Under the pieces are notes generated by a model, which worked only from the letters and a program-made list of their open reading frames with translations, did no database searches and was not told where the DNA came from. A stretch of DNA of 64,000 nt from Ignavibacteria bacterium (GTDB lineage: Bacteria > Bacteroidota > Ignavibacteria > Kapaibacteriales > UBA961), in the NCBI GenBank assembly GCA_016720145.1, contig JADJXV010000024.1, positions 130,726 to 194,725 on the forward strand. The letters run 5' to 3'. Below, piece by piece: positions 1 through 64,000 of this stretch (positions are counted from its first letter, which is position 1; every line of letters starts with the position of its first letter). The translations under genes were made by a program, and so were the position numbers.

Positions 1-1
1 T

Positions 2-871
2 CTCCAATTTGCCGATTATTCCGGAAGACCTATTGCAGAAATCAAATCATATCCCGAGCGCTTTATGGCTCTTTCGCCTGCACAAGTACAAGGAGTCGCA
101 CAGAAATATCTTCGCAATGACCAAACGTCAACCATCGTAGTCGGTAGTCCTGACGTACTGCCCGTCCTTCAAAAAATGGGCAAAGTCTATGAATATTCGC
201 TCGACCTTGAGCCACAAGTAGCTGGTGAAAAAGTTGATATTTCTGTTCAGGATTTATTCAAAAAACATATTCAAGCTCTTGGTGGTAAAGACAAAATAGA
301 TGCCGTGCAATCACTTGTCATTACTTCCAAAGCAGCTCTCGAAGCAGGACCACAGAAGTTAGAAGGTACTTTTGTCCGCAAGCTCAAATCTCCCAACAAA
401 GAAAAAACTTCCACGGACCTAAAAGTAATGAAACAAGACACATGGGTGAATGGCGACAAAGCATGGTCTGCACGGAGTCCGCAGCCTGCTCAAGAACTTC
501 CCCCAACCGAGGCTGCCAAGAAACGCACAGAAGCAACGATTCTTATCAGTGCGAAATTACTTGATCTAGGGTATAAAGCTGAAGTTACATCTAAAAAAGA
601 CGGACAATATGTAGTGAATATCACTACTCCTTCAAGTGACAAAGAAGTTTATTACTTCGATACTAAAACGTATCTGCTCAGTCAGATTGATAAGACCGTT
701 ACTCAGCCTCAAGGTGCGATGCCGGTTACAGTTAAATTTTCGGATTATATGAATGTTGGCGGTGTGATGTTTCCGAAAAAATCAACTACTGAAAATCCTA
801 ACTTCTCGATATCCCATGAATTTACCTATGAAGTTAATCCTGTGATAGACGACAAAGAATTTACTCCCTAA
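2..871 (+). CDS. C-terminal part of an M16-family zinc peptidase (5' end lies outside the window) with an extra ~200-aa C-terminal domain
   Basis: The open frame runs off the window start. The sequence ...IAEIKSYPERFMALSPAQVQGVAQKYL... resembles the end of the M16 inactive C-domain. The rest is non-repetitive and Lys-rich with ordinary codon usage. Confidence 0.5.
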   Translation, partial: LQFADYSGRPIAEIKSYPERFMALSPAQVQGVAQKYLRNDQTSTIVVGSPDVLPVLQKMGKVYEYSLDLEPQVAGEKVDISVQDLFKKHIQALGGKDKIDAVQSLVITSKAALEAGPQKLEGTFVRKLKSPNKEKTSTDLKVMKQDTWVNGDKAWSARSPQPAQELPPTEAAKKRTEATILISAKLLDLGYKAEVTSKKDGQYVVNITTPSSDKEVYYFDTKTYLLSQIDKTVTQPQGAMPVTVKFSDYMNVGGVMFPKKSTTENPNFSISHEFTYEVNPVIDDKEFTP

Positions 872-979
872 GCTTCTTCTTCAAAAGCGATTTATAGTAA
901 ATCTAAATATATTTCTTTAATTTTGAGGCAGGATAATCCTGCCTCTTTTTGTTACGTTTCCTCATTATTCGATACTTGT

Positions 980-2584
980 ATGCGAACAATTTATACCCTT
1001 TGTTTTGTAATTCTTTGTGTGTTTGGTGTGGTCGCAATCGGAGGTTGGAAGAATTCTTCGTCGATCCCACCGTTGGCTTCCATTTCCGAATCTACAGCTC
1101 GCGAACACCTAGCATACTTAGCATCTAATGAGATGCGAGGACGAAATACACCCAGCCCCGAACTCGAAAAAGCTGCTGATTATATAGCCGAACAATTTAA
1201 AAAATATGGACTTGAGCCGGTACAGGGTTCGTATTTTCATACCTACAATGTCTATAAAACTAATCTCAGCATGATGCCGATTCTCCGGCTTGCGATTGGT
1301 GATTCGATAATTGATATAATAGTCAAAACTGATTTTTCGCCCCATGACAATACCGGTTCGGCGCAGCTCACAGACAAAAAGTTGGTGTTTGTCGGTTATG
1401 GAATTTCAGCGCCTGAGCATGGCTATGATGATTATGCAGGAATGGATGTACAGGGCAAAATAGTAGTGATGATGCGCAGTGCGCCACGAGCGGAAGATAC
1501 CTCCTCGGTATTTTCCTGGCGAAAGGGCGGAATGCGGTATATGTCAACTGAAGCCAAAGCTGCTCGCGCCGCGAAGGCAGGTGCGGTAGGTATGATACTT
1601 TTTGGAGAACCTTCTCGTGGTATGAGATTGCGCGCGTCGAATTGGCCATCGCTAAACCCATTACTTTCCACGAATGACCTCCCCGTGAAGTTGAAATCGC
1701 AGAAAGACTCACCAACTGCACAATTCCCAATTGCTTACTGTGGGGAAAAAGTAGCACGTGTGATATTTGGAGCTTCGGATAATTTGAAATCGACCCAGAA
1801 AACAATCGACTCACTCTTCAAACCTAATTCGTATGATATAGCTACATGTACATTGAACGAGATAAACATATCCACTTCCGAAGAAAAATTCACTGTTCGT
1901 AATGTAGTAGGAATGGTAAAGGGCAGCGAGAAACCCGAGGAATTTGTCGTTGTGGGCGGACATTACGACCATGTTGGCTATAATAACCCGAACAACCCGG
2001 AAAAAGACTCCATCTTTAATGGCGCTGATGATAATGCATCCGGCACGACAGGGATATTACTGATGGCTGAGGGATTCGCCAAATCAAAAGAAAAACCGAA
2101 ACGTTCGATGCTGTTTATAGCTTTCAGCGGCGAGGAAAAAGGGTTGCTTGGTTCGCAAGCATTTACGGAAACACCACCCATTAATCTCGCTAACTGTGTG
2201 GCAATGCTCAACATGGACATGATAGGTCGAATAGTCGGCGACTCACTTTGTATCGGTGGAAATACCAGATGCAGGGAACTGACGGAGATTAATGAACAGG
2301 AAAACAAGCTCCTTGACAAACCGTATGTGCTTCATTATACGATTGAAAATTATTTCTTTAGAAGTGATCAAGCAAATTTCGCGAAGAAGAAAATCCCGGT
2401 GCTTTTTTACTTTACCGGTGAGCATGCAGACTATCACAAAGTAGGTGATGAAATATCCAAAATTGACTTCCCGAATCTCGTCGAAATTACGAAACTTTGC
2501 AGCCGTACTGCGTGGAATGTAGCGAACTTAGAAGGTCGCCTCCCTTATACACCTCAAGCAAATGATGCAACAACTCCTCATTAG
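980..2584 (+). CDS. M28-family aminopeptidase, secreted, with a PA-type insert
   Basis: Signal-like N-terminus MRTIYTLCFVILCVF. M28 motifs are present: GGHYDHVG, NGADDNASG, FSGEEKGLLGS, MLNMDMIGR. The ORF-track start at 923 is probably an upstream over-extension. Confidence 0.85.
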   Translation: MRTIYTLCFVILCVFGVVAIGGWKNSSSIPPLASISESTAREHLAYLASNEMRGRNTPSPELEKAADYIAEQFKKYGLEPVQGSYFHTYNVYKTNLSMMPILRLAIGDSIIDIIVKTDFSPHDNTGSAQLTDKKLVFVGYGISAPEHGYDDYAGMDVQGKIVVMMRSAPRAEDTSSVFSWRKGGMRYMSTEAKAARAAKAGAVGMILFGEPSRGMRLRASNWPSLNPLLSTNDLPVKLKSQKDSPTAQFPIAYCGEKVARVIFGASDNLKSTQKTIDSLFKPNSYDIATCTLNEINISTSEEKFTVRNVVGMVKGSEKPEEFVVVGGHYDHVGYNNPNNPEKDSIFNGADDNASGTTGILLMAEGFAKSKEKPKRSMLFIAFSGEEKGLLGSQAFTETPPINLANCVAMLNMDMIGRIVGDSLCIGGNTRCRELTEINEQENKLLDKPYVLHYTIENYFFRSDQANFAKKKIPVLFYFTGEHADYHKVGDEISKIDFPNLVEITKLCSRTAWNVANLEGRLPYTPQANDATTPH

Positions 2585-2725
2585 TAGGTGTTAAAATATG
2601 GACGCCCGAGCTGCGTAAAACACAAACTTCTTTTTCACCTTGTGAATAAATGATATTTTTGTGATGATGTAGAGATGAGTACTCTCCATTCCCACCGAAT
2701 TTTTATCCAATATTTAAGTAATTCT

Positions 2726-3958
2726 ATGCCCAAGTTCAAATCCTTTTTTCTGTTGTTAGCAATTGCAGTCTCGGTAGTTGCAGGTTGCAATCCCGATGAA
2801 ACCAATACTACACCTGTAAGTATTACCTCCATTAAAAATAATATTAGACCCGATTCTGCTGTAAATCCTCCGGTTATTATTAGCTCAGAAGTGCAAGATA
2901 TCGTCCCTGATTCTACTGACGTATGGTTGTATTATTCGTTCGAGACAGATGCAGTCGTACCGGCAGCACTAGCAGGAACCGATGAGTGGGATATAAAATT
3001 TAGATATGTACCATTTGATAAGACCGGAGCTTCTTTTCAGAAAATATTTACAACAGAAGGCGCGATTTTTCTTAATTCTCCTGACGTCGGAAATGCCGCA
3101 GGTAAGACTACCGGATACATAGCCGATACATCATTTACTCTCCTCAGTACCGGTGACGATACGAAATTCCGCTCGGACGATACGGCAAAAGGCAAACAAA
3201 TCATCAGTTTTACTCCATTTTATATCTATGATGGTGCCGCTCATACAGCAAGTCCCAATCCAAGCAAGACACTCGTAATTCGAACAAGCAAAGGTAAGTA
3301 TGTCAAATTGCAATTACAGAGTATTTACAAAAATCATCCTGCTGTTCCGAAAATCACCGATGAAGTCGGCTATTATACATTCAAATATGTAAAAAGCACA
3401 GTTAAATCATTTATCAATGACGGTTCACCTGATGGATGGCTCTATTATTCTTTTGATACCGAATCTGTTATTTCTTCTAGTCAATCCCATACTAGCGCTT
3501 GGGACATCAAATTTCGATTTATTGCCAATGATATTACCGCTGCCGGCAAGCTGGCATTTTCGGATATATTTGTCAAATCAGGTGCAATTTTCCTCAATTC
3601 TCCATTAGTTGGAAATTCATCCGGTAAAACCAAAGGGTATATTGCAGACCAAGCATTTGAACAAGTGACCCTCGCCGGTGATGATTCTAAATTTCGCTCT
3701 GATGACATCAATATTGATACAAGAATAATCCCTGTAACGCCTTCAGGAACAAACGCTTACATTAATTATAATTCAAGCGTGCCATCAGTCATTCCGAATC
3801 CGGATAAAACATTAATTATTCGAACTGCGAACGGAAAGTATGTTAAAATGAAGTTAGTAAGCTTGTATAAAGACAAACCAACCATCATCACATCTGCGGA
3901 TCTTGTCGGTTATTATTCCTTCCAATATCTCAAAAGCGACACAAAAACATTACATTAA
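2726..3958 (+). CDS. Lipoprotein made of two tandem HmuY-like domains
   Basis: Lipobox LLLAIAVSVVAGC. Two ~200-aa internal repeats are present. Each carries WLYYSF...WDIKFR..., NSP.VGN..GKT.GYIAD, DDxKFRSDD and GKYVK.(Q/K)L.S.YK motifs typical of the HmuY family. Confidence 0.55.
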   Translation: MPKFKSFFLLLAIAVSVVAGCNPDETNTTPVSITSIKNNIRPDSAVNPPVIISSEVQDIVPDSTDVWLYYSFETDAVVPAALAGTDEWDIKFRYVPFDKTGASFQKIFTTEGAIFLNSPDVGNAAGKTTGYIADTSFTLLSTGDDTKFRSDDTAKGKQIISFTPFYIYDGAAHTASPNPSKTLVIRTSKGKYVKLQLQSIYKNHPAVPKITDEVGYYTFKYVKSTVKSFINDGSPDGWLYYSFDTESVISSSQSHTSAWDIKFRFIANDITAAGKLAFSDIFVKSGAIFLNSPLVGNSSGKTKGYIADQAFEQVTLAGDDSKFRSDDINIDTRIIPVTPSGTNAYINYNSSVPSVIPNPDKTLIIRTANGKYVKMKLVSLYKDKPTIITSADLVGYYSFQYLKSDTKTLH

Positions 3959-3982
3959 GATGTTAATTTTAGGAGAAAAGAC

Positions 3983-4969
3983 ATGTACGGTAACATAAGT
4001 ATCATCGACAAATCATCAAAAGACCCTCTTGCCGGCGAAGACCCAAATATGCTCGAAGAATTCGAAGCAAAAATAGCTCGTGGTGAGAAAATCGAAGCCA
4101 ATGACTGGATGCCGAAAGAATATCGCAGACAGTTGATTCGAATGATCGAACAGCATGCCCACTCTGAAATTATTGGCGCCCTGCCTGAAGGTACTTGGAT
4201 CACCCGCGCACCGGGCTTCAGACGTAAAATGGCACTTATGGCAAAAGTGCAAGACGAAAGCGGTCACTGTCAGCTCCTTTACAATGCAGCCGAAACGCTC
4301 GGAAAGACGCGCGAAGACATGATCAATGATCTTATTTCCGGTAAGTCGAAATACTCGAATGTGTTTAATTATCCAGCGCCGACCTGGGCGGATACAGCGG
4401 TCATCGCCTGGCTCATCGACGCCTCGGCGATTATTAATCAAGTGACTAATTCTAAAGGAAGTTATGCGCCATACTGCAGAGCACTCGAACGTATCTGCAT
4501 GGAGGAATCATTCCACCTGCGGTATGGGTACGATAATGTGGTAACTCTCGCAACCGGAACGAAATACCAACGTGAACAAGTACAAGACGCGCTTAACCGT
4601 TGGTGGAGACCAATCATGCACTTTTTCGGTCCGCCTGATGTGGCATCCGTCCATGGTGAAATCCTTATGCGATGGAAAGTAAAAATGGCAAGTAATGATG
4701 ATATGCGTCAGCAGTTTTTTAATCAATATGTGCCCAAAATTCTGGAATTAGGACTCACTATTCCCGATGAAAATCTGAAAAAGGACCCCGAAACGAAAAA
4801 GTGGACGTATTCCGACCCTGATTGGGATGAATTTTTCCGTGTGATCAAAGGGGACGGTCCGTGCAACAAAGAGCGCATCGCCGTGCGCCGCCGAGCTGAA
4901 GAAGAAGGCCGCTGGGTACGCGCTGCACTTGTAAAGCCAACAATGAGTTACGCAGTGCCATTGTCATAA
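3983..4969 (+). CDS. paaA: 1,2-phenylacetyl-CoA epoxidase subunit A-like di-iron protein
   Basis: Strong resemblance to PaaA: [62 protein letters not shown]. An AGGAG ribosome-binding site sits 8 nt upstream. Confidence 0.85.
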
Positions 4970-5111
4970 TCTATTGATAATTAAGCAGTAAGAATAGTAG
5001 TCGAAAAGTATTCAAATATGACTTTTGTCATACAGTGAATTCAGAAAACGTCGTATTTTGCAGGGGTGAATCAACCATTCATCCCTGTTTTTTATTATTA
5101 GAAAGAATCAA

Positions 5112-5498
5112 ATGCAAGTATTTACTTCACTCGACCCACGGGTCAACAGAGCAGAGTTACCTGAAAATCCGGAAACAGAATTTACTCCAAAGCAAGCGCT
5201 CGATCAGACGCAAACGTATGAAGTGTTCCATCAGGTGAAGACAGGCGCACATCATACACATGTAGGGTCGGTGCATGCGCCGACTGCTGAACTCGCACTT
5301 GCTTTTGCAAAAGAACAGTATGGTCGGCGCGGTCAATGCGTAAGTCTTTGGGTGGTGAATTCTTCCGCTATCGCCGCTCTCGATGTGCGCGACTCCGATA
5401 TCTTCGATTCAGCGACTGATAAGCCGTATCGTGAAGTGACGGCGTATGCTAATACCCGCGAAAAAATCGAGGCATTTAAAAATAAACAAGAAGCGTAA
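5112..5498 (+). CDS. paaB: 1,2-phenylacetyl-CoA epoxidase subunit B-like protein
   Basis: PaaB core: HTHVGSVHAPTAELALAFAKEQYGRRGQCVSLWVV. It carries a ~30-aa N-terminal extension relative to the E. coli protein. Confidence 0.75.
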   Translation: MQVFTSLDPRVNRAELPENPETEFTPKQALDQTQTYEVFHQVKTGAHHTHVGSVHAPTAELALAFAKEQYGRRGQCVSLWVVNSSAIAALDVRDSDIFDSATDKPYREVTAYANTREKIEAFKNKQEA

Positions 5499-5534
5499 CA
5501 GACTGTATTTGAATAGGATAGTCTGTTGTAACTG

Positions 5535-5579
5535 AAAAGCCCTTCTACGGAATAATCCCGTAGAAGGGCTTTTTTTTTG
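5535..5579 (+). terminator. Rho-independent terminator after paaB
   Basis: Perfect hairpin AAAGCCCTTCTACGG / CCGTAGAAGGGCTTT followed by T9. Confidence 0.8.
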
Positions 5580-5644
5580 ACAATTTCTTTCGTGTTATTT
5601 ACTCTTGACTTTGTAAGTGCGAATTGCATTCACTCAAGTCGTGC

Positions 5645-6049
5645 TCATTCAGCAATATCGACAATATACCACGAATCAGCGATTTTTTGAGTAGTAAAAG
5701 TCATTTTTTTCTGATAGTTAAATTCTAGCTTTACGTGTTGCAATGTAGTCGAGATAGTATCAGTGCGGGTGAGCGTTATTGGTTTCTTTGCGATGAGACG
5801 TCCGAGGCGATTCATTTCGTCGTAGAGTTCATATTTTTCAATGGCTAAGAGTTGATTGCCATTTGGTCTTGCCAGTACTTCTGTAGCGGCCGGAGTGTTG
5901 TTGCTGTCGAGCTCAGACTTAAATAAATACACAGCACCGACGGAAGTGCGTTGGTTGATTTCTTGCACCGGAGGACGTTTACTTCCTACTGTGAATATTT
6001 CACAACCGGTAAGTGCGAGGATAAGCAAGATGAATATTGTGTGTTTCAT
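5645..6049 (-). CDS. Small lipoprotein, hypothetical
   Basis: Start MKHTIFILLILALTGC has a lipobox. The ORF-track start at 6256 reads through the upstream tandem repeat as RLTD repeats, which is almost certainly an artefact. Confidence 0.6.
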   Translation of the reverse strand: MKHTIFILLILALTGCEIFTVGSKRPPVQEINQRTSVGAVYLFKSELDSNNTPAATEVLARPNGNQLLAIEKYELYDEMNRLGRLIAKKPITLTRTDTISTTLQHVKLEFNYQKKMTFTTQKIADSWYIVDIAE

Positions 6050-6050
6050 A

Positions 6051-6175
6051 AGTCTGTAAGTCGTAAGTCTGCAAGTCGTAAGTCTGTAAGTCTGTAAGTC
6101 TGTAAGTCGTAAGTCTGTAAGTCGAAAGTCTGTAAGTCGAAAGTTTGTAAGTCTGTAAGTAGAAAGTAGTAAGTT
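6051..6175. repeat. Tandem repeat of a 7/8-bp unit (GTAAGTCT / GTAAGTC), about 17 units
   Basis: Read directly: gtaagtct gtaagtc gtaagtct gcaagtc ... gaaagta gtaagtt. It sits between the stop of the hydrolase gene and the start of the lipoprotein gene. Confidence 0.9.
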
Positions 6176-7010
6176 ATAAACCAATAAAACGGCTTGTGTG
6201 CTCGATTGCTGATTGTAGGGCTGTAGTTGGTAGTTCAAAAGGATGCACTGCACCAAACGTATGCCCTGTATTTGCTATGAGTTGTACCGAAATAGCTTTG
6301 TTGATTTCGGCTAATTTTTTTGCTTCACGAACAGGTACAGTCATATCTTGTTCACCATGAATGATAAGAAGCTTTGCGCCCAAAGACTTCGCTGCCGAAT
6401 CTAGTAAGAATTCTTTCGAGTGTAATTCTATATCATTAAGGAACTCAACATTCATGCCAAGGGTTTGATGTGTGCGTGAATTTTCTACTTCAAAGGTGCC
6501 TGTTTCACGCCAAAGCCTTTTTTGACGTTCAGAAAAGCGTTCAAAAGTACCGATCGAATTCCAAACTACTACTTTTGAAACTGTATTTGATTCTAATACT
6601 CCGGTTAACAAAGCAATTCCACCACCTCTCGAATGACCTAGTAAATAGATTTCACCATTCCATTGTGGAAATTCAGCAGAAAAACTGTCAATAATTTTTC
6701 TCAGTGTCAATCGCGCTTCTTCAATTTCAAGAGATATCGTATTTCGTGCAAAATCATCTGGATAGTTCACTTTGTCAGAATCCTGTGCATAGCCGTTGAG
6801 GGAAAAATTCATGCAAACACAGATTGAACCTCTTCGTGCAAATTCAGAACAAACAAACGGAAAAAATCCCCAATCTTTAAAACCCTTAAATCCATGGAAT
6901 ACAAGTACTACCGGCTGTGGAACACTCGAATCTGTGTAGCGAATATCGGCTGTAATTGGTTTACCGCTTACACTTTCAATGCTTAAGGTTCGAAGCAGAA
7001 TAGTATTCAT
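6174..7010 (-). CDS. Alpha/beta-fold hydrolase (esterase / dienelactone-hydrolase-like)
   Basis: GHSRGGG nucleophile elbow (GxSxG). A His-containing motif lies near the C-terminus. Length fits the fold. Confidence 0.65.
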   Translation of the reverse strand: MNTILLRTLSIESVSGKPITADIRYTDSSVPQPVVLVFHGFKGFKDWGFFPFVCSEFARRGSICVCMNFSLNGYAQDSDKVNYPDDFARNTISLEIEEARLTLRKIIDSFSAEFPQWNGEIYLLGHSRGGGIALLTGVLESNTVSKVVVWNSIGTFERFSERQKRLWRETGTFEVENSRTHQTLGMNVEFLNDIELHSKEFLLDSAAKSLGAKLLIIHGEQDMTVPVREAKKLAEINKAISVQLIANTGHTFGAVHPFELPTTALQSAIEHTSRFIGL

Positions 7011-7033
7011 ACGTGTTAGATAGTACGCGACAA

Positions 7034-7363
7034 TTAATTGAGAAGCGAGTCAGGCACTTCTATTTCCATTTGAAGCATAGCAGTTGCAATAGTTTTCCCT
7101 TGTGCGTCGAGTTTCAAAGAGACTGTTCCGCCTCCGCCGAGAGTATTATGAAGGAGGAAATTTACCGCCCATAAATTTGGCATTTCGTAGCGTTCGACTT
7201 CTCCAAGGCATATACCTTCAAAGTGTTTTTTGACACGTTCGGTCGTTAGGATATCTCTGATAACAGGATACCACTCTTCACGATAGGCAATTACGCCACA
7301 GTTTGCAGCATCGCCTTTGTCTCCACTGCGAGCATGAGCGAGTTTTGATAGGAGGATTTTCAT
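7034..7363 (-). CDS. Conserved hypothetical protein
   Basis: ORF with a plausible start at MKILLSKLAHARSGDKGD and a Gly-rich C-terminus. No confident family assignment. Confidence 0.45.
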   Translation of the reverse strand: MKILLSKLAHARSGDKGDAANCGVIAYREEWYPVIRDILTTERVKKHFEGICLGEVERYEMPNLWAVNFLLHNTLGGGGTVSLKLDAQGKTIATAMLQMEIEVPDSLLN

Positions 7364-7730
7364 AGAATTGTAGGATTTGTAGGTTGGATGAATAATTACG
7401 AGGCACAACTATTGACGAGCAAAAAATCTATGCCTGATAAACTAGTGCAAAAATACAGTGTTTTGGCGCGTTTCGGTACTACATTTCGTACTTCGTAATA
7501 ACTTTTGGGGAAAAGCAAGCTGTAGTAATAAAACAACATGAAAATTCCATAATGATAATATCCACATATATTTGCTTGGTAAAATTATTTTTTATTCGTA
7601 ATTTTTCAATAAACTAAATACAAAGTCGAATTGATTACCATACTCATTTATCTCGTTCAACTTCACTCACTTGCATCTGACTGAATATCTCACTCCATTT
7701 TTATTAATTTTTCATAGAAAGGGTTCAAGT

Positions 7731-8240
7731 ATGAATTACACACATCGCATCAAACACTATGTTTCTGCATTAGGAATCGTCACCTCACTTTTGTTTGCAT
7801 CCTGCGGAGATTGTCGTTGGATTGAAGATTGCCGTTGCAAAGATGGTGGATACTGGGATTGTCCTCCGGCACCTGTCGAGCCTATGGTATGGTCGCCTAT
7901 AATTGGTATTTCAATAGAAGGCGAGAGGTTTTATAATCGCAATACAATGCAAACGAAATTCACCAGTAAAATTAAAAACTCAGGCAGTGGAGTTGCAAAG
8001 AATGTAAGCTATAGTATGAAAGTACTTGGTTATGATTTTAAAGGAAATATGCTGCAAAAAACGATGCTCAATGATACTAAAAACATTGGTATCCTGCAGC
8101 CATCGGGTTCATATTCTCTTACAAATAGCGTCTCTGATATAGCAGTGTCCGGTGGCGGTATTTATTCTGTTAGCTTAGTTGTGACTTATACCGACGAAGC
8201 AGGTAAGACTTCCACGACAAGTGAATATATAAGTTATTAG
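7731..8240 (+). CDS. Hypothetical lipoprotein
   Basis: MNYTHRIKHYVSALGIVTSLLFASCGDC has a lipobox. Cys-rich N-terminus. Confidence 0.5.
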   Translation: MNYTHRIKHYVSALGIVTSLLFASCGDCRWIEDCRCKDGGYWDCPPAPVEPMVWSPIIGISIEGERFYNRNTMQTKFTSKIKNSGSGVAKNVSYSMKVLGYDFKGNMLQKTMLNDTKNIGILQPSGSYSLTNSVSDIAVSGGGIYSVSLVVTYTDEAGKTSTTSEYISY

Positions 8241-8304
8241 ATATAAGAGAGTTGCTTCTGCTCGTAGATACTGGTGAGAGATGATTGGAATAGGGGAGAA
8301 CTTC

Positions 8305-8520
8305 TCATTTTTCCTTCTTTTTTCTTTCTATTTTCGGTGTAAATTCCGAACGACACTCCTGCACTTCATCGCGTATTTTCTGTGCATAATCGCGTAATTC
8401 CTGCATGTGTTTTCTCAGTCGAACACCAGCTTCACGATTTTCTTTTTGGTAAAATTTCGTGAAATCCTGCTCAAATGACTGAACAAGAACGATTAATTCA
8501 GCATACCGGTCGGCGTTCAT
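8305..8520 (-). CDS. Histone H1-like lysine-rich DNA-binding protein
   Basis: 71 aa, helical, with a KKKEK tail. It resembles Bacteroidota histone-H1-like proteins. Its start overlaps the cutA stop by 4 bp. Confidence 0.5.
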   Translation of the reverse strand: MNADRYAELIVLVQSFEQDFTKFYQKENREAGVRLRKHMQELRDYAQKIRDEVQECRSEFTPKIERKKKEK

Positions 8521-8867
8521 ATTTCTGCTCTCTCACGGTCAAATTTCACGGAGTCTGCCATCCACTGTAAGTACGATGGAGTAGCGCTTTCAAGAGGAAT
8601 AGCAATGATTTCGGGAGCGTCGTAGGGGTGTAATTCGAGGATGCGGGGTTCTAAGAATTCAAGCTGATCAGCAGATGTCTTAATAAACATCATCACCTCA
8701 AGTGACTCACGAATCGCGCCACGCCAACCGTAAATAGAATAAGTGCTTAATACAATATTACAACAAGCAGCAAGGCGCTCGGATACTAAAATTCGGGCGA
8801 TGTTTTGTGCATTGTCGTAAGAGTTAGTCGTGACTAATACAAGGCGGAAATTCGATGCATTTTCCAT
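8517..8867 (-). CDS. cutA: Divalent-cation tolerance protein CutA
   Basis: Matches CutA1 along its length: NIARILVSERLAACCNI..., YGWRGAI, HPYDAPEI. Confidence 0.75.
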   Translation of the reverse strand: MENASNFRLVLVTTNSYDNAQNIARILVSERLAACCNIVLSTYSIYGWRGAIRESLEVMMFIKTSADQLEFLEPRILELHPYDAPEIIAIPLESATPSYLQWMADSVKFDRERAEI

Positions 8868-8923
8868 AGATTTGCGGTTGAAAACAGTATTTGTTGATGT
8901 AAACTTTATCGAAATTACGAAAA

Positions 8924-9214
8924 ATGATTATCAATGCCATCTTTCTTCTCCATATCCTTGCTGCACTCTATGCTTTTACCAAACGCTGGCAGGATGCCAA
9001 TGTCCGTGAAGGTTTCCTCGGAATTATCATTCTCGGTCTCGCCTTTACCATCCTTTGGGCGATTACCGGACAAGCCGCGCGGCTGATTTCACCCGAAGGC
9101 GGGTATGCTTCGTGGTTCGACCGGGATACCATCTCCCTCCTCCTCGTCGGTATTTTAGACGGTGTTTTCTTCTATTTTTTCTTTCTTAAAGACAAGGAAA
9201 AGAGAGTCGGATGA
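8924..9214 (+). CDS. Small membrane protein, hypothetical
   Basis: Three predicted TM helices in 96 aa. Confidence 0.4.
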   Translation: MIINAIFLLHILAALYAFTKRWQDANVREGFLGIIILGLAFTILWAITGQAARLISPEGGYASWFDRDTISLLLVGILDGVFFYFFFLKDKEKRVG

Positions 9215-9396
9215 TACTATATGTGACATAAGTATTTCGTGTTGTAGAGGCGAATTGTATTCTCCCGGTCGAGCAAGGAATCGGGTGCATCCAATTCGCT
9301 TGACAGACATATCTCAATTCCTAATTGCAAGTTGTAACCTGTAATATTTCCAAAGTAATACACTATACTTTCATAATTTACTCGCGGAGAACCCCC

Positions 9397-10176
9397 ATGA
9401 AATTCTTTTCAAAATTCCATTCCATCATTTTGTTCATCACGATGTCACTGATACTGATAACACTCGGCTGTGGAAGCGACCCGGTGCAGCCGACTCTCAG
9501 CGAGGCCGAACAAAAACTCACTTCGAGTGCTTGGCAAGGAGTTTGGCAATCCGGACCTGTGATTTTCCCTATCCATTTACTGAATGAGGAGATAAGTTTC
9601 AAAGCTGACAAATCTGCTCTCATGAAAATTTGTGATTCAGTGGGAACGGTTTCCTGGAAGATAACCGATAGTGCGGGAAGATCGTTTCTGACAATTGCAA
9701 ATACACTCTTCGCAATTGAAAAATTAACTGCTGATTCACTTTTACTTCGTGATATAGGATCCGGGTTTCCATATCTAATGATGCGTAACTTCAAAGGATA
9801 CAATAGAGTAAGGTTCAAGCGTGCATTTGATAATGGCATACATGGTGGCGAAGTAGGTCTCTCGTGTACACCACTAGACAATCCTGAAATACCGGAAATG
9901 GAATTCCGAGATGTATCTGTTTTTCCTAATCCATGCATTAATTCATGTACTATTCAAGTAGGATTAGGTATCCCCGGGACTTCAGTAAAAATTACACTCG
10001 ACGATGGCATAAGTACCATACCGATATTCGAAAATATTCTTCATACCGGACAATCAAGCGTCACTGCCAATTTAATAAAACAACCGACAGGAATGTACCG
10101 CCTCTCCTACACAGTCAAGACGCCGGATGCTCCGGCAGCAAGAACAGTACACTCGTATCTCTTTATTATTAAATGA
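9397..10176 (+). CDS. Secreted lipoprotein with a probable T9SS C-terminal sorting domain
   Basis: MKFFSKFHSIILFITMSLILITLGCGS. The C-terminus ...VSVFPNPCINSCTIQV...MYRLSYTV... is T9SS-CTD-like. Confidence 0.5.
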   Translation: MKFFSKFHSIILFITMSLILITLGCGSDPVQPTLSEAEQKLTSSAWQGVWQSGPVIFPIHLLNEEISFKADKSALMKICDSVGTVSWKITDSAGRSFLTIANTLFAIEKLTADSLLLRDIGSGFPYLMMRNFKGYNRVRFKRAFDNGIHGGEVGLSCTPLDNPEIPEMEFRDVSVFPNPCINSCTIQVGLGIPGTSVKITLDDGISTIPIFENILHTGQSSVTANLIKQPTGMYRLSYTVKTPDAPAARTVHSYLFIIK

Positions 10177-10449
10177 GATAGATTAATTAATCTATACTTT
10201 GGCAGGTACTTCCACAAATAGCTCTTTTGAAATTTACATCAGATATGGTGATTATAAATTTAATAGTAACCTTAGTAGAAAAATGCAACTTATCGATATA
10301 ACCTTATTACTTTTGAAATAGTTTTCAAGGTTATTAAAACACGGTGATTTTTATAATAAGGTTGACTTTCAGAGGTGTTAATCGTGCTACTAAGGTTTTA
10401 GATGAAGCCTGTGCATTCTAAAAGGTAAGCGCCATTATTAATATAATTT

Positions 10450-10611
10450 ACAATTCAACAGTCACTGTCTGTTGAATTGTACCTTAAAGGATTTCAAGGA
10501 GTTGAAATTTTGCAGTCAGTGACCGCAAAATTGCTAAGTCCAGAAAATAGTGATTCTAAAAATACCGATATTTCACTATCACCAATTTTCCAGTCAGTGA
10601 CTGGAAAATCT
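10450..10611. repeat. Cluster of three related palindromes sharing a CAGTCA(G/C)TGAC core
   Basis: caattcaacagtcactgtctgttgaattg at 10450. attttgcagtcagtgaccgcaaaat at 10506. attttccagtcagtgactggaaaat at 10585, a perfect 25-bp inverted repeat. All lie in a convergent intergenic region. Confidence 0.7.
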
Positions 10612-10722
10612 CAAATGGATGTAAATAAGCTTATCTTTAGACTTGGTTTTTGGTCGGTGGGATTACAACGGTATAAATTTTCTAAGTAATATATTTCAAG
10701 TAGTTGCCTCGCACCTTTCCAT

Positions 10723-13281
10723 CTAAAACTTCACACTAATCCCAATGGTCGGCAAAATCGGCAGCATAGCCGTTTGGCGGGTCTCAATCTCGAGAGTTTG
10801 GCGATTGACACGGTAATTCTCGGCGAGGATGTTCTTGCGGTTATACACGTTAATTATATCCAAATAAAAGCTCCATTCCCAGCCGAACCATTGTGCATAC
10901 GTCGTGCCGCGAATATCGAGTCGGTGATAATCCGGCAGTCGCGTTTGATTGAGATTCTCATCACCACCGCGATCGATGATAAAGACCACGCCGCGCCAAT
11001 CTTCGTCGATTTTGGCAATGTTATTCCCGGTAAGTGTATCTTTTTGTTGTATAATACGCGGCTTGATACCAACGGGCTTCGTCCACGGGAAGCCGGTGCC
11101 GAAAGCCCACGTGAAATTCACATCGAGCCATGAGGCAGCTTTCCAACCACCGGTGATGCTGAGATTGTGCCGCCGGTCAAAATTAAATGGAATAGTGAAG
11201 CCATCGCGGTATCTATTAGCAAATCCAAACGAATATGACAGCCAGCCATAAAACGGACTATCACCGACTCCCTGTAATTTTTGGAGAAATACCTCTACAC
11301 CAAACGCATTTCCGGTAGCATTGTTGACAGGTGTCGCCGTTAATGAATCACCCTCGAACGCAATCGGCGATGTCCATCCTTCTCGCTTGGTGATGTCTTT
11401 GCCGTCGATCCGCTCGGTGCGGTAATTCGTGCCGCGGAGCTTCTGCTGGAGAATTAAATCATCAAAATCTTTATAGTATCCTTCTACTCTGATTTGCCAT
11501 TCCGGTGTCAGCATCCTTTCAATGCCGGCAATGTAATGCGTTGCTTTTTCAGCAAGTAAGGACTGAGTGGCAGATGTCGTCAAATCCAAAAACACCTGCC
11601 GGTCAAAGAGCTTTTCATAACCCGGAGATTGATAATAGAGTCCCCATGCACCACGAATTGTCGTCAAAGAATCAATCGCATAGCTCGCCGAAAAGCGTGG
11701 TGAAAGGTAGGTCTGCCCAATGATTTCAAAGCGGTCGAGACGCAGTCCCGGTGTGAGGGTGAGCTGCTTCGTAATCTTATAATTATCTTGAATGTATAGA
11801 CTACTCCGTGCATAATCTATCGACGTGCCAAAGGACTCCGGGAAAGCTGCGATACGGGGATTGGAAGCGCGAAGTGCTTTTAATCGAGGATCGAGAACTA
11901 TTTCAAAATCGACTCCGGTCGAGATGAAATCGATGGCTCCTCCAAGCTCGATATAATGTTCGGGTGATAATTTCCAACCAAGTTCGGATTTAAAAGATGT
12001 CTTTTCAAAATTAAAACTTTGACTGCCTTCGATGCTGTAGAGAGTCGGAACCTCAATGCCTGCATTCCGGAGCGAATCTTGAATTTTTTGTATGCTTTCA
12101 CGGGTTGAAGTATCACCAAATATTTGATTAGAGCCGCCTTCACCACCGAAATTACTCGAACCAATATTATTGTAATATGATATAGTTGAAGTAGTTATCA
12201 TTTTATCATTCGGTGACCAAAGCCAGGTAAAACCCACAACATCATTAAAAGACTTATCAAAAAGACTGATGCTGTCTGCTTGTGTACGATTGGTGCCTGA
12301 GGTGAGTTCAGTATTATCGCGACTAGAGATTCCATTGATGATAAAAGTATGATTTGTGAAGGGTTTGAAGACCAATTTTGCCTGTATATCTCGAAAATTC
12401 GGGAGTGCAATATCTCCATCGACAGCTCCTGATGCACGTGCAATCGGACCGGCAATCAAGTCATAATACGTACGACGAGTCGATACAATCCACGATGCAT
12501 CCCAGAATGGTAGTCCACCCTCGAGGACGAGATTCGCATTGGTAAGACTAATATTGGTCTTTCCGGCAAAGCTGCGTTCGGTAGTACCTTCACGATTGGT
12601 AATATCCAAAACAGCAGACAAACGATCTGAATATTTTGCGGGGAAGCCGCCGGTGAGGAGAGTGATACCACTGACTGTCTCAGGATTGAACATCGATACA
12701 AACCCATATAAACGATAAGGGTTAAATACTTCTATATTGTCCATGACAATTAAATTTTGATCCGGTCCGCTCCCTCTGATGACAAGCTGAGACGAAAAAT
12801 CATTCGGCGCGACGACACCCGGAAGCGTCTGTAATGATCGCAGAACATCTTCTGCGGCACCAGCTTTGAATTTAGCTTCTTTGGGTTCAATGGTGAGGAT
12901 ACTAGGACGAGTGTCAGTCTGCTCTTGTTTACGTCGGCTGGCTGTAATATCGACTTCTTTGAGTAAGACAGTTGATTGCTTGAGAGTGAAAGAAAATTCT
13001 TTTTTAGAGCCGGAAGAGAGGGTGATTGGTAGCTTCAATGCTTCATAACCGAGCAATCGAGCTTCAAGCTGATGCGAGCCATACGGTACATTGGTTAGGA
13101 TGAAATTGCCACCGGATTTTGATTGTGTACCACGATCTAATTCTTTGATAAATATAGATACGCCAACGAGTGGCTTGCCGGATTGGTCTTTGATGGTTCC
13201 ACGGATATCTGTAGAAGTCTGAGAGGAGAGAGGAAATGAAAACAAGAGAAATGAGATGAGAAGAGTTACATGAAAAATCAT
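10723..13281 (-). CDS. TonB-dependent outer-membrane receptor (SusC/RagA-like) with an N-terminal carboxypeptidase-regulatory-like domain
   Basis: Signal peptide. A CarbopepD_reg-like N-terminus (GTIKDQSGKPLVGVSIFI...). Plug and barrel regions. The C-terminus ends in F. Confidence 0.85.
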   Translation of the reverse strand: MIFHVTLLISFLLFSFPLSSQTSTDIRGTIKDQSGKPLVGVSIFIKELDRGTQSKSGGNFILTNVPYGSHQLEARLLGYEALKLPITLSSGSKKEFSFTLKQSTVLLKEVDITASRRKQEQTDTRPSILTIEPKEAKFKAGAAEDVLRSLQTLPGVVAPNDFSSQLVIRGSGPDQNLIVMDNIEVFNPYRLYGFVSMFNPETVSGITLLTGGFPAKYSDRLSAVLDITNREGTTERSFAGKTNISLTNANLVLEGGLPFWDASWIVSTRRTYYDLIAGPIARASGAVDGDIALPNFRDIQAKLVFKPFTNHTFIINGISSRDNTELTSGTNRTQADSISLFDKSFNDVVGFTWLWSPNDKMITTSTISYYNNIGSSNFGGEGGSNQIFGDTSTRESIQKIQDSLRNAGIEVPTLYSIEGSQSFNFEKTSFKSELGWKLSPEHYIELGGAIDFISTGVDFEIVLDPRLKALRASNPRIAAFPESFGTSIDYARSSLYIQDNYKITKQLTLTPGLRLDRFEIIGQTYLSPRFSASYAIDSLTTIRGAWGLYYQSPGYEKLFDRQVFLDLTTSATQSLLAEKATHYIAGIERMLTPEWQIRVEGYYKDFDDLILQQKLRGTNYRTERIDGKDITKREGWTSPIAFEGDSLTATPVNNATGNAFGVEVFLQKLQGVGDSPFYGWLSYSFGFANRYRDGFTIPFNFDRRHNLSITGGWKAASWLDVNFTWAFGTGFPWTKPVGIKPRIIQQKDTLTGNNIAKIDEDWRGVVFIIDRGGDENLNQTRLPDYHRLDIRGTTYAQWFGWEWSFYLDIINVYNRKNILAENYRVNRQTLEIETRQTAMLPILPTIGISVKF

Positions 13282-13363
13282 AAGTACCGATCAATAGTCT
13301 GAGGGGAAATGCCAATTTTTGTCGGGCTATTGACGCGAAAATTGCAGAAGTGTTTTGAATAAA

Positions 13364-13861
13364 TTATCCTGCTTTTGGCACTTCCATCGGTCGCTCGCGA
13401 TGAAGCATCACCCAATCTCCGTTTTCTATCAATGCCTCTTTGCCGAGCTCAAGCGTAAGTGATTGTGTAGCTTCCAAATCACCGCTTTTTAGTTTTTGTG
13501 CATAATATTTTTTAGCATTGGCGAATAATGTTCCCATGCGTGTGTATTGGCGAGATTGCTCACTAAAAAGACGTTTTTCTCCATAACCATGAAGTAGTGC
13601 TCCGAATACTTGAACTACACCAATCAACAAGGTCAAATGAGAGAGTGGATTATGGGCAAGTAAAAAATCAAACGATGTCTCAATAGTAGCTAAAGCAAGT
13701 CCGGCAAAAAAAGAAAAAATTACCCCACAGTTTAAGTATTTTGAGTTTGTTGCTATCACGATGTGCGGACTTAATAAAATATGTACATTGGTCATCAATC
13801 CAATGTTTACCAATGAGTTGCATGCGTGTTGCAAGGGAGTCCTTATTCTGAAAGTCTCCAT
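13364..13861 (-). CDS. 2-TM hairpin ORF, probably the out-of-frame continuation of the upstream gene
   Basis: Two hydrophobic helices: IFSFFAGLALATIETSFDFLL and LTLLIGVVQVFGALLHGY. It overlaps the end of the 491-aa ORF by ~180 nt in another frame. Confidence 0.4.
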   Translation of the reverse strand: METFRIRTPLQHACNSLVNIGLMTNVHILLSPHIVIATNSKYLNCGVIFSFFAGLALATIETSFDFLLAHNPLSHLTLLIGVVQVFGALLHGYGEKRLFSEQSRQYTRMGTLFANAKKYYAQKLKSGDLEATQSLTLELGKEALIENGDWVMLHRERPMEVPKAG

Positions 13862-15155
13862 GTGAATATTCTCCGAGCGGAATACTCCACGTTATAACTG
13901 CATCTCGTATCCAATCAAGATCACCCTTTTGCTTGCGCATGTAATGTTCGGCAATGTTGTGATTGATCCCCGCAATCTGCCAGAATAATTGTATCCTCAT
14001 ACCTTCAGCAAGAGCTCTGTAATCTAAATATTTTATTTCAAATTCACCACGATGTGCCCACAAATAACCTGTGTATGCGGCTGATAAACCAATGATATAG
14101 GTAAGAAGAATCCAAGGATTACCTGTAAGAATGTAGCTCCCCACCTGAGCCGAAACAACGATAAATACTAAGACAAACAGCCACATTTGGATAGTAAGTG
14201 TTCGCTTTTGATACAGACCTGCAAGCACATCAGCAGTGGCATATCGGTCGAGATTCATGGAAAGCGATTCGGGCATCGAATCCATGATTTCAGGAGGTAA
14301 TACATACGACTTACTTTTCGGTTTTTCAGCTGATAATGTCGTAGAATGGAGGGCGCAATCTGCGTTAAACCCATCAATTCTTCTAAAGATACGTTGAAAT
14401 TCAGCTTCATTTTGATTATCTGTCTCAGGATAAATCCACGTGGTCGTCAAGCTGTAAATGGGGATCGTCAATGTGCTATTTCGAGGAGTGAGAATGTGAT
14501 ACACCGGTCCGGACTCAACGATATCAAGTGGACTCTGATGCGCATACGCTGAGGGAATTCCATGAATCTTAAATTCCACCACTTGAGCTGTACTGCCAAC
14601 AAGCTTCGAAGGTACACCATCCCAAAGTGCTACTAAAATCTGACAATGCCGTGCGACATAAGCGCCGACAAGAGCATACTGCTCATCTCGGTGTGAACCG
14701 TACTGTTCGACATCACTTTCGAATGTTCCGGCCATAAGTGGCAATTCAAAAACATGCTTAGCTCGCTTAAGAAGAGCGCGAAATTCTCCCAAAGACTCCC
14801 AGCTTTCAAAATCACGTTCGTATAATCTGACCGGCATAGGCAGTGGAACAATAAGTTCAATCCCTGATTCTAACGCAACTTGCGCCGTAATGCGATCTGC
14901 ACCTTCAGCCAGTGGCGAAATAAGCATCAAAGGTGTATGCGAATATTCTTCCTGCATATCGGAAAAGAACTCATGAAGTAAGCGTCTGAGAACGCCTTCA
15001 TCCTCCGCACGCAAATTGCGATGTCCTGTAATACCAATCACTAACGGTAATTGTGTCGTATCTGATTTCATTGTTGCTTTCAATTGTTTTGGTTCACGTT
15101 CCGCAAATTCCAAGCCGTATTTTGCGGACACCCATTGCCGTCCAAACAGATACAA
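13680..15155 (-). CDS. Rossmann-like (SLOG/DprA-LOG-like) domain protein fused to a 2-TM (SLATT-like) module, possibly frameshifted
   Basis: N-terminus VIGITGHRNL...LISPLAEGADRITAQVALESGIELIVPLP. Central 2-TM segment LTIQMWLFVLVFIVVSAQVGSYILTGNPWILLTYIIGLSAAYTGYLWA. The ORF ends inside a tttttt c ttttttt run. Confidence 0.5.
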   Translation of the reverse strand: MYLFGRQWVSAKYGLEFAEREPKQLKATMKSDTTQLPLVIGITGHRNLRAEDEGVLRRLLHEFFSDMQEEYSHTPLMLISPLAEGADRITAQVALESGIELIVPLPMPVRLYERDFESWESLGEFRALLKRAKHVFELPLMAGTFESDVEQYGSHRDEQYALVGAYVARHCQILVALWDGVPSKLVGSTAQVVEFKIHGIPSAYAHQSPLDIVESGPVYHILTPRNSTLTIPIYSLTTTWIYPETDNQNEAEFQRIFRRIDGFNADCALHSTTLSAEKPKSKSYVLPPEIMDSMPESLSMNLDRYATADVLAGLYQKRTLTIQMWLFVLVFIVVSAQVGSYILTGNPWILLTYIIGLSAAYTGYLWAHRGEFEIKYLDYRALAEGMRIQLFWQIAGINHNIAEHYMRKQKGDLDWIRDAVITWSIPLGEYSHGDFQNKDSLATRMQLIGKHWIDDQCTYFIKSAHRDSNKLKILKLWGNFFFFCRTCFSYY

Positions 15156-15527
15156 GAGAGCAATTCTCTACTATATCAATTTCCCAAACATAGCCCAAGG
15201 TTTTTAGGTGGCTTCAATAAAGATGATGAGTATATATAACTCAAACATTACCAATGGTATTAACCATGAGATCGAGATGCAATTCGTTTATCGTCAACTC
15301 ATTCCAACCTCTAAGCCCAACTTTCGATACTGTAATTTCTTAGGTACGAACGACATTGCAATTTATGTAATTCACTTCGTATACAATCAAATCAAAAAAA
15401 GGTCAATTACCTACCATATCATAATTTCTACATCACGCCACTTTCTGACCCTCCGTTTGTCTGTGAATTTCCCTATTTTCGCAGTAATTGATACAATTAT
15501 TGTTTGTTTTATTTTCAAGAAATTACT

Positions 15528-16787
15528 ATGCTCGACCTGAAATTTATACGTGAGAATCCGGACGCTGTCCGCGCTAATACTACTAATAAAAATGAATCCG
15601 GAAATATTGATGCAGTCATCGAACTCGACCTACGTCGCCGTGCAATTATTCAGGATGTCGATGTGCTGAAAAACAAACGGAATGTCGTCTCAAACGAAAT
15701 CGCCGAGATGAAACGCGCCAAAGAAGACGCCACCGCCGCGATCGAAGAAATGCGCGTAGTATCCGATACGATAAAAGGTTACGACGATCAGCTCCGCGCT
15801 GTCGAAGAAGAAATGGACGGCCACATCATGCGCATTCCCAATATGGTGCATGCGAGCGTACCGATTGGCAAGACAGCCGCCGACAATATCGAAGTGCGCC
15901 GCACAGGCGAATGTATCGATACAGGATTCCGGAAGAATCATGTGGAAATCGGTAAAGCGCTCGGTATCCTCGACTTCGAACGTGGCGCGAAGGTAAGTGG
16001 AAGTGGATTCGGGTTTTACGTCGGCAAAGGCGCTACACTCGAACGCGCCCTCATTAATTTTATGCTCGACTTCCACCTCGAAAAACACGGCTATAATGAG
16101 ATTTTCCCACCGTTCTTGGTGAATGCCGCCTCCATGCGCGGCACCGGTCAGCTCCCGAAAATGGCGGAAGATATGTACCACGCACAACTCGATGATTTAT
16201 ATGCAATTCCGACGGCAGAAGTTCCGATTACGAACTTCCACCGCGACGATACTCTCTCCATCGATGAATTACCCAAAAAATTCTGCGGATACTCGGCATG
16301 TTTCCGCCGCGAGGCGGGCAGTTATGGCAAGGACACCCGTGGATTTTTGCGCGTGCATCAGTTCAACAAAGTCGAACTCGTGAAATTCGCGCATCCTGCT
16401 ACTTCGTATGATGAATTAGAACTTTTAGTTACGGATGTTGAAGACATTTTAAATGCGCTCGAAATTCCGTATCGTGTGCTTTTGTTGTGTTCGGGTGATA
16501 CGAGCTTCTCAAGCGCAAAGACCTACGACCTCGAGGCATGGTCACCATGCGAACAAAAATGGCTCGAAGTGTCAAGCTGTTCAAATTTCGAGAATTACCA
16601 AGCCCGCCGTGCGAATATTAAATACCGCGAAGCAAGTGGCAAGCCCGATTTTGTGCATACATTAAATGGCAGCGGACTCGCGACCTCACGCCTGATGGTA
16701 GCGATTCTCGAACATTATCAGACTGAGGACGGGCATATCCGTGTGCCGGAAGCGTTGAAACCATATTGCCGATTTGAAATGATATAG
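15528..16787 (+). CDS. serS: Seryl-tRNA synthetase
   Basis: MLDLKFIRENPD... coiled-coil N-arm and class II catalytic core (FRRE, GSGLA). Confidence 0.95.
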   Translation: MLDLKFIRENPDAVRANTTNKNESGNIDAVIELDLRRRAIIQDVDVLKNKRNVVSNEIAEMKRAKEDATAAIEEMRVVSDTIKGYDDQLRAVEEEMDGHIMRIPNMVHASVPIGKTAADNIEVRRTGECIDTGFRKNHVEIGKALGILDFERGAKVSGSGFGFYVGKGATLERALINFMLDFHLEKHGYNEIFPPFLVNAASMRGTGQLPKMAEDMYHAQLDDLYAIPTAEVPITNFHRDDTLSIDELPKKFCGYSACFRREAGSYGKDTRGFLRVHQFNKVELVKFAHPATSYDELELLVTDVEDILNALEIPYRVLLLCSGDTSFSSAKTYDLEAWSPCEQKWLEVSSCSNFENYQARRANIKYREASGKPDFVHTLNGSGLATSRLMVAILEHYQTEDGHIRVPEALKPYCRFEMI

Positions 16788-16794
16788 AAAAGCT

Positions 16795-17373
16795 ATGGAC
16801 TCTACCCTACTATTTGGCGACTATTCCTACCGTTTGCTTACATGGGAGGAACTGCGTCCGATGTTTGAACTGCATCGTTCGCAAGTATTTGACAGTATTC
16901 TCTTTGATGTAGAGGGTGCACTTTCGGACGCTGAGAAGGAAGCCAAAAAGCGACTCGCTCAAAATATGGGGAATCCTTACCGGCTAAGCATTGCACTCTA
17001 CTGCAAGGAGGAATTTATCGGCTGGCATTTCGGTTGGCAGGATACGAGTGATAAATTTTATATGTGTAATACCGCGATTTTCCCCGAACACCGGAATCGC
17101 GGTGTTTATTCTGCGCTTCTGCCGCATATATTATCCATTCTTCAAGCTGAAGGATTCCAATTAGTTGCGAGTCGCCACCATGCGACTAACAATGCCGTCA
17201 TTGTGCCCAAGCTCAAGGCGGGCTTCACCATCTCCGCGTTTGAAATTTCCGACCGTCATGGCATCTTAGTGCATCTCTATTATTATTTCAATCCTCTCCG
17301 CCGCAAAGCGATGCAACTCCGCACAGGTGAAATACGCCCGGATGATGAAATGCGCACGCTGCTTGCGCTGTAG
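16795..17373 (+). CDS. GNAT-family N-acetyltransferase
   Basis: CoA-binding motif region FPEHRNRGVYSALL..., 192 aa. Confidence 0.65.
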   Translation: MDSTLLFGDYSYRLLTWEELRPMFELHRSQVFDSILFDVEGALSDAEKEAKKRLAQNMGNPYRLSIALYCKEEFIGWHFGWQDTSDKFYMCNTAIFPEHRNRGVYSALLPHILSILQAEGFQLVASRHHATNNAVIVPKLKAGFTISAFEISDRHGILVHLYYYFNPLRRKAMQLRTGEIRPDDEMRTLLAL

Positions 17374-17398
17374 GTGGGAACAGTCAGTATTTGCTATT

Positions 17399-17463
17399 GC
17401 GTAGGGGCGAATTGCATTCGCCCTTGGGTCTGCGTAGGGGCGAATTGCATTCGCCCTCTACGG
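17399..17463. repeat. Two tandem copies of a REP-like palindromic element (GTAGGGGCGAATTGCATTCGCCC)
   Basis: The hairpin GGGCGAAT-tgc-ATTCGCCC occurs twice. The same element appears at 21825, 29342 and 54932. Confidence 0.85.
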
Positions 17464-17525
17464 TTGGCTTCCAACAAGCCGGAAATTTACGCCTCATACT
17501 TCCATATCCATCTCATAAATAAGCT

Positions 17526-18518
17526 ATGTCCACACGTCGCACTTTTATTAAACAATCGGCTCTCGCGACAACGATTGCCGCCGCTGGAGGAATATCTATG
17601 TCAGAAAATCTTACTGCTATGCCTGAAAATATAATTGCAAAACCTACCAAACCGGTCGTTATTTCCACCTGGAATTTCGGCGTGCAGGCAAATAGTGCTG
17701 CGTGGGAAATTCTTTCGAAAAACGGTACTGCGCTCGATGCGGTGGAGGCAGGCGTGAAAGTGACCGAAGCCGACCCCGCGATTCAAAGCGTGGGATATGG
17801 CGGATTCCCCGATCGCGACGGCCGCGTAACGCTCGATGCCTGCGTGATGGACGAGAAGGGAAATTGCGGCGCGGTGGTGTTTTTGGAGCACATCATGCAC
17901 CCGGTATCGGTCGCGCGCGCGGTGATGGAAAAGACACCGCATGTGATACTCGCCGGCGAGGGAGCACTCCAATTTGCTCTCGCTAACGGGTTCCAAAAAG
18001 AGAACTTACTCACGGCCGAGTCGAAAGTTGCGTGGGAGAAGTGGTGCAAGGAACATCAGTATTCGCCCATGAAAATTGACCGGGACAATCATGATACGAT
18101 CGGTATGCTCGCTCTCGATGCGCATGGGAATGTATCGGGCGCGTGCACCACAAGCGGACTCGCGTGGAAGATGCATGGCCGTGTGGGCGACTCGCCGATA
18201 ATCGGCGCAGGACTCTATGTCGATAACGAAGTAGGCGCAGCCACAGCGACCGGCAAAGGCGAAGCAGTGATCAAAATGTGCGGGAGTTTTTTGATTGTAG
18301 AATTAATGCGGAATGGCAAAACGCCCGCCCAAGCATGTAAAATTGCCGTCGAACGCCTCGCCAAACAGCAGCCGGACCACAAAGATTTCCAGGTCGGTTT
18401 CCTCGCCATCAACAAGCGCGGCGAGACCGGCGGATATGCGATAGCGAAGGGTTTTCAGTATGCAGTGCACAATGGCGAAAACGTGCTGATAGATGCGGAG
18501 TATTTGGTGAAGGAGTGA
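17526..18518 (+). CDS. Periplasmic Ntn-hydrolase of the asparaginase-2 / glycosylasparaginase family (Tat-exported)
   Basis: Twin-arginine signal MSTRRTFIKQSALATTIAAAGG. HDTIGMLALD autoprocessing Thr. GAGLYVD. Confidence 0.85.
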   Translation: MSTRRTFIKQSALATTIAAAGGISMSENLTAMPENIIAKPTKPVVISTWNFGVQANSAAWEILSKNGTALDAVEAGVKVTEADPAIQSVGYGGFPDRDGRVTLDACVMDEKGNCGAVVFLEHIMHPVSVARAVMEKTPHVILAGEGALQFALANGFQKENLLTAESKVAWEKWCKEHQYSPMKIDRDNHDTIGMLALDAHGNVSGACTTSGLAWKMHGRVGDSPIIGAGLYVDNEVGAATATGKGEAVIKMCGSFLIVELMRNGKTPAQACKIAVERLAKQQPDHKDFQVGFLAINKRGETGGYAIAKGFQYAVHNGENVLIDAEYLVKE

Positions 18519-18524
18519 TGAGGG

Positions 18525-18574
18525 GAATCGTCGTTGACTAGACTCCAGCTTCAGCTGGAGGGAAAACGGTAAAT
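18525..18574. repeat. Left copy of a 50-bp direct repeat flanking the mrr cassette
   Basis: gaatcgtcgttgactagactccagcttcagctggagggaaaacggtaaat, with an internal hairpin ctccagc-ttca-gctggag. Confidence 0.85.
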
Positions 18575-18715
18575 CCATTACAATATGGCTTTAGCCAAAT
18601 TGCAGTTTGTAGGTATGGCTACATGCAGAAAAATTTATCTGAAGTCTTGTGCATTGTACTGCACGCAGTAATTTTGAAAAAATACCAATTCTCATTTTTT
18701 TAATACAGTATCTAT

Positions 18716-19615
18716 ATGGCAAAAGCAAAAGTAAGGCAAGCCGAATTTACCAAATGGATGGGACCTTTGCTCGATGCACTACGAGATTTGGGTGGCTCGG
18801 GCAAACCGAAAGAAGCAACTGAAAAAGTTGCTAAAAATCTTAATATACCCGATAATCTTTTAGAAGAAGTCATGAAATCGGGTACTCTTCGGTTTGCCAA
18901 TCAAGTAGCATGGGCACGGCAATATCTTATTTGGGAAGGTTATTTAGAAGATAATACGCGTGGAATATGGACATTGTCCGAAAAGGGTAGGACAACAACA
19001 CTTAACGATGAACAAGCAAGACAACTTTTTTTAAAATGGGTTGATATTCATCAAAAAGCCAGAAAAGACAAAACAAAAACAGAAATTATAGTCGATCAAG
19101 AAGAAGAAATTCCAGAAAATATCGAACATACATTTACACCGGGGCTTTTAGAAGTATTACAAAGCGTCACACCAAAAGGTTTTGAGAATATTTGTAAAAG
19201 ATTATTGAGAGAACATGGATTTGAAAATGTAGAAGTAACGGGTGGCTCACATGACGGAGGAATAGATGGCTATGGAACATTAGAACTAAACCCTTTTGTC
19301 ACCATAAAAGTACTTTTTCAATGCAAACGCTATAAAGGAACGGTTTCGAGAGCTCAGGTTGGCGACTTTCGGAATGCAATGTTAGGAAGAGCTGAAAAAG
19401 GTATCATTCTAACAACCGGAACTTTTTCAGAAGACGCAAAAAGGGAAGCGACAAGAGACGGAGCACCACCTATTGAACTTATTGACGGTCAAAAATTAGT
19501 ACACCTATTCGAAGAAAAGCAGTTAGGTGTTAAGCCCAAAATTATTTATGATGTCGACTTAAAATTCTTCGAGCCATATATGGAAACCAAAAATGGTAAG
19601 ACTGAAGAAATGTAG
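18716..19615 (+). CDS. mrr: Mrr-type restriction endonuclease (Mrr_N winged helix plus PD-(D/E)xK Mrr_cat)
   Basis: GGSHDGGIDGYG ... FQCKRYKG catalytic motifs. N-terminal winged-helix region. The gene is noticeably AT-richer than its flanks. Confidence 0.8.
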   Translation: MAKAKVRQAEFTKWMGPLLDALRDLGGSGKPKEATEKVAKNLNIPDNLLEEVMKSGTLRFANQVAWARQYLIWEGYLEDNTRGIWTLSEKGRTTTLNDEQARQLFLKWVDIHQKARKDKTKTEIIVDQEEEIPENIEHTFTPGLLEVLQSVTPKGFENICKRLLREHGFENVEVTGGSHDGGIDGYGTLELNPFVTIKVLFQCKRYKGTVSRAQVGDFRNAMLGRAEKGIILTTGTFSEDAKREATRDGAPPIELIDGQKLVHLFEEKQLGVKPKIIYDVDLKFFEPYMETKNGKTEEM

Positions 19616-19790
19616 TTAGTTAACTTAGATTATTCGTATATCTACTAATTCTATAACCAAGAATTCAAGTACTATCCGACAATATGCACGTTGAATATTT
19701 AGAGTTTTAGGTCTTAGAATGGAGTTTGGCTGATTGACCACGTATTGTCGATTTTTTGGAAGTATTGGATGTGGGAGAATATTAAGAACA

Positions 19791-19839
19791 GAATCCCCCC
19801 TGACTAGACTCCAGCTTCAGCTGGAGGAAAACGGTAAAT
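19791..19839. repeat. Right copy of the 50-bp direct repeat flanking the mrr cassette
   Basis: gaatcccccctgactagactccagcttcagctggagg-aaaacggtaaat. Confidence 0.85.
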
Positions 19840-19888
19840 ATATTAAAAACAAAGCATTGGATAAATTACAACAAACAAAATAACTCCC

Positions 19889-20662
19889 ATGCCTTCGATC
19901 CAATTTGTATCCGATCTTCACTTGGAATTTGCAGAGAACAGGGAGTTCTTACGGTATAATCCTTTGGTGCCGAGTGCTGACATATTGGTATTAGCCGGGG
20001 ATATAATTTCGGACAAGTACAAAAAGAAAGCAGAACCCTTCTATCAGGAGTGGCGAAAAAACTTCAAACATGTGATTGCAATTGCCGGAAATCACGAGTA
20101 CTATTATGGTGAAATACGCTATGCATATCCTTATTATTTCAAAAAGTTAGCAGAGAATCACTACAAGGTGAATAATCGCACTGTCATACTGGAAAATACT
20201 CGGTTTATTTGCTCGACCCTATGGACATTCATCCCGCCTGAGCATGCACGTGAGATTGAACACCGTATCAGCGATTACCGGCAGATTCTCTACAGTCAAA
20301 AAGAACAAGACCTTCGGACGATTTCAACGAGAGATGTTAATTTTTTCCATCAAATCTCACGCTCGTATCTTGAAACCGAACTCAAGCAACCCTTTGATGG
20401 GAAAACAGTTGTTGTAACGCATCATCTACCGAGCTTTGCGCTGCTTCCGGATGAAGACAAGAACACTGCCCTTCGTTATTATTGCGCCAGCGAACTTGAT
20501 GAGGTAATTATTAGCAGTCAGCCCAGGTATTGGATAGTTGGTCATTACCATAAATCAGTACATAAAACAATCGGGCAGACCGAGTGTATCTCCAATCCAC
20601 TCGGGTACATGGATGAAAATCAAAGGCATTCGTTTGCCTTTGCGAATTCTTTGGAAGTGTAG
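19889..20662 (+). CDS. Calcineurin-like metallophosphoesterase
   Basis: VSDLHLEF, LAGDI, AGNHEY, VTHH motifs. Confidence 0.75.
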   Translation: MPSIQFVSDLHLEFAENREFLRYNPLVPSADILVLAGDIISDKYKKKAEPFYQEWRKNFKHVIAIAGNHEYYYGEIRYAYPYYFKKLAENHYKVNNRTVILENTRFICSTLWTFIPPEHAREIEHRISDYRQILYSQKEQDLRTISTRDVNFFHQISRSYLETELKQPFDGKTVVVTHHLPSFALLPDEDKNTALRYYCASELDEVIISSQPRYWIVGHYHKSVHKTIGQTECISNPLGYMDENQRHSFAFANSLEV

Positions 20663-20728
20663 GGAAACTGATGGCGGCTATGTATAATTGAAAAATCAAT
20701 TAATTTATTACATTTAAACTGTCGAACA

Positions 20729-21148
20729 ATGAAAAACACAGCAACAGCAATAGCAATGATTATGACATTTATAACCATGCCTGTCTTATCACAGACGGCA
20801 GTCAAAGAACATAAAGTGGGACACATTTTTTATGTGAGTCTGCCGGAATATATGAGCAAAACCACAGGTCTAAATTCTTCAGCTGCAATACAGTTTAAGA
20901 GTACTGTCAAAGATGTTGCCGGTTTTGTAATTGAAGACAATAAAGAAGAATTACGATTAGCGGAAATGACTTATACTTCAACAAAAGAATTTTTTGATGA
21001 ATTTATGAAAGACTTCCTGAAAGATGAAGAAAACAAAACAAAACAGTGTCCCCATCAAAAAGTAAAAAAGTTGGTCAAACAAATTTCGTTGAATGTGATA
21101 TCACCTATACCGATAAAGAATCCAAACTTGAATTATACTATTTTATAG
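20729..21148 (+). CDS. Hypothetical secreted protein
   Basis: Signal peptide MKNTATAIAMIMTFITMPVLSQT. Lys-rich, 139 aa. Confidence 0.45.
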   Translation: MKNTATAIAMIMTFITMPVLSQTAVKEHKVGHIFYVSLPEYMSKTTGLNSSAAIQFKSTVKDVAGFVIEDNKEELRLAEMTYTSTKEFFDEFMKDFLKDEENKTKQCPHQKVKKLVKQISLNVISPIPIKNPNLNYTIL

Positions 21149-21338
21149 GCATTGCAGAAACATCATCCGCATATTATAAAATATTATGTTTGAGGTACAG
21201 CCGAAAGTAAAGACAAATTCAAAACCGATTTCCAAAAAATACTGTATAGTGTAAAAGATTAAATTTAGGTAATAAGTTCATAAATACATACTAATAAATA
21301 ACTTAATTGATAATATACAACAATTATTTTAAACTATT

Positions 21339-21782
21339 ATGACACTCACACAAGAACAAGTGCATGATATTGCGCAAGAACTCGACTGCGGATTTCGGTG
21401 TTTTTTGCATTCAGAGACCGGCGAACTTCTGTCTATTCCGGTTGAGGCATTCAATGGGACTATGGATACAGAGTTTTTTGAAGAAGATCTAGAAAAATTA
21501 GAAGAGAATTTTTTAGAATACCGAGAAATTCCTCGAATGGAATCTCATGATTCATTTAGGATTATGGAGGAATTTGCAGAGGAATTGACGGATAACAAAA
21601 GACTTCAGAATCGATTACTCGACGCGCTTGGACAGCGGAAACCGTTCAGAGGATTTAAAGATATCATCGATGATAGTGGCGATTATCGGGAAATGTGGTT
21701 TGCCTTTAAAAACCAAAAACTCGAAGATTGGGTGCGTGATCATACTCAGAATTTTGAGTTGAATGCCCCTGATATGGAGTAG
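21339..21782 (+). CDS. Conserved hypothetical protein (UPF0158-like)
   Basis: Acidic 147-aa ORF with ...KPFRGFKDIID...MWFAFKNQKLEDWV... Resemblance to the UPF0158 family is recalled, not verified. Confidence 0.45.
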   Translation: MTLTQEQVHDIAQELDCGFRCFLHSETGELLSIPVEAFNGTMDTEFFEEDLEKLEENFLEYREIPRMESHDSFRIMEEFAEELTDNKRLQNRLLDALGQRKPFRGFKDIIDDSGDYREMWFAFKNQKLEDWVRDHTQNFELNAPDME

Positions 21783-21824
21783 AAATTCAGGATATCTGTA
21801 GGGTTTCAGAATTTGAATCGCAAA

Positions 21825-21885
21825 CTGTAGGGGCGGATTGCATCCGCCCTGGTCGTGCAGGTCTCGGGCGAATGCAATTATCGAA
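21825..21885. repeat. REP-like palindromic element, same family as 17399
   Basis: ctgtaggggcggattgcatccgccctggtcgtgcaggtctcgggcgaatgcaatt. Confidence 0.8.
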
Positions 21886-21947
21886 TCGAATTATAACATT
21901 CTGTAAATAATTATAATCAAAGTTGTTCAACTATCTTTAATAATCCT

Positions 21948-22319
21948 ATGCAATTAGGCGCATTCTCCATTAGTCTCAATGTCAAGGACATTACAGTTTC
22001 CAAGGAATTCTACGAAAACCTTGGTTTTACTCAGTTTGCCGGTGAAATAAAACATAATTATCTCATTATGAAAAATGGGAACACTCTCATCGGACTCTTT
22101 CATGGGATGTTCCCGAATAACATGCTCACGTTTAATCCCGGCTGGGATGAAAATGCAGCTTTGGTTGAGAATTTTGACGATGTTCGGGAGATTCAAAAGC
22201 ATCTCAAAAGCAAGAATATTACTCAACAAGCCGAAGCGGATGAGACGACGACAGGTCCTGCCTATATCATGCTCCAAGACCCTGACGGCAATCCGATATT
22301 AATTGACCAACATGTGTAG
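21948..22319 (+). CDS. Glyoxalase / VOC-family protein
   Basis: 123 aa. beta-alpha-beta-beta-beta VOC pattern: MQLGAFSISLNVKDI..SKEFYENLGF ... IMLQDPDGN. Confidence 0.65.
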   Translation: MQLGAFSISLNVKDITVSKEFYENLGFTQFAGEIKHNYLIMKNGNTLIGLFHGMFPNNMLTFNPGWDENAALVENFDDVREIQKHLKSKNITQQAEADETTTGPAYIMLQDPDGNPILIDQHV

Positions 22320-22390
22320 AGAGAAATACCTCGAAATGACGATTCAATTCAGAGAGAAAATATTTATGCAATTAATTTCAAATCAATCAG

Positions 22391-22463
22391 TTAACCATTA
22401 ACCATTAACCATTAACCATTAACCATTAACCATTAACCATTAACCATTAACCATTAACCATTA
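22391..22463. repeat. Tandem heptamer repeat (TTAACCA) x 10
   Basis: Read directly. It ends 8 nt before the ATG at 22472. Confidence 0.95.
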
Positions 22464-22471
22464 TTACATCT

Positions 22472-22879
22472 ATGACAACCGCACAAGGCACAAAACAAGA
22501 CCCGTGGAAACTCAAAACGCCACCCCAAACCTCCGAATATGAAATGTATAGGGATCAAAAAGACGGCATGGACGTAATAGTCTGCGTCGTTGGCAAGACG
22601 ACGCTTCTCTATGATTATCAATGCCTTGCTGACCTACACTCTATGCTTACAGCCCATGGTGACTGGATGGAACTCGGCAGCGCAGACGAACAAAAGCCCG
22701 CCAAAGACGGCACCGTGGAAGCATGGGGACGTTCGGAAAGTAATCCCCGTGGCGGCTGGTACGGACTCAAGAAAGGTCTCCGCGGACGCTTCGGCATGTA
22801 CGTGCCGCCACTGATGGAGGCATTGGGACTAGCGGAAGTGACACATGACCCTAAGGGAAATAAAATGCGGGCGATTTGA
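22472..22879 (+). CDS. Conserved hypothetical protein
   Basis: 135 aa. ...TVEAWGRSESNPRGGWYGLKKGLRGRFGMYVPPLMEALGLAE... Family not assigned. Confidence 0.5.
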   Translation: MTTAQGTKQDPWKLKTPPQTSEYEMYRDQKDGMDVIVCVVGKTTLLYDYQCLADLHSMLTAHGDWMELGSADEQKPAKDGTVEAWGRSESNPRGGWYGLKKGLRGRFGMYVPPLMEALGLAEVTHDPKGNKMRAI

Positions 22880-22992
22880 TGGGGAAATGGTGGGGTAATT
22901 CTGCACTATACAGCTACCTTTGCAAGAATTTTACCTGTCGTATCTGCTAACCGAAAAGTACAGAATAATACATTTGTTTCATGGAAATTTCA

Positions 22993-23529
22993 ATGCCAAA
23001 TAGAAAAGTAATTCTTTATATAGCAATGAGTTTGGACGGATTTATCGCCGCTCCGAATGATGACCTGAGTTTCCTGTCCGTCGTGCAGGAAGAGGGAGAG
23101 GACTATGGCTATAATAAATTTATCTGTTCTATTGACACGGTAATTATTGGCAGGAAAACATACGATTGGGTGATGACGCAAGTACCGGAATTCCCACATG
23201 CTGATAAAGTGACGTATGTTATCACTCGCTCGCCGCGTCCGAGTATTGAAACGACTCACTTTTATACCGGATCGCTTCCTTCACTCGTTGCCGAGCTCAA
23301 AGCCATGGACAGCGCGAAGCATATCTTCTGCGACGGCGGCGCCGAAGTGGTCAATGCGCTGCTCAAGGAAAATGTAATCGACGAATTCATCATCTCCATC
23401 ATTCCGACGCTGCTTGGTGACGGTACACAGCTTTTTCAGAATGGCGATAGGCTACAGCAGTCGCTGGAACTTGTTTCTATAAAACAATTTACATCCGGAC
23501 TGGTGCAGATTCACTACTGCCGCATCTGA
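22993..23529 (+). CDS. Dihydrofolate reductase family protein (RibD C-terminal-like)
   Basis: MPNRKVILYIAMSLDGFIA..., ...IGRKTYDW..., DEFIISIIPTLLGDG. Confidence 0.8.
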   Translation: MPNRKVILYIAMSLDGFIAAPNDDLSFLSVVQEEGEDYGYNKFICSIDTVIIGRKTYDWVMTQVPEFPHADKVTYVITRSPRPSIETTHFYTGSLPSLVAELKAMDSAKHIFCDGGAEVVNALLKENVIDEFIISIIPTLLGDGTQLFQNGDRLQQSLELVSIKQFTSGLVQIHYCRI

Positions 23530-23587
23530 AAATCATCTTCCATCATAAACAATCTGTGTTCATCAGCGTGCTATTCTTCGGTTTGTA

Positions 23588-23826
23588 TAGGGTTTCCGCA
23601 GTAAAATATCTGATAGCTCCATCGGAGCGAAATCTTAATAGAAAATGGACGATTCATAGAAATAAAGCTCCATCGGAGCGACATAAATACAAGCAATCCA
23701 CCAACTATTTCACTCCGATGGAGCTTTTATGAATTATAGGACGTACTTTCTATTACTATTTCGCCCTTATAGGGCTAAAGAAATGGATTATTATCCCTCG
23801 AAAAATTTGATGCGGAAACCCTATCG
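23588..23826. repeat. Copy 1 of a ~240-bp dispersed structured repeat (MITE-like or small RNA), with terminal inverted repeats AGGGTTTCCGCA...TGCGGAAACCCT
   Basis: Matches 53638-53885 at roughly 80 % identity. Three internal copies of GCTCCATCGGAGC, in both orientations. GCCCTTATAGGGC hairpin. Confidence 0.8.
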
Positions 23827-23942
23827 GTTTATATGAACTCCAAAATATCAGAGAATTTACGCGCAAAGAGTGGTTAATCTTACATGCTTTGTTATTTTTG
23901 CAGAATAATTATTAATTCTATTCAAGCCCCAAAGGAAACCTC

Positions 23943-26453
23943 ATGGCTAAAGTGAACCAACCTGCTGAATCTCAATCGCTTATACCCGAAAAATACAAAG
24001 ACCTTGCCTACATCGGCGTCATCATTTTGTCGGTACTTATTTTCCTTGCTCCTGCATTATTTACCGGTGGGAATTTCGGTTCGACTGATAACGTCGCTTC
24101 CAATAGCTTCACGCCATACCTCGATGAAGCGAAGAAAAGCGGTGACTTTGCATTATGGAATCCGTATATATTTGCCGGCTTACCAAGTTATGCGGCTCTT
24201 CTGACGACAGGCGACCGCTGGTACGACTTTGTGTCCAAAGGAATCTTCGGGTTTTCGCAAATCATGGGCGCCGTTTTTAAAAATGACGAAGCACGGATAG
24301 CATTTTTCTACATGCTGTATGGCGTGGGGATGTACCTATTGATGCGTTCCAAAAAACACGAACGTTTTACTGCATTTTTTACATCCTTTGCGGCGGTATT
24401 TTCGACGTGGGTGATATGTTGGATTTTAATCGGGCACAATACCAAGCCGGTTGCACTGGCGACATTTCCGTTTATTTTGCTGTGTCTTGAGAAGCTGAGG
24501 GAACGGTTCTCACTGATGTATTCGGTGGTCTTAATCCTTGCTGTCCATGCACTTGTGGAGTCCACTCACGTTCAGATGGCGTTCTATGGGGTGTGTATAT
24601 TTGGATTGTACATTTTATTCGAACTCGTCAGTCGGTTAATTACCAAAAATAGTCCGGGCGGTGTGGTCCGTGGCGCAATAATGCTCGCTCTTGCAGGCGG
24701 ACTCGCCTTCTCAATGTCTGCCGACCGCTACTTGAGTGTGATGGAATACAAGCCATATTCTACCCGAGGCACGGCACCAATTGAGAAAAAAGACAATAGC
24801 AAACAAGACGCAAGTGGTGGATTTGATTATGATTACTGCACTAATTGGTCGTTTAGTCCAGAGGAGACGATTACATTTTTAGTACCGAATTACTATGGTT
24901 TCGGGAAAATGGAATACAAGCCATCACCAAGAGCCAAAGCACAAACTGTCCAAACCTATTGGGGGCAAATGGCTTTTACCGATGCGGCTAATTACATGGG
25001 AATCGGTGTACTTGGGCTGGCATTATTAGGGTTTATCGCTTATAAAAAAGATCCTTTTGTACAATTTTTACTAACGCTTTCAATATTCTCCGTCTTGCTT
25101 TCCTTCGGTAAGAATATGCCGCTTCTCTATGATGTGTTTTTCTATCATGTTCCCGGTTTTAATAATTTCCGCGCTCCTCAAATGGCGCTCGTCATGATGC
25201 AATTCGCCATCCCAATCCTTGCAGGATATGGACTTACAGCGCTTTTAAGCTGGCGTGGGAATCTAACGCCTCAACGTAAAAAGATACTATTCGGTGGAAT
25301 GGTGGGTTATGGACTTTTCTTAGTCGTTGGATTATTATACTCAAGTATGGGTGAAGAAGGGTATATTCAGGGGGTAATTGACTCCAAAAAAGGGCTTGAT
25401 CAGATAGCGCCGTGGCTATTTTCACAGATGACTTCTGACTGGCTTGTGACAGCATTCATTGGACTCACAACAGCAGTAATTGGGTATTTATTTGTTATTA
25501 AAAAAATAAAAAATGGTGTATTCTATTTGGCTTTTGCGGCTCTATTGATCATTGATTTGTGGCGGGTAGGATATCGTCCTATGGAAGTCTCGAAGGGAAA
25601 TATTACAAATTCAGAATTCAAGCAACCTGCTTTTGTCGATTATTTGAGAAAAGATGAAAGTCAATATCGTGTAGCAGATTACGTGTATTTAATGAGCGGA
25701 AAAACGAATGTGCCGGCCTATTTTAAATTAGAAAATATACATGGGTATCACTCAGCTAAATTACGTGTCTATCAAGATTTATTGGATGTAGCAGGCGGTG
25801 AAAATGGCGGTGCTATAACGAATCCTACACTGCTTAACCTCTTGAATGTAAAATATATGATTGCACCCCAACCGCTATTTCAAGGAATTCAACCAGTCTT
25901 CGAAAGCCAAATGGCAATGGATACTCGCGTCGTTTCTACTCTCGTCTATAAAAATGAATCCGTACTCCCACGCGCATTTTTTGTCGATAGCGTCAAGGTA
26001 GCCGGTGGAATGGAAATTCTAACCCATATAAAAAATAATGACTTTAATCCAAAACACCTTGCTTTTGTCGAGGAAAGTCTCCCCAAATCAATCGATACAA
26101 CCACTGCAGAGATGACGGCAAAGGTCGTCGAACATAAAAATGAATACTTCAAGATCGAAGCCACAGCCAGCGGAAATAATTTACTTTTTGTGAGTGAAGT
26201 GCACTATCCTGTTAGTTGGAAAGCATTTATCGATGGCGTGGAAACACCCGTTTACAAAACAAATTTTGCTTTCCGTTCGGTGATTGTGCCGCCGGGTAAA
26301 CATACCATAGAATTCAAATTCATCTCCGAAAAATATGATGTAGGTAAGAAACTGAGCTTGGGCGCGAATATCCTGACGATTCTCGCCGGCGCAGCGGCAC
26401 TCTTTATCGGATGGAAGAAAAAAGATGATACTCCAGACGCTGTAAATTCATAA
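23943..26453 (+). CDS. Polytopic membrane protein, YfhO-like (glycosyltransferase-39-like fold)
   Basis: 836 aa. At least 10 TM helices in the N-terminal 550 aa, then a soluble C-terminal domain and a final TM. Confidence 0.5.
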   Translation: MAKVNQPAESQSLIPEKYKDLAYIGVIILSVLIFLAPALFTGGNFGSTDNVASNSFTPYLDEAKKSGDFALWNPYIFAGLPSYAALLTTGDRWYDFVSKGIFGFSQIMGAVFKNDEARIAFFYMLYGVGMYLLMRSKKHERFTAFFTSFAAVFSTWVICWILIGHNTKPVALATFPFILLCLEKLRERFSLMYSVVLILAVHALVESTHVQMAFYGVCIFGLYILFELVSRLITKNSPGGVVRGAIMLALAGGLAFSMSADRYLSVMEYKPYSTRGTAPIEKKDNSKQDASGGFDYDYCTNWSFSPEETITFLVPNYYGFGKMEYKPSPRAKAQTVQTYWGQMAFTDAANYMGIGVLGLALLGFIAYKKDPFVQFLLTLSIFSVLLSFGKNMPLLYDVFFYHVPGFNNFRAPQMALVMMQFAIPILAGYGLTALLSWRGNLTPQRKKILFGGMVGYGLFLVVGLLYSSMGEEGYIQGVIDSKKGLDQIAPWLFSQMTSDWLVTAFIGLTTAVIGYLFVIKKIKNGVFYLAFAALLIIDLWRVGYRPMEVSKGNITNSEFKQPAFVDYLRKDESQYRVADYVYLMSGKTNVPAYFKLENIHGYHSAKLRVYQDLLDVAGGENGGAITNPTLLNLLNVKYMIAPQPLFQGIQPVFESQMAMDTRVVSTLVYKNESVLPRAFFVDSVKVAGGMEILTHIKNNDFNPKHLAFVEESLPKSIDTTTAEMTAKVVEHKNEYFKIEATASGNNLLFVSEVHYPVSWKAFIDGVETPVYKTNFAFRSVIVPPGKHTIEFKFISEKYDVGKKLSLGANILTILAGAAALFIGWKKKDDTPDAVNS

Positions 26454-26483
26454 TTCTACGATAATTTCGTTAATTTTGCAACT

Positions 26484-26840
26484 ATGATATCCACACTTCG
26501 ACATATTGTTTCGCTCGCAAAGATTCCGGTAGCCATGCTTGTGCTGTCGGCATTCTTGCTCGGTCAATTTGTCGAGGTGTGGCATTATCATTCTCCTACA
26601 GAAATGCAAAGTGATAGTCTTTCTGTCGGTGGATTTACAAAGACCGAATCAGGCGCCGGGCATAGCCACGAATCGTGCCCTATATGCAGTTCGTCTCAGT
26701 GCTTTAAAGACTTAATTATCAAGCCGGTTACGACGGTATTCACTTCTCTCGTCAAGTCAACTCTGGCTTTCCTTAAACATACGCTTTATTCCTTTCTTTC
26801 CTCAGTACTCAAGCCCGGACGCGCGCCACCTGCGTTCTAA
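26484..26840 (+). CDS. Small membrane-anchored protein with HxH and CPxC motifs, hypothetical
   Basis: N-terminal TM. GHSHESCPICSS. Directly upstream of a TonB-dependent receptor. Confidence 0.4.
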   Translation: MISTLRHIVSLAKIPVAMLVLSAFLLGQFVEVWHYHSPTEMQSDSLSVGGFTKTESGAGHSHESCPICSSSQCFKDLIIKPVTTVFTSLVKSTLAFLKHTLYSFLSSVLKPGRAPPAF

Positions 26841-26930
26841 ATATCTACCTCTCAATTTCCTTACTTTCTAACTATTTAATTCGTTGGAGAGTATTTCTCG
26901 TTTTATACTTCGAATTTATTTAAACATATT

Positions 26931-29294
26931 ATGTCTTCTCAGCTTATCCGTTTAGGATATGCGGGCGCATTAATGATTGCTATCTGTAGTACGGTACTTT
27001 CCGTTCGCGGCATGCAGTTATTGGATGGTGATGCGACGTTCTCCGGAATTGTCGTGGACTCGGCTACGCAAGTACCGTTGGTCGGGGCATCGCTCGAACT
27101 CCTCCCCATAAAAAAAGGGTGTTTTACCCAAAAGCGTGGGGTATTCTCTTGTGAGAATTTCCCTGCAGGTGACTACACACTTCTCGTAAAGTATGTGGGT
27201 TATCAAATACATACGCAAAAAATCAGAATTCCTCTCAATAGTCCGCTCAAAATTAAATTGCAGCAATCGGATGTGGCGCTCAAAGCAACGATTATCGAAG
27301 GTGAACGTGAAATAACGGATGCACCGACCAAACAAATCGTGAAGATTACCTCAGCAGAATTAGACGAACATCGCGGGCAAACACTCGGCGACGCACTCAA
27401 AACTATCAATGGAGTCACGACCTTACAGACGGGTCCTTCTATTTCCAAACCCGTGATTCATGGTCTCCACTCGCAGCGTATAGCTGTGATGAATGCAGGA
27501 GTGGCGCAGGAAGGTCAGCAGTGGGGAGCAGAACATGCCCCGGAAATTGACCCATTTTCAATCTCTACTATCGAAGTACTCAAGGGTGCTGCGACAATTG
27601 AATATGGCGCAGGAGCCATTGGTGGCGTGATACGAGTAGAGCCGAGAGAATTACCGACTTCGCCGATTATAGGCGGAGAATTTACGGCAAATGGCTTTAC
27701 GAATAATCGACAGGGTGCGGCATCATTGCTTGTCGAGGGTGGCATTCCGTCGGTAGAAGGACTCGGATGGCGCACGCAGGCAAGCGCCAGGAAAGCAGGG
27801 AATTCCGAAGCAAGAGATTACTGGCTCGGGAATACGGGTTTTGAGGAATTAAATGCCTCGGCTGCAATTGGGTATGCGTCGGAAGACTTTATAATTAAAG
27901 GCTATTACTCACATTTCGGAACAACTCTTGGCGTGTTTTTGGGTTCGCATTTTGGGAATCAGGACGACCTGATGCGAGCCATCGCTGCCGGGCGTCCGCT
28001 CACAGAGTATGAATTTAGTTATACGATTTCAGGACCAAAACAGGTAATAGCCCATGATTTATGGACTGTGAATGCATCATATCGCCTGAGCGATGCTTGG
28101 AAAATCGAATCACAGTACGGATATCAAGTGAACAATCGTCAGGAATTTGACGCTCGAAAGCGGTACAATGATACGATTTCAAAAGTACCGGTACCTTCAT
28201 TTTCACTCAATCTGACGAGTATGACACTTGATACGAAGTTACGGTATACGCCTGACGGTGAGCTGAGTGCGACCTTCGGCGCAAGTGGTTTATATCAAGT
28301 AAATGTAGGACAAAGCTTGACATATTTACTCCCAAATTTCTCGGTGAGCGGACTCAGCGGGTATGCAATAGGCACGTGGACGACGCCGGAACTAATTGTA
28401 AATTCAGGACTTCGGCTTGACGTGCGTTCGCAGCGAACGTTTCAATATACTCCCAAAAACGTACCTGATTCTGCTGTTACTTACACCGGACTTTCGGGTT
28501 CGCTCGGTGCTTTGTGGACACTCTCTCCCATCACCTCGCTTGGAGCTAATCTTTCAACAACCTTTCGCATTCCATCGATCAATGAGCTCTACTCCGATGG
28601 TGTGCATCATGGTACAGCGCAGTATGAAATGGGTAATCGTACTTTGAGTCCGGAACGTGGGATATCGTCGGATGTGACATTGAAGGTCACGACGCCAAAA
28701 CTGAGCACAGAAATCAGCGCATATCTACATTATTTCAATGGATTTATCTATTCAGCTCCGGCTCTTCGAACAATTCTCACATTGAGGGGTGTATTCCCGG
28801 TGTTTGAGTATCGCCAAACAAGTGCAATGATTACCGGTATTGATGCAAATTTCACGTATGTTGCCTCGGAAGTTGTCCGTTTGGATGCATCACTTTCCTG
28901 GCTATTAGGGAATAATCTTGTTACGAATGAGGCACTCTTTCAGATGCCTGCACCGCGCGCGAAGCTTGGACCACATCTCCATCTCGGTGATTGGGGTGAA
29001 TTACTCCATAACTACCTTGAAATCAACGGACAATTCGTTGCGCGGCAGGTGAATTATCCCGAAAATGCTGATTATTCCCTTCCTCCTGCGGGATATGCAC
29101 TATTTGATATTTCTGCCGGAACAGAAATCCCGATTTCCGAAACTCATAAAATCCATCTCAATGCTGCAGTCCAAAATTTATTCGACCGAGATTACCGTGA
29201 CTATTTGAGCCGTTTTCGGTATTTTACAGCCGATGTAGGACGCACCTTCATTATTCGACTAAAAATACCATTTGGGGAATTCCCGGATGAGTAA
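26931..29294 (+). CDS. TonB-dependent outer-membrane receptor
   Basis: CarbopepD_reg-like N-terminal domain. Plug region (TLQTGPSISKPVIHGL). Barrel. Terminal aromatic-rich C-end. Confidence 0.85.
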   Translation: MSSQLIRLGYAGALMIAICSTVLSVRGMQLLDGDATFSGIVVDSATQVPLVGASLELLPIKKGCFTQKRGVFSCENFPAGDYTLLVKYVGYQIHTQKIRIPLNSPLKIKLQQSDVALKATIIEGEREITDAPTKQIVKITSAELDEHRGQTLGDALKTINGVTTLQTGPSISKPVIHGLHSQRIAVMNAGVAQEGQQWGAEHAPEIDPFSISTIEVLKGAATIEYGAGAIGGVIRVEPRELPTSPIIGGEFTANGFTNNRQGAASLLVEGGIPSVEGLGWRTQASARKAGNSEARDYWLGNTGFEELNASAAIGYASEDFIIKGYYSHFGTTLGVFLGSHFGNQDDLMRAIAAGRPLTEYEFSYTISGPKQVIAHDLWTVNASYRLSDAWKIESQYGYQVNNRQEFDARKRYNDTISKVPVPSFSLNLTSMTLDTKLRYTPDGELSATFGASGLYQVNVGQSLTYLLPNFSVSGLSGYAIGTWTTPELIVNSGLRLDVRSQRTFQYTPKNVPDSAVTYTGLSGSLGALWTLSPITSLGANLSTTFRIPSINELYSDGVHHGTAQYEMGNRTLSPERGISSDVTLKVTTPKLSTEISAYLHYFNGFIYSAPALRTILTLRGVFPVFEYRQTSAMITGIDANFTYVASEVVRLDASLSWLLGNNLVTNEALFQMPAPRAKLGPHLHLGDWGELLHNYLEINGQFVARQVNYPENADYSLPPAGYALFDISAGTEIPISETHKIHLNAAVQNLFDRDYRDYLSRFRYFTADVGRTFIIRLKIPFGEFPDE

Positions 29295-29341
29295 TAGTTG
29301 ACATTGACATTCTTACAATTTTTGAAGAAAATCGATTTTAG

Positions 29342-29400
29342 ACTGTAGGGGCGAATTGCATTCGCCCGGCTCGTGCTAGGGTTTTGGGTGAATTCAATAC
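29342..29400. repeat. REP-like palindromic element, same family as 17399
   Basis: actgtaggggcgaattgcattcgcccggctcgtgctaggg... Confidence 0.8.
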
Positions 29401-29457
29401 GCTCTTACAAAAATCAACACATATCAATAATTTCAATACATTTTACAAAGGTTCAAT

Positions 29458-30018
29458 ATGATTAAGTTAATTTATATTCTAATAGTTATGTTCGTCATTG
29501 GATGTGGTAGTAATCCTTCCGGTACTCCTGTCAATCCCGAACATGCGCCGCCGACGACAGTTGTGATGCAGTTCATTCGCCTTGATTCTGTGGGGAAAGC
29601 TTTGGACACTTTTACTTGTACAGTACGTGATACTGCGAATGTTAAAGGGAAGCCACGTGTAGAGGGTGGTCTTAATTTGCTGACCAATACCAAATATTTA
29701 GGTTCACTTCGACTACTCGACGAATCACAAATACCTGCCAAAGATGTTACGGATGAAATAGTTGTAGAAAAAGATGCTCATGTCTTTCGATACACCGTCA
29801 AGGGGGATGATCCGAATGCAATAGTGATATCTGATATCGAAAAGGACACCAAAGGGTTCGATTTTGGGCTCAGTTTTCGAGCAACGACCTTACCGGGGAA
29901 AGTGACGATTCTCGCTGGTGTGATTACTCTCACACTCGAACATCACGACGATGGAAATAAAAACGGCGCAACGTTCGATACGGATATCAATCAGGATTTT
30001 CCGTTTGTCATAAAGTAG
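29458..30018 (+). CDS. Hypothetical lipoprotein downstream of the TonB-dependent receptor
   Basis: MIKLIYILIVMFVIGCGSNP has a lipobox. 186 aa. Confidence 0.5.
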   Translation: MIKLIYILIVMFVIGCGSNPSGTPVNPEHAPPTTVVMQFIRLDSVGKALDTFTCTVRDTANVKGKPRVEGGLNLLTNTKYLGSLRLLDESQIPAKDVTDEIVVEKDAHVFRYTVKGDDPNAIVISDIEKDTKGFDFGLSFRATTLPGKVTILAGVITLTLEHHDDGNKNGATFDTDINQDFPFVIK

Positions 30019-30163
30019 GGAGGTGGTGGGTCTGGCAAGTATGTCAGATATTTGAAGGTAGGGTTCCGCATTAATTTCCTGAATGAACAGATTAGTATCC
30101 TTAGCCCTGTAAGGGCGACCTGTTTGTAGCCATTACGTCCCAAAAAGAATCATCTTAGCACCA

Positions 30164-30210
30164 GGGGTGCGACCTGTTTATTGCGCTAACATGCACAAAC
30201 AGGTCGCACC
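30164..30210. repeat. 14-bp-stem hairpin (GGTGCGACCTGTTT...AAACAGGTCGCACC) with degenerate neighbouring copies
   Basis: Perfect inverted repeat read directly. Related half-sites occur at 30113 and 30248. Confidence 0.7.
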
Positions 30211-30410
30211 TACGGCGCTAATAACTGTTTTTGATACTCATTATCTACAATCAGGTCGCTCCTCTGGAGCTAATCAACTCGCTGCAATAGTGATGAGGAA
30301 ATACAAATTTAGTGACTAACCTCAGCTATTTCACGTGAACTATTGAGAAGACGTTGATACGAGTATGACAAGCAGAATCAATCAGCGCAAATCATACAAA
30401 ATCAACGTTA

Positions 30411-31250
30411 TCAGCGTTCCTTTTCATACAGCCACCATCGCTTCGTATGCAGCAAATTCTTACCGAATGGATTCAGATAGTCAAGGAATATCATAGGGAT
30501 AGAGGGTTTGGCTGGTGGAGGAGATTGAATCGACATACGTCCGTAACCACCACAGACATATACAACAGGATGTCTGAAATCAAAATACTCCTTACGAGCT
30601 TTTACAGCATCTTTGCTTTTTACAACTCTCACACTCGGAAGCAACTTCTTAAGAAACGGCATAGCGTCTTTGCCGAAAGATATTCTTTCTTGGTAAAAGC
30701 GTACTTGTAACATTGTATTTAGAATCTCATCCATCATCGTTATCATATTTTGATAAACAGTTTCATCCGAAATGGTAATACTATAAATAAGTTGATGGAT
30801 ATTCGGCTGTAACCCAATGCGGCGCAAGGAGTCCAAGACATGAGGCAGTCGCGGGTCACGAATGGAGATTGCGAACGAAGATTCGATATTCATAGGATTA
30901 TTTTTGACGGAGATGTTCAGCGTGTCACGATCGAGGTGGAGTTCGAGGATTTTAATGCAATCGACTTCATAAATCGTAGCAGTTTTTTTTCGAAGCGCCG
31001 ACGGATGCGCGAGGGAACGCCAAACAGTATCTTGAATGAAAATTGTATCGGTGGGTCTCCAGCTTATAGATTCATAGAAGTCCGAGATATACATCTCCAG
31101 AACTGTCGGATGCGCATCTTCATAGACAGCAAGCGCTTCTGTGGCAAAGGATTGCAAACGCAGCACTGCAAGGAATGCGGCAAATATCATCAAACATAGG
31201 ATTTCTGTGATGATAATTGAGCGGCGTTTTGGTTTGGGGCGGTGGCGCAT
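30411..31250 (-). CDS. Hypothetical membrane-anchored protein
   Basis: N-terminal basic stretch plus a TM (IIITEILCLMIFAAFLAVL). 279 aa. Confidence 0.45.
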   Translation of the reverse strand: MRHRPKPKRRSIIITEILCLMIFAAFLAVLRLQSFATEALAVYEDAHPTVLEMYISDFYESISWRPTDTIFIQDTVWRSLAHPSALRKKTATIYEVDCIKILELHLDRDTLNISVKNNPMNIESSFAISIRDPRLPHVLDSLRRIGLQPNIHQLIYSITISDETVYQNMITMMDEILNTMLQVRFYQERISFGKDAMPFLKKLLPSVRVVKSKDAVKARKEYFDFRHPVVYVCGGYGRMSIQSPPPAKPSIPMIFLDYLNPFGKNLLHTKRWWLYEKER

Positions 31251-31375
31251 AACAAAGCTTACTTCATTGTTTCAAAAGCTCAATATGACAATTATTACAG
31301 AAATAATAGTACGAAACAGGTTACCTCTCCGCTTTCTACTATTTGAGTAGGTAATGGCTCGTACTGGGGTCAAAT

Positions 31376-32410
31376 CTATAATTTTTTATGTCTAATTGTC
31401 AAAAGATAATCTTTCATGCTATTGATACTGGCTTCGGGTAATTGATAGGCAACTTGCGGGGTACGCGGTAAGACAATTTCAAAGAAAATATATTCGTTGA
31501 TATGTTTGTTATGGACGGCTTCATTTAAAATAGTAAACTGAGCACCTGTAAAATCATACTTAAGATTTTTTGGAGGGTCATTTTTTACATTTTCCATAGT
31601 TACGAGCACTGAAACGAGACATTCTTTATCCTCATCTGTTGAATATTGACCAGGTTGAACTCCCATTGATTCTTTATACCCGGGTTCATACTCCCATATC
31701 GCTTTACCAATTGCATAACCCGTCCACTCACCACTAGCAGCAACACTAATTTTCGTATCCGAAACTTTATTCAAAGTGATTTGAGGATTAAAACACCAAT
31801 CTTCAATATTCCTCTTGTCCTTCTCAAAAATTGAAATCAATGCTTTCTTAATTCTTGGATTGTTTCTATTTAAAATTTGTGCTATAGCTATTTCCTCTAC
31901 AGCTTCATCAAGGTTGTTGGTAAGAACATACGTATCGGCCAAGAACCAATGTGCCATGTAATCTATGTAATTATTGCGTATGGCCTTTTTGTACCAAAGG
32001 ATAGCATTGTCATAATCACCTTTTTGTCCATAGACCTGTCCGATATAAGTCATCGCAAAATAGAGCTTTGGGTCTTCTTCCAGTAGTAATTTGTAATAAA
32101 TTAAGGCACTATCTGAGTTGCCGGCAGCAAAATGATTTTCAGCTATATCTGCTAAAAGCTTTGCTTTGCCTTCTATTCGATATGGATAGGTAATAATTCC
32201 CGAATCTGTAGCTACCCTATAGCTATAATTAATATTGAGATTATCAGAATTATCCTTACACTCGATTGGTTCTTCCAATTGTCCGAAAGTGTATGTTAGC
32301 TTTGATTCAACTGCAATTTTTAAGAGTTCTGCAGAATTATGCAATTTCTGAGAATATGCTTCTGATGACAGAAAAACTACGAGTACAACGGATAGTATAT
32401 ACTTGACCAT
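31376..32410 (-). CDS. Secreted tetratricopeptide-repeat protein
   Basis: Signal peptide MVKYILSVVLVVFLSSEAYSQ. TPR-like W/Y/A periodicity (AILWYKKAI, YFAMTYIGQVY). Confidence 0.6.
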   Translation of the reverse strand: MVKYILSVVLVVFLSSEAYSQKLHNSAELLKIAVESKLTYTFGQLEEPIECKDNSDNLNINYSYRVATDSGIITYPYRIEGKAKLLADIAENHFAAGNSDSALIYYKLLLEEDPKLYFAMTYIGQVYGQKGDYDNAILWYKKAIRNNYIDYMAHWFLADTYVLTNNLDEAVEEIAIAQILNRNNPRIKKALISIFEKDKRNIEDWCFNPQITLNKVSDTKISVAASGEWTGYAIGKAIWEYEPGYKESMGVQPGQYSTDEDKECLVSVLVTMENVKNDPPKNLKYDFTGAQFTILNEAVHNKHINEYIFFEIVLPRTPQVAYQLPEASINSMKDYLLTIRHKKL

Positions 32411-32598
32411 AATATTAAAAAATATTTGAGAATAATAAATGTGCCTAATTTTGACGTTTGAAGAACAAAGATTAAGCCGCAACTTAATAAAAATATTTGA
32501 AGTTACAATTGTATAATGAATATTCCGGTGTAGTATTCTGAATCAAAATCCATTCGATACTAACACAAAATGTGGTGTGAGAATTGACTCAAATAAAT

Positions 32599-33858
32599 TC
32601 AAATTCTGACCCCACCAGCCCACACCTCCGCCGCATGATTAATCCCAAAATGATAGACAAGTTCGGGATATTCGGCGCAGTCTGCGATGATAAAGTCGGC
32701 ATATTTCCCCACCTCGAGCGAACCAACTAGATGCGAAAATTCGAGGGCTGCTGCGCCATTCAGCGTAGCAGCGGTGAGCGCTTCTTCGACGGTCATTTTC
32801 ATACCCGAACATGCAAGGGAGAGGATAGTCTGCATATTTTCCGTAAAACACGAACCCGGATTGCAGTCGGTAGCAAGTGCGATAGCAGCGCCACGCTCGA
32901 TCATTTTGCGTGCAGGAGCATACGGCAAGCGGAGTGTGTAAGCTGTTCCGGGTAAAAGGGTTGCAATCGTTCCATGTTTTGCCATATCATCAATTCCATC
33001 ATCCGAAATAAAGAGTAGATGATCGGCACTCACTGCGCCTATTATAGCAGCCATCGAAGCCGCGCTCACATCGGAGAGTTCGTCTGCGTGGACTTTTACT
33101 CGCATTCCGGCATCGAGCGCTGTGTGGAGGATACGTTCGGACTGTGCCACCGTATAATAGCCGGTATCGGTAAAGACATCGCAGAAGTCAGCGAGACCTT
33201 CACTTGCGACGGCAGGGATCATTTCATTGCAGATAAGATCAATATATCCTTCGTTGTTATTGCTGTACTCAGGAGGGAAATCATGCGCTCCGAGAAAGGT
33301 GGTTATTACCCGAATCGGAAGTTCGGCTTTCAATGTGCGAGCAGCGCGGAGGAGCTTGAGTTCGCTTTCGAGTGTGAGTCCGTACCCGCTTTTAATCTCG
33401 ATAGTTGTCGTTCCGTGGCGCATGGCGCTGTGGGCGAGGCGGCGTCCGACGGCTTCGATTTCTTCCTGAGAGGCGGCGCGGACGGCGTTCATCGTGCGGA
33501 GGATTCCACCACCTTCAGCTGCGATTTGCTGATAGCTTTCTCCGCGAAGTCGTCTGGCAAATTCGTCTGATCGGCTACCGGCGAAGACGATATGTGTGTG
33601 GGAGTCCACAAAGCCGGGAAGCACGGTCTTGCCGGTGCAATCTATGACTTGGGTTGGTTGATAATTATGAACAAGGCAGAATGCCTGAGCATCTCTACTC
33701 GTTCCTGTCCAAAGGATTTTATCATCAACAAGCATTGCCGCATTGCGGATTTCGCCGATTGATTGCATGTCGCTTCCGGATTTTTTGAGAGCGCCGTTTG
33801 CTGCGGAAGTGACGAGTGACGATATGTTTGTAAGCAGTGTAAGCATTTTAATAGTCAA
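32599..33858 (-). CDS. hutI: Imidazolonepropionase (amidohydrolase)
   Basis: GFVDSHTHIVFAGSR, KVHADE, ATDCNPGS motifs. 419 aa. Confidence 0.8.
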   Translation of the reverse strand: MTIKMLTLLTNISSLVTSAANGALKKSGSDMQSIGEIRNAAMLVDDKILWTGTSRDAQAFCLVHNYQPTQVIDCTGKTVLPGFVDSHTHIVFAGSRSDEFARRLRGESYQQIAAEGGGILRTMNAVRAASQEEIEAVGRRLAHSAMRHGTTTIEIKSGYGLTLESELKLLRAARTLKAELPIRVITTFLGAHDFPPEYSNNNEGYIDLICNEMIPAVASEGLADFCDVFTDTGYYTVAQSERILHTALDAGMRVKVHADELSDVSAASMAAIIGAVSADHLLFISDDGIDDMAKHGTIATLLPGTAYTLRLPYAPARKMIERGAAIALATDCNPGSCFTENMQTILSLACSGMKMTVEEALTAATLNGAAALEFSHLVGSLEVGKYADFIIADCAEYPELVYHFGINHAAEVWAGGVRI

Positions 33859-33868
33859 TTATTTAGTA

Positions 33869-33916
33869 TAAAAAAAACCTCTTGGTGCGGACTAAAGTCT
33901 CCAAGAGGTTTTTTTA
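33869..33916 (-). terminator. Rho-independent terminator downstream of dnaN
   Basis: AACCTCTTGG...CCAAGAGGTT hairpin flanked by A/T runs. Confidence 0.6.
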
Positions 33917-33938
33917 AAAGAACATTTCAACATATAAC

Positions 33939-35054
33939 TTATGCTAAGCGTACAGGCATCACGAGCATGAGGAGTGTATTCTCATCGCGCATAGGTGTAA
34001 TGAGCGTGGCACGAGTAGGGCTGGAAAAACTAAATTTCACTTCGGCTTGATTATCATCGCTCACTAAGTGCTGGAGTGCTTCGACGACATAGCGGTAATT
34101 GAAGCCAATCTCGAACAATGTACCGGTATAATCACAAGACAGACTTTCAGACGCATTGCTGCCGGAGTCATCATCTTCGCCACTGATAGTTAAAGTATTA
34201 TTGAACGCTGCGAACCGAATTTGCTTTGATGTATCACTTGTAAAAATTGCGACACGTTTGATAGCTGAAAGCAAATCTTTAGGATTGACGGCTACTGCTT
34301 TATCATTATCTGTCGGAATGACATTTTCATACGGTGGGAAGCGTTCGTCGATGACGCGGGTGATGATGGTAGAATTCGAAAACACAAACTGTGCATGGGT
34401 TTTCGTGAGATATACATCGACTCCGGAATCGACTTTTTTGAGTAATTCTATGGTACGGGAAGGTATTATGATATCCAAATCAGCAGGGAAATCTCCTGCT
34501 TCATTTTGAATAATCACCCGTGAAAGGCGATAGCTGTCGGTTGCGGCTGTCCGTACTTCAGTGCCACGGAATTGGAAGAGTACACCGGTCATGGCAGGAC
34601 GATATTCATCAGTTGAAACGGCGAAACCTGTTTTGGTAGCTATCAGCAACATATCCTCTTGTCTGAAATGAATTTGATCGCTTTCCGGGAAGGTGGGAAT
34701 GGATGGGAAATCTTCATAATTAAGCCCATTCATAGCATATTTACCGAAGGGTGTAACGAGTGAAATGAGGTTTTGAGCATTGACCGAAATTTGAAGTAAC
34801 CCTTCAGTTCCTAAAGCTTTAACAATATCATTCAATTTTCTGGCAGGAATAAGTACTTTTCCTGCTACTTCATTGGTGACCGGAGTAGAAGCAAAAATTG
34901 TGAGCTCTTGATCGGTAGCAACTAAAGTAAGAATTCCACCTGCAACTGTGCAGAGATAATGCTCGAGGACGGGGAGGGTTGATTTGGGAGGAATTGCCGG
35001 CATCGTGCGGCCAATAATTTGCTGAAATTCTGAGAGAGAGATAGAAAATTTCAT
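33939..35054 (-). CDS. dnaN: DNA polymerase III beta subunit (sliding clamp)
   Basis: MKFSISLSEFQQIIGRT... three-domain clamp architecture, ~370 aa, C-terminal ...MPVRL. Confidence 0.9.
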   Translation of the reverse strand: MKFSISLSEFQQIIGRTMPAIPPKSTLPVLEHYLCTVAGGILTLVATDQELTIFASTPVTNEVAGKVLIPARKLNDIVKALGTEGLLQISVNAQNLISLVTPFGKYAMNGLNYEDFPSIPTFPESDQIHFRQEDMLLIATKTGFAVSTDEYRPAMTGVLFQFRGTEVRTAATDSYRLSRVIIQNEAGDFPADLDIIIPSRTIELLKKVDSGVDVYLTKTHAQFVFSNSTIITRVIDERFPPYENVIPTDNDKAVAVNPKDLLSAIKRVAIFTSDTSKQIRFAAFNNTLTISGEDDDSGSNASESLSCDYTGTLFEIGFNYRYVVEALQHLVSDDNQAEVKFSFSSPTRATLITPMRDENTLLMLVMPVRLA

Positions 35055-35150
35055 GATTTTGCTTTCAAACAAAGGATGAGAGAGGACAATTTGTTATTTT
35101 GGCGTGCAAATTACGAAAATCGCTCTATTTGGGAAAGAAGGAATTCAAGA

Positions 35151-35810
35151 ATGTTGACAAGATATGGATATGATAACGCCGCTATAATGATTTGTGTTGG
35201 TTTGGTTATAATTGGGGTGGCTTTTATGTTCGCACGAGGATGGTTTGCCTGGCTGCTTTCTATTCTCGGAGGCGTGATAATATGTTTTACATTATGGTTT
35301 TTTCGGGATCCGAATCGTATAATTCCCTCCGAAGCACTGACTGATGAATCGGTGCTGCTTGCGCCGGCTGACGGAAAAATCGTCGAAGTCACGCCTGTCC
35401 GCGAAGAGAATTATTTACATTCGGATGCAGTACAGATTAGTATTTTTCTCTCGCCTTTAGATGTGCATGTGAACCGTTCGCCGGTGACAGGAATTGTAGG
35501 ATTTTATAAATATATGCCCGGTGATTATTTGGTGGCGTGGCATCCGAAATCATCCGAACTCAATGAACAGTCAAGAATTGGCGTGCAGACGAAATTCGGA
35601 AAAGTCTTATTCAAGCAGATTACCGGTTACCTTGCACGAAGAATTGTCTGTGAAGTGCGAGAAGGCGACACAATCCAATCGGGTGATAAAATTGGGATGA
35701 TGAAATTCGGCTCACGAATGGATATAATTGTACCCACAAGCAGCATTCTCAATGTAAAAATTGGCGATGTCGTCGTCGGAGGTGAGACAATACTCGGACG
35801 ACTGAAGTAG
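35151..35810 (+). CDS. psd: Phosphatidylserine decarboxylase proenzyme
   Basis: N-terminal TMs. FGSRMD pyruvoyl-forming serine motif near the C-terminus. The ORF-track start at 35076 is probably too far upstream. Confidence 0.75.
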   Translation: MLTRYGYDNAAIMICVGLVIIGVAFMFARGWFAWLLSILGGVIICFTLWFFRDPNRIIPSEALTDESVLLAPADGKIVEVTPVREENYLHSDAVQISIFLSPLDVHVNRSPVTGIVGFYKYMPGDYLVAWHPKSSELNEQSRIGVQTKFGKVLFKQITGYLARRIVCEVREGDTIQSGDKIGMMKFGSRMDIIVPTSSILNVKIGDVVVGGETILGRLK

Positions 35811-36060
35811 TATTTTTTTGATTGATTTAAAGTGGCTTACGTCAAGAAAAGCCCTATCGAACTTTTTTAAGTAAGGTAGGGCTTTTGTATTTGTCAAGGG
35901 GGAGAATCGATGAAGAAATTTGGCTACATTTGTAATGTGTTCTGTATCTATCGTGAGTCTGCAATAAATACAAGAGATACGTAAATCATAGTATCGCTTT
36001 AGTAATTAAGAAGATACGGCAGATTAGGTTGATTTTATAAATTACTTTGGAGTGTAGTCG

Positions 36061-37407
36061 ATGAAGCAATTAGTACTTGTTCTGATTTTCATTTTTGTAT
36101 CGTTGAGTTCATTCGTAAGCGGAAAGGAAACTCAGCCCTTGCGAAGTGGTCCGATGGTCTGTTATGTCGAAATGCGAGAGGCGATGATATGGGTGCAAAC
36201 TCATTATCAGGCGAAGGTTAAAGCTCAGTATTGGGACAGCACCGACACCAAGAAAATACTGGTGACGAATACTTTTGAAACTGAAAAAAGAATGGCATTT
36301 ACAGCGAAAATAATCGCTGATGAAGTGCAGCCGGGGCGAACGTATTTTTATGAGATATTCATTGACGACCGCAAGCAAGTATGTGCCTATCCTACTTTTT
36401 TTCGAACGCCGAAGCAATGGAAGTGGCGGGAAAATCCACCTGATTTTAGTGTAGCTGTCGGAAGCTGCTTATATGTAAATGAACCTGATTACGATCGACC
36501 CGGCAAAGGTTATGGCGGGGAATATTCAATATTTACAAGTATTTACGATAAAAAACCTGATGTAATGCTGTGGTTAGGTGACAATACTTACCTCCGTGAA
36601 GCAGATTGGAATACTCCCACAGGAATTTTGCATCGCTATAGTCATACACGGAGCTTGCCTGAGTTACAGCCGCTTCTTGCATCTACAGCTAATTACGCAA
36701 TCTGGGACGATCATGATTACGGACCGAACGATTCGGACAGAGGATTTTGGAACAAAGAAACATCGCTCGGGGCGTTTACATTATTTTGGGGGAATCCATC
36801 GTTTGGATTTAATGGAAAGCCGGGTATAACGACCACTTTTGAATATGCAGATGCACAGTTTTTCTTGTTGGATAATAGATACTACCGGTCACCCAACAAA
36901 CGAAAAACAGGTGAACGTCGAATTTTGGGGAAAGAGCAAATCGATTGGCTCATCGATAATCTCGCAACGAGCACTGCTACTTTCAAGATAATTGCTATTG
37001 GCGGTCAAGTGTTGAATCCTGTTGCTAAATATGAGAATTACGCGAATTACCCTGAAGAATTATCTGAACTTTTGACTGCGATAGAACGTGAAAATATAAA
37101 AGGGGTACTTTTTCTATCCGGCGACCGACATCACTCAGAATTGACAAAGTTAAATCGCGCCGGTACATATCCTCTGTATGATGTAACATCATCGCCTCTA
37201 ACGTCAAATTTTCATGCAGATGACGGTGAGCAGAATACATTGAGAGTACCGGGAACTCTCGTCAATGAACGTAATTTCTCTGTGTTACGATTTCAAGGTG
37301 TGGGTGCGGAACGTGTAGTAAATATAACTGATTATTCAGCAACAGGTAAGGAAATTTGGAAGCATAGTATTAAAGCGGTCGATTTACAACCGGAATCTAA
37401 AAAGTAA
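36061..37407 (+). CDS. PhoD-like alkaline phosphatase / metallophosphatase
   Basis: Signal peptide. WLGDNTY, WDDHDYGPND, LSGDRHH motifs. Confidence 0.75.
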   Translation: MKQLVLVLIFIFVSLSSFVSGKETQPLRSGPMVCYVEMREAMIWVQTHYQAKVKAQYWDSTDTKKILVTNTFETEKRMAFTAKIIADEVQPGRTYFYEIFIDDRKQVCAYPTFFRTPKQWKWRENPPDFSVAVGSCLYVNEPDYDRPGKGYGGEYSIFTSIYDKKPDVMLWLGDNTYLREADWNTPTGILHRYSHTRSLPELQPLLASTANYAIWDDHDYGPNDSDRGFWNKETSLGAFTLFWGNPSFGFNGKPGITTTFEYADAQFFLLDNRYYRSPNKRKTGERRILGKEQIDWLIDNLATSTATFKIIAIGGQVLNPVAKYENYANYPEELSELLTAIERENIKGVLFLSGDRHHSELTKLNRAGTYPLYDVTSSPLTSNFHADDGEQNTLRVPGTLVNERNFSVLRFQGVGAERVVNITDYSATGKEIWKHSIKAVDLQPESKK

Positions 37408-37593
37408 GGTAAAACAATCTTCGGTTTCGTATCACGAGCTAGGGTATTCAAAAGATAATCCAATTGAGAGAATGTATGTACAATTTGAAAATTACTATAG
37501 AACAATAACGATTTTACATATTTATTAATCACATAACTGTTTGATATCACTGTATTTATTTTGACAATCTACTGTCACTGAATTGAATTACAC

Positions 37594-38781
37594 ATGAAAT
37601 TAGTTACTATACTTATTATATCTTTTCTTTGTGCTCATTTGATGATGTTTTCATCCGTTCAAGAAAACACTAAACCAAAGAAAATCGTTGTCATTGAATC
37701 GAATAATGTTCGCTTGGATGACAAGGAAAATACGATTCCCTTTCGTGTAGATATAAACGACAGTTCTGTGTATAAGCTCCGTGACTACATCAAATCTCAA
37801 ATTAGCATTTCGACAGAATCCGATCCTCAGATAATTTTTTCACTCATGGAATGGGTACGGAATCAATGGCAACATGATGGATTTAGTGAGCCACCACCGG
37901 ATGCAACATCATTAGAAATTCTACAATTGGCGAGTAAAGGTGCGAAATTTAGCTGTAATGAATATGGTGCAGTTTTTTCGGATGTATTATTGTCAATGGG
38001 GTACATTTCAAGAATAGTGAACCTTAACTCAATTGATATAGCATACGGTCCACTCGGGATGGGACATGTTGCCTCCGAAGTATGGTCAAATACTATGCAA
38101 AAATGGATGTTTATCGATCCTCAGTTTTGTATCAGTGCCCAGCACAAAGGTCAATACTTAAGCTATTATGATATCTATCAGTTGCGTAAGCAGGGAAAGT
38201 ACAATGATATTGAATTTATGGTGCCGAGTTCCCATTTAAAAAAAATCAATCAGACGAAAGCAGCTGTTGTAAGTGAGTACCGTAAATTCATTCAAAATTA
38301 TTTTGGATACCTAGTAACTCCTTATCGAAGAAGTAACTTTAGCAGTCTGATTGTCCTCATGCTCGACGCGAAAGAACAGTTTCTCACCAATCAAGGGCTT
38401 TCTTCCCATCCTCTTGTCTTTACTCATGATCCGAAAGATTTTTACTTCCCTATTAATCGAACATTAGTCGTGTTTAATTATCAGGCATTTTCTCCGAGCT
38501 GGAGTCAGATAGTGAGTGAATATCAGCTGCAGACAATGGATGACTACAAAAAAAACATGTATAAATTCGCCGCAAAGCCTGACTTTACTCTACTATTTCA
38601 AAATAACATGCCTTGGTTTGATCACTATGAGTTCAAAAATGAAAATGGTGAGTGGATTCCATTACAAAATGATTTAGTAAATTGGGTAGCAAAGGATGGA
38701 CTCAATACTATTCATGCCCGCGCTGTAAATGTAATGGGTGTATGCGGACCGGCGACCACTGTTAAAATTAGGTATGAGTAA
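37594..38781 (+). CDS. Secreted transglutaminase-like cysteine protease-fold protein
   Basis: Signal peptide. Catalytic-triad-like FSCNEYG ... GMGHVASEVW ... FIDPQF. Confidence 0.55.
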   Translation: MKLVTILIISFLCAHLMMFSSVQENTKPKKIVVIESNNVRLDDKENTIPFRVDINDSSVYKLRDYIKSQISISTESDPQIIFSLMEWVRNQWQHDGFSEPPPDATSLEILQLASKGAKFSCNEYGAVFSDVLLSMGYISRIVNLNSIDIAYGPLGMGHVASEVWSNTMQKWMFIDPQFCISAQHKGQYLSYYDIYQLRKQGKYNDIEFMVPSSHLKKINQTKAAVVSEYRKFIQNYFGYLVTPYRRSNFSSLIVLMLDAKEQFLTNQGLSSHPLVFTHDPKDFYFPINRTLVVFNYQAFSPSWSQIVSEYQLQTMDDYKKNMYKFAAKPDFTLLFQNNMPWFDHYEFKNENGEWIPLQNDLVNWVAKDGLNTIHARAVNVMGVCGPATTVKIRYE

Positions 38782-38885
38782 GTGTTTTTAAATATAATGA
38801 TCTATTTGAAGTCCGAGATTCCTCAATAGTTGTGATGATGATTAACTCATTGTATTGATTATGGTTGAATTAACAGTCCGGAAAA

Positions 38886-39584
38886 TTGAAGGATATTGAT
38901 TTGCAAAAAAGTAAAGAAGATAAGATCAAGATACCGACTATATTGTTGATAGAAGGGCGACCAATTGTACAAGAAGCATTGAAGCTATTCCTTGTGTCGG
39001 ATATGGATATGAATGTTCAGACCGCAAAGTCGTACAAAGAGGCAATTCCAATTCTCAAAAAGACAACTAGTAATCACGATACAAAAAGCAATAAAATCGA
39101 TCTGATTCTCTTTGATGTAGTCTGGGCAAAAGGTGAGAGTCTTGAAATGGTTCAATCTATTAAAAAAGATTTCCCGAGTATTCCAATCTTGGTGATGAGT
39201 ACAGGATATGATGACAAGCTCGCTACTCGTGTTCTGAAATTAGGGGCATCCGGCTATAAATCTTGTTTGGCGTCTATTGAGCAGTTCCAAGAAGGTCTCC
39301 TCACTGTTCTCTCCGGTAGAACATATATCAGTCCACTCGTCACCAAGCAGGTGTTTGCCGATTCCTTCCAACAAGCCGACATGACAGCGCATGAAGTGCT
39401 CTCAGATCGTGAATTTCAAATTCTTATTATGATTGCTCTGGGAAAGACTGTCGGGGAAATAGGATTGGATTTACAACTGAGTGTCAAGACTATAAGTACA
39501 TACCGAACAAGAGTATTAGAGAAGTTAAACTTGAAGAATAATTCACAGATTATGCAATATTCCGTTAAGAATAGTTTGATTTGA
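38886..39584 (+). CDS. Response regulator, NarL/FixJ (LuxR) family
   Basis: REC domain (ILLIEGRP..., DLILFDVVW, K near 105) plus a C-terminal LuxR HTH (LSDREFQILIMIALGKTVGEIGLDLQLSVKTISTYRTRVLEKL). The start is a TTG. Confidence 0.75.
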   Translation: MKDIDLQKSKEDKIKIPTILLIEGRPIVQEALKLFLVSDMDMNVQTAKSYKEAIPILKKTTSNHDTKSNKIDLILFDVVWAKGESLEMVQSIKKDFPSIPILVMSTGYDDKLATRVLKLGASGYKSCLASIEQFQEGLLTVLSGRTYISPLVTKQVFADSFQQADMTAHEVLSDREFQILIMIALGKTVGEIGLDLQLSVKTISTYRTRVLEKLNLKNNSQIMQYSVKNSLI

Positions 39585-39694
39585 AGGATAGCGTGGAAAA
39601 TAATCGCAGTATAAATTGACAAGATATCTTGTGACTCTCAGATAAAACTTCAGTTATTTAAATTGAGGATATCAATGAAGTTAACTAAAACATC

Positions 39695-39737
39695 TAACTA
39701 AAAAGGGCTGTTCATTGAACAGCCCTTTTTAGTTAGA
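39695..39737. terminator. Bidirectional rho-independent terminator
   Basis: ctaactaaaaagggctgttcattgaacagccctttttagttag, between convergent genes. Confidence 0.8.
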
Positions 39738-39774
39738 ATCGATTGAGGATAAAAGTAAGAAATACTGAAGGTTC

Positions 39775-41118
39775 TTATTTACCTTTTTCCCGGAGAACAA
39801 TTTTTTCGAAAATATGATCACTTATTTCTTTACCGTTACGCATAGCTTCGTTGCAAGCATGAAAATAATGAATACCTGCATAGATACGGCTCATAGTCAC
39901 CTCTTGTGCAGCATCTAAGAAGGATTTAAAGGTTCTTTTTGTGAACCCGAACCGAACTTCTGTATCATCGACAAATCCCATATTGTCACCAAAAATATTC
40001 GTAAGCATTTGAGCTGCACACATTGATATAGTGCTGTGACCGCTCGTATGTTCGGGAAAAGGAGGAGTAGCAAAAAGTGGTCTCCATGATGAATCTATGT
40101 ACCTGTTGATATAGGTAATTGGTCGGATTGTATTGCTTCTGTATTTTTCTTTCCAGCAGGATATAAATCCATCGAACATGCTAACGCTCACTAATACATA
40201 GGCGGATATACTCTCCATCATTGTTTTGTTTTTCATTTTAAGGGCAATACCGGTAATATTAATCCAATGACCACCCGGTGATATTTGCTTGGTATTAAAC
40301 ATAAAGTGACCTTCGTGAAAAGATTTAATTGGACTGTCATCCCAATACCGCCCGATGAGTTCATGTTCTTTGGTCAAGCCCTTTGAAATAACATATACTT
40401 GCATGTTCTGGTCGTAAAACGGTGATCCTTTTTCTTTACTAAACGGCAGCGGTCCTCGTGGCTTAAATTGATTAACCGAATCAAGGGCGAGAGTCCGCAT
40501 GGTTCCAAAATACGGATCGAGAGGATCGGGGAAATCGGGTGGAGTAGGTTCCCAATTTTCCTCACCTTTCACAAAATTATACCGTGGCCTGCTTTGATTT
40601 TTGATATGACCATCATCTTTCATCCAAGTGATGACATGTTTCCCACAGCTTTCGCCAAATTCTATTGAATGTTTGATCACATCTTTCGGTGTGCCACCTG
40701 TTTCAATCTCATGAAGCTGTGCCTGGTACATACTGTCTGCGAGATTCGAACGGTAAAGTAGTTTGTTGACGACGGTTCGATATGCTTGTATTGCACTCAC
40801 TCTTGCATCGAGCTTTACATTCGCTTTGGGAGTTGGAAACTCCTTTAAATCCTTAATCTGTCCGGCAAGACTTCTGAAAGTAGTTCCGTAGCTGACTCGT
40901 GCTGCTTCATACGCTGCAATATTCGGGTACGTACAATTTCGCTTAGAAACGGCCGGTGAAAATCCATCAATCATCGTAATATTTGCAATCATAAGATTCC
41001 AGTCATGAATATATCCGGCGCCGGTACTATCCATTAATCCAACGGTCGGCAGTTCTGCTTTTGTCATCGTCAATGAACATAGTATCAGAACTGCAGTGAA
41101 TATAAATGTCTTTTTCAT
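39775..41118 (-). CDS. Secreted PAP2-superfamily protein (vanadium-haloperoxidase / acid-phosphatase-like)
   Basis: Signal peptide MKKTFIFTAVLILCSL. C-terminal SGHST and AGIHY PAP2 motifs. Confidence 0.65.
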   Translation of the reverse strand: MKKTFIFTAVLILCSLTMTKAELPTVGLMDSTGAGYIHDWNLMIANITMIDGFSPAVSKRNCTYPNIAAYEAARVSYGTTFRSLAGQIKDLKEFPTPKANVKLDARVSAIQAYRTVVNKLLYRSNLADSMYQAQLHEIETGGTPKDVIKHSIEFGESCGKHVITWMKDDGHIKNQSRPRYNFVKGEENWEPTPPDFPDPLDPYFGTMRTLALDSVNQFKPRGPLPFSKEKGSPFYDQNMQVYVISKGLTKEHELIGRYWDDSPIKSFHEGHFMFNTKQISPGGHWINITGIALKMKNKTMMESISAYVLVSVSMFDGFISCWKEKYRSNTIRPITYINRYIDSSWRPLFATPPFPEHTSGHSTISMCAAQMLTNIFGDNMGFVDDTEVRFGFTKRTFKSFLDAAQEVTMSRIYAGIHYFHACNEAMRNGKEISDHIFEKIVLREKGK

Positions 41119-41192
41119 TGTATTCCTTTCATTCAATTGTTTGCAAACCTATAATATAATTATATCTTATCGGCCCTTGTAGTATCAGTTGT

Positions 41193-42560
41193 CTAACGGA
41201 CCGGTAATCTTTTCGTAGCGAAGAGTTTTGTAAGTTTCGGAAAATTCCCAAAAAAACTTTCATTGTTCATTCGGTAGGTGAGGAGGATACCTATACTCCC
41301 AAGGACTATATTACCCATCCACATGCCTAAAGCAGGAGAAAGCATATTTCTGTCAGCGAGCTTTTCACCACCAATGAGCGACGCCCAGTAAATCACATAA
41401 ACACCAAGTGAAATCGCTGCACCGATGCCAAAATTACCACGTTTCGACATGATTCCCAAAGGACAGCCAATAAAAACAAACACAAAACACGCAAAAGGAA
41501 TTGAGTATTTTTTATCAATTTCAACCGAATACTTCCGAATCTGAGAATTGTAGTCAGACAGTTGGTAGCATTGGGATTCAATCGACGAGCGAAATATCGA
41601 GATGCGGTTTACTGCGCGTTCCAAGGCTTCACTTCTCGAAAGTTTGACTGGTACAGAAGTATCTGAGAGAATAGTATCGGGCGGTTGATTGGGTGATAAA
41701 TGTTTAAAAATTCCACTTGTTATGAGACTATCTAGACTACGTCGGTTACTATCAGCCACATCGACCACTGCCTGCATATCCTGAATGCGCATTTCACGGT
41801 CACCACGGGAGAATACTTTGTCATCCGACCGTGAGAATGCAAAGTCATGCGCGTCAATCGTAAGCTGATGTTTACTAAAAGATATTTTGCGAAATTCTTT
41901 CGAATTATTACGGAAAAACTGATGAATTTCACCATTGTTGAGCACAACAATCAGCTTGGTAAAGTCAGAATTAAATTTAATTTCTCCCGTATCTGCAGAC
42001 ACAACATTACTCTGATTCTGACGGAGATTATCATAAATTGTCACACCTTTTAATGCGCCGGTTGTCGAGTCTACCGAACGTGAAAGTATTGTATATCCAT
42101 CGAGTTGCGTCGAAAATTGTCCGGATTCGACGGCAAAAGTCGGTTTTTTCTTCTGAATATCCTGCATGAGTATTTTAAATCTATGATTTGAGTCCGGCAG
42201 GACATCGTCATTGAAGCGATACATTCCGTAAAACGCCAGAAAACCAAAAAGGATAACCGGTAACATCATACGCACGAGACTTCCGCCACTTGCTTTAACA
42301 ATCGTAATTTCATGCGCAGCCGACATCCCGCCAAATGCCATTAGTGTGGAGAATAAAACGCCCATTGGCACCGCAAGCACAACCATCCAGGAGAGAGAAA
42401 GCGCTATGACTTGCAAAATCACCGTTGTTTCAAGTCCCTTGCCGAGGAGCCTGTCGAGGTTGTTCATGAGGAACTGCATTAAAAACAAGAACATCACAGT
42501 CAGCGTTCCGAAGAAAAACGGACCTATATGAAACCGTACAACATACCAGGCAAGAATCAT
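41193..42560 (-). CDS. LptF/LptG-family (YjgP/YjgQ) permease
   Basis: Six-TM architecture with a large periplasmic insert between TM3 and TM4. 455 aa. Confidence 0.7.
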   Translation of the reverse strand: MILAWYVVRFHIGPFFFGTLTVMFLFLMQFLMNNLDRLLGKGLETTVILQVIALSLSWMVVLAVPMGVLFSTLMAFGGMSAAHEITIVKASGGSLVRMMLPVILFGFLAFYGMYRFNDDVLPDSNHRFKILMQDIQKKKPTFAVESGQFSTQLDGYTILSRSVDSTTGALKGVTIYDNLRQNQSNVVSADTGEIKFNSDFTKLIVVLNNGEIHQFFRNNSKEFRKISFSKHQLTIDAHDFAFSRSDDKVFSRGDREMRIQDMQAVVDVADSNRRSLDSLITSGIFKHLSPNQPPDTILSDTSVPVKLSRSEALERAVNRISIFRSSIESQCYQLSDYNSQIRKYSVEIDKKYSIPFACFVFVFIGCPLGIMSKRGNFGIGAAISLGVYVIYWASLIGGEKLADRNMLSPALGMWMGNIVLGSIGILLTYRMNNESFFGNFPKLTKLFATKRLPVR

Positions 42561-42677
42561 AATTCTAATACAAGAGATTTTGGTAAATTTGTGACAAGAC
42601 GTGAGTCGGATTAATAACGCACAAATATTATCGACAGAACATTTTCCACCAATTATTACAGCAAAAATAAAAGATAT

Positions 42678-43682
42678 ATGATGAAAGCATTCGTATTACG
42701 GAAAGAAACATCAGAATTGCAATTAGAAACGCTGCAAATTCCTGTAATTGGTGACAATGATGTTTTAATCAAAATGAAATCCGCAGCTCTGAATCGACGC
42801 GATGTATGGATTTGTAAAGGTAAATATGCAAAAATTGAATATCCTGCCGTGCTTGGTTCGGACGGAAGTGGAATTGTCGAAAAGATAGGCAATAACGTAA
42901 GCAAAGAGTGGCTCGGTCAAGAAGTGGTCATTCATCCATCACTCAATTGGGGCGAGAATCCCTCCGCACAAAGCAAGAATTACTCCATACTCGGTATGCC
43001 TACTCAAGGTACACTCGCTGAATATTGCGCCGTACCTGCTGAGAACATCTTCCCAAAACCCGTTCATCTTTCCTTTGACGAAGCCGGCGCCTTTCCACTT
43101 GCGTATCTCACCGCATATCGTGCTGTAGTGCGTCAGGCAAATGTTCTACCGGGACACAAAGTTCTGATTACCGGAATCGGTGGCGGTGTAGCTCTTGCTG
43201 CATTCGATATTGCCCGTGCACTTGGCGCTCGTGTCTATGCCACAACAAGTAGCGATGACAAGCTCCTCAAATTTGGACTCCTCGGTGGCAATGGTGGCGC
43301 AATTTATACGACCGACAATTGGGATAGTGATGTGATGATGGCGACCAATGGATTTGATGTGATAATCGACAGTGCAGGTGGTCCGAACTTCAACAAACTC
43401 ACTAATATCACCGTGCCGGGCGGTACAATAGCCGTTTATGGAGCTACAGTAGGCGCAGTGCCAGAGTTAAATCTGCACAGAATATTCTGGAAACAGCTCA
43501 AAATTATAGGTTCGACGATGGGGAATACTGACGACTTCCGAGATATGCTCGCCTTCATGAATACACACAAGCTTCGACCTGTGATCGACTCCGTGTTTAC
43601 ATTTGAGAATACTCCTAATGCATTTACACGCATGGCTGCTTCTGAACAGTTCGGTAAAATTGTTGTGCGGATTAGTGAGTAG
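42678..43682 (+). CDS. Zinc-type alcohol dehydrogenase / quinone oxidoreductase (MDR superfamily)
   Basis: GroES-like N-domain. Rossmann GxGxxG (ITGIGGGVA). Confidence 0.8.
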   Translation: MMKAFVLRKETSELQLETLQIPVIGDNDVLIKMKSAALNRRDVWICKGKYAKIEYPAVLGSDGSGIVEKIGNNVSKEWLGQEVVIHPSLNWGENPSAQSKNYSILGMPTQGTLAEYCAVPAENIFPKPVHLSFDEAGAFPLAYLTAYRAVVRQANVLPGHKVLITGIGGGVALAAFDIARALGARVYATTSSDDKLLKFGLLGGNGGAIYTTDNWDSDVMMATNGFDVIIDSAGGPNFNKLTNITVPGGTIAVYGATVGAVPELNLHRIFWKQLKIIGSTMGNTDDFRDMLAFMNTHKLRPVIDSVFTFENTPNAFTRMAASEQFGKIVVRISE

Positions 43683-43841
43683 GGTTCCACTGCCTACAAA
43701 TCTTTTTAACGTAAGAAGTAAGCGTTGTAATTGAGACTTCGACAAACTCAGTCTGACGAATAACTTACCGTCAAACTGAACTTGCCATGGACAATTCAAT
43801 TACTCCCGATATTTCGTACGTTGATATCAAGAAAATAGATA

Positions 43842-44192
43842 TTACGCTCCCCCCGCACCTTTGAATTTATCTTCCTCAAACCAAAAGAGAAAGTTGAATG
43901 AAGTGAGCGAACCGTACGAACGGGTAATGTAGTTCTGATATTTAATCTTCTCGCCGTCGGTGAGATTTTTGTCGGAATTGATTTGCTGTTCGAGTACGCG
44001 GAGATTATCACGCACCATGATAACCTTACTTAAGAATTTATCGATGGGAATTTCATGTTCCTTGGCATCTTTATCGGCGGGAATAAATCGGAGAGTACCA
44101 CCTTTCCATTTGGGGGCATGTTCACCTGCAGTACGCTTTTCCATTTCATTGACAAGAGCTTTCGCAAGCTCGTGAATTTCAGAATAATCCAT
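43842..44192 (-). CDS. Hypothetical protein
   Basis: 116-aa ORF with good coding statistics. Confidence 0.4.
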   Translation of the reverse strand: MDYSEIHELAKALVNEMEKRTAGEHAPKWKGGTLRFIPADKDAKEHEIPIDKFLSKVIMVRDNLRVLEQQINSDKNLTDGEKIKYQNYITRSYGSLTSFNFLFWFEEDKFKGAGGA

Positions 44193-44279
44193 GTATTTTT
44201 GTATAAATAAGTGATAGAAATAAGAAGAATAATTCTATAAAATAAAGGACTTACGCAAGTCCGACACAGCGCAAAACCA

Positions 44280-45575
44280 ATGACAAGCGAAATTAAAGAA
44301 AATTTAGCACAAATCCTCGAAAAATTATTCTCTCTCCACAGGTTCGGTATAAAGCCCGGACTTGAGCGCACGGAAATGCTTTTGGATATTCTCGGGAATC
44401 CTCATCGGCTCTTCCCGTCGGTGCATGTCGCCGGCACCAATGGCAAGGGTTCGACCTGCTCGTTCATCGCCGCTGCACTCACTGCCGGTGGCTATAAAGT
44501 CGGACTCTACACGTCGCCGCATATCCACCGCTTCAACGAACGTATCCGTATCAATGGTTGTGAAAGTGATGATGAATCTGTTGTTAGACTCGCTCGTCCT
44601 CTCCTCGCCGAGGCAGAAATGCAACACACGACATTCTTTGAAATTACGACAGCAATGGCATTTGCCTACTTTGCCGAACAGAATGTCGATATAGCAATCA
44701 TCGAGACCGGGCTCGGCGGACGCCTAGATAGTACAAATGTGCTTTCACCCCTTGTAAGTGTAATTACTTCCATAGACTTCGACCATACTCAGTTCTTGGG
44801 ATTGACCCTCAAATCTATAGCCGGAGAAAAAGCAGGTATTATCAAAAAAGACACTCCGGTAGTCATTGCTGAGCCGCGCGCAGAACTTCGCAATATATTT
44901 ATTACGAAAGCCGAACAAGAAAATGCACCCCTGACTTTTGTACATGATAAATACTCCGCTGAAATTCTCGAAATGCACGTAGATTTCTCAATGGATGTAC
45001 AGATTACTTCACCTGATAAGAAGTTCGAACGCCTCAAATCCTCGCTCTCAGGCAACCATCAACTTCAAAATATCCTAGCCGCCATCGAAACGCTGAATAT
45101 TCTCTCGTCATCCTTTCCAATTACAGACTCTGACCTGAGGATTGGATTCGAACATGTCGCGAAATTCTCAGGAATCCGAGGTAGAATTCAGCTTTTAGCG
45201 TCCAATCCACCGCTCGTTATCGATGTCGGTCACAATCCCGCCTGTTTGCGTCAATTAATCTCAACACTTTCACTAAGTGGTTATGAATCAGTTAAATGGC
45301 ACATCGTCTTCGGCGCGATGGCAGACAAAGACATCCACGAAATGCTAGGCATCCTCGCTCCGATTACGAAGCATCTCTATGCAGCAACTATTGATTACGA
45401 ACGTGCTATGGCAGCAAGAGATATCGCTGCAATCGCTCATCAATTTGAGGTGCCGGTGACAGAGTATAACGACGTGCGCTCAGCAGTTCTTGCCGCGAGA
45501 ACACAAAATGAAGAACCCCTCATCGTTGGTTCGTTTTTCCTCGCTGATGAAGCTTTGGCTGCGCTGGGTATGTGA
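44280..45575 (+). CDS. folC: Folylpolyglutamate synthase / dihydrofolate synthase
   Basis: P-loop HVAGTNGKGST. Mur-ligase central and C-domain patterns. Confidence 0.85.
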   Translation: MTSEIKENLAQILEKLFSLHRFGIKPGLERTEMLLDILGNPHRLFPSVHVAGTNGKGSTCSFIAAALTAGGYKVGLYTSPHIHRFNERIRINGCESDDESVVRLARPLLAEAEMQHTTFFEITTAMAFAYFAEQNVDIAIIETGLGGRLDSTNVLSPLVSVITSIDFDHTQFLGLTLKSIAGEKAGIIKKDTPVVIAEPRAELRNIFITKAEQENAPLTFVHDKYSAEILEMHVDFSMDVQITSPDKKFERLKSSLSGNHQLQNILAAIETLNILSSSFPITDSDLRIGFEHVAKFSGIRGRIQLLASNPPLVIDVGHNPACLRQLISTLSLSGYESVKWHIVFGAMADKDIHEMLGILAPITKHLYAATIDYERAMAARDIAAIAHQFEVPVTEYNDVRSAVLAARTQNEEPLIVGSFFLADEALAALGM

Positions 45576-45630
45576 GGCAAATGTATGGATGATCATATCG
45601 AAACGGTAATCAATAAATATTTGTTTTAAT

Positions 45631-45714
45631 GCAATTCCGGTAGAGACGCGATGCATCGCGTCTCTACAAATATGCAATTTCCGTAGAGACGAGATGCATC
45701 GCGTCTCTACAAAT
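45631..45714. repeat. Two tandem copies of a 28-bp perfect palindrome (GTAGAGACGCGATGCATCGCGTCTCTAC) in ~42-bp units
   Basis: Read directly, in a convergent intergenic region. Confidence 0.9.
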
Positions 45715-45769
45715 CACCCTGTATTTATGCAATCGTAGAATATTACCAACCGAACCCAACCATCCCTTC

Positions 45770-45818
45770 CCCACAAAAAACAACAGCCGCCCATTCGCAA
45801 GACGAATGGGCGGCTGTT
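45770..45818 (-). terminator. Rho-independent terminator of rny
   Basis: CAGCCGCCCATTCG-caaga-CGAATGGGCGGCTG with an A-run on + (T-run on -). Confidence 0.8.
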
Positions 45819-45835
45819 CTAGAGAGAGGAGAATC

Positions 45836-47419
45836 TTACTTTGCCAGTCCGTAGCTGCGGTGCTCGCGGATGACGGTTACTTTGATTTGTCCGGGGTATT
45901 CCATTTCGTTCTCGATGCGCGATGCCAGGTCATGTGCGAGCTGGTCTGCATGGAGATCGTCGATGCGTTCGGGCTCGACGATAACGCGCACTTCGCGTCC
46001 TGCTTGGATTGCGAAGGTCTTGGTCACACCATCAAAGCTGGTCGCGAGCTCTTCGAGTTTTTCGAGACGCTTCACGTAATTTTCGACGGACTCACGACGC
46101 GCTCCGGGGCGTGCGCCGCTGATACTGTCTGCAGCTTGGACGAGGACGGCGATTGCGCTTTCCATTTCGATATCGTCATGGTGGGCGCCGATGGCATTGC
46201 AGATGAGAGGATGTTCTTTGTATTTTTTGGCGAGCTCCATACCGAGGAGTGCGTGTGGACCTTCCACTTCGCGGTCAACGCATTTTCCGATGTCGTGGAG
46301 GAGTCCGGCGCGCTTGGCTTGATGGACGTCGAGACCGAGTTCGACAGCCATAATTCCGCACAAAAAGCCCACTTCAATCGAGTGATGCAAGAGATTCTGC
46401 CCATAACTTGAGCGGTATTTCATACGTCCGACATAGCGGGTTATTTCGGGATGGACGTTGTGGATATTGAGCTCCAAGAGGGCGTTTTCGCCCACACGAA
46501 TGATTTCTTCTTCGAGTTCTTTACGGGTTTTATTCACCACTTCTTCGATACGTGCGGGGTGAATTCTACCGTCTCCCATGAGGCGTTCGAGCGCGACGCG
46601 TGCCACTTCGCGGCGGAATGGGTCAAATCCCGAGATGACAACAGCTTCCGGCGTGTCATCGATAATGAGATCGATACCCGTTGCCGACTCAAAGGCGCGG
46701 ATATTCCGGCCTTCGCGACCGATGATACGACCTTTCATTTCTTCGCTTGCGATATTGAGCACGGAGACGGTTGTCTCGACCGAGTGGTCGGATGCGGTGC
46801 GTTGAATTGCTTGGATTACAAGGCGTTGCGCTTCTTTGTTGGCTGTGATTTTCGCCTCGTCGCGCACATCTTTGATGAGCTGTGCTGCTTCGGTTTTGGC
46901 GTCGTTAATCATATTTTCCATGAGGAATTTTTTGGCATCATCGCGTGACATACCGGTGATGCGTTCAAGACGCACGGTTTGTTCGTTGGCGAGATGCTCG
47001 ACTTCTTTCATTTTTTCTTGAACTGCGACTTCTCTTTCGGTGATAAGTTCTTGTTTCCTTTGGAAATCTTTTTCGGTTAGCTGTACTTGTTTCTCTTTAC
47101 GGGAGATGAGTTCTAATTTATTTTCAACTCCTTCTTCGCGTGATTTGAGCTGCTTTTCCTGTGCTTGCATTTTATTGCGTTTTACGTTAGCATCGGCTTC
47201 AAATTCTTGTTTACGTTTGTGCCATTCTTCTTTTGCTTCGAGAAGTTTTTCTTTTTTCATAGACTTAGCTTCTTTATCCGCTTCATCCAAGATCGCTTTT
47301 TTACGTTGCTCAGCATCTGCAATTTTTGCTATTGCGGTCTTATTGCCGGCAAAATAGGAGAGTCCAAAGCCGACGATGAGGCCAACTATGCTCAGAATTA
47401 TAATTGTTACTTCATTCAT
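45836..47419 (-). CDS. rny: Ribonuclease Y
   Basis: N-terminal TM, coiled-coil, KH domain, HD domain (HDIGK). Start taken at MNEVTII; the ORF-track start at 47572 is an over-extension. Confidence 0.9.
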   Translation of the reverse strand: MNEVTIIILSIVGLIVGFGLSYFAGNKTAIAKIADAEQRKKAILDEADKEAKSMKKEKLLEAKEEWHKRKQEFEADANVKRNKMQAQEKQLKSREEGVENKLELISRKEKQVQLTEKDFQRKQELITEREVAVQEKMKEVEHLANEQTVRLERITGMSRDDAKKFLMENMINDAKTEAAQLIKDVRDEAKITANKEAQRLVIQAIQRTASDHSVETTVSVLNIASEEMKGRIIGREGRNIRAFESATGIDLIIDDTPEAVVISGFDPFRREVARVALERLMGDGRIHPARIEEVVNKTRKELEEEIIRVGENALLELNIHNVHPEITRYVGRMKYRSSYGQNLLHHSIEVGFLCGIMAVELGLDVHQAKRAGLLHDIGKCVDREVEGPHALLGMELAKKYKEHPLICNAIGAHHDDIEMESAIAVLVQAADSISGARPGARRESVENYVKRLEKLEELATSFDGVTKTFAIQAGREVRVIVEPERIDDLHADQLAHDLASRIENEMEYPGQIKVTVIREHRSYGLAK

Positions 47420-47787
47420 AATAGAATCTTTTACCTTTCTTTGTACGTTGAGATTGAGGTTGTAAGTATGGAAAATAATAAAGCCGCACCACCCTTTCGT
47501 TGTCAGAAAGATGCAGTAAAAGAACTCTGCTTCACACACGGTGGGTGGCTCCCGTATATATTTTACGTCCACTGAATCCCGCTATTGAACTTCTCAGAAG
47601 TTCGGAGATTTCTGCCTTACGACAGATGAGGCCTGTAATTTATAGTCGGAGAATGCCTCCCAATGAAATTAAATATCAGTTCTTTTATTTGCGTGCGACA
47701 ACGAAACGATGATGCGGCTAAGCATCTGTAAATTAAATATGTTCTAAATTAATTTGTACTATAATTATGATATGATTTTGCAAAGGA

Positions 47788-48075
47788 TTACTTGTCTTTT
47801 TTCCAGCATTGTTCGAGAAAACGTGCCATTTTATCGAGCTCAGAAGTAATTAATTCTCTGTCAGAATTCGCCTGAAGGGTAATATCATACTTTAGCTCAG
47901 CAAGATTAAGAGCAGCCACCACAGCAAGAGTGGAGGTAGATTGATCTTGTAATTTACCTTGAAGTTGTTGGAATTGGGAATCTACTTCAGCAGCACATTC
48001 GAGGATTTTTTGTTCATTTTCTCCACGTAATGTGTATTCTTTTGCACCGATTTTAACGCGTATACTTTGGATCAT
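47788..48075 (-). CDS. zapA: Cell division protein ZapA
   Basis: 95 aa. V.I.G..Y.L pattern and ALNLAEL. Directly upstream of rny. Confidence 0.7.
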   Translation of the reverse strand: MIQSIRVKIGAKEYTLRGENEQKILECAAEVDSQFQQLQGKLQDQSTSTLAVVAALNLAELKYDITLQANSDRELITSELDKMARFLEQCWKKDK

Positions 48076-48792
48076 TCAAATATCATTTTAGTTGACAATG
48101 TTAAGAGTCGCACTATAAAATTACGGTAAAACTACAATCGTACCAACTAATTTTTCTTTTTACAGGAATATTTTATTTTTTTTTTAAAGCAAGCATGAAA
48201 ATTGAGGTGAAATTTGTGCCGTAGATCTACTTTACAGTGAAGAAAACTATAAATACATCGCTCTTTGACATACTTTCTTCTGTATTTTTATACAAGATGA
48301 ATAGTTGGTTTGTTTCGTAAACATAAGATCAGGTACTCCACTGTAATGAATGTCATTTATGGAGCTAAGAATCAAGCTTAACTCATAAACTGAAGTAGAT
48401 AGATATGTTTATAATACGATATTAGTTATTTTAATGTGCACAAGAGCTTATATGTCAATTGGATACATTTTTATCTAAATGTGAGTTTACCTGAATTCAA
48501 ATGAGAAGGTATGAATAATGTAATTCATTTATTATACAATGAAAATTATATGGGTAGATGAATGTGTAGCTTTGTAAGCCATCGGTTAGTTTCAATCTGA
48601 GGATAAACCTCTTAAGTCTATACTATTATAGATAGATTTTTAGAATTGAAGATGTTTAGATGTAGGAAATTCATTTTTTAACTGTATTTTTGTCGGAAAT
48701 CTCGCAGAATCAGCGCGTTGCTACGCTTGTAATTGCATGATTTTACCTAATTATCTGAAATAAATTTGTTCCATTATTATGAAAGATTCACC

Positions 48793-50550
48793 ATGAATAT
48801 TCTTGAATCATTTTTCAACAAGTCTTTTCTAAGGCTTACTAGTTTTTTTGTTCTGCTATGCGCTATGCAGCTTACTCCAACTACTCTTACATCCCAAGAG
48901 CCGACATGGCAATGGGCTAAAAGCGGCGGTGGCACAGGTTCGGATGCCGGTACTGCAGTTACAACTGATGCATCGAATAACATCTACACCTGCGGCAGAT
49001 TCTCCGGTTACTCGCTATTCGGCTCTACTCCGCTCACAAGCTCTGGTCAGACTGATGTGGTCATCGCCCGTTATAATGCTAGCGGCGCGTGTTTATGGGC
49101 GGTCAAAGGTGGTGGTACAGGTGCAGACGAACCCAACGCAATAACAACCGATGACAGCGGTAATGTCTATGTCACCGGTTTCTTTTCAGGCACAGCCACA
49201 TTTGGTGCAGCAACACTTGTCAGCATAGGTGGACGCGATGCTTTTGTCGTGAAATACAATGCAGCAGGAGTAGTTCAATGGGCTCGTCGTGGAGGATCTG
49301 TCGGCAATGAAGCAGGCAACAGTATTGCAGTCGATGCAAGTAGAAATATATATATTACAGGTGTTTACTCTGATTCTACTAAATTCGGTTCACTCGCCAA
49401 GCTCACTTCTGTTGGTCAATCGGATATATTCCTTCTTCAGTATAATTCAAGCGGTACCGAACAATGGTCCAAGTCAATTGGCGGCACTGGTACGGATGCA
49501 GGTAATGATATTACCGTCGATGCATCGAGTTTGTATTTATCCGGCAGCTATAATGGATCAATAATTATTGGTACCGATACACTCATTTCTCAGGGAAATT
49601 CAGATGCTTTTGTTGCCAAATTTAACACAAGTGGTGTAGCGCAATGGGCACGAAGCGGTGGCGGGACAGGCATTGATGCAGGAATTGCACTCGCGCTTGA
49701 TGCTACAAGTAATGTAATTGTCACAGGAAATTTTGAACAAAAAGCATACTTTGGAAATGATAGTGTGACATCTGCCGGAAATAATGATGTATTCTTAGTA
49801 AAGTACAACTCAAGCGGCGCATTCCAATGGGTGCGACGTGGAGGCGGTGCTGATGGTGACTACAGTCAAGATTTAGCAATTGATTTGACCGGAAATATTT
49901 ACCTAACAGGATTTTATAGCAATTCTACGACATTTGGCTCACGGACGGTGTCTTCTTCCGGGCTAACAGATTTATTTGTCGCTAAATATACATCTGCAGG
50001 CAGTATAAGCTGGTTGCAACGAGCCGGTGGAAGCGATTATGACTTTCCGTATGGCGTAGCAGCAGATAAGCTCGGTAATATATTTGTCGTGGGCGATTAT
50101 TACTATCAATCGACATTCTGGACGACAAATTTGAACGCACTCGGAAATTATGATTTTTTCATCGCCCGCTTATCCGATATTATAACCAATGATGCAGGTA
50201 TAATTTCTATTAATTTCCCGACAGCTCCTTTTCCTCAAGGTCCTGCAGCCGTAACCGCTACAATCAAGAACTTCGGGATAAATCAAATTGACAGTGTTAG
50301 AATTAATTGGTCATTTAATGGAGTGGCTCAAGCACAGATTGTCTATCGAACTCCTCTCGGTGTAGGTCAAACTGCTACCGTACCTCTCGGTACACCTACC
50401 TTCCCGCCAAAAACATTCTCTGAAGTAATTGCTACGACGACGCTTCCCAATAATACAGCTGACTACAACGAAGCAAATGATGGTCGTATTGGTCTTGGCG
50501 GACCCCGGACTCGCACGAGGTGTTTATACACTCGGCGGTTCGCCTGCTGA
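48793..50550 (+). CDS. N-terminal portion of a giant secreted T9SS cargo protein (SBBP beta-propeller repeats). It is split from the downstream ORF by a frameshift.
   Basis: Signal peptide. Repeated ...G.TD....A.DA.GN.Y..G.F.G...FG... units, typical of SBBP repeats. Confidence 0.7.
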   Translation: MNILESFFNKSFLRLTSFFVLLCAMQLTPTTLTSQEPTWQWAKSGGGTGSDAGTAVTTDASNNIYTCGRFSGYSLFGSTPLTSSGQTDVVIARYNASGACLWAVKGGGTGADEPNAITTDDSGNVYVTGFFSGTATFGAATLVSIGGRDAFVVKYNAAGVVQWARRGGSVGNEAGNSIAVDASRNIYITGVYSDSTKFGSLAKLTSVGQSDIFLLQYNSSGTEQWSKSIGGTGTDAGNDITVDASSLYLSGSYNGSIIIGTDTLISQGNSDAFVAKFNTSGVAQWARSGGGTGIDAGIALALDATSNVIVTGNFEQKAYFGNDSVTSAGNNDVFLVKYNSSGAFQWVRRGGGADGDYSQDLAIDLTGNIYLTGFYSNSTTFGSRTVSSSGLTDLFVAKYTSAGSISWLQRAGGSDYDFPYGVAADKLGNIFVVGDYYYQSTFWTTNLNALGNYDFFIARLSDIITNDAGIISINFPTAPFPQGPAAVTATIKNFGINQIDSVRINWSFNGVAQAQIVYRTPLGVGQTATVPLGTPTFPPKTFSEVIATTTLPNNTADYNEANDGRIGLGGPRTRTRCLYTRRFAC

Positions 50551-53473
50551 CTTCCCGGCATTCACCCAAGCAGCGCAGTATCTCAATGCATGCGGTGTGA
50601 TGGATTCGGTGATAATTGATGTGCGCCCCGGATATTATCAAGAGCAAGTTAATTTTACACAAATACCCGGTACTGCTGCGCTTAAGAAGGTGATTTTCCG
50701 ACAAGAACCCAAAACAACCTCCAAGCCAATCGTGAGCTTTGGTGCAATTTATCCTAATAATAATGCAGTGTTGAGCTTAGACGGTACGGATTGGATCGTT
50801 TTCAAGAACATAAATTTCATTTCCACCGGCAGCGATTACGCTCAAGTAGTGGTATTGAAAAATGGTACGACTAATGTTTGGCTCGACAGTAACATCATCG
50901 AAACATCATCTGCCGCAGTTAATGATGGTGGCTTAATCTCAGATAATGCAAATCAAGCAACTAATCTAAGAGTTACTAATAATAGTTTCATTCGTGGAAT
51001 CTTCGGTGTTTCGGTTGAATATTTACCCGGAGCTCCAATGACCGGTGTATCAATATCAGGAAATTCATTTATTAATTATACAAGCGTAGGTGCATATATT
51101 CAAGGTGCCGATGCTTCGATGATAGCAAGAAATACCTTCACGACAAACTCAACCCTTGCTACTTCTCTTCAAGTGGTCAATAGTGCCAATAACGCGCAAG
51201 TTGTTGGTAATTTAGTAAGTAATATTCCTTCAGGCACAGGAATCAATATCACCGGGTCTACATCATCTTCACCGGCACTTGCAATGATAGTTGCCAACAA
51301 TATGGTTGGAATCGGATCATCAGGTGTAAACACGAGCGGTATTGAAATTCTCTCGTCTAGCTTTGTGAACGTTTATCACAATACTGTTAACATCGGTGCT
51401 ACCGGTACAAATGCTGCACAAGCAGGTCTCGTGATCAACGGTGGAGGTACTATTCATATCAAAAACAACATATTCTATAATTCAGGAGGAGGATATGCAA
51501 TTTCGGTTGCGTTTACAGCTCCTGCTATACCAATAGCATCAAGTGATTATAATGTACTCTACTCAAATGGAGCATTTCTCGGCGCATGGGATAATGGCAC
51601 ATCACTCATGAAATTACCTACGTTGAAAGCATGGCGAGATTCGACAGGTTTTGATCTAACTTCACTATCCAAAGTACTTACATTCCAAAATGATTTGCTT
51701 CATTTGGTAAATGTTGACTCGACATTATTCGGTACTACAAGTCTGCTCTCGACTGTTACTACTGATATAGATCGTCAGCCAAGACGCACTCCATATATGG
51801 GCGCTGATGAAATTATTCCTGTCATTACAATTGTAAATTCGACAGGTCAGCAGTTCGTATGTATGGGTAATACCGTTATCTTCTCCGTCGATGCAGTGAT
51901 TTCAAATAGTGGAAGATTCCGATATCAATGGCAACGAAATGGTGTGAATATACCTGACTCTACAGGCCGAACTTTGACGATATATAATAGCAATTTTGAC
52001 TCGGAAGCATTTTACCGTGTGATATTAATGGGTAATTCAGGCGCTGATACTGTCGTTAGCCAAATGATGCAATTAGCAATTGCTCCTCAGACAAAAGTGT
52101 TTATCCAACCGAAGACAGTCTATTTATTGCCCGGAAGCAATGCAACCTTCGAAGTCGGTGCAGAAGCTGCTCCGATTCTCCCGCAAAATCGCGTCTATTA
52201 TGCTTGGTATCGCGGCACAACTAAGCTCGAAAATACAACACGTTTCGCCGGAACAGATACTCCAATCCTTCAGATATTTAATGTCCAACCTGCTGACACA
52301 GGACGTAACTATTATGCTGTAGTTGAAGGTACTTGCGGTCGTGATTCCTCACAATTATTTGCAGTGCTTCTCCCCGGCGCTATCTTTATCAAGCAGCCAA
52401 GAGATACAGCAGCATGTAACGGAGGAAGTGTGACTCTATCTGCTACACTCCAAACAGAAATTCCGAATGCCATGCTCAAATATCAATGGATGCGTGGTAA
52501 TCGATTTGTGGTCGATACCGGTAATTTTAGTGGTGCGACTACGCCGAACTTGACAATTACTAATGTAACACCAGCCGATACAGGTTCTGACTATGTGTTG
52601 GTCGTGACTGTCGTTGCAAATAATTCAACGCTTCTTACAGGATATGCTACAGTAGGATTAAATAAAGAAACAGTTATTACCGACTCCCCTCGTAATCAAG
52701 CATCGTGTGAAGGCAAGCCACTGCTTCTCACTGCCACCGCCGATGGTAGTAATCTCATCTATCAATGGCAACGTAATGATGTCAATATACCCGGTGCAAA
52801 TACAAGAAGTTATACTATCCCAACGTTAGACTCTAATACAATAGGTAAGTATCGAATAGTAGTGACAGGCGTATGCGGCACTCAAACATCGAACGCAGCG
52901 ACAATTTCCAAAAAAGATAAACCGGGAATATTGCTTCAGCCTCTCAAACGCGTTCGCCTGTTTGTCGGTAAGCTCTTGACAATTGCAATGGAGCCATCCG
53001 GCGCCATTCCACTTCGCTATAAATGGTACAAAAACGGCGTCGAAGTGCCATCTTCCGGTGAAAAGATCTTCTACAAAAATGATGTGACAAGAGCAGATAC
53101 CGGTATTTACTACTGTGTGATTTCAAATGAATGTGACTCCATCCGTACTGACAATGTAGAAGTATATTACGACCCGACAGCAGTGAATGAAGTAGCTGAA
53201 ATAAATGGCTTTACACTCGAAAGTCCTCAGCCGAATCCGGTTGTGAATTCATCACTCATACGCTTTGTCGTGCCTATGGAAGCACAGGTAACTATCTCAC
53301 TTCGAAATACACTCGGACAAGTAGTTGCGACCTTAATTAATGCCCGATATTCAGCCGGCGACTATTCTGTGGAATTCAATCCATCAAGCAGTAATTTGCC
53401 TGCAGGTGTGTATTTTACCGAACTTAATAGTGGTAATGTACGGATCGTCCGCTCGACAGTGATTATTCGCTAA
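50429..53473 (+). CDS. C-terminal portion of the same giant T9SS cargo protein: parallel beta-helix repeats, several Ig-like domains and a T9SS C-terminal sorting domain
   Basis: Right-handed beta-helix repeats (NNSFIRGIFGVSVEY...). About six Ig-like units (YQWQRNGV...Y.C.V.N). CTD ...FTLESPQPNPVVNS...VYFTELNSGNVRIVRSTVIIR. Confidence 0.75.
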   Translation: MLRRRFPIIQLTTTKQMMVVLVLADPGLARGVYTLGGSPADFPAFTQAAQYLNACGVMDSVIIDVRPGYYQEQVNFTQIPGTAALKKVIFRQEPKTTSKPIVSFGAIYPNNNAVLSLDGTDWIVFKNINFISTGSDYAQVVVLKNGTTNVWLDSNIIETSSAAVNDGGLISDNANQATNLRVTNNSFIRGIFGVSVEYLPGAPMTGVSISGNSFINYTSVGAYIQGADASMIARNTFTTNSTLATSLQVVNSANNAQVVGNLVSNIPSGTGINITGSTSSSPALAMIVANNMVGIGSSGVNTSGIEILSSSFVNVYHNTVNIGATGTNAAQAGLVINGGGTIHIKNNIFYNSGGGYAISVAFTAPAIPIASSDYNVLYSNGAFLGAWDNGTSLMKLPTLKAWRDSTGFDLTSLSKVLTFQNDLLHLVNVDSTLFGTTSLLSTVTTDIDRQPRRTPYMGADEIIPVITIVNSTGQQFVCMGNTVIFSVDAVISNSGRFRYQWQRNGVNIPDSTGRTLTIYNSNFDSEAFYRVILMGNSGADTVVSQMMQLAIAPQTKVFIQPKTVYLLPGSNATFEVGAEAAPILPQNRVYYAWYRGTTKLENTTRFAGTDTPILQIFNVQPADTGRNYYAVVEGTCGRDSSQLFAVLLPGAIFIKQPRDTAACNGGSVTLSATLQTEIPNAMLKYQWMRGNRFVVDTGNFSGATTPNLTITNVTPADTGSDYVLVVTVVANNSTLLTGYATVGLNKETVITDSPRNQASCEGKPLLLTATADGSNLIYQWQRNDVNIPGANTRSYTIPTLDSNTIGKYRIVVTGVCGTQTSNAATISKKDKPGILLQPLKRVRLFVGKLLTIAMEPSGAIPLRYKWYKNGVEVPSSGEKIFYKNDVTRADTGIYYCVISNECDSIRTDNVEVYYDPTAVNEVAEINGFTLESPQPNPVVNSSLIRFVVPMEAQVTISLRNTLGQVVATLINARYSAGDYSVEFNPSSSNLPAGVYFTELNSGNVRIVRSTVIIR

Positions 53474-53599
53474 GCTGAATAATTAGAATCAACGCTTGTT
53501 TAGCATTCAATAGCAACCAAAAACCTGACAGGTTAAAGAAAACCTGTCAGGTTTAAGGAGCTGGGTAATATTAAGATAGCTTAGTTGTTGTAAAATAAA

Positions 53600-53632
53600 A
53601 AGGCGAACCATTTGTATGGTTCGCCTTTTTGT
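53600..53632 (+). terminator. Rho-independent terminator after the giant cargo gene
   Basis: GGCGAACCAT-ttgt-ATGGTTCGCC followed by TTTTT. Confidence 0.75.
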
Positions 53633-53637
53633 ATTAT

Positions 53638-53885
53638 TAGAGTTTCCGCATCAAAATATGCGATCCTTCTGATAGCTCCATCGGAGCGAAATAGTAATAG
53701 AAAATGGACGATTCGTTGGAACAAAGCTCCGTAGGAGCGACATAAATACGTCGATTCCACCACCTCTATCGCTCCCATGGAGCTTCTATGTGTTTTTGGA
53801 CGTTCGTACTATTGATATTTCGCCCTTATAGGGCTGTTTGAATGAATTATTTACCGTCGGAAATTTTGATGAAGAAATCGTATTA
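53638..53885. repeat. Copy 2 of the ~240-bp dispersed structured repeat (see 23588)
   Basis: Same order of GTTTCCGCA..., GCTCC(A/G)T(C/A)GGAGC motifs and a GCCCTTATAGGGC hairpin. Confidence 0.8.
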
Positions 53886-53913
53886 TTTTTATGTGGAAAT
53901 ATATCGTAACGTT

Positions 53914-54897
53914 TTACCGGCATGTGCTTTCTCTCTCGGTTGCTACTATCCGACCGGACGAGGAATTTATTAGCGAACGAGCTATCGCATCTTCATCCTC
54001 TTGAGGATTACTTACAAATGACTCAGGTATAACAAAACGTACTCCAAACTGTAGCCCGGAAATCACTCTGTGCGAACCGGATAATGTTGGTGCAAAGCGT
54101 AGAGTATAATTGATATAAGGTTGAATCTCACCATATTGAGCTGACTCATAAAGCCAGGGTGTTGACCGTAACAATATCTGAAATGAATACGAAAGTCCAA
54201 TCTTCAGCGAATAGACCATTTCATAGGTTCTGTCTCCGGCACTCTCACGGGTAGCAACACGACCCTCGGGAGAATACGATACCATCGAGCTTCGTGGGAA
54301 TACAACAGAAGTATCGTTATCTGAAAGTGATAGCACACTTCTGGTTTTATCCCAGATAATCATATTGATATCGGGTTCAAAGCGTATTCGCAACTTGTTG
54401 AGGATGTATGTCGGCATGTCAGCAATACCACTAATCCCAACCGAAAGATTACTCACTTCCATAGTACGCACAGCCGAGGCAATGCGTGGCGTAGAATCTG
54501 ATTGGGCAATAACTTGCGCATCTTGCACTCCCTCACCCTTATTGGAACGATGCAGCACATTGAATCCAAATCCTAATTCTAAATATTTGTGCCTATTGCG
54601 ACTTCCTATATGTAGTGGATTTTTACTCCTAACGCTAACGAGCAAGCTATACTGTTGGGTCAAGGAATTAGTGAGCGTCAATGGAACTTGGGAAGTATTA
54701 AAAAATGGCGCGGCATAATCAACAAAAGCAAACTCGTGTCCTAAACTAAAACACAAAGCGAGAGGAGCACTTTCTCCCATCCACGCCGGATTTATTGCTA
54801 TACAGCATTGGCCACTTGTTAGCAGCAATAGTACGAACAAGATTACACGTAAAAAAGTGTTCTGCGGATGATAAGAGAAAGAAGTATTTACTTTCAT
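53914..54897 (-). CDS. Hypothetical outer-membrane protein (possibly PorP/SprF-like beta-barrel)
   Basis: Signal peptide. Alternating hydrophobic beta-strand pattern. It lies adjacent to a T9SS cargo gene. Confidence 0.35.
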   Translation of the reverse strand: MKVNTSFSYHPQNTFLRVILFVLLLLTSGQCCIAINPAWMGESAPLALCFSLGHEFAFVDYAAPFFNTSQVPLTLTNSLTQQYSLLVSVRSKNPLHIGSRNRHKYLELGFGFNVLHRSNKGEGVQDAQVIAQSDSTPRIASAVRTMEVSNLSVGISGIADMPTYILNKLRIRFEPDINMIIWDKTRSVLSLSDNDTSVVFPRSSMVSYSPEGRVATRESAGDRTYEMVYSLKIGLSYSFQILLRSTPWLYESAQYGEIQPYINYTLRFAPTLSGSHRVISGLQFGVRFVIPESFVSNPQEDEDAIARSLINSSSGRIVATERESTCR

Positions 54898-54931
54898 ACG
54901 TTCTCCCGAATGTTTTTTTAAAAATATAGGG

Positions 54932-54990
54932 TCGAGTTGTATTCGCCCTCTTCCTGCACGACGCCGGGCGGATGCAATCCGCCCCTACGT
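54932..54990. repeat. REP-like palindromic element, same family as 17399, in opposite orientation
   Basis: ...gggcgaatacaactc (partial), GGGCGGATGCAATCCGCCCCTACG. Confidence 0.8.
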
Positions 54991-55005
54991 TTATGATAGT
55001 AATCC

Positions 55006-57084
<2,079 letters not shown>

Positions 57085-57304
57085 TTAAGAGGATTTTGTG
57101 AGATTAAAAAAGGGTGAAGATTAATCCGGGATGTGATTTTGTCTTTTATGGTAACTCATTGTAAATGACAAACACTTAAATAGCTTATGACTTCATCTGA
57201 TAACATTAAGATAATATTTGAGTTACCGATATATATTATCTTAAAACATAGCCCATGGTTTTAACCGTGGGTACTCAATTGTGAATAACCACCCCCCAAA
57301 AAAA

Positions 57305-57330
57305 CGCTTGGACGGCAACGGGTGCCCGCA
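57305..57330. repeat. Left arm of a 26-bp inverted repeat pair bracketing gene 57491-58927
   Basis: gcttggacggcaacgggtgcccgcaa. Its partner at 58979 is ttgcggtcacccgttgccgtccaagc, 25 of 26 complementary. Confidence 0.85.
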
Positions 57331-57490
57331 AGCAACGGCTGGAATTAGCACAACCTAACCCAAAAAACACTCTTGGCACAATAGTTGAGGGTTCAGTTGG
57401 AAAGTGGTAATTATGGTGAATATTCTCCTTTATTACATCAAAAGTTCCCAAAGAAAAATAGAATTGCACGTTAATTTTTAGATAAATCCC

Positions 57491-58927
57491 ATGAAACGAT
57501 TCTTATCCATCCTCTTGATTGCTATAGGGTTGCTTGTGTCAAGCAATCTAAGCTCTCAATCGATTCGTCTCGTCCGCTCGGATGTGGATTCTACTCGGGC
57601 ACATTTTATTACGGCTACATTTCGATTCGGGGTGGATATTACCCTTGAGTCTGCGCCCGGATGTACGGGAGCAGCATTCGAACTCCGCTATACGAATGCA
57701 TCGGTGGTGCGATTTTCTGGGTGGAGTGCAGGTACGTTTGGTTCGCGGGGTACAATTCAGGTTGACCAATCAGACATCACAACCGGCTTTGGTAAAATCA
57801 GCGTTGGAGCTCTTTCGGGTGATCCTGCATACGCAAAAGGAATCGACAATCCGATCATCATTCACCTTGATTTTGTAGTCACACCGGACGCACTTCACAA
57901 CCAGTCCAGCGTGTTTACATTCGTCAATGCACAAGGAATTATTAATAAAGACAGTGGTACGATAGTTCAATTAACAAGCAATCCACTCACATTTGCTATT
58001 CGCAGCTTCGTGCAAGTATGGCCGGGTGATGCTGATAATAATGGCTTAGTCGATACCCGTGACGCGTCGCAAATTGGTCGTTTTATTGGAAATAATGATT
58101 CGTTGACAATGTTTCGTGGTTTCAAACGCCGCCCTAGCAGTATCTATTGGTCATCCCAAACTGCCCTTGCATGGGATTCGGCACAAGCAACCTATACCGA
58201 TTGTGACGGCAGCGGCGATGTGACAATTACCGATTTGCTAGTCGTGCCGCTCAATTTTGGTAAAACTACTTTTGCTCAAAAAGGCGAAACTCCGCTCGTC
58301 GTGCCTGTAAAAGATAATCCTCCATATTCGCCCGAAAATCTTGTTAAAATTCCTATTCTTTGCACCTCCGACCGACAATATCTCGCTGCCTCCGGAAAAG
58401 TGGCATGGAATATGTGGAAAGAGTACAAGAATGCACAAGTCGTTGGTATCGAAGCAGGTGAGTTATTCTGCGGCGATGTGATGCTCTATTATAACATCGA
58501 CTCAATCAAACAAAATGCTGACTTTGCGATAGGTTCGCTCAGCCACACGTGCCTTGCCCCCGCAGGCGTAGGTGTGATTGCATACTTATTACTCGACCCC
58601 CAAGGACCTGGTACTTTCCCCCTTCCTATGCTGCAAACTCCTACAGGAATCACGGTATCAGGTCTATTTTTTCCTCTGCTAGCACCATCTGGCGTGTATG
58701 AGGAATCCGCCACCAACGACATCTCCTTTGAGATACGCAATCGTCAATTCATTACAACATCTTCTATTCCTTCGACAATCAACATAACCGACGTACTCGG
58801 TCGCACGCTCCTCACCGCCGAATCAACAAACACAATTGACCTACAAATGCTCCCCACAGGAGTCTATTTTGCGGCGATGACGTCAGGTAATACTACACTT
58901 GTCAAGAAGTTTATTCTCTCAGAATAG
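57491..58927 (+). CDS. Secreted protein with dockerin-type repeats and a T9SS C-terminal sorting domain
   Basis: Signal peptide. DADNNGLVDTRDASQIGRFI and DCDGSGDVTITDLLVV dockerin-like Ca-binding repeats. CTD ...VYFAAMTSGNTTLVKKFILSE. Confidence 0.65.
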   Translation: MKRFLSILLIAIGLLVSSNLSSQSIRLVRSDVDSTRAHFITATFRFGVDITLESAPGCTGAAFELRYTNASVVRFSGWSAGTFGSRGTIQVDQSDITTGFGKISVGALSGDPAYAKGIDNPIIIHLDFVVTPDALHNQSSVFTFVNAQGIINKDSGTIVQLTSNPLTFAIRSFVQVWPGDADNNGLVDTRDASQIGRFIGNNDSLTMFRGFKRRPSSIYWSSQTALAWDSAQATYTDCDGSGDVTITDLLVVPLNFGKTTFAQKGETPLVVPVKDNPPYSPENLVKIPILCTSDRQYLAASGKVAWNMWKEYKNAQVVGIEAGELFCGDVMLYYNIDSIKQNADFAIGSLSHTCLAPAGVGVIAYLLLDPQGPGTFPLPMLQTPTGITVSGLFFPLLAPSGVYEESATNDISFEIRNRQFITTSSIPSTINITDVLGRTLLTAESTNTIDLQMLPTGVYFAAMTSGNTTLVKKFILSE

Positions 58928-58978
58928 ATTCTCTCTGTTTGTTTTTTTGTTCCCCTTCATTACACTCCACACCGACAT

Positions 58979-59004
58979 TTTGCGGTCACCCGTTGCCGTC
59001 CAAG
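58979..59004. repeat. Right arm of the 26-bp inverted repeat pair
   Basis: See 57305. Confidence 0.85.
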
Positions 59005-59229
59005 CCGGAAGAAAATCATTCTTCTCTAGAACAAATGAACTGAACAGAATTCTCAGTACATCTTCACTTAGCCGATAGATCGGTAAGTACCTCCAAATCG
59101 TACCTATAGGATAGTCTCCTCAGCCCACCTCAATCACCCCACAAAATCCCATCGTCTCTTTCGAATTTTCCGATGGTGGTAATTTTCGGTAATTTGCAGG
59201 AACAATTACTCACACTAAGAATGTAAACA

Positions 59230-60375
59230 ATGACAGAACACACACAAATTCGCTCGGAATTTTATCTCGAAGACGGCATGACTTTTCTCAATCACGGTTC
59301 GTTTGGCGCTGTGCCGCGCTCGGTGCGAGTGGCGCAGGAAGAGTTCCGCCTGCAGTATGAACGCCAGCCTATCCGCTTCGCGATGCGCGAGTTACCGGTA
59401 CTGCTCCGTTCGACTGCTGCTACTCTTGGTGAATTTATCGGCGCGCGCGGCGAGGATATCGTCTTCGTCGAAAACGCTTCCACCGGTATTAATGCCGTTA
59501 TACGTTCGCTCTTCCCGCACTTCAAGCATGGCGATGAAATTCTAACCACGAGTCAAGTCTATGGTGCCGTACGGCAGACGATACTCTATGCTGCCGCCTG
59601 CACAGGTGCACGACTTGTCGAAGTCGATGTGCCATTTCCTGTCGCGCATGAAGATGAGATTGTCGCGGCATTTGTCGCCGGTATTTCGGAGCGCACAACG
59701 CTCGCCGTGATTGACCATATTACCTCACCGACGGGTATAATATTCCCAATTGAAAAAATGATCGCCGCCTGTAAAGAACGCGGTATCGCGGTGTTGATTG
59801 ACGGCGCGCACGCTCCGGGTATGGTGGAATTAAACCTCGACGCGCTTGGCGCAGATTGGTACACAGGCAATTGTCACAAATGGCTTTTTGCGCCAAAGGG
59901 TTGCGCGTTTTTATGGACGCATCCGAGCCGTCAGGCAGAGACCCATCCAACGGTGATTTCGCATAAATACAAGGTCAGCTATACCGAAGAATTCGACTGG
60001 ACAGGAACACAGGATTTCAGCGCATTTCTCACCGTGCCGAATGCATTGGAATTTTATCAACTTCATGGCGGGAAAGCACTCCGCGAACGTAATCACGCCC
60101 TCGCCATCGAAGCCCGGAATATCCTCTCAACCGCATGGAATAAACCCGCACCGTCACCCGACAATATGCTCGGCTTTATGGCAGCAATCGAAGCGCCGGT
60201 TTTTTCATCCGGAACATTGGAAGAATCCGTTAAGCTCCATGATTATCTATGGGATACTCATCGAATAGAAGTGCCTGTGATGCCTTTTAATGATACGCTT
60301 TGGATACGGGTGTCAGCGCAGATTTATAATGTGCGCGAGGAATATGAAACGCTGGCACGAGTGTTTACAATATAA
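59230..60375 (+). CDS. Class V aminotransferase (isopenicillin-N-epimerase / cysteine-desulfurase-like)
   Basis: PLP-fold. ...YTGNCHKWLFAPKG... Lys motif. 381 aa. Confidence 0.75.
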   Translation: MTEHTQIRSEFYLEDGMTFLNHGSFGAVPRSVRVAQEEFRLQYERQPIRFAMRELPVLLRSTAATLGEFIGARGEDIVFVENASTGINAVIRSLFPHFKHGDEILTTSQVYGAVRQTILYAAACTGARLVEVDVPFPVAHEDEIVAAFVAGISERTTLAVIDHITSPTGIIFPIEKMIAACKERGIAVLIDGAHAPGMVELNLDALGADWYTGNCHKWLFAPKGCAFLWTHPSRQAETHPTVISHKYKVSYTEEFDWTGTQDFSAFLTVPNALEFYQLHGGKALRERNHALAIEARNILSTAWNKPAPSPDNMLGFMAAIEAPVFSSGTLEESVKLHDYLWDTHRIEVPVMPFNDTLWIRVSAQIYNVREEYETLARVFTI

Positions 60376-60385
60376 AGGTAAAATT

Positions 60386-61801
60386 ATGAAAATACTTCTC
60401 CTCCTTATCACAACAATCCTCTCCCTAACTCCATGTTCAGCAACGATATGGAATGTTGGACAGGCGCGTCAGTACACCAAGCCAAGCGCAGTATCCTCCC
60501 TCGTTCGTGACGGCGATACCGTCCAAATCGAAGCCGGAATTTATCCCGAAGATGTCGCACGGTGGACTGCTAATGACCTACTGCTGACGGGTGTCGGCGG
60601 CATGGCACATCTCAAGTCCAACGGCAAAAGCTGGGGGAGCAAGGCAATCTGGGTTATAGGTGGGAAAAATACTACGGTGGCGTATATCGAATTCTCTGAA
60701 TGCGCCGTGCCCGATGCCAATGGCGCGGGCATTCGCCTCGAAGCGGCTGATCTCACCGTGCAACACTGTTATTTTCATGATAATCAAAATGGAATTCTCG
60801 CTGGTGACAGTCCCGAGAGCAATATCGTGATTGAATATTCTGAATTCGCTCGCAATGGCGCCGGAGATGGGCAGTCGCATAATCTTTACATTAATCATGT
60901 GCAAACGCTGACGTTTCGGTATAATTATTCCCATCATGCCGTCGTCGGGCACGAACTCAAAAGCCGCGCGTATTCTAATTATATACTCTACAATCGGTTA
61001 AGCAATGAATCTGACGGCACGGCAAGCAGGGAAATTGACCTGCCCAATGGCGGACTTGCCGTGATTATGGGGAATGAAATTCAGCAGGGGACCAAAACCG
61101 AGAACTCCAATATCATCGGTTACGGACTCGAAGGACTCTCCAATCCTGTTCCGCACGAGGTCTTTCTCATTAATAATACGATTGTCAATGACCGTTCAGC
61201 CGGCAGCTTTCTCCATCTTGCCAATGGCACGGCGCGATGCTTTGTTCGCAATACGATTTTTGCCGGTATCGGCACGGTCATCGTAGGCGCGGCGACCACC
61301 ATCGATACGTCGCACAATTGGAATGGAAGCGTGGCGGCTGCCGGATTTATCAGTGCAAGTAATTATAATTACGGACTGCTTGCGACTTCGCCGGCGATTA
61401 ATCGTGGCACTGATATTGGAATTGTCGATAATATTCCGCTCACGCCAAGCAGAGAATACAAGCACCCGAAGTCTTTTATTGAGAAGAAGTTCCAGGACTC
61501 CATCGACTGCGGCGCGCACGAATATCTCGGAGCAATCGGAGTAGAAGAAGCGCTGCAACGTGAGAATGGAATGACCGTCTTCCCGAATCCTTCGAATGGT
61601 GATTTTACGGTTCAATTACCCGCCGGAACGTCGTATGAAAGTATCAATCTCATCGACCCACTCGGACGAAACGTAGCACGTGGAACGCTGACCGGTGACC
61701 GTTATCATTTCTCGGCTCAAGACCTGCCGAATGGTGTGTACTATCTTTATCTCCAACAAAATAATGTACTTGTGACGCGGACTGTGATAATTGCGAGATA
61801 A
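60386..61801 (+). CDS. Secreted right-handed parallel beta-helix protein with a T9SS C-terminal sorting domain
   Basis: Signal peptide MKILLLLITTILSLTPCSA. beta-helix repeats (CYFHDNQNGIL..., NNTIVND). CTD ...MTVFPNPSNGDFTV...VYYLYLQQNNVLVTRTVIIAR. Confidence 0.7.
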   Translation: MKILLLLITTILSLTPCSATIWNVGQARQYTKPSAVSSLVRDGDTVQIEAGIYPEDVARWTANDLLLTGVGGMAHLKSNGKSWGSKAIWVIGGKNTTVAYIEFSECAVPDANGAGIRLEAADLTVQHCYFHDNQNGILAGDSPESNIVIEYSEFARNGAGDGQSHNLYINHVQTLTFRYNYSHHAVVGHELKSRAYSNYILYNRLSNESDGTASREIDLPNGGLAVIMGNEIQQGTKTENSNIIGYGLEGLSNPVPHEVFLINNTIVNDRSAGSFLHLANGTARCFVRNTIFAGIGTVIVGAATTIDTSHNWNGSVAAAGFISASNYNYGLLATSPAINRGTDIGIVDNIPLTPSREYKHPKSFIEKKFQDSIDCGAHEYLGAIGVEEALQRENGMTVFPNPSNGDFTVQLPAGTSYESINLIDPLGRNVARGTLTGDRYHFSAQDLPNGVYYLYLQQNNVLVTRTVIIAR

Positions 61802-61820
61802 GGTTGTTGAATCTATCAAG

Positions 61821-62255
61821 TTTCGTTTTTTAACACGAAGGCACAAAGTAGCCACAAAGTTCACTATAGATGCTAGTATTTGTAGTGACCTTTGTGCCCA
61901 CTTGGTGACTTTGTGTTAAAACTGATTCTGAAGATAACAGTATGGAGATCAATGTATTTCCTGCAGTATTCGTTTTTTAACACGAAGGCACAAAGTGGCC
62001 ACAAAGTTCACTATAGATACCGGTATTTGTAGTGACCTTCTTGGCCACTTGGTGGCTTTGTGTTAATACTGATTCTGAAGATAACTTGTTGAATATCAAA
62101 GAATTGCCCGGCAGTGTTCGTTTTTTAAACACTAAGGCACAAAGTTCACTATATATACCGGTATTTGTAGTGACCTTCGTGGTCACTTGGTGACTTTGTG
62201 TTAAAACTGATTCTGAAGATAACATTATGTAGATCAATACATTACCCGGTAAATT
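61821..62255. repeat. Three tandem direct repeats of ~148 bp
   Basis: Units begin at 61821, 61970 and 62118. Each runs TTTTTTAACACGAAGGCACAAAGT...CACTATAGATaCcGGTATTTGTAGTGACCTT...CACTTGGTGaCTTTGTGTTAAaACTGATTCTGAAGATAAC. The third unit has an 11-bp deletion. Confidence 0.9.
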
Positions 62256-62316
62256 AGGATGAATAAATCGCCTCAAGGCGATGGTGAACACGTAGTACTT
62301 ATACTTATAAAACATC

Positions 62317-63984
62317 ATGGTTTCTCTTTCTCAAAAAATAACTGCCGCTCAGAGCGCGCACGGAATTGCGCCCGATGCACGCGAGTATCCTTTTACGTCC
62401 ATTGCAGACGCACTAAAAACGCATTCCGCGCTTGGCGATAAGCCGTTTTTGATTTATTATAATGATACGAATACGCGCTCGGAAATGAGCTATGCGGACT
62501 TTGCCGAAGCCGCCCGCAAAACAGCGCAATACCTTCATCAAAAAGGAATTACTCGCGGTGATCGTATCGCGACTGCCGCCCATAATCATCCCGATTCCAT
62601 CGTGCAGTATTTCGCTGCATGGTTAATTGGTGCCTGCATCGTGCCGTTGAATATGACCGAGGATGACAGCCGGTTGCAGTATATTCTCGAAAATTCTGAG
62701 TCGAAAATTGTCTTTTGTCGGCAGGAATATTGCACGCGCATTGAGAGTGTCCTCGGCGAGTCGCAAGCTGAAATTATCCCTGTCTATGATAACCCCAATA
62801 CTGCTAACGGTTTCCACACACTCATCGCCGAACTCCCGCCTCTGGACTATCCCACGACAAACGCTCTCCACGACGACGCACTCATCGTTTATACAAGCGG
62901 TACAACCGGGAATCCGAAAGGCGTCGTGCTGATGCAGAGGAATCTTATTGCCGATGGAATTGATATCGCTGAATGGCATGGAATTGACACGAACTCCCGT
63001 ATGATGTGCGTGCTCCCGATTCATCATGTAAATGGTTGTATTGTAACGCATGTAACGCCATTTTTGCAGGGAGCGTCCGTCGTACTGAACCGAAAATTTC
63101 AGACCGAGCTTTTCTTCGACCGAATTATCCGCGAACGGGTGAATGTTGCGTCGGTTGTGCCGACCCTGCTGGCATTTTTGCTTGACAAAAAGGTCAATGC
63201 ATCAGGCGCACGCGAGGCAGGTTTTCGCCATATAATCTGTGGTGCAGGACCGCTGACATGTGAACTCGTGCGGGGTTTCGAGGAACACTTTAATTTTCCG
63301 GTCGTCCATGGCTATGGTCTTTCAGAAACAACATGTTACACGTGTTTTTTGCCGGCTGATTTGTCGGATGTTGAGCGCCGTCATTGGCTCTTAGATTTTG
63401 GGTTCCCGAGTATAGGAGTGCCCTTGCCGTGCAATGAAATGGCGATTTGCGACCCGGAAGGCAATCCTTTGCCGGAGATGGAGCGCGGCGAGATCTGCAC
63501 GCGCGGCGCGAATGTGATGCGAGAGTATTTTAATAATCCGCCGGCGAATGAATCGGCGTTTACGTTTGGGTGGTTCCGCAGTGGGGATGAAGGGTTTTAT
63601 AAATTGGATGAACGCGGTCGTCCATTCTTCTTCATCACCGGTCGTATCAAGGAGTTAATCATCCGCGGCGGTGTGAATCTCGCGCCTCTCGAAATCGACG
63701 AAATCATCGCCCGCGCGCCGGGAGTAAAAGCAGGAATTTGTGTAGGATTTGAGAATAATTTCTACGGTGAGGAAGTGGGAGCGCTCGTCATTCCGATGGA
63801 TGAAAGTGCAAATGAAAAGGATATTCTGGACTACTGCGCGCAGCATTTACCCTATCACAAGTCACCGAAAGTAGTAGTATTTACCGATCATTTGCCCGTG
63901 ACTTCGACCGGCAAATATCAGCGCAATAAAGTCAAGCATGTGTTTGCTGAGTGGAAGGCTGTGCAGTTTCGGAAGGAGAAGTGA
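62317..63984 (+). CDS. AMP-dependent synthetase / ligase (acyl-CoA synthetase family)
   Basis: YTSGTTGNPKGV adenylate-forming P-loop. GYGLSET. C-terminal subdomain ...GDEG.Y....GR... Confidence 0.85.
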   Translation: MVSLSQKITAAQSAHGIAPDAREYPFTSIADALKTHSALGDKPFLIYYNDTNTRSEMSYADFAEAARKTAQYLHQKGITRGDRIATAAHNHPDSIVQYFAAWLIGACIVPLNMTEDDSRLQYILENSESKIVFCRQEYCTRIESVLGESQAEIIPVYDNPNTANGFHTLIAELPPLDYPTTNALHDDALIVYTSGTTGNPKGVVLMQRNLIADGIDIAEWHGIDTNSRMMCVLPIHHVNGCIVTHVTPFLQGASVVLNRKFQTELFFDRIIRERVNVASVVPTLLAFLLDKKVNASGAREAGFRHIICGAGPLTCELVRGFEEHFNFPVVHGYGLSETTCYTCFLPADLSDVERRHWLLDFGFPSIGVPLPCNEMAICDPEGNPLPEMERGEICTRGANVMREYFNNPPANESAFTFGWFRSGDEGFYKLDERGRPFFFITGRIKELIIRGGVNLAPLEIDEIIARAPGVKAGICVGFENNFYGEEVGALVIPMDESANEKDILDYCAQHLPYHKSPKVVVFTDHLPVTSTGKYQRNKVKHVFAEWKAVQFRKEK

Positions 63985-64000
63985 GGAGTCAACGGAAGAA

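What the first reader, a model, noticed from the sequence alone, without database searches (positions are those of the whole stretch)
18525..19839. Low-GC Mrr restriction endonuclease cassette bounded by 50-bp direct repeats, inserted between an asparaginase and a phosphoesterase gene
The mrr-like gene (Mrr_N plus a PD-(D/E)xK domain with DGGIDG...QCKRY) is visibly AT-richer than the flanking housekeeping genes. It is bracketed by two nearly identical 50-bp direct repeats that each contain the hairpin CTCCAGC-ttca-GCTGGAG.

This is the pattern expected for site-specific insertion of a small defence cassette into, or duplication of, an intergenic hairpin. Recombination between REP-like elements is the other possibility. 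No integrase or transposase accompanies it. This would be a minimal mobile defence islet.
Basis: seen in the sequence. Interest (0 to 1): 0.6.

Follow-up and report, generated by a model that had tools for sequence, protein, structure and literature searches.

The report
Mrr gene between dispersed hairpin repeats
A horizontally acquired Mrr-type restriction gene sits in a strain-variable gene array whose modules are separated by copies of a short, dispersed, REP/MITE-like hairpin repeat; the two repeats were there before mrr arrived and were not made by its insertion.

Summary
An intact Mrr gene (18716-19615) lies between two direct repeats (18525-18604 and 19791-19870) that share a 27-nt exact core containing the hairpin CTCCAGC-TTCA-GCTGGAG.

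The repeat, called E here, is not a target or att duplication. It is one arm of a ~165-170-nt palindromic REP/REPIN/MITE-like family. I found more than 40 distinct copies, all intergenic, in two other Kapaibacterium/Bacteroidota genomes and in metagenomes. Many are inverted doublets.

Contigs 88-95% identical to the window show a hypervariable array downstream of the asparaginase gene. E copies in direct orientation separate its modules: orf177-kptA, mrr, phosphoesterase, TMEM260-like and others. Six left-flank types and six right-flank types occur in 11 combinations, and they switch inside the 26-nt core.

Relatives without mrr carry orf177-kptA between E copies. The window keeps a decayed 127-nt kptA 3' remnant (19664-19790) just upstream of E2, so the right end of the mrr segment lies inside kptA, not at E2. 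One relative has mrr with no right-hand E. Mrr homologues of 84% identity sit on a conjugative element elsewhere, without E. No recombinase was found.

Verdict: a minimal-mobile-element-like islet whose content changes by recombination at a new REP-like repeat family. Moderate interest.

The parts
17526..18518 (+). Asparaginase_2 / N4-(beta-N-acetylglucosaminyl)-L-asparaginase-like gene; the conserved left anchor of the variable array
   Evidence: Pfam 5e-69. It is 92-93% nt identical in L010/L011 and 90% in L033. Homology with L010/L011 stops at 18558, inside the E1 hairpin.
18525..18604 (+). E1, the long-form copy of the dispersed repeat. Left extension GAATCGTCGT; core TGACTAGA plus hairpin (18535-18560); GAAAACGGTAAAT; outer module GGCTTTAGCCAAA (18587-18599)
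   Evidence: (58.9 bits, E 1e-13). The same long form occurs in L031 1-64 (97%), L010 (92.5%) and L035 (100% in the right module).
18605..18715 (+). mrr leader (untranslated), poorly conserved between lineages
   Evidence: 90% identical in L035 but only 54% in L033, although mrr itself is 93-94% identical in both.
18716..19615 (+). mrr, a solitary Type IV (modification-dependent) restriction endonuclease gene with Mrr_N plus a PD-(D/E)xK Mrr_cat domain
   Evidence: A 100% identical protein (P0001) is named as from a 'MAG Ignavibacteria bacterium'. Homologues of 83-85% identity occur in Spirosoma, Saprospiraceae and Bacteroidia. In distant hosts, nucleotide similarity is confined to the ORF (18716-19590).
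19616..19663 (+). Short spacer after mrr that travels with mrr in the window, L033 and L035
   Evidence: 87-90% identical in L033 and L035. Absent in L044/L045, where homology ends at the mrr stop codon.
19664..19790 (+). Decayed 3' remnant of a kptA/Tpt1 (RNA 2'-phosphotransferase) gene, corresponding to about residues 148-187 of 187, with stops and a frameshift
   Evidence: tblastn of the L010 KptA protein. blastn: 79% to L010 and 89% to L031 across 19664-20698. Alignment. The intact gene matches PTS_2-RNA at 2.4e-49.
19791..19870 (+). E2, the second copy of the repeat (core 19801-19826), with a degenerate outer module AGCATTGGATAAATT (19853-19867)
   Evidence: 67.4 bits, E 7e-16. It is orthologous to the E between kptA and the phosphoesterase gene in L031.
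19889..20662 (+). Metallophosphoesterase gene, itself an accessory module. It is present in L031 and absent in L038 and L033
   Evidence: Pfam 6.9e-14. Homologues: 94%, then 58%. PADLOC PDC-S10 9e-15. Module maps.

Best explanation
mrr is a solitary, horizontally acquired Type IV (modification-dependent) restriction endonuclease gene. It occupies one slot of a strain-variable array of small accessory and defence-type genes downstream of the asparaginase gene, in an Ignavibacteria/Kapabacteria-type genome.

The two 50-80-bp direct repeats are single arms of a ~165-170-bp palindromic REP/REPIN/MITE-like element family, called E here, that is dispersed in this clade. In the array, E copies in direct orientation sit at most module junctions and serve as recombination joints. 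Left and right modules reassort, with the switch inside the 26-nt core (TGACTAGA plus hairpin).

Shown:
- E is older than mrr at this locus.
- E2 belongs with the kptA tail.
- The right junction of the mrr-specific segment lies inside kptA.
- Modules are gained or lost cleanly at E.

Inferred: mrr entered either by replacing orf177 and most of kptA, or into its own slot after a duplication of the kptA tail plus E. Later E x E recombination between direct repeats, together with homologous exchange of whole array variants between strains, produced the present configurations. E acts as passive portable homology rather than as the substrate of a dedicated cassette recombinase.
For: (1) E is a dispersed family.
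- There are 8 exact-core copies in two other genomes and 23 matches in 22 metagenome contigs.
- These give 47 distinct sequence contexts, all intergenic.
- Many copies lie at contig ends.
- Many are head-to-head doublets with the variant CTACAGC-TTTA-GCTGTAG.
- A full doublet folds as a long palindrome (-89.7 kcal/mol, z -11).
- The stem is 98% paired, with a C-G to A-U compensatory change in 6 distinct copies.

(2) The locus varies between relatives.
- L010/L011: Asn|E|orf177-kptA|E.
- L038: Asn.orf180|E|orf177-kptA|E|TMEM260.
- L031: E|83-210|E|orf177-kptA|E|PE|E|TMEM260.
- L033: Asn|E|mrr-dkptA|E|TMEM260.
- L035: Asn.orfX|E|mrr...TPR.
- L044: E|mrr|no E.
- In all, 11 left x right flank combinations occur across E.

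(3) A kptA remnant lies at 19664-19790, and the window is collinear with L031 kptA-E-PE at 89%.

(4) Module order is the same in every variant, so differential deletion between direct repeats is sufficient (derived).

(5) mrr is mobile by other routes. A homologue of 84% identity sits in an ICE with TraG, a TrwC relaxase, ArdC and an integrase. DNA similarity there is limited to the ORF and no E is present.

(6) No recombinase or transposase lies within about 15 kb or next to the doublets examined.
Against: - The shared core is only 26-30 nt for some junction pairs (for example Asn|rA against kptA|r1). That is near the lower limit for RecA-dependent recombination.
- E is locally enriched. There are two copies within 1.3 kb and none in the other 62.7 kb, and four copies within 3.4 kb in L031. 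All are in the same orientation, which hints at a more specific link between E and the modules.
- No single contig shows Asn|E|orf177-kptA|E|PE, so the ancestral state is a composite of L010 and L031.
- What follows the second E in L010 is unknown because the contig ends there.
- Whole genomes could not be scanned for a RAYT/HUH enzyme or a parent IS.
Confidence: 0.7

Rival explanations
1. E is the attachment site of a dedicated, integron-like cassette system. Circular modules carrying one E would integrate at, and excise from, chromosomal E sites by hairpin-specific recombination. The enzyme would be encoded elsewhere in the genome. The result would be arrays of co-oriented cassettes, each bounded by E.
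For: - E lies at nearly every module junction, always in the same orientation.
- Flank switches are confined to the 26-nt core.
- The PE-less site carries a single E (L038 against L031).
- E is locally enriched.
- Array E copies share extended flanks with each other (AGAATCCyCCTT...AAAAACGr), consistent with local propagation.
- Hairpin sequence and loop are strictly conserved across genomes.
Against: - The right junction of mrr lies inside kptA, not at E.
- L044/L045 and L035 lack the right-hand E after mrr, and L035 and L038 lack an E between Asn and the first module.
- Module order never varies, so deletion alone is enough.
- No integrase or HUH gene occurs in the window or the fetched loci.
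- E also occurs as inverted doublets and between large T9SS-type cargo genes, away from any cassette array.
- E does not fit the attC consensus on direct reading of the sequence.
Confidence: 0.12
2. E is primarily an expression element carried by each gene. It could be a 3' mRNA-stabilising or terminator hairpin, or an outward promoter or 5'-leader as in Correia elements. On this view the two copies around mrr reflect operon punctuation, and recombination at them is incidental.
For: - Singlet copies are almost always co-oriented with the downstream gene: about 20 of 21 copies, roughly 12 independent sites.
- Several copies start 8-17 nt after the upstream stop codon (Asn, kptA, L006, L008).
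- The loop TTCA is not self-complementary, yet it is conserved.
Against: - No U-tract follows the hairpin, and the terminator scan does not call it.
- No conserved -35/-10 or Bacteroidota -33/-7 motif is visible in the aligned copies.
- No Rfam family matches.
- Distance to the downstream start codon varies from 52 to about 450 nt.
- Inverted doublets and contig-end positions are typical of a mobile repeat.
- The orientation bias could come from strand-biased single-strand transposition combined with gene-strand bias.
Confidence: 0.1
3. The two repeats are a chance similarity or an assembly artefact.
For: None beyond the fact that the sequence comes from a metagenome-assembled genome.
Against: - Shuffles expect 0 copies.
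- The same two-repeat arrangement is independently assembled in L033, L034 and L032 from other samples.
- The core is identical in more than 40 other copies.
Confidence: 0.01

Closest known systems
REP / BIME / REPIN elements (Bertels & Rainey 2011, PMC3116915; PMC3337134)
   Same: E has a short palindromic core with conserved 5' and 3' flanks and is strictly extragenic. It is dispersed, and it occurs as inverted doublets with a spacer that fold into a long hairpin. Singlets look like remnants. Two stem variants (E and E') alternate in orientation, as the Y and Z REPs do in BIMEs. REP-mediated recombination is a known source of rearrangement (my own knowledge).
   Different: - Copy number appears low: a few to a few tens per genome, and only 2 in 64 kb.
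- The conserved tetranucleotide next to the hairpin is CTAG, not GTAG.
- No RAYT was found in the sequence available.
- Singlets are strongly co-oriented with genes.
- The same window holds a second, more classical family, GTAG-GGGCGAATTGCATTCGCCC, with 6 copies.
Minimal mobile elements of Neisseria (Saunders & Snyder 2002; used in PMC1797815)
   Same: Alternative small gene sets, often restriction systems, sit at one syntenic site between conserved genes in different strains. They carry no mobility genes. Exchange is presumed to occur by homologous recombination.
   Different: Here the islet is subdivided by a repeated hairpin element at which modules reassort. Natural transformation is not known for this clade.
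Integron cassette arrays / CALINs (attC sites)
   Same: Co-oriented, promoter-poor small genes are separated by an imperfect-palindrome site. Cassette content varies between relatives. A site without a given cassette carries one copy of the site.
   Different: There is no IntI, and E does not match the attC R''/R' consensus. Junctions are not always at E, cassette order is fixed, and E also occurs outside arrays and as inverted doublets.
Correia / ERIC-type MITEs
   Same: The full element is a ~100-170-bp imperfect palindrome in intergenic regions, with possible effects on expression and with half-copies present.
   Different: No target-site duplication or parent IS was identified. The inverted arms each contain their own perfect hairpin.
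E. coli Mrr (Type IV restriction)
   Same: Mrr_N plus Mrr_cat architecture, a D...QxK motif, and a solitary gene without a methyltransferase.
   Different: Activity and modification specificity are untested. No solved structure is detectable by sequence search.

Membership tests
Mrr / Type IV modification-dependent restriction endonuclease | N-terminal Mrr_N winged-helix domain plus C-terminal Mrr_cat PD-(D/E)xK nuclease domain | tested here: met
   Pfam Mrr_N 1.9e-21 (residues 11-94) and Mrr_cat 2.1e-31 (148-264). PADLOC mREase_IV 3e-26 over residues 11-287.
Mrr / Type IV modification-dependent restriction endonuclease | Catalytic D ... (E/Q)xK motif intact | tested here: met
   HDGGIDG and FQCKRY are present in the translation. 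This rests on reading the motif, with no structural check.
Mrr / Type IV modification-dependent restriction endonuclease | Cleaves only modified DNA; no cognate methyltransferase | not testable with these tools
   No methyltransferase ORF is adjacent. Enzymatic activity cannot be tested here.
REP / REPIN | Short palindromic core, extragenic, in multiple dispersed copies | tested here: met
   All copies are intergenic. At least 4 exact-core copies occur per genome in two genomes, plus variant copies. Only 2 copies occur in this 64-kb window.
REP / REPIN | Two REPs in inverted orientation with a spacer, able to form a long hairpin | tested here: met
   Head-to-head E/E' doublets with 47-95-nt spacers occur in L002, L009, L013, L017, L025, L026, L028 and L030. 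The L017 doublet region folds at -89.7 kcal/mol, z -11. The two window copies are singlets.
REP / REPIN | A cognate single-copy RAYT (HUH/Y1 transposase), typically flanked by the repeats | tested here: inconclusive
   ORFs next to the doublets in L026, L009 and L017 were read from their translations and did not look like transposases; Pfam was not run on them. No RAYT appeared among the Pfam-scanned ORFs within about 15 kb of mrr. Whole genomes could not be scanned.
REP / REPIN | Conserved GTAG tetranucleotide beside the palindrome | tested here: not met
   E has CTAG (TGACTAGA) 5' of the stem. Only the E' variant ends in GTAG. The other repeat family in the window does carry GTAG.
Target-site or att duplication created by insertion of the mrr cassette | Insert boundaries coincide with the repeats, and genomes without the insert have one copy | tested here: not met
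   The right boundary is at about 19664, inside a kptA remnant. Contigs without mrr have E on both sides of orf177-kptA. L044/L045 have mrr without the right-hand E.
Integron / CALIN cassette array | Tyrosine recombinase IntI nearby, or attC sites with R''(RYYYAAC)...R'(GTTRRRY) | tested here: not met
   No integrase lies within about 15 kb. The sequence around E (…CGTTGACTAGA…GGAAAACGG…) does not fit either box on direct reading.
Integron / CALIN cassette array | Co-oriented cassettes separated by the site, with content varying between relatives | tested here: met
Minimal mobile element (MME) | Alternative gene sets at one syntenic site between conserved genes, with no mobility genes | tested here: met
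   At least six configurations occur between the asparaginase gene and the glyoxalase/DUF6855/RibD_C/YfhO block. No mobility genes were found.
Minimal mobile element (MME) | Exchange by transformation and homologous recombination in the flanking genes | not testable with these tools
   The only hint is mosaic identity. DUF6855 is 91-92% identical to L031/L032, against 78-81% for its neighbours.
MITE | Terminal inverted repeats, a target-site duplication and a related autonomous IS | tested here: inconclusive
   Doublets have inverted arms of about 70 nt, ending in ...GGCTTTAGCCAAA. No target-site duplication or parent IS was identified.

The most novel reading that the evidence does not exclude
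E is the recombination site of an integrase-independent, hairpin-based cassette system in Kapabacteria. Small defence and accessory modules, each carrying one E, would be excised and integrated at E by an unlinked enzyme, such as a domesticated HUH/RAYT-type or other single-strand-specific recombinase. This would build integron-like arrays without an integron.
Probability: 0.1. Interest if true: 0.75.

Novelty: new member of a known kind. Interest (0 to 1): 0.38.

Why it matters
The finding shows how a defence gene can turn over without any mobility gene. A short dispersed hairpin repeat subdivides an accessory-gene hotspot into modules that are lost, kept or replaced at the repeat.

It also documents a previously undescribed REP/MITE-like family. 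There is no Rfam match and no literature hit for its sequence. The family occurs in a poorly studied clade (Kapabacteria/Ignavibacteria) and has an unusual co-orientation with genes.

If the repeat proved to be a true site-specific substrate, it would be an integron analogue. On present evidence it is an instance of known processes: minimal mobile elements and recombination at REP-type repeats.

Tried and rejected
- Intrinsic terminator: the scan does not call E, and no U-tract follows it on either strand.
- Known RNA family: there are no Rfam hits at gathering threshold on the window, and only noise at E<=10 on the region and on E-rich loci.
- attC site: the consensus boxes are not present.
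- tRNA or att-type integration target: no tRNA-like sequence is evident at E in the sequence read, and no integrase is nearby. find_trnas was not run.
- Further or degenerate E copies in the window: the covariance model with filters off finds none, and GGCTTTAGCCAAA occurs once.
- RAYT or transposase next to the doublets: the flanking ORFs look like small lipoprotein or immunity-like proteins, judged from their translations only.
- Phage or plasmid vehicle: no E occurs in IMG/VR contigs. The only plasmid hit is a 69% match to part of mrr.
- Exact look-up of the window's own Mrr and asparaginase proteins: not on record.
- Literature search for the hairpin sequence: 0 papers. 'Kapabacteria' plus 'repeat' gave nothing relevant.
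- Solved structures: no sequence-level match for the Mrr protein.
- GC content as evidence of foreign origin: rejected as weak, because mrr lies within the window's gene-GC range.
Full report
**1. The observation**

ORF 18716-19615 (+) encodes a 299-aa protein with Pfam Mrr_N (1.9e-21) and Mrr_cat (2.1e-31) and the motifs HDGGIDG...FQCKRYKG. It matches the PADLOC model for Type IV methyl-directed restriction enzymes over almost its whole length (3e-26).

The gene lies between an Asparaginase_2 gene (17526-18518) and a metallophosphoesterase gene (19889-20662). Two direct repeats flank it. They share a 27-nt exact core, TGACTAGACTCCAGCTTCAGCTGGAGG, at 18535-18561 and 19801-19827. They are about 90% identical over 50 nt and 70% over 80 nt (18525-18604 vs 19791-19870). 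Each holds the 7-bp hairpin CTCCAGC-TTCA-GCTGGAG (-12.4 kcal/mol as RNA). Shuffled sequence gives no such match.

Two details of the description are weaker.
- mrr (GC 0.379) is not an outlier among the window's genes (range 0.33-0.54, overall 0.43). The asparaginase gene is the most GC-rich gene of the window (0.538). Low GC continues to about 22400, well past the second repeat.
- The phosphoesterase is not housekeeping. It has one 94% homologue, and the next best is 58%, in Leptospira. It also matches a PADLOC candidate-defence model.

**2. What the repeat is**

A scan of one genome per species found eight more exact cores in two other genomes: Candidatus Kapaibacterium sp. STL-BAC57 and Bacteroidota MAG_525. 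The pattern left the loop free (GACTAGACTCCAGCNNNNGCTGGAGG), yet the loop was TTCA in every copy. Nothing else in those loci resembled the window.

A metagenome scan that left two stem pairs free found 22 more contigs. Allowing up to 4 mismatches in all fetched DNA gives 47 distinct contexts, and every one is intergenic. Many copies lie at contig ends, as expected for a multicopy repeat that breaks assemblies.

The conserved unit is longer than the core. It reads about gAATCyyCCT-TGACTAGA-hairpin-rAAAAyGGTwa, often followed 17-26 nt later by GGCTTTAGCCAAA. The window's E1 has this long form (18587-18599). E2 has a degenerate version of the outer module (19853-19867).

Many copies are paired head-to-head, 47-95 nt apart, with a variant TGACTAGACTACAGCTTTAGCTGTAG. 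That variant's stem carries a compensatory C-G to A-T change. Stem pairing over 39 distinct copies is 98%, with the compensatory pair in six of them. A full doublet is a ~165-170-nt imperfect palindrome running from AATTTGGCAAAGCC to GGCTTTAGCCAAA. The L017 region containing it folds at -89.7 kcal/mol, z -11.

This is the anatomy of REP/BIME/REPIN or MITE-type elements: two inverted REPs with a spacer, and singlets as remnants (PMC3337134).

No Rfam family matches. No paper in the searched library prints the hairpin sequence. No copy occurs in IMG/VR viral contigs. A covariance model of the 50-nt unit finds only the two known copies in the 64-kb window. The window also holds a second, more classical REP family, GTAG-GGGCGAATTGCATTCGCCC, with six copies including a tandem pair just upstream of the asparaginase gene.

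**3. The locus in relatives**

Protein searches and contig look-ups recovered several versions of the same neighbourhood at 88-95% nucleotide identity. In the maps below, | marks an E copy and. marks a junction without one.
- L010/L011: Asn|orf177-kptA|(contig end).
- L038: SerRS-GNAT-Asn.orf180|orf177-kptA|TMEM260-like...
- L031: |83aa-210aa|orf177-kptA|PE|TMEM260-like...
- L033/L032/L034: SerRS-GNAT-Asn|mrr-dkptA|TMEM260-like...
- L035: Asn.orfX|mrr-dkptA(partial).TPR...
- L044/L045: |mrr.(partial TMEM260 leader).
- Window: SerRS-GNAT-Asn|mrr-dkptA|PE.139aa...

All E copies are in the same orientation as the genes.

Listing the flanks of every array E shows six left-flank types: the tails of Asn, kptA, orf180, the 210-aa gene, PE and orfX. 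There are six right-flank types: the leaders of orf177, mrr (two forms), PE, TMEM260 and a 174-aa gene. These occur in 11 combinations, and the switch always falls within the 26-nt core. E is therefore the recombination joint of a modular array.

L031 has kptA|PE|TMEM260, and L038 has kptA|TMEM260 with a single E.

More distant relatives have other genes after the asparaginase gene and no E. At 83-84% asparaginase identity, L040 has TfoX_N, DUF4287 and a Cap15-like protein, and L039 has SprA.

**4. How mrr relates to the repeats**

The mrr-specific segment is not bounded by E2. Homology with L010/L011 on the asparaginase side stops at 18558, inside the E1 hairpin. Homology with L031 and L010 resumes at about 19664. 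From there to E2, the window carries a decayed 3' remnant of kptA, covering about residues 148-187 with stops and a frameshift. The remnant is followed by E2 and PE, collinear with L031's kptA-E-PE at 89%.

So E2 belongs with the kptA tail, and contigs that lack mrr already have E on both sides of orf177-kptA. L044/L045 carry a Mrr 96% identical in protein (92% nt over the gene), with homology ending exactly at its stop codon. They have neither a kptA remnant nor a right-hand E. L035 also lacks E after mrr. The mrr leader is only about 54% identical between the window and L033, although the gene is 93% identical.

Outside this clade, Mrr proteins of 83-88% identity occur in other Bacteroidota, among them Spirosoma and Saprospiraceae. 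One of them, at 84% identity, lies in an integrative conjugative element with TraG, a TrwC relaxase, ArdC and an integrase. Nucleotide similarity to the window covers only the ORF, and no E is present. mrr is thus a frequently transferred gene that reached this array independently of E.

**5. Mechanism**

Shown:
- E is a dispersed repeat that pre-dates mrr here.
- Modules reassort at E.
- The right junction of mrr is inside kptA.
- No integrase or transposase lies within about 15 kb.

Inferred: module order is identical in all variants (83-210 < orf177-kptA < mrr-dkptA < PE < TMEM260). Every configuration can therefore be derived from one long array by deletions between direct E copies, with whole variants spreading by homologous recombination in the conserved flanks. 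The mosaic identity supports such exchange: DUF6855 is 91-92% identical to L031/L032, against 78-81% for neighbouring genes.

Two routes for mrr remain open.
- (a) mrr replaced orf177 and most of kptA, with the left join at or near E1 and an illegitimate right join inside kptA.
- (b) mrr-dkptA is a separate slot downstream of kptA|E-long, and the window later lost orf177-kptA by E x E deletion. This slot could have arisen by single-crossover integration of a circle carrying a kptA-tail-plus-E homology.

The second E in L010 has the same long-form right flank as the window's E1 (92.5%). The contig ends a few bases later, and L031 shows the same long form in front of different genes. I cannot decide between (a) and (b).

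**6. Rivals**

A dedicated hairpin-specific cassette system is not excluded.
- In its favour: E is locally enriched, always co-oriented, strictly conserved in stem and loop, and the switch point is confined to the core.
- Against it: several junctions lack E, the order is fixed, no enzyme was found, and E occurs abundantly outside arrays.

An expression role, as an mRNA 3' stabiliser or leader, is suggested by the co-orientation of singlets with the downstream gene. This holds for about 20 of 21 copies, or roughly 12 independent sites. However, there is no U-tract and no conserved promoter motif. Strand-biased transposition combined with gene-strand bias could give the same pattern. These roles are not mutually exclusive with recombination at E.

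**7. Comparison and verdict**

The gene is an ordinary member of the Mrr/Type IV family. The islet works like the minimal mobile elements of Neisseria: alternative small gene sets, often restriction systems, at one syntenic site without mobility genes (PMC1797815). The repeat is a new member of the REP/REPIN/MITE kind. It meets the structural criteria, but no RAYT was found and it lacks the GTAG signature, so I do not file it as a REPIN proper. It fails the integron criteria.

Its main interpretation, insertion that duplicated an intergenic hairpin, is not supported for mrr. Its fallback, recombination between REP-like elements, is supported.

Interest is moderate. The modular reassortment at a 26-nt hairpin core, in a defence and accessory hotspot of an understudied clade, is worth a note. 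It would become important only if a dedicated enzyme or circular intermediates were found.

Noticed in passing
window 17401-17423, 17434-17456 (tandem pair), 9244-9266, 21827-21849, 29345-29367, 54966-54988(-): A second, classical REP family, GTAG-GGGCGAATTGCATTCGCCC, has 6 copies in 64 kb. Two copies carry a compensatory stem change (GGGCGGATTGCATCCGCCC). One copy lies inside the variable array, between the UPF0158 and glyoxalase genes.
   Followed up: partly
window 20729-21210: The gene after the phosphoesterase gene appears frameshifted (139-aa plus 54-aa ORFs). It is 73% identical at nucleotide level to an intact 174-aa gene in L021, where an E copy precedes it. No E is present at this junction in the window.
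   Followed up: partly
window 22471-22879 (DUF6855) compared with 21923-22318 and 22943-23582: Identity to relatives is mosaic. DUF6855 is 91-92% identical to L031/L032, while the flanking glyoxalase and RibD_C genes are 78-80% identical. This suggests recent recombination of single genes between lineages.
   Followed up: no
window 13680-15155 (-): A 491-aa ORF has no Pfam or PADLOC match. Its N-terminal region (GITGHRNL...AEGADR) followed by hydrophobic segments resembles SLOG/2TM conflict-system proteins. That resemblance is from memory and was not tested.
   Followed up: no
L003 2837-2914: One E copy in Bacteroidota MAG_525 is followed directly by a tandem array (GGAAACGG) x 9.8 that runs to the contig end.
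   Followed up: no
L001 5901-6776 and L019: A reverse-transcriptase-like ORF (ending ...YADDFII) lies about 550-680 nt from an E/E' doublet and reads away from the exact-core copy. The type (group II intron or retron) was not determined.
   Followed up: no
L031 1261-2350, L038 5851-6940, L010 (- strand): orf177 has no Pfam or PADLOC match. Its stop codon overlaps the start codon of a KptA/Tpt1 RNA 2'-phosphotransferase gene, and the pair behaves as one module of the array. It may be a two-gene conflict system.
   Followed up: partly
L040 6842-7474: In a more distant relative (asparaginase 83% identical), the genes after the asparaginase gene include a Cap15_CD_rec (CBASS effector-like) protein. 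The site downstream of this gene therefore seems to be an accessory or defence hotspot across lineages, even without E.
   Followed up: no
L004, L005, L008, L001, L016, L018: Several E copies lie upstream of large paralogous secreted proteins whose C-termini look like T9SS sorting domains. Extended flanks are shared between copies, so E is sometimes duplicated together with gene paralogues.
   Followed up: no
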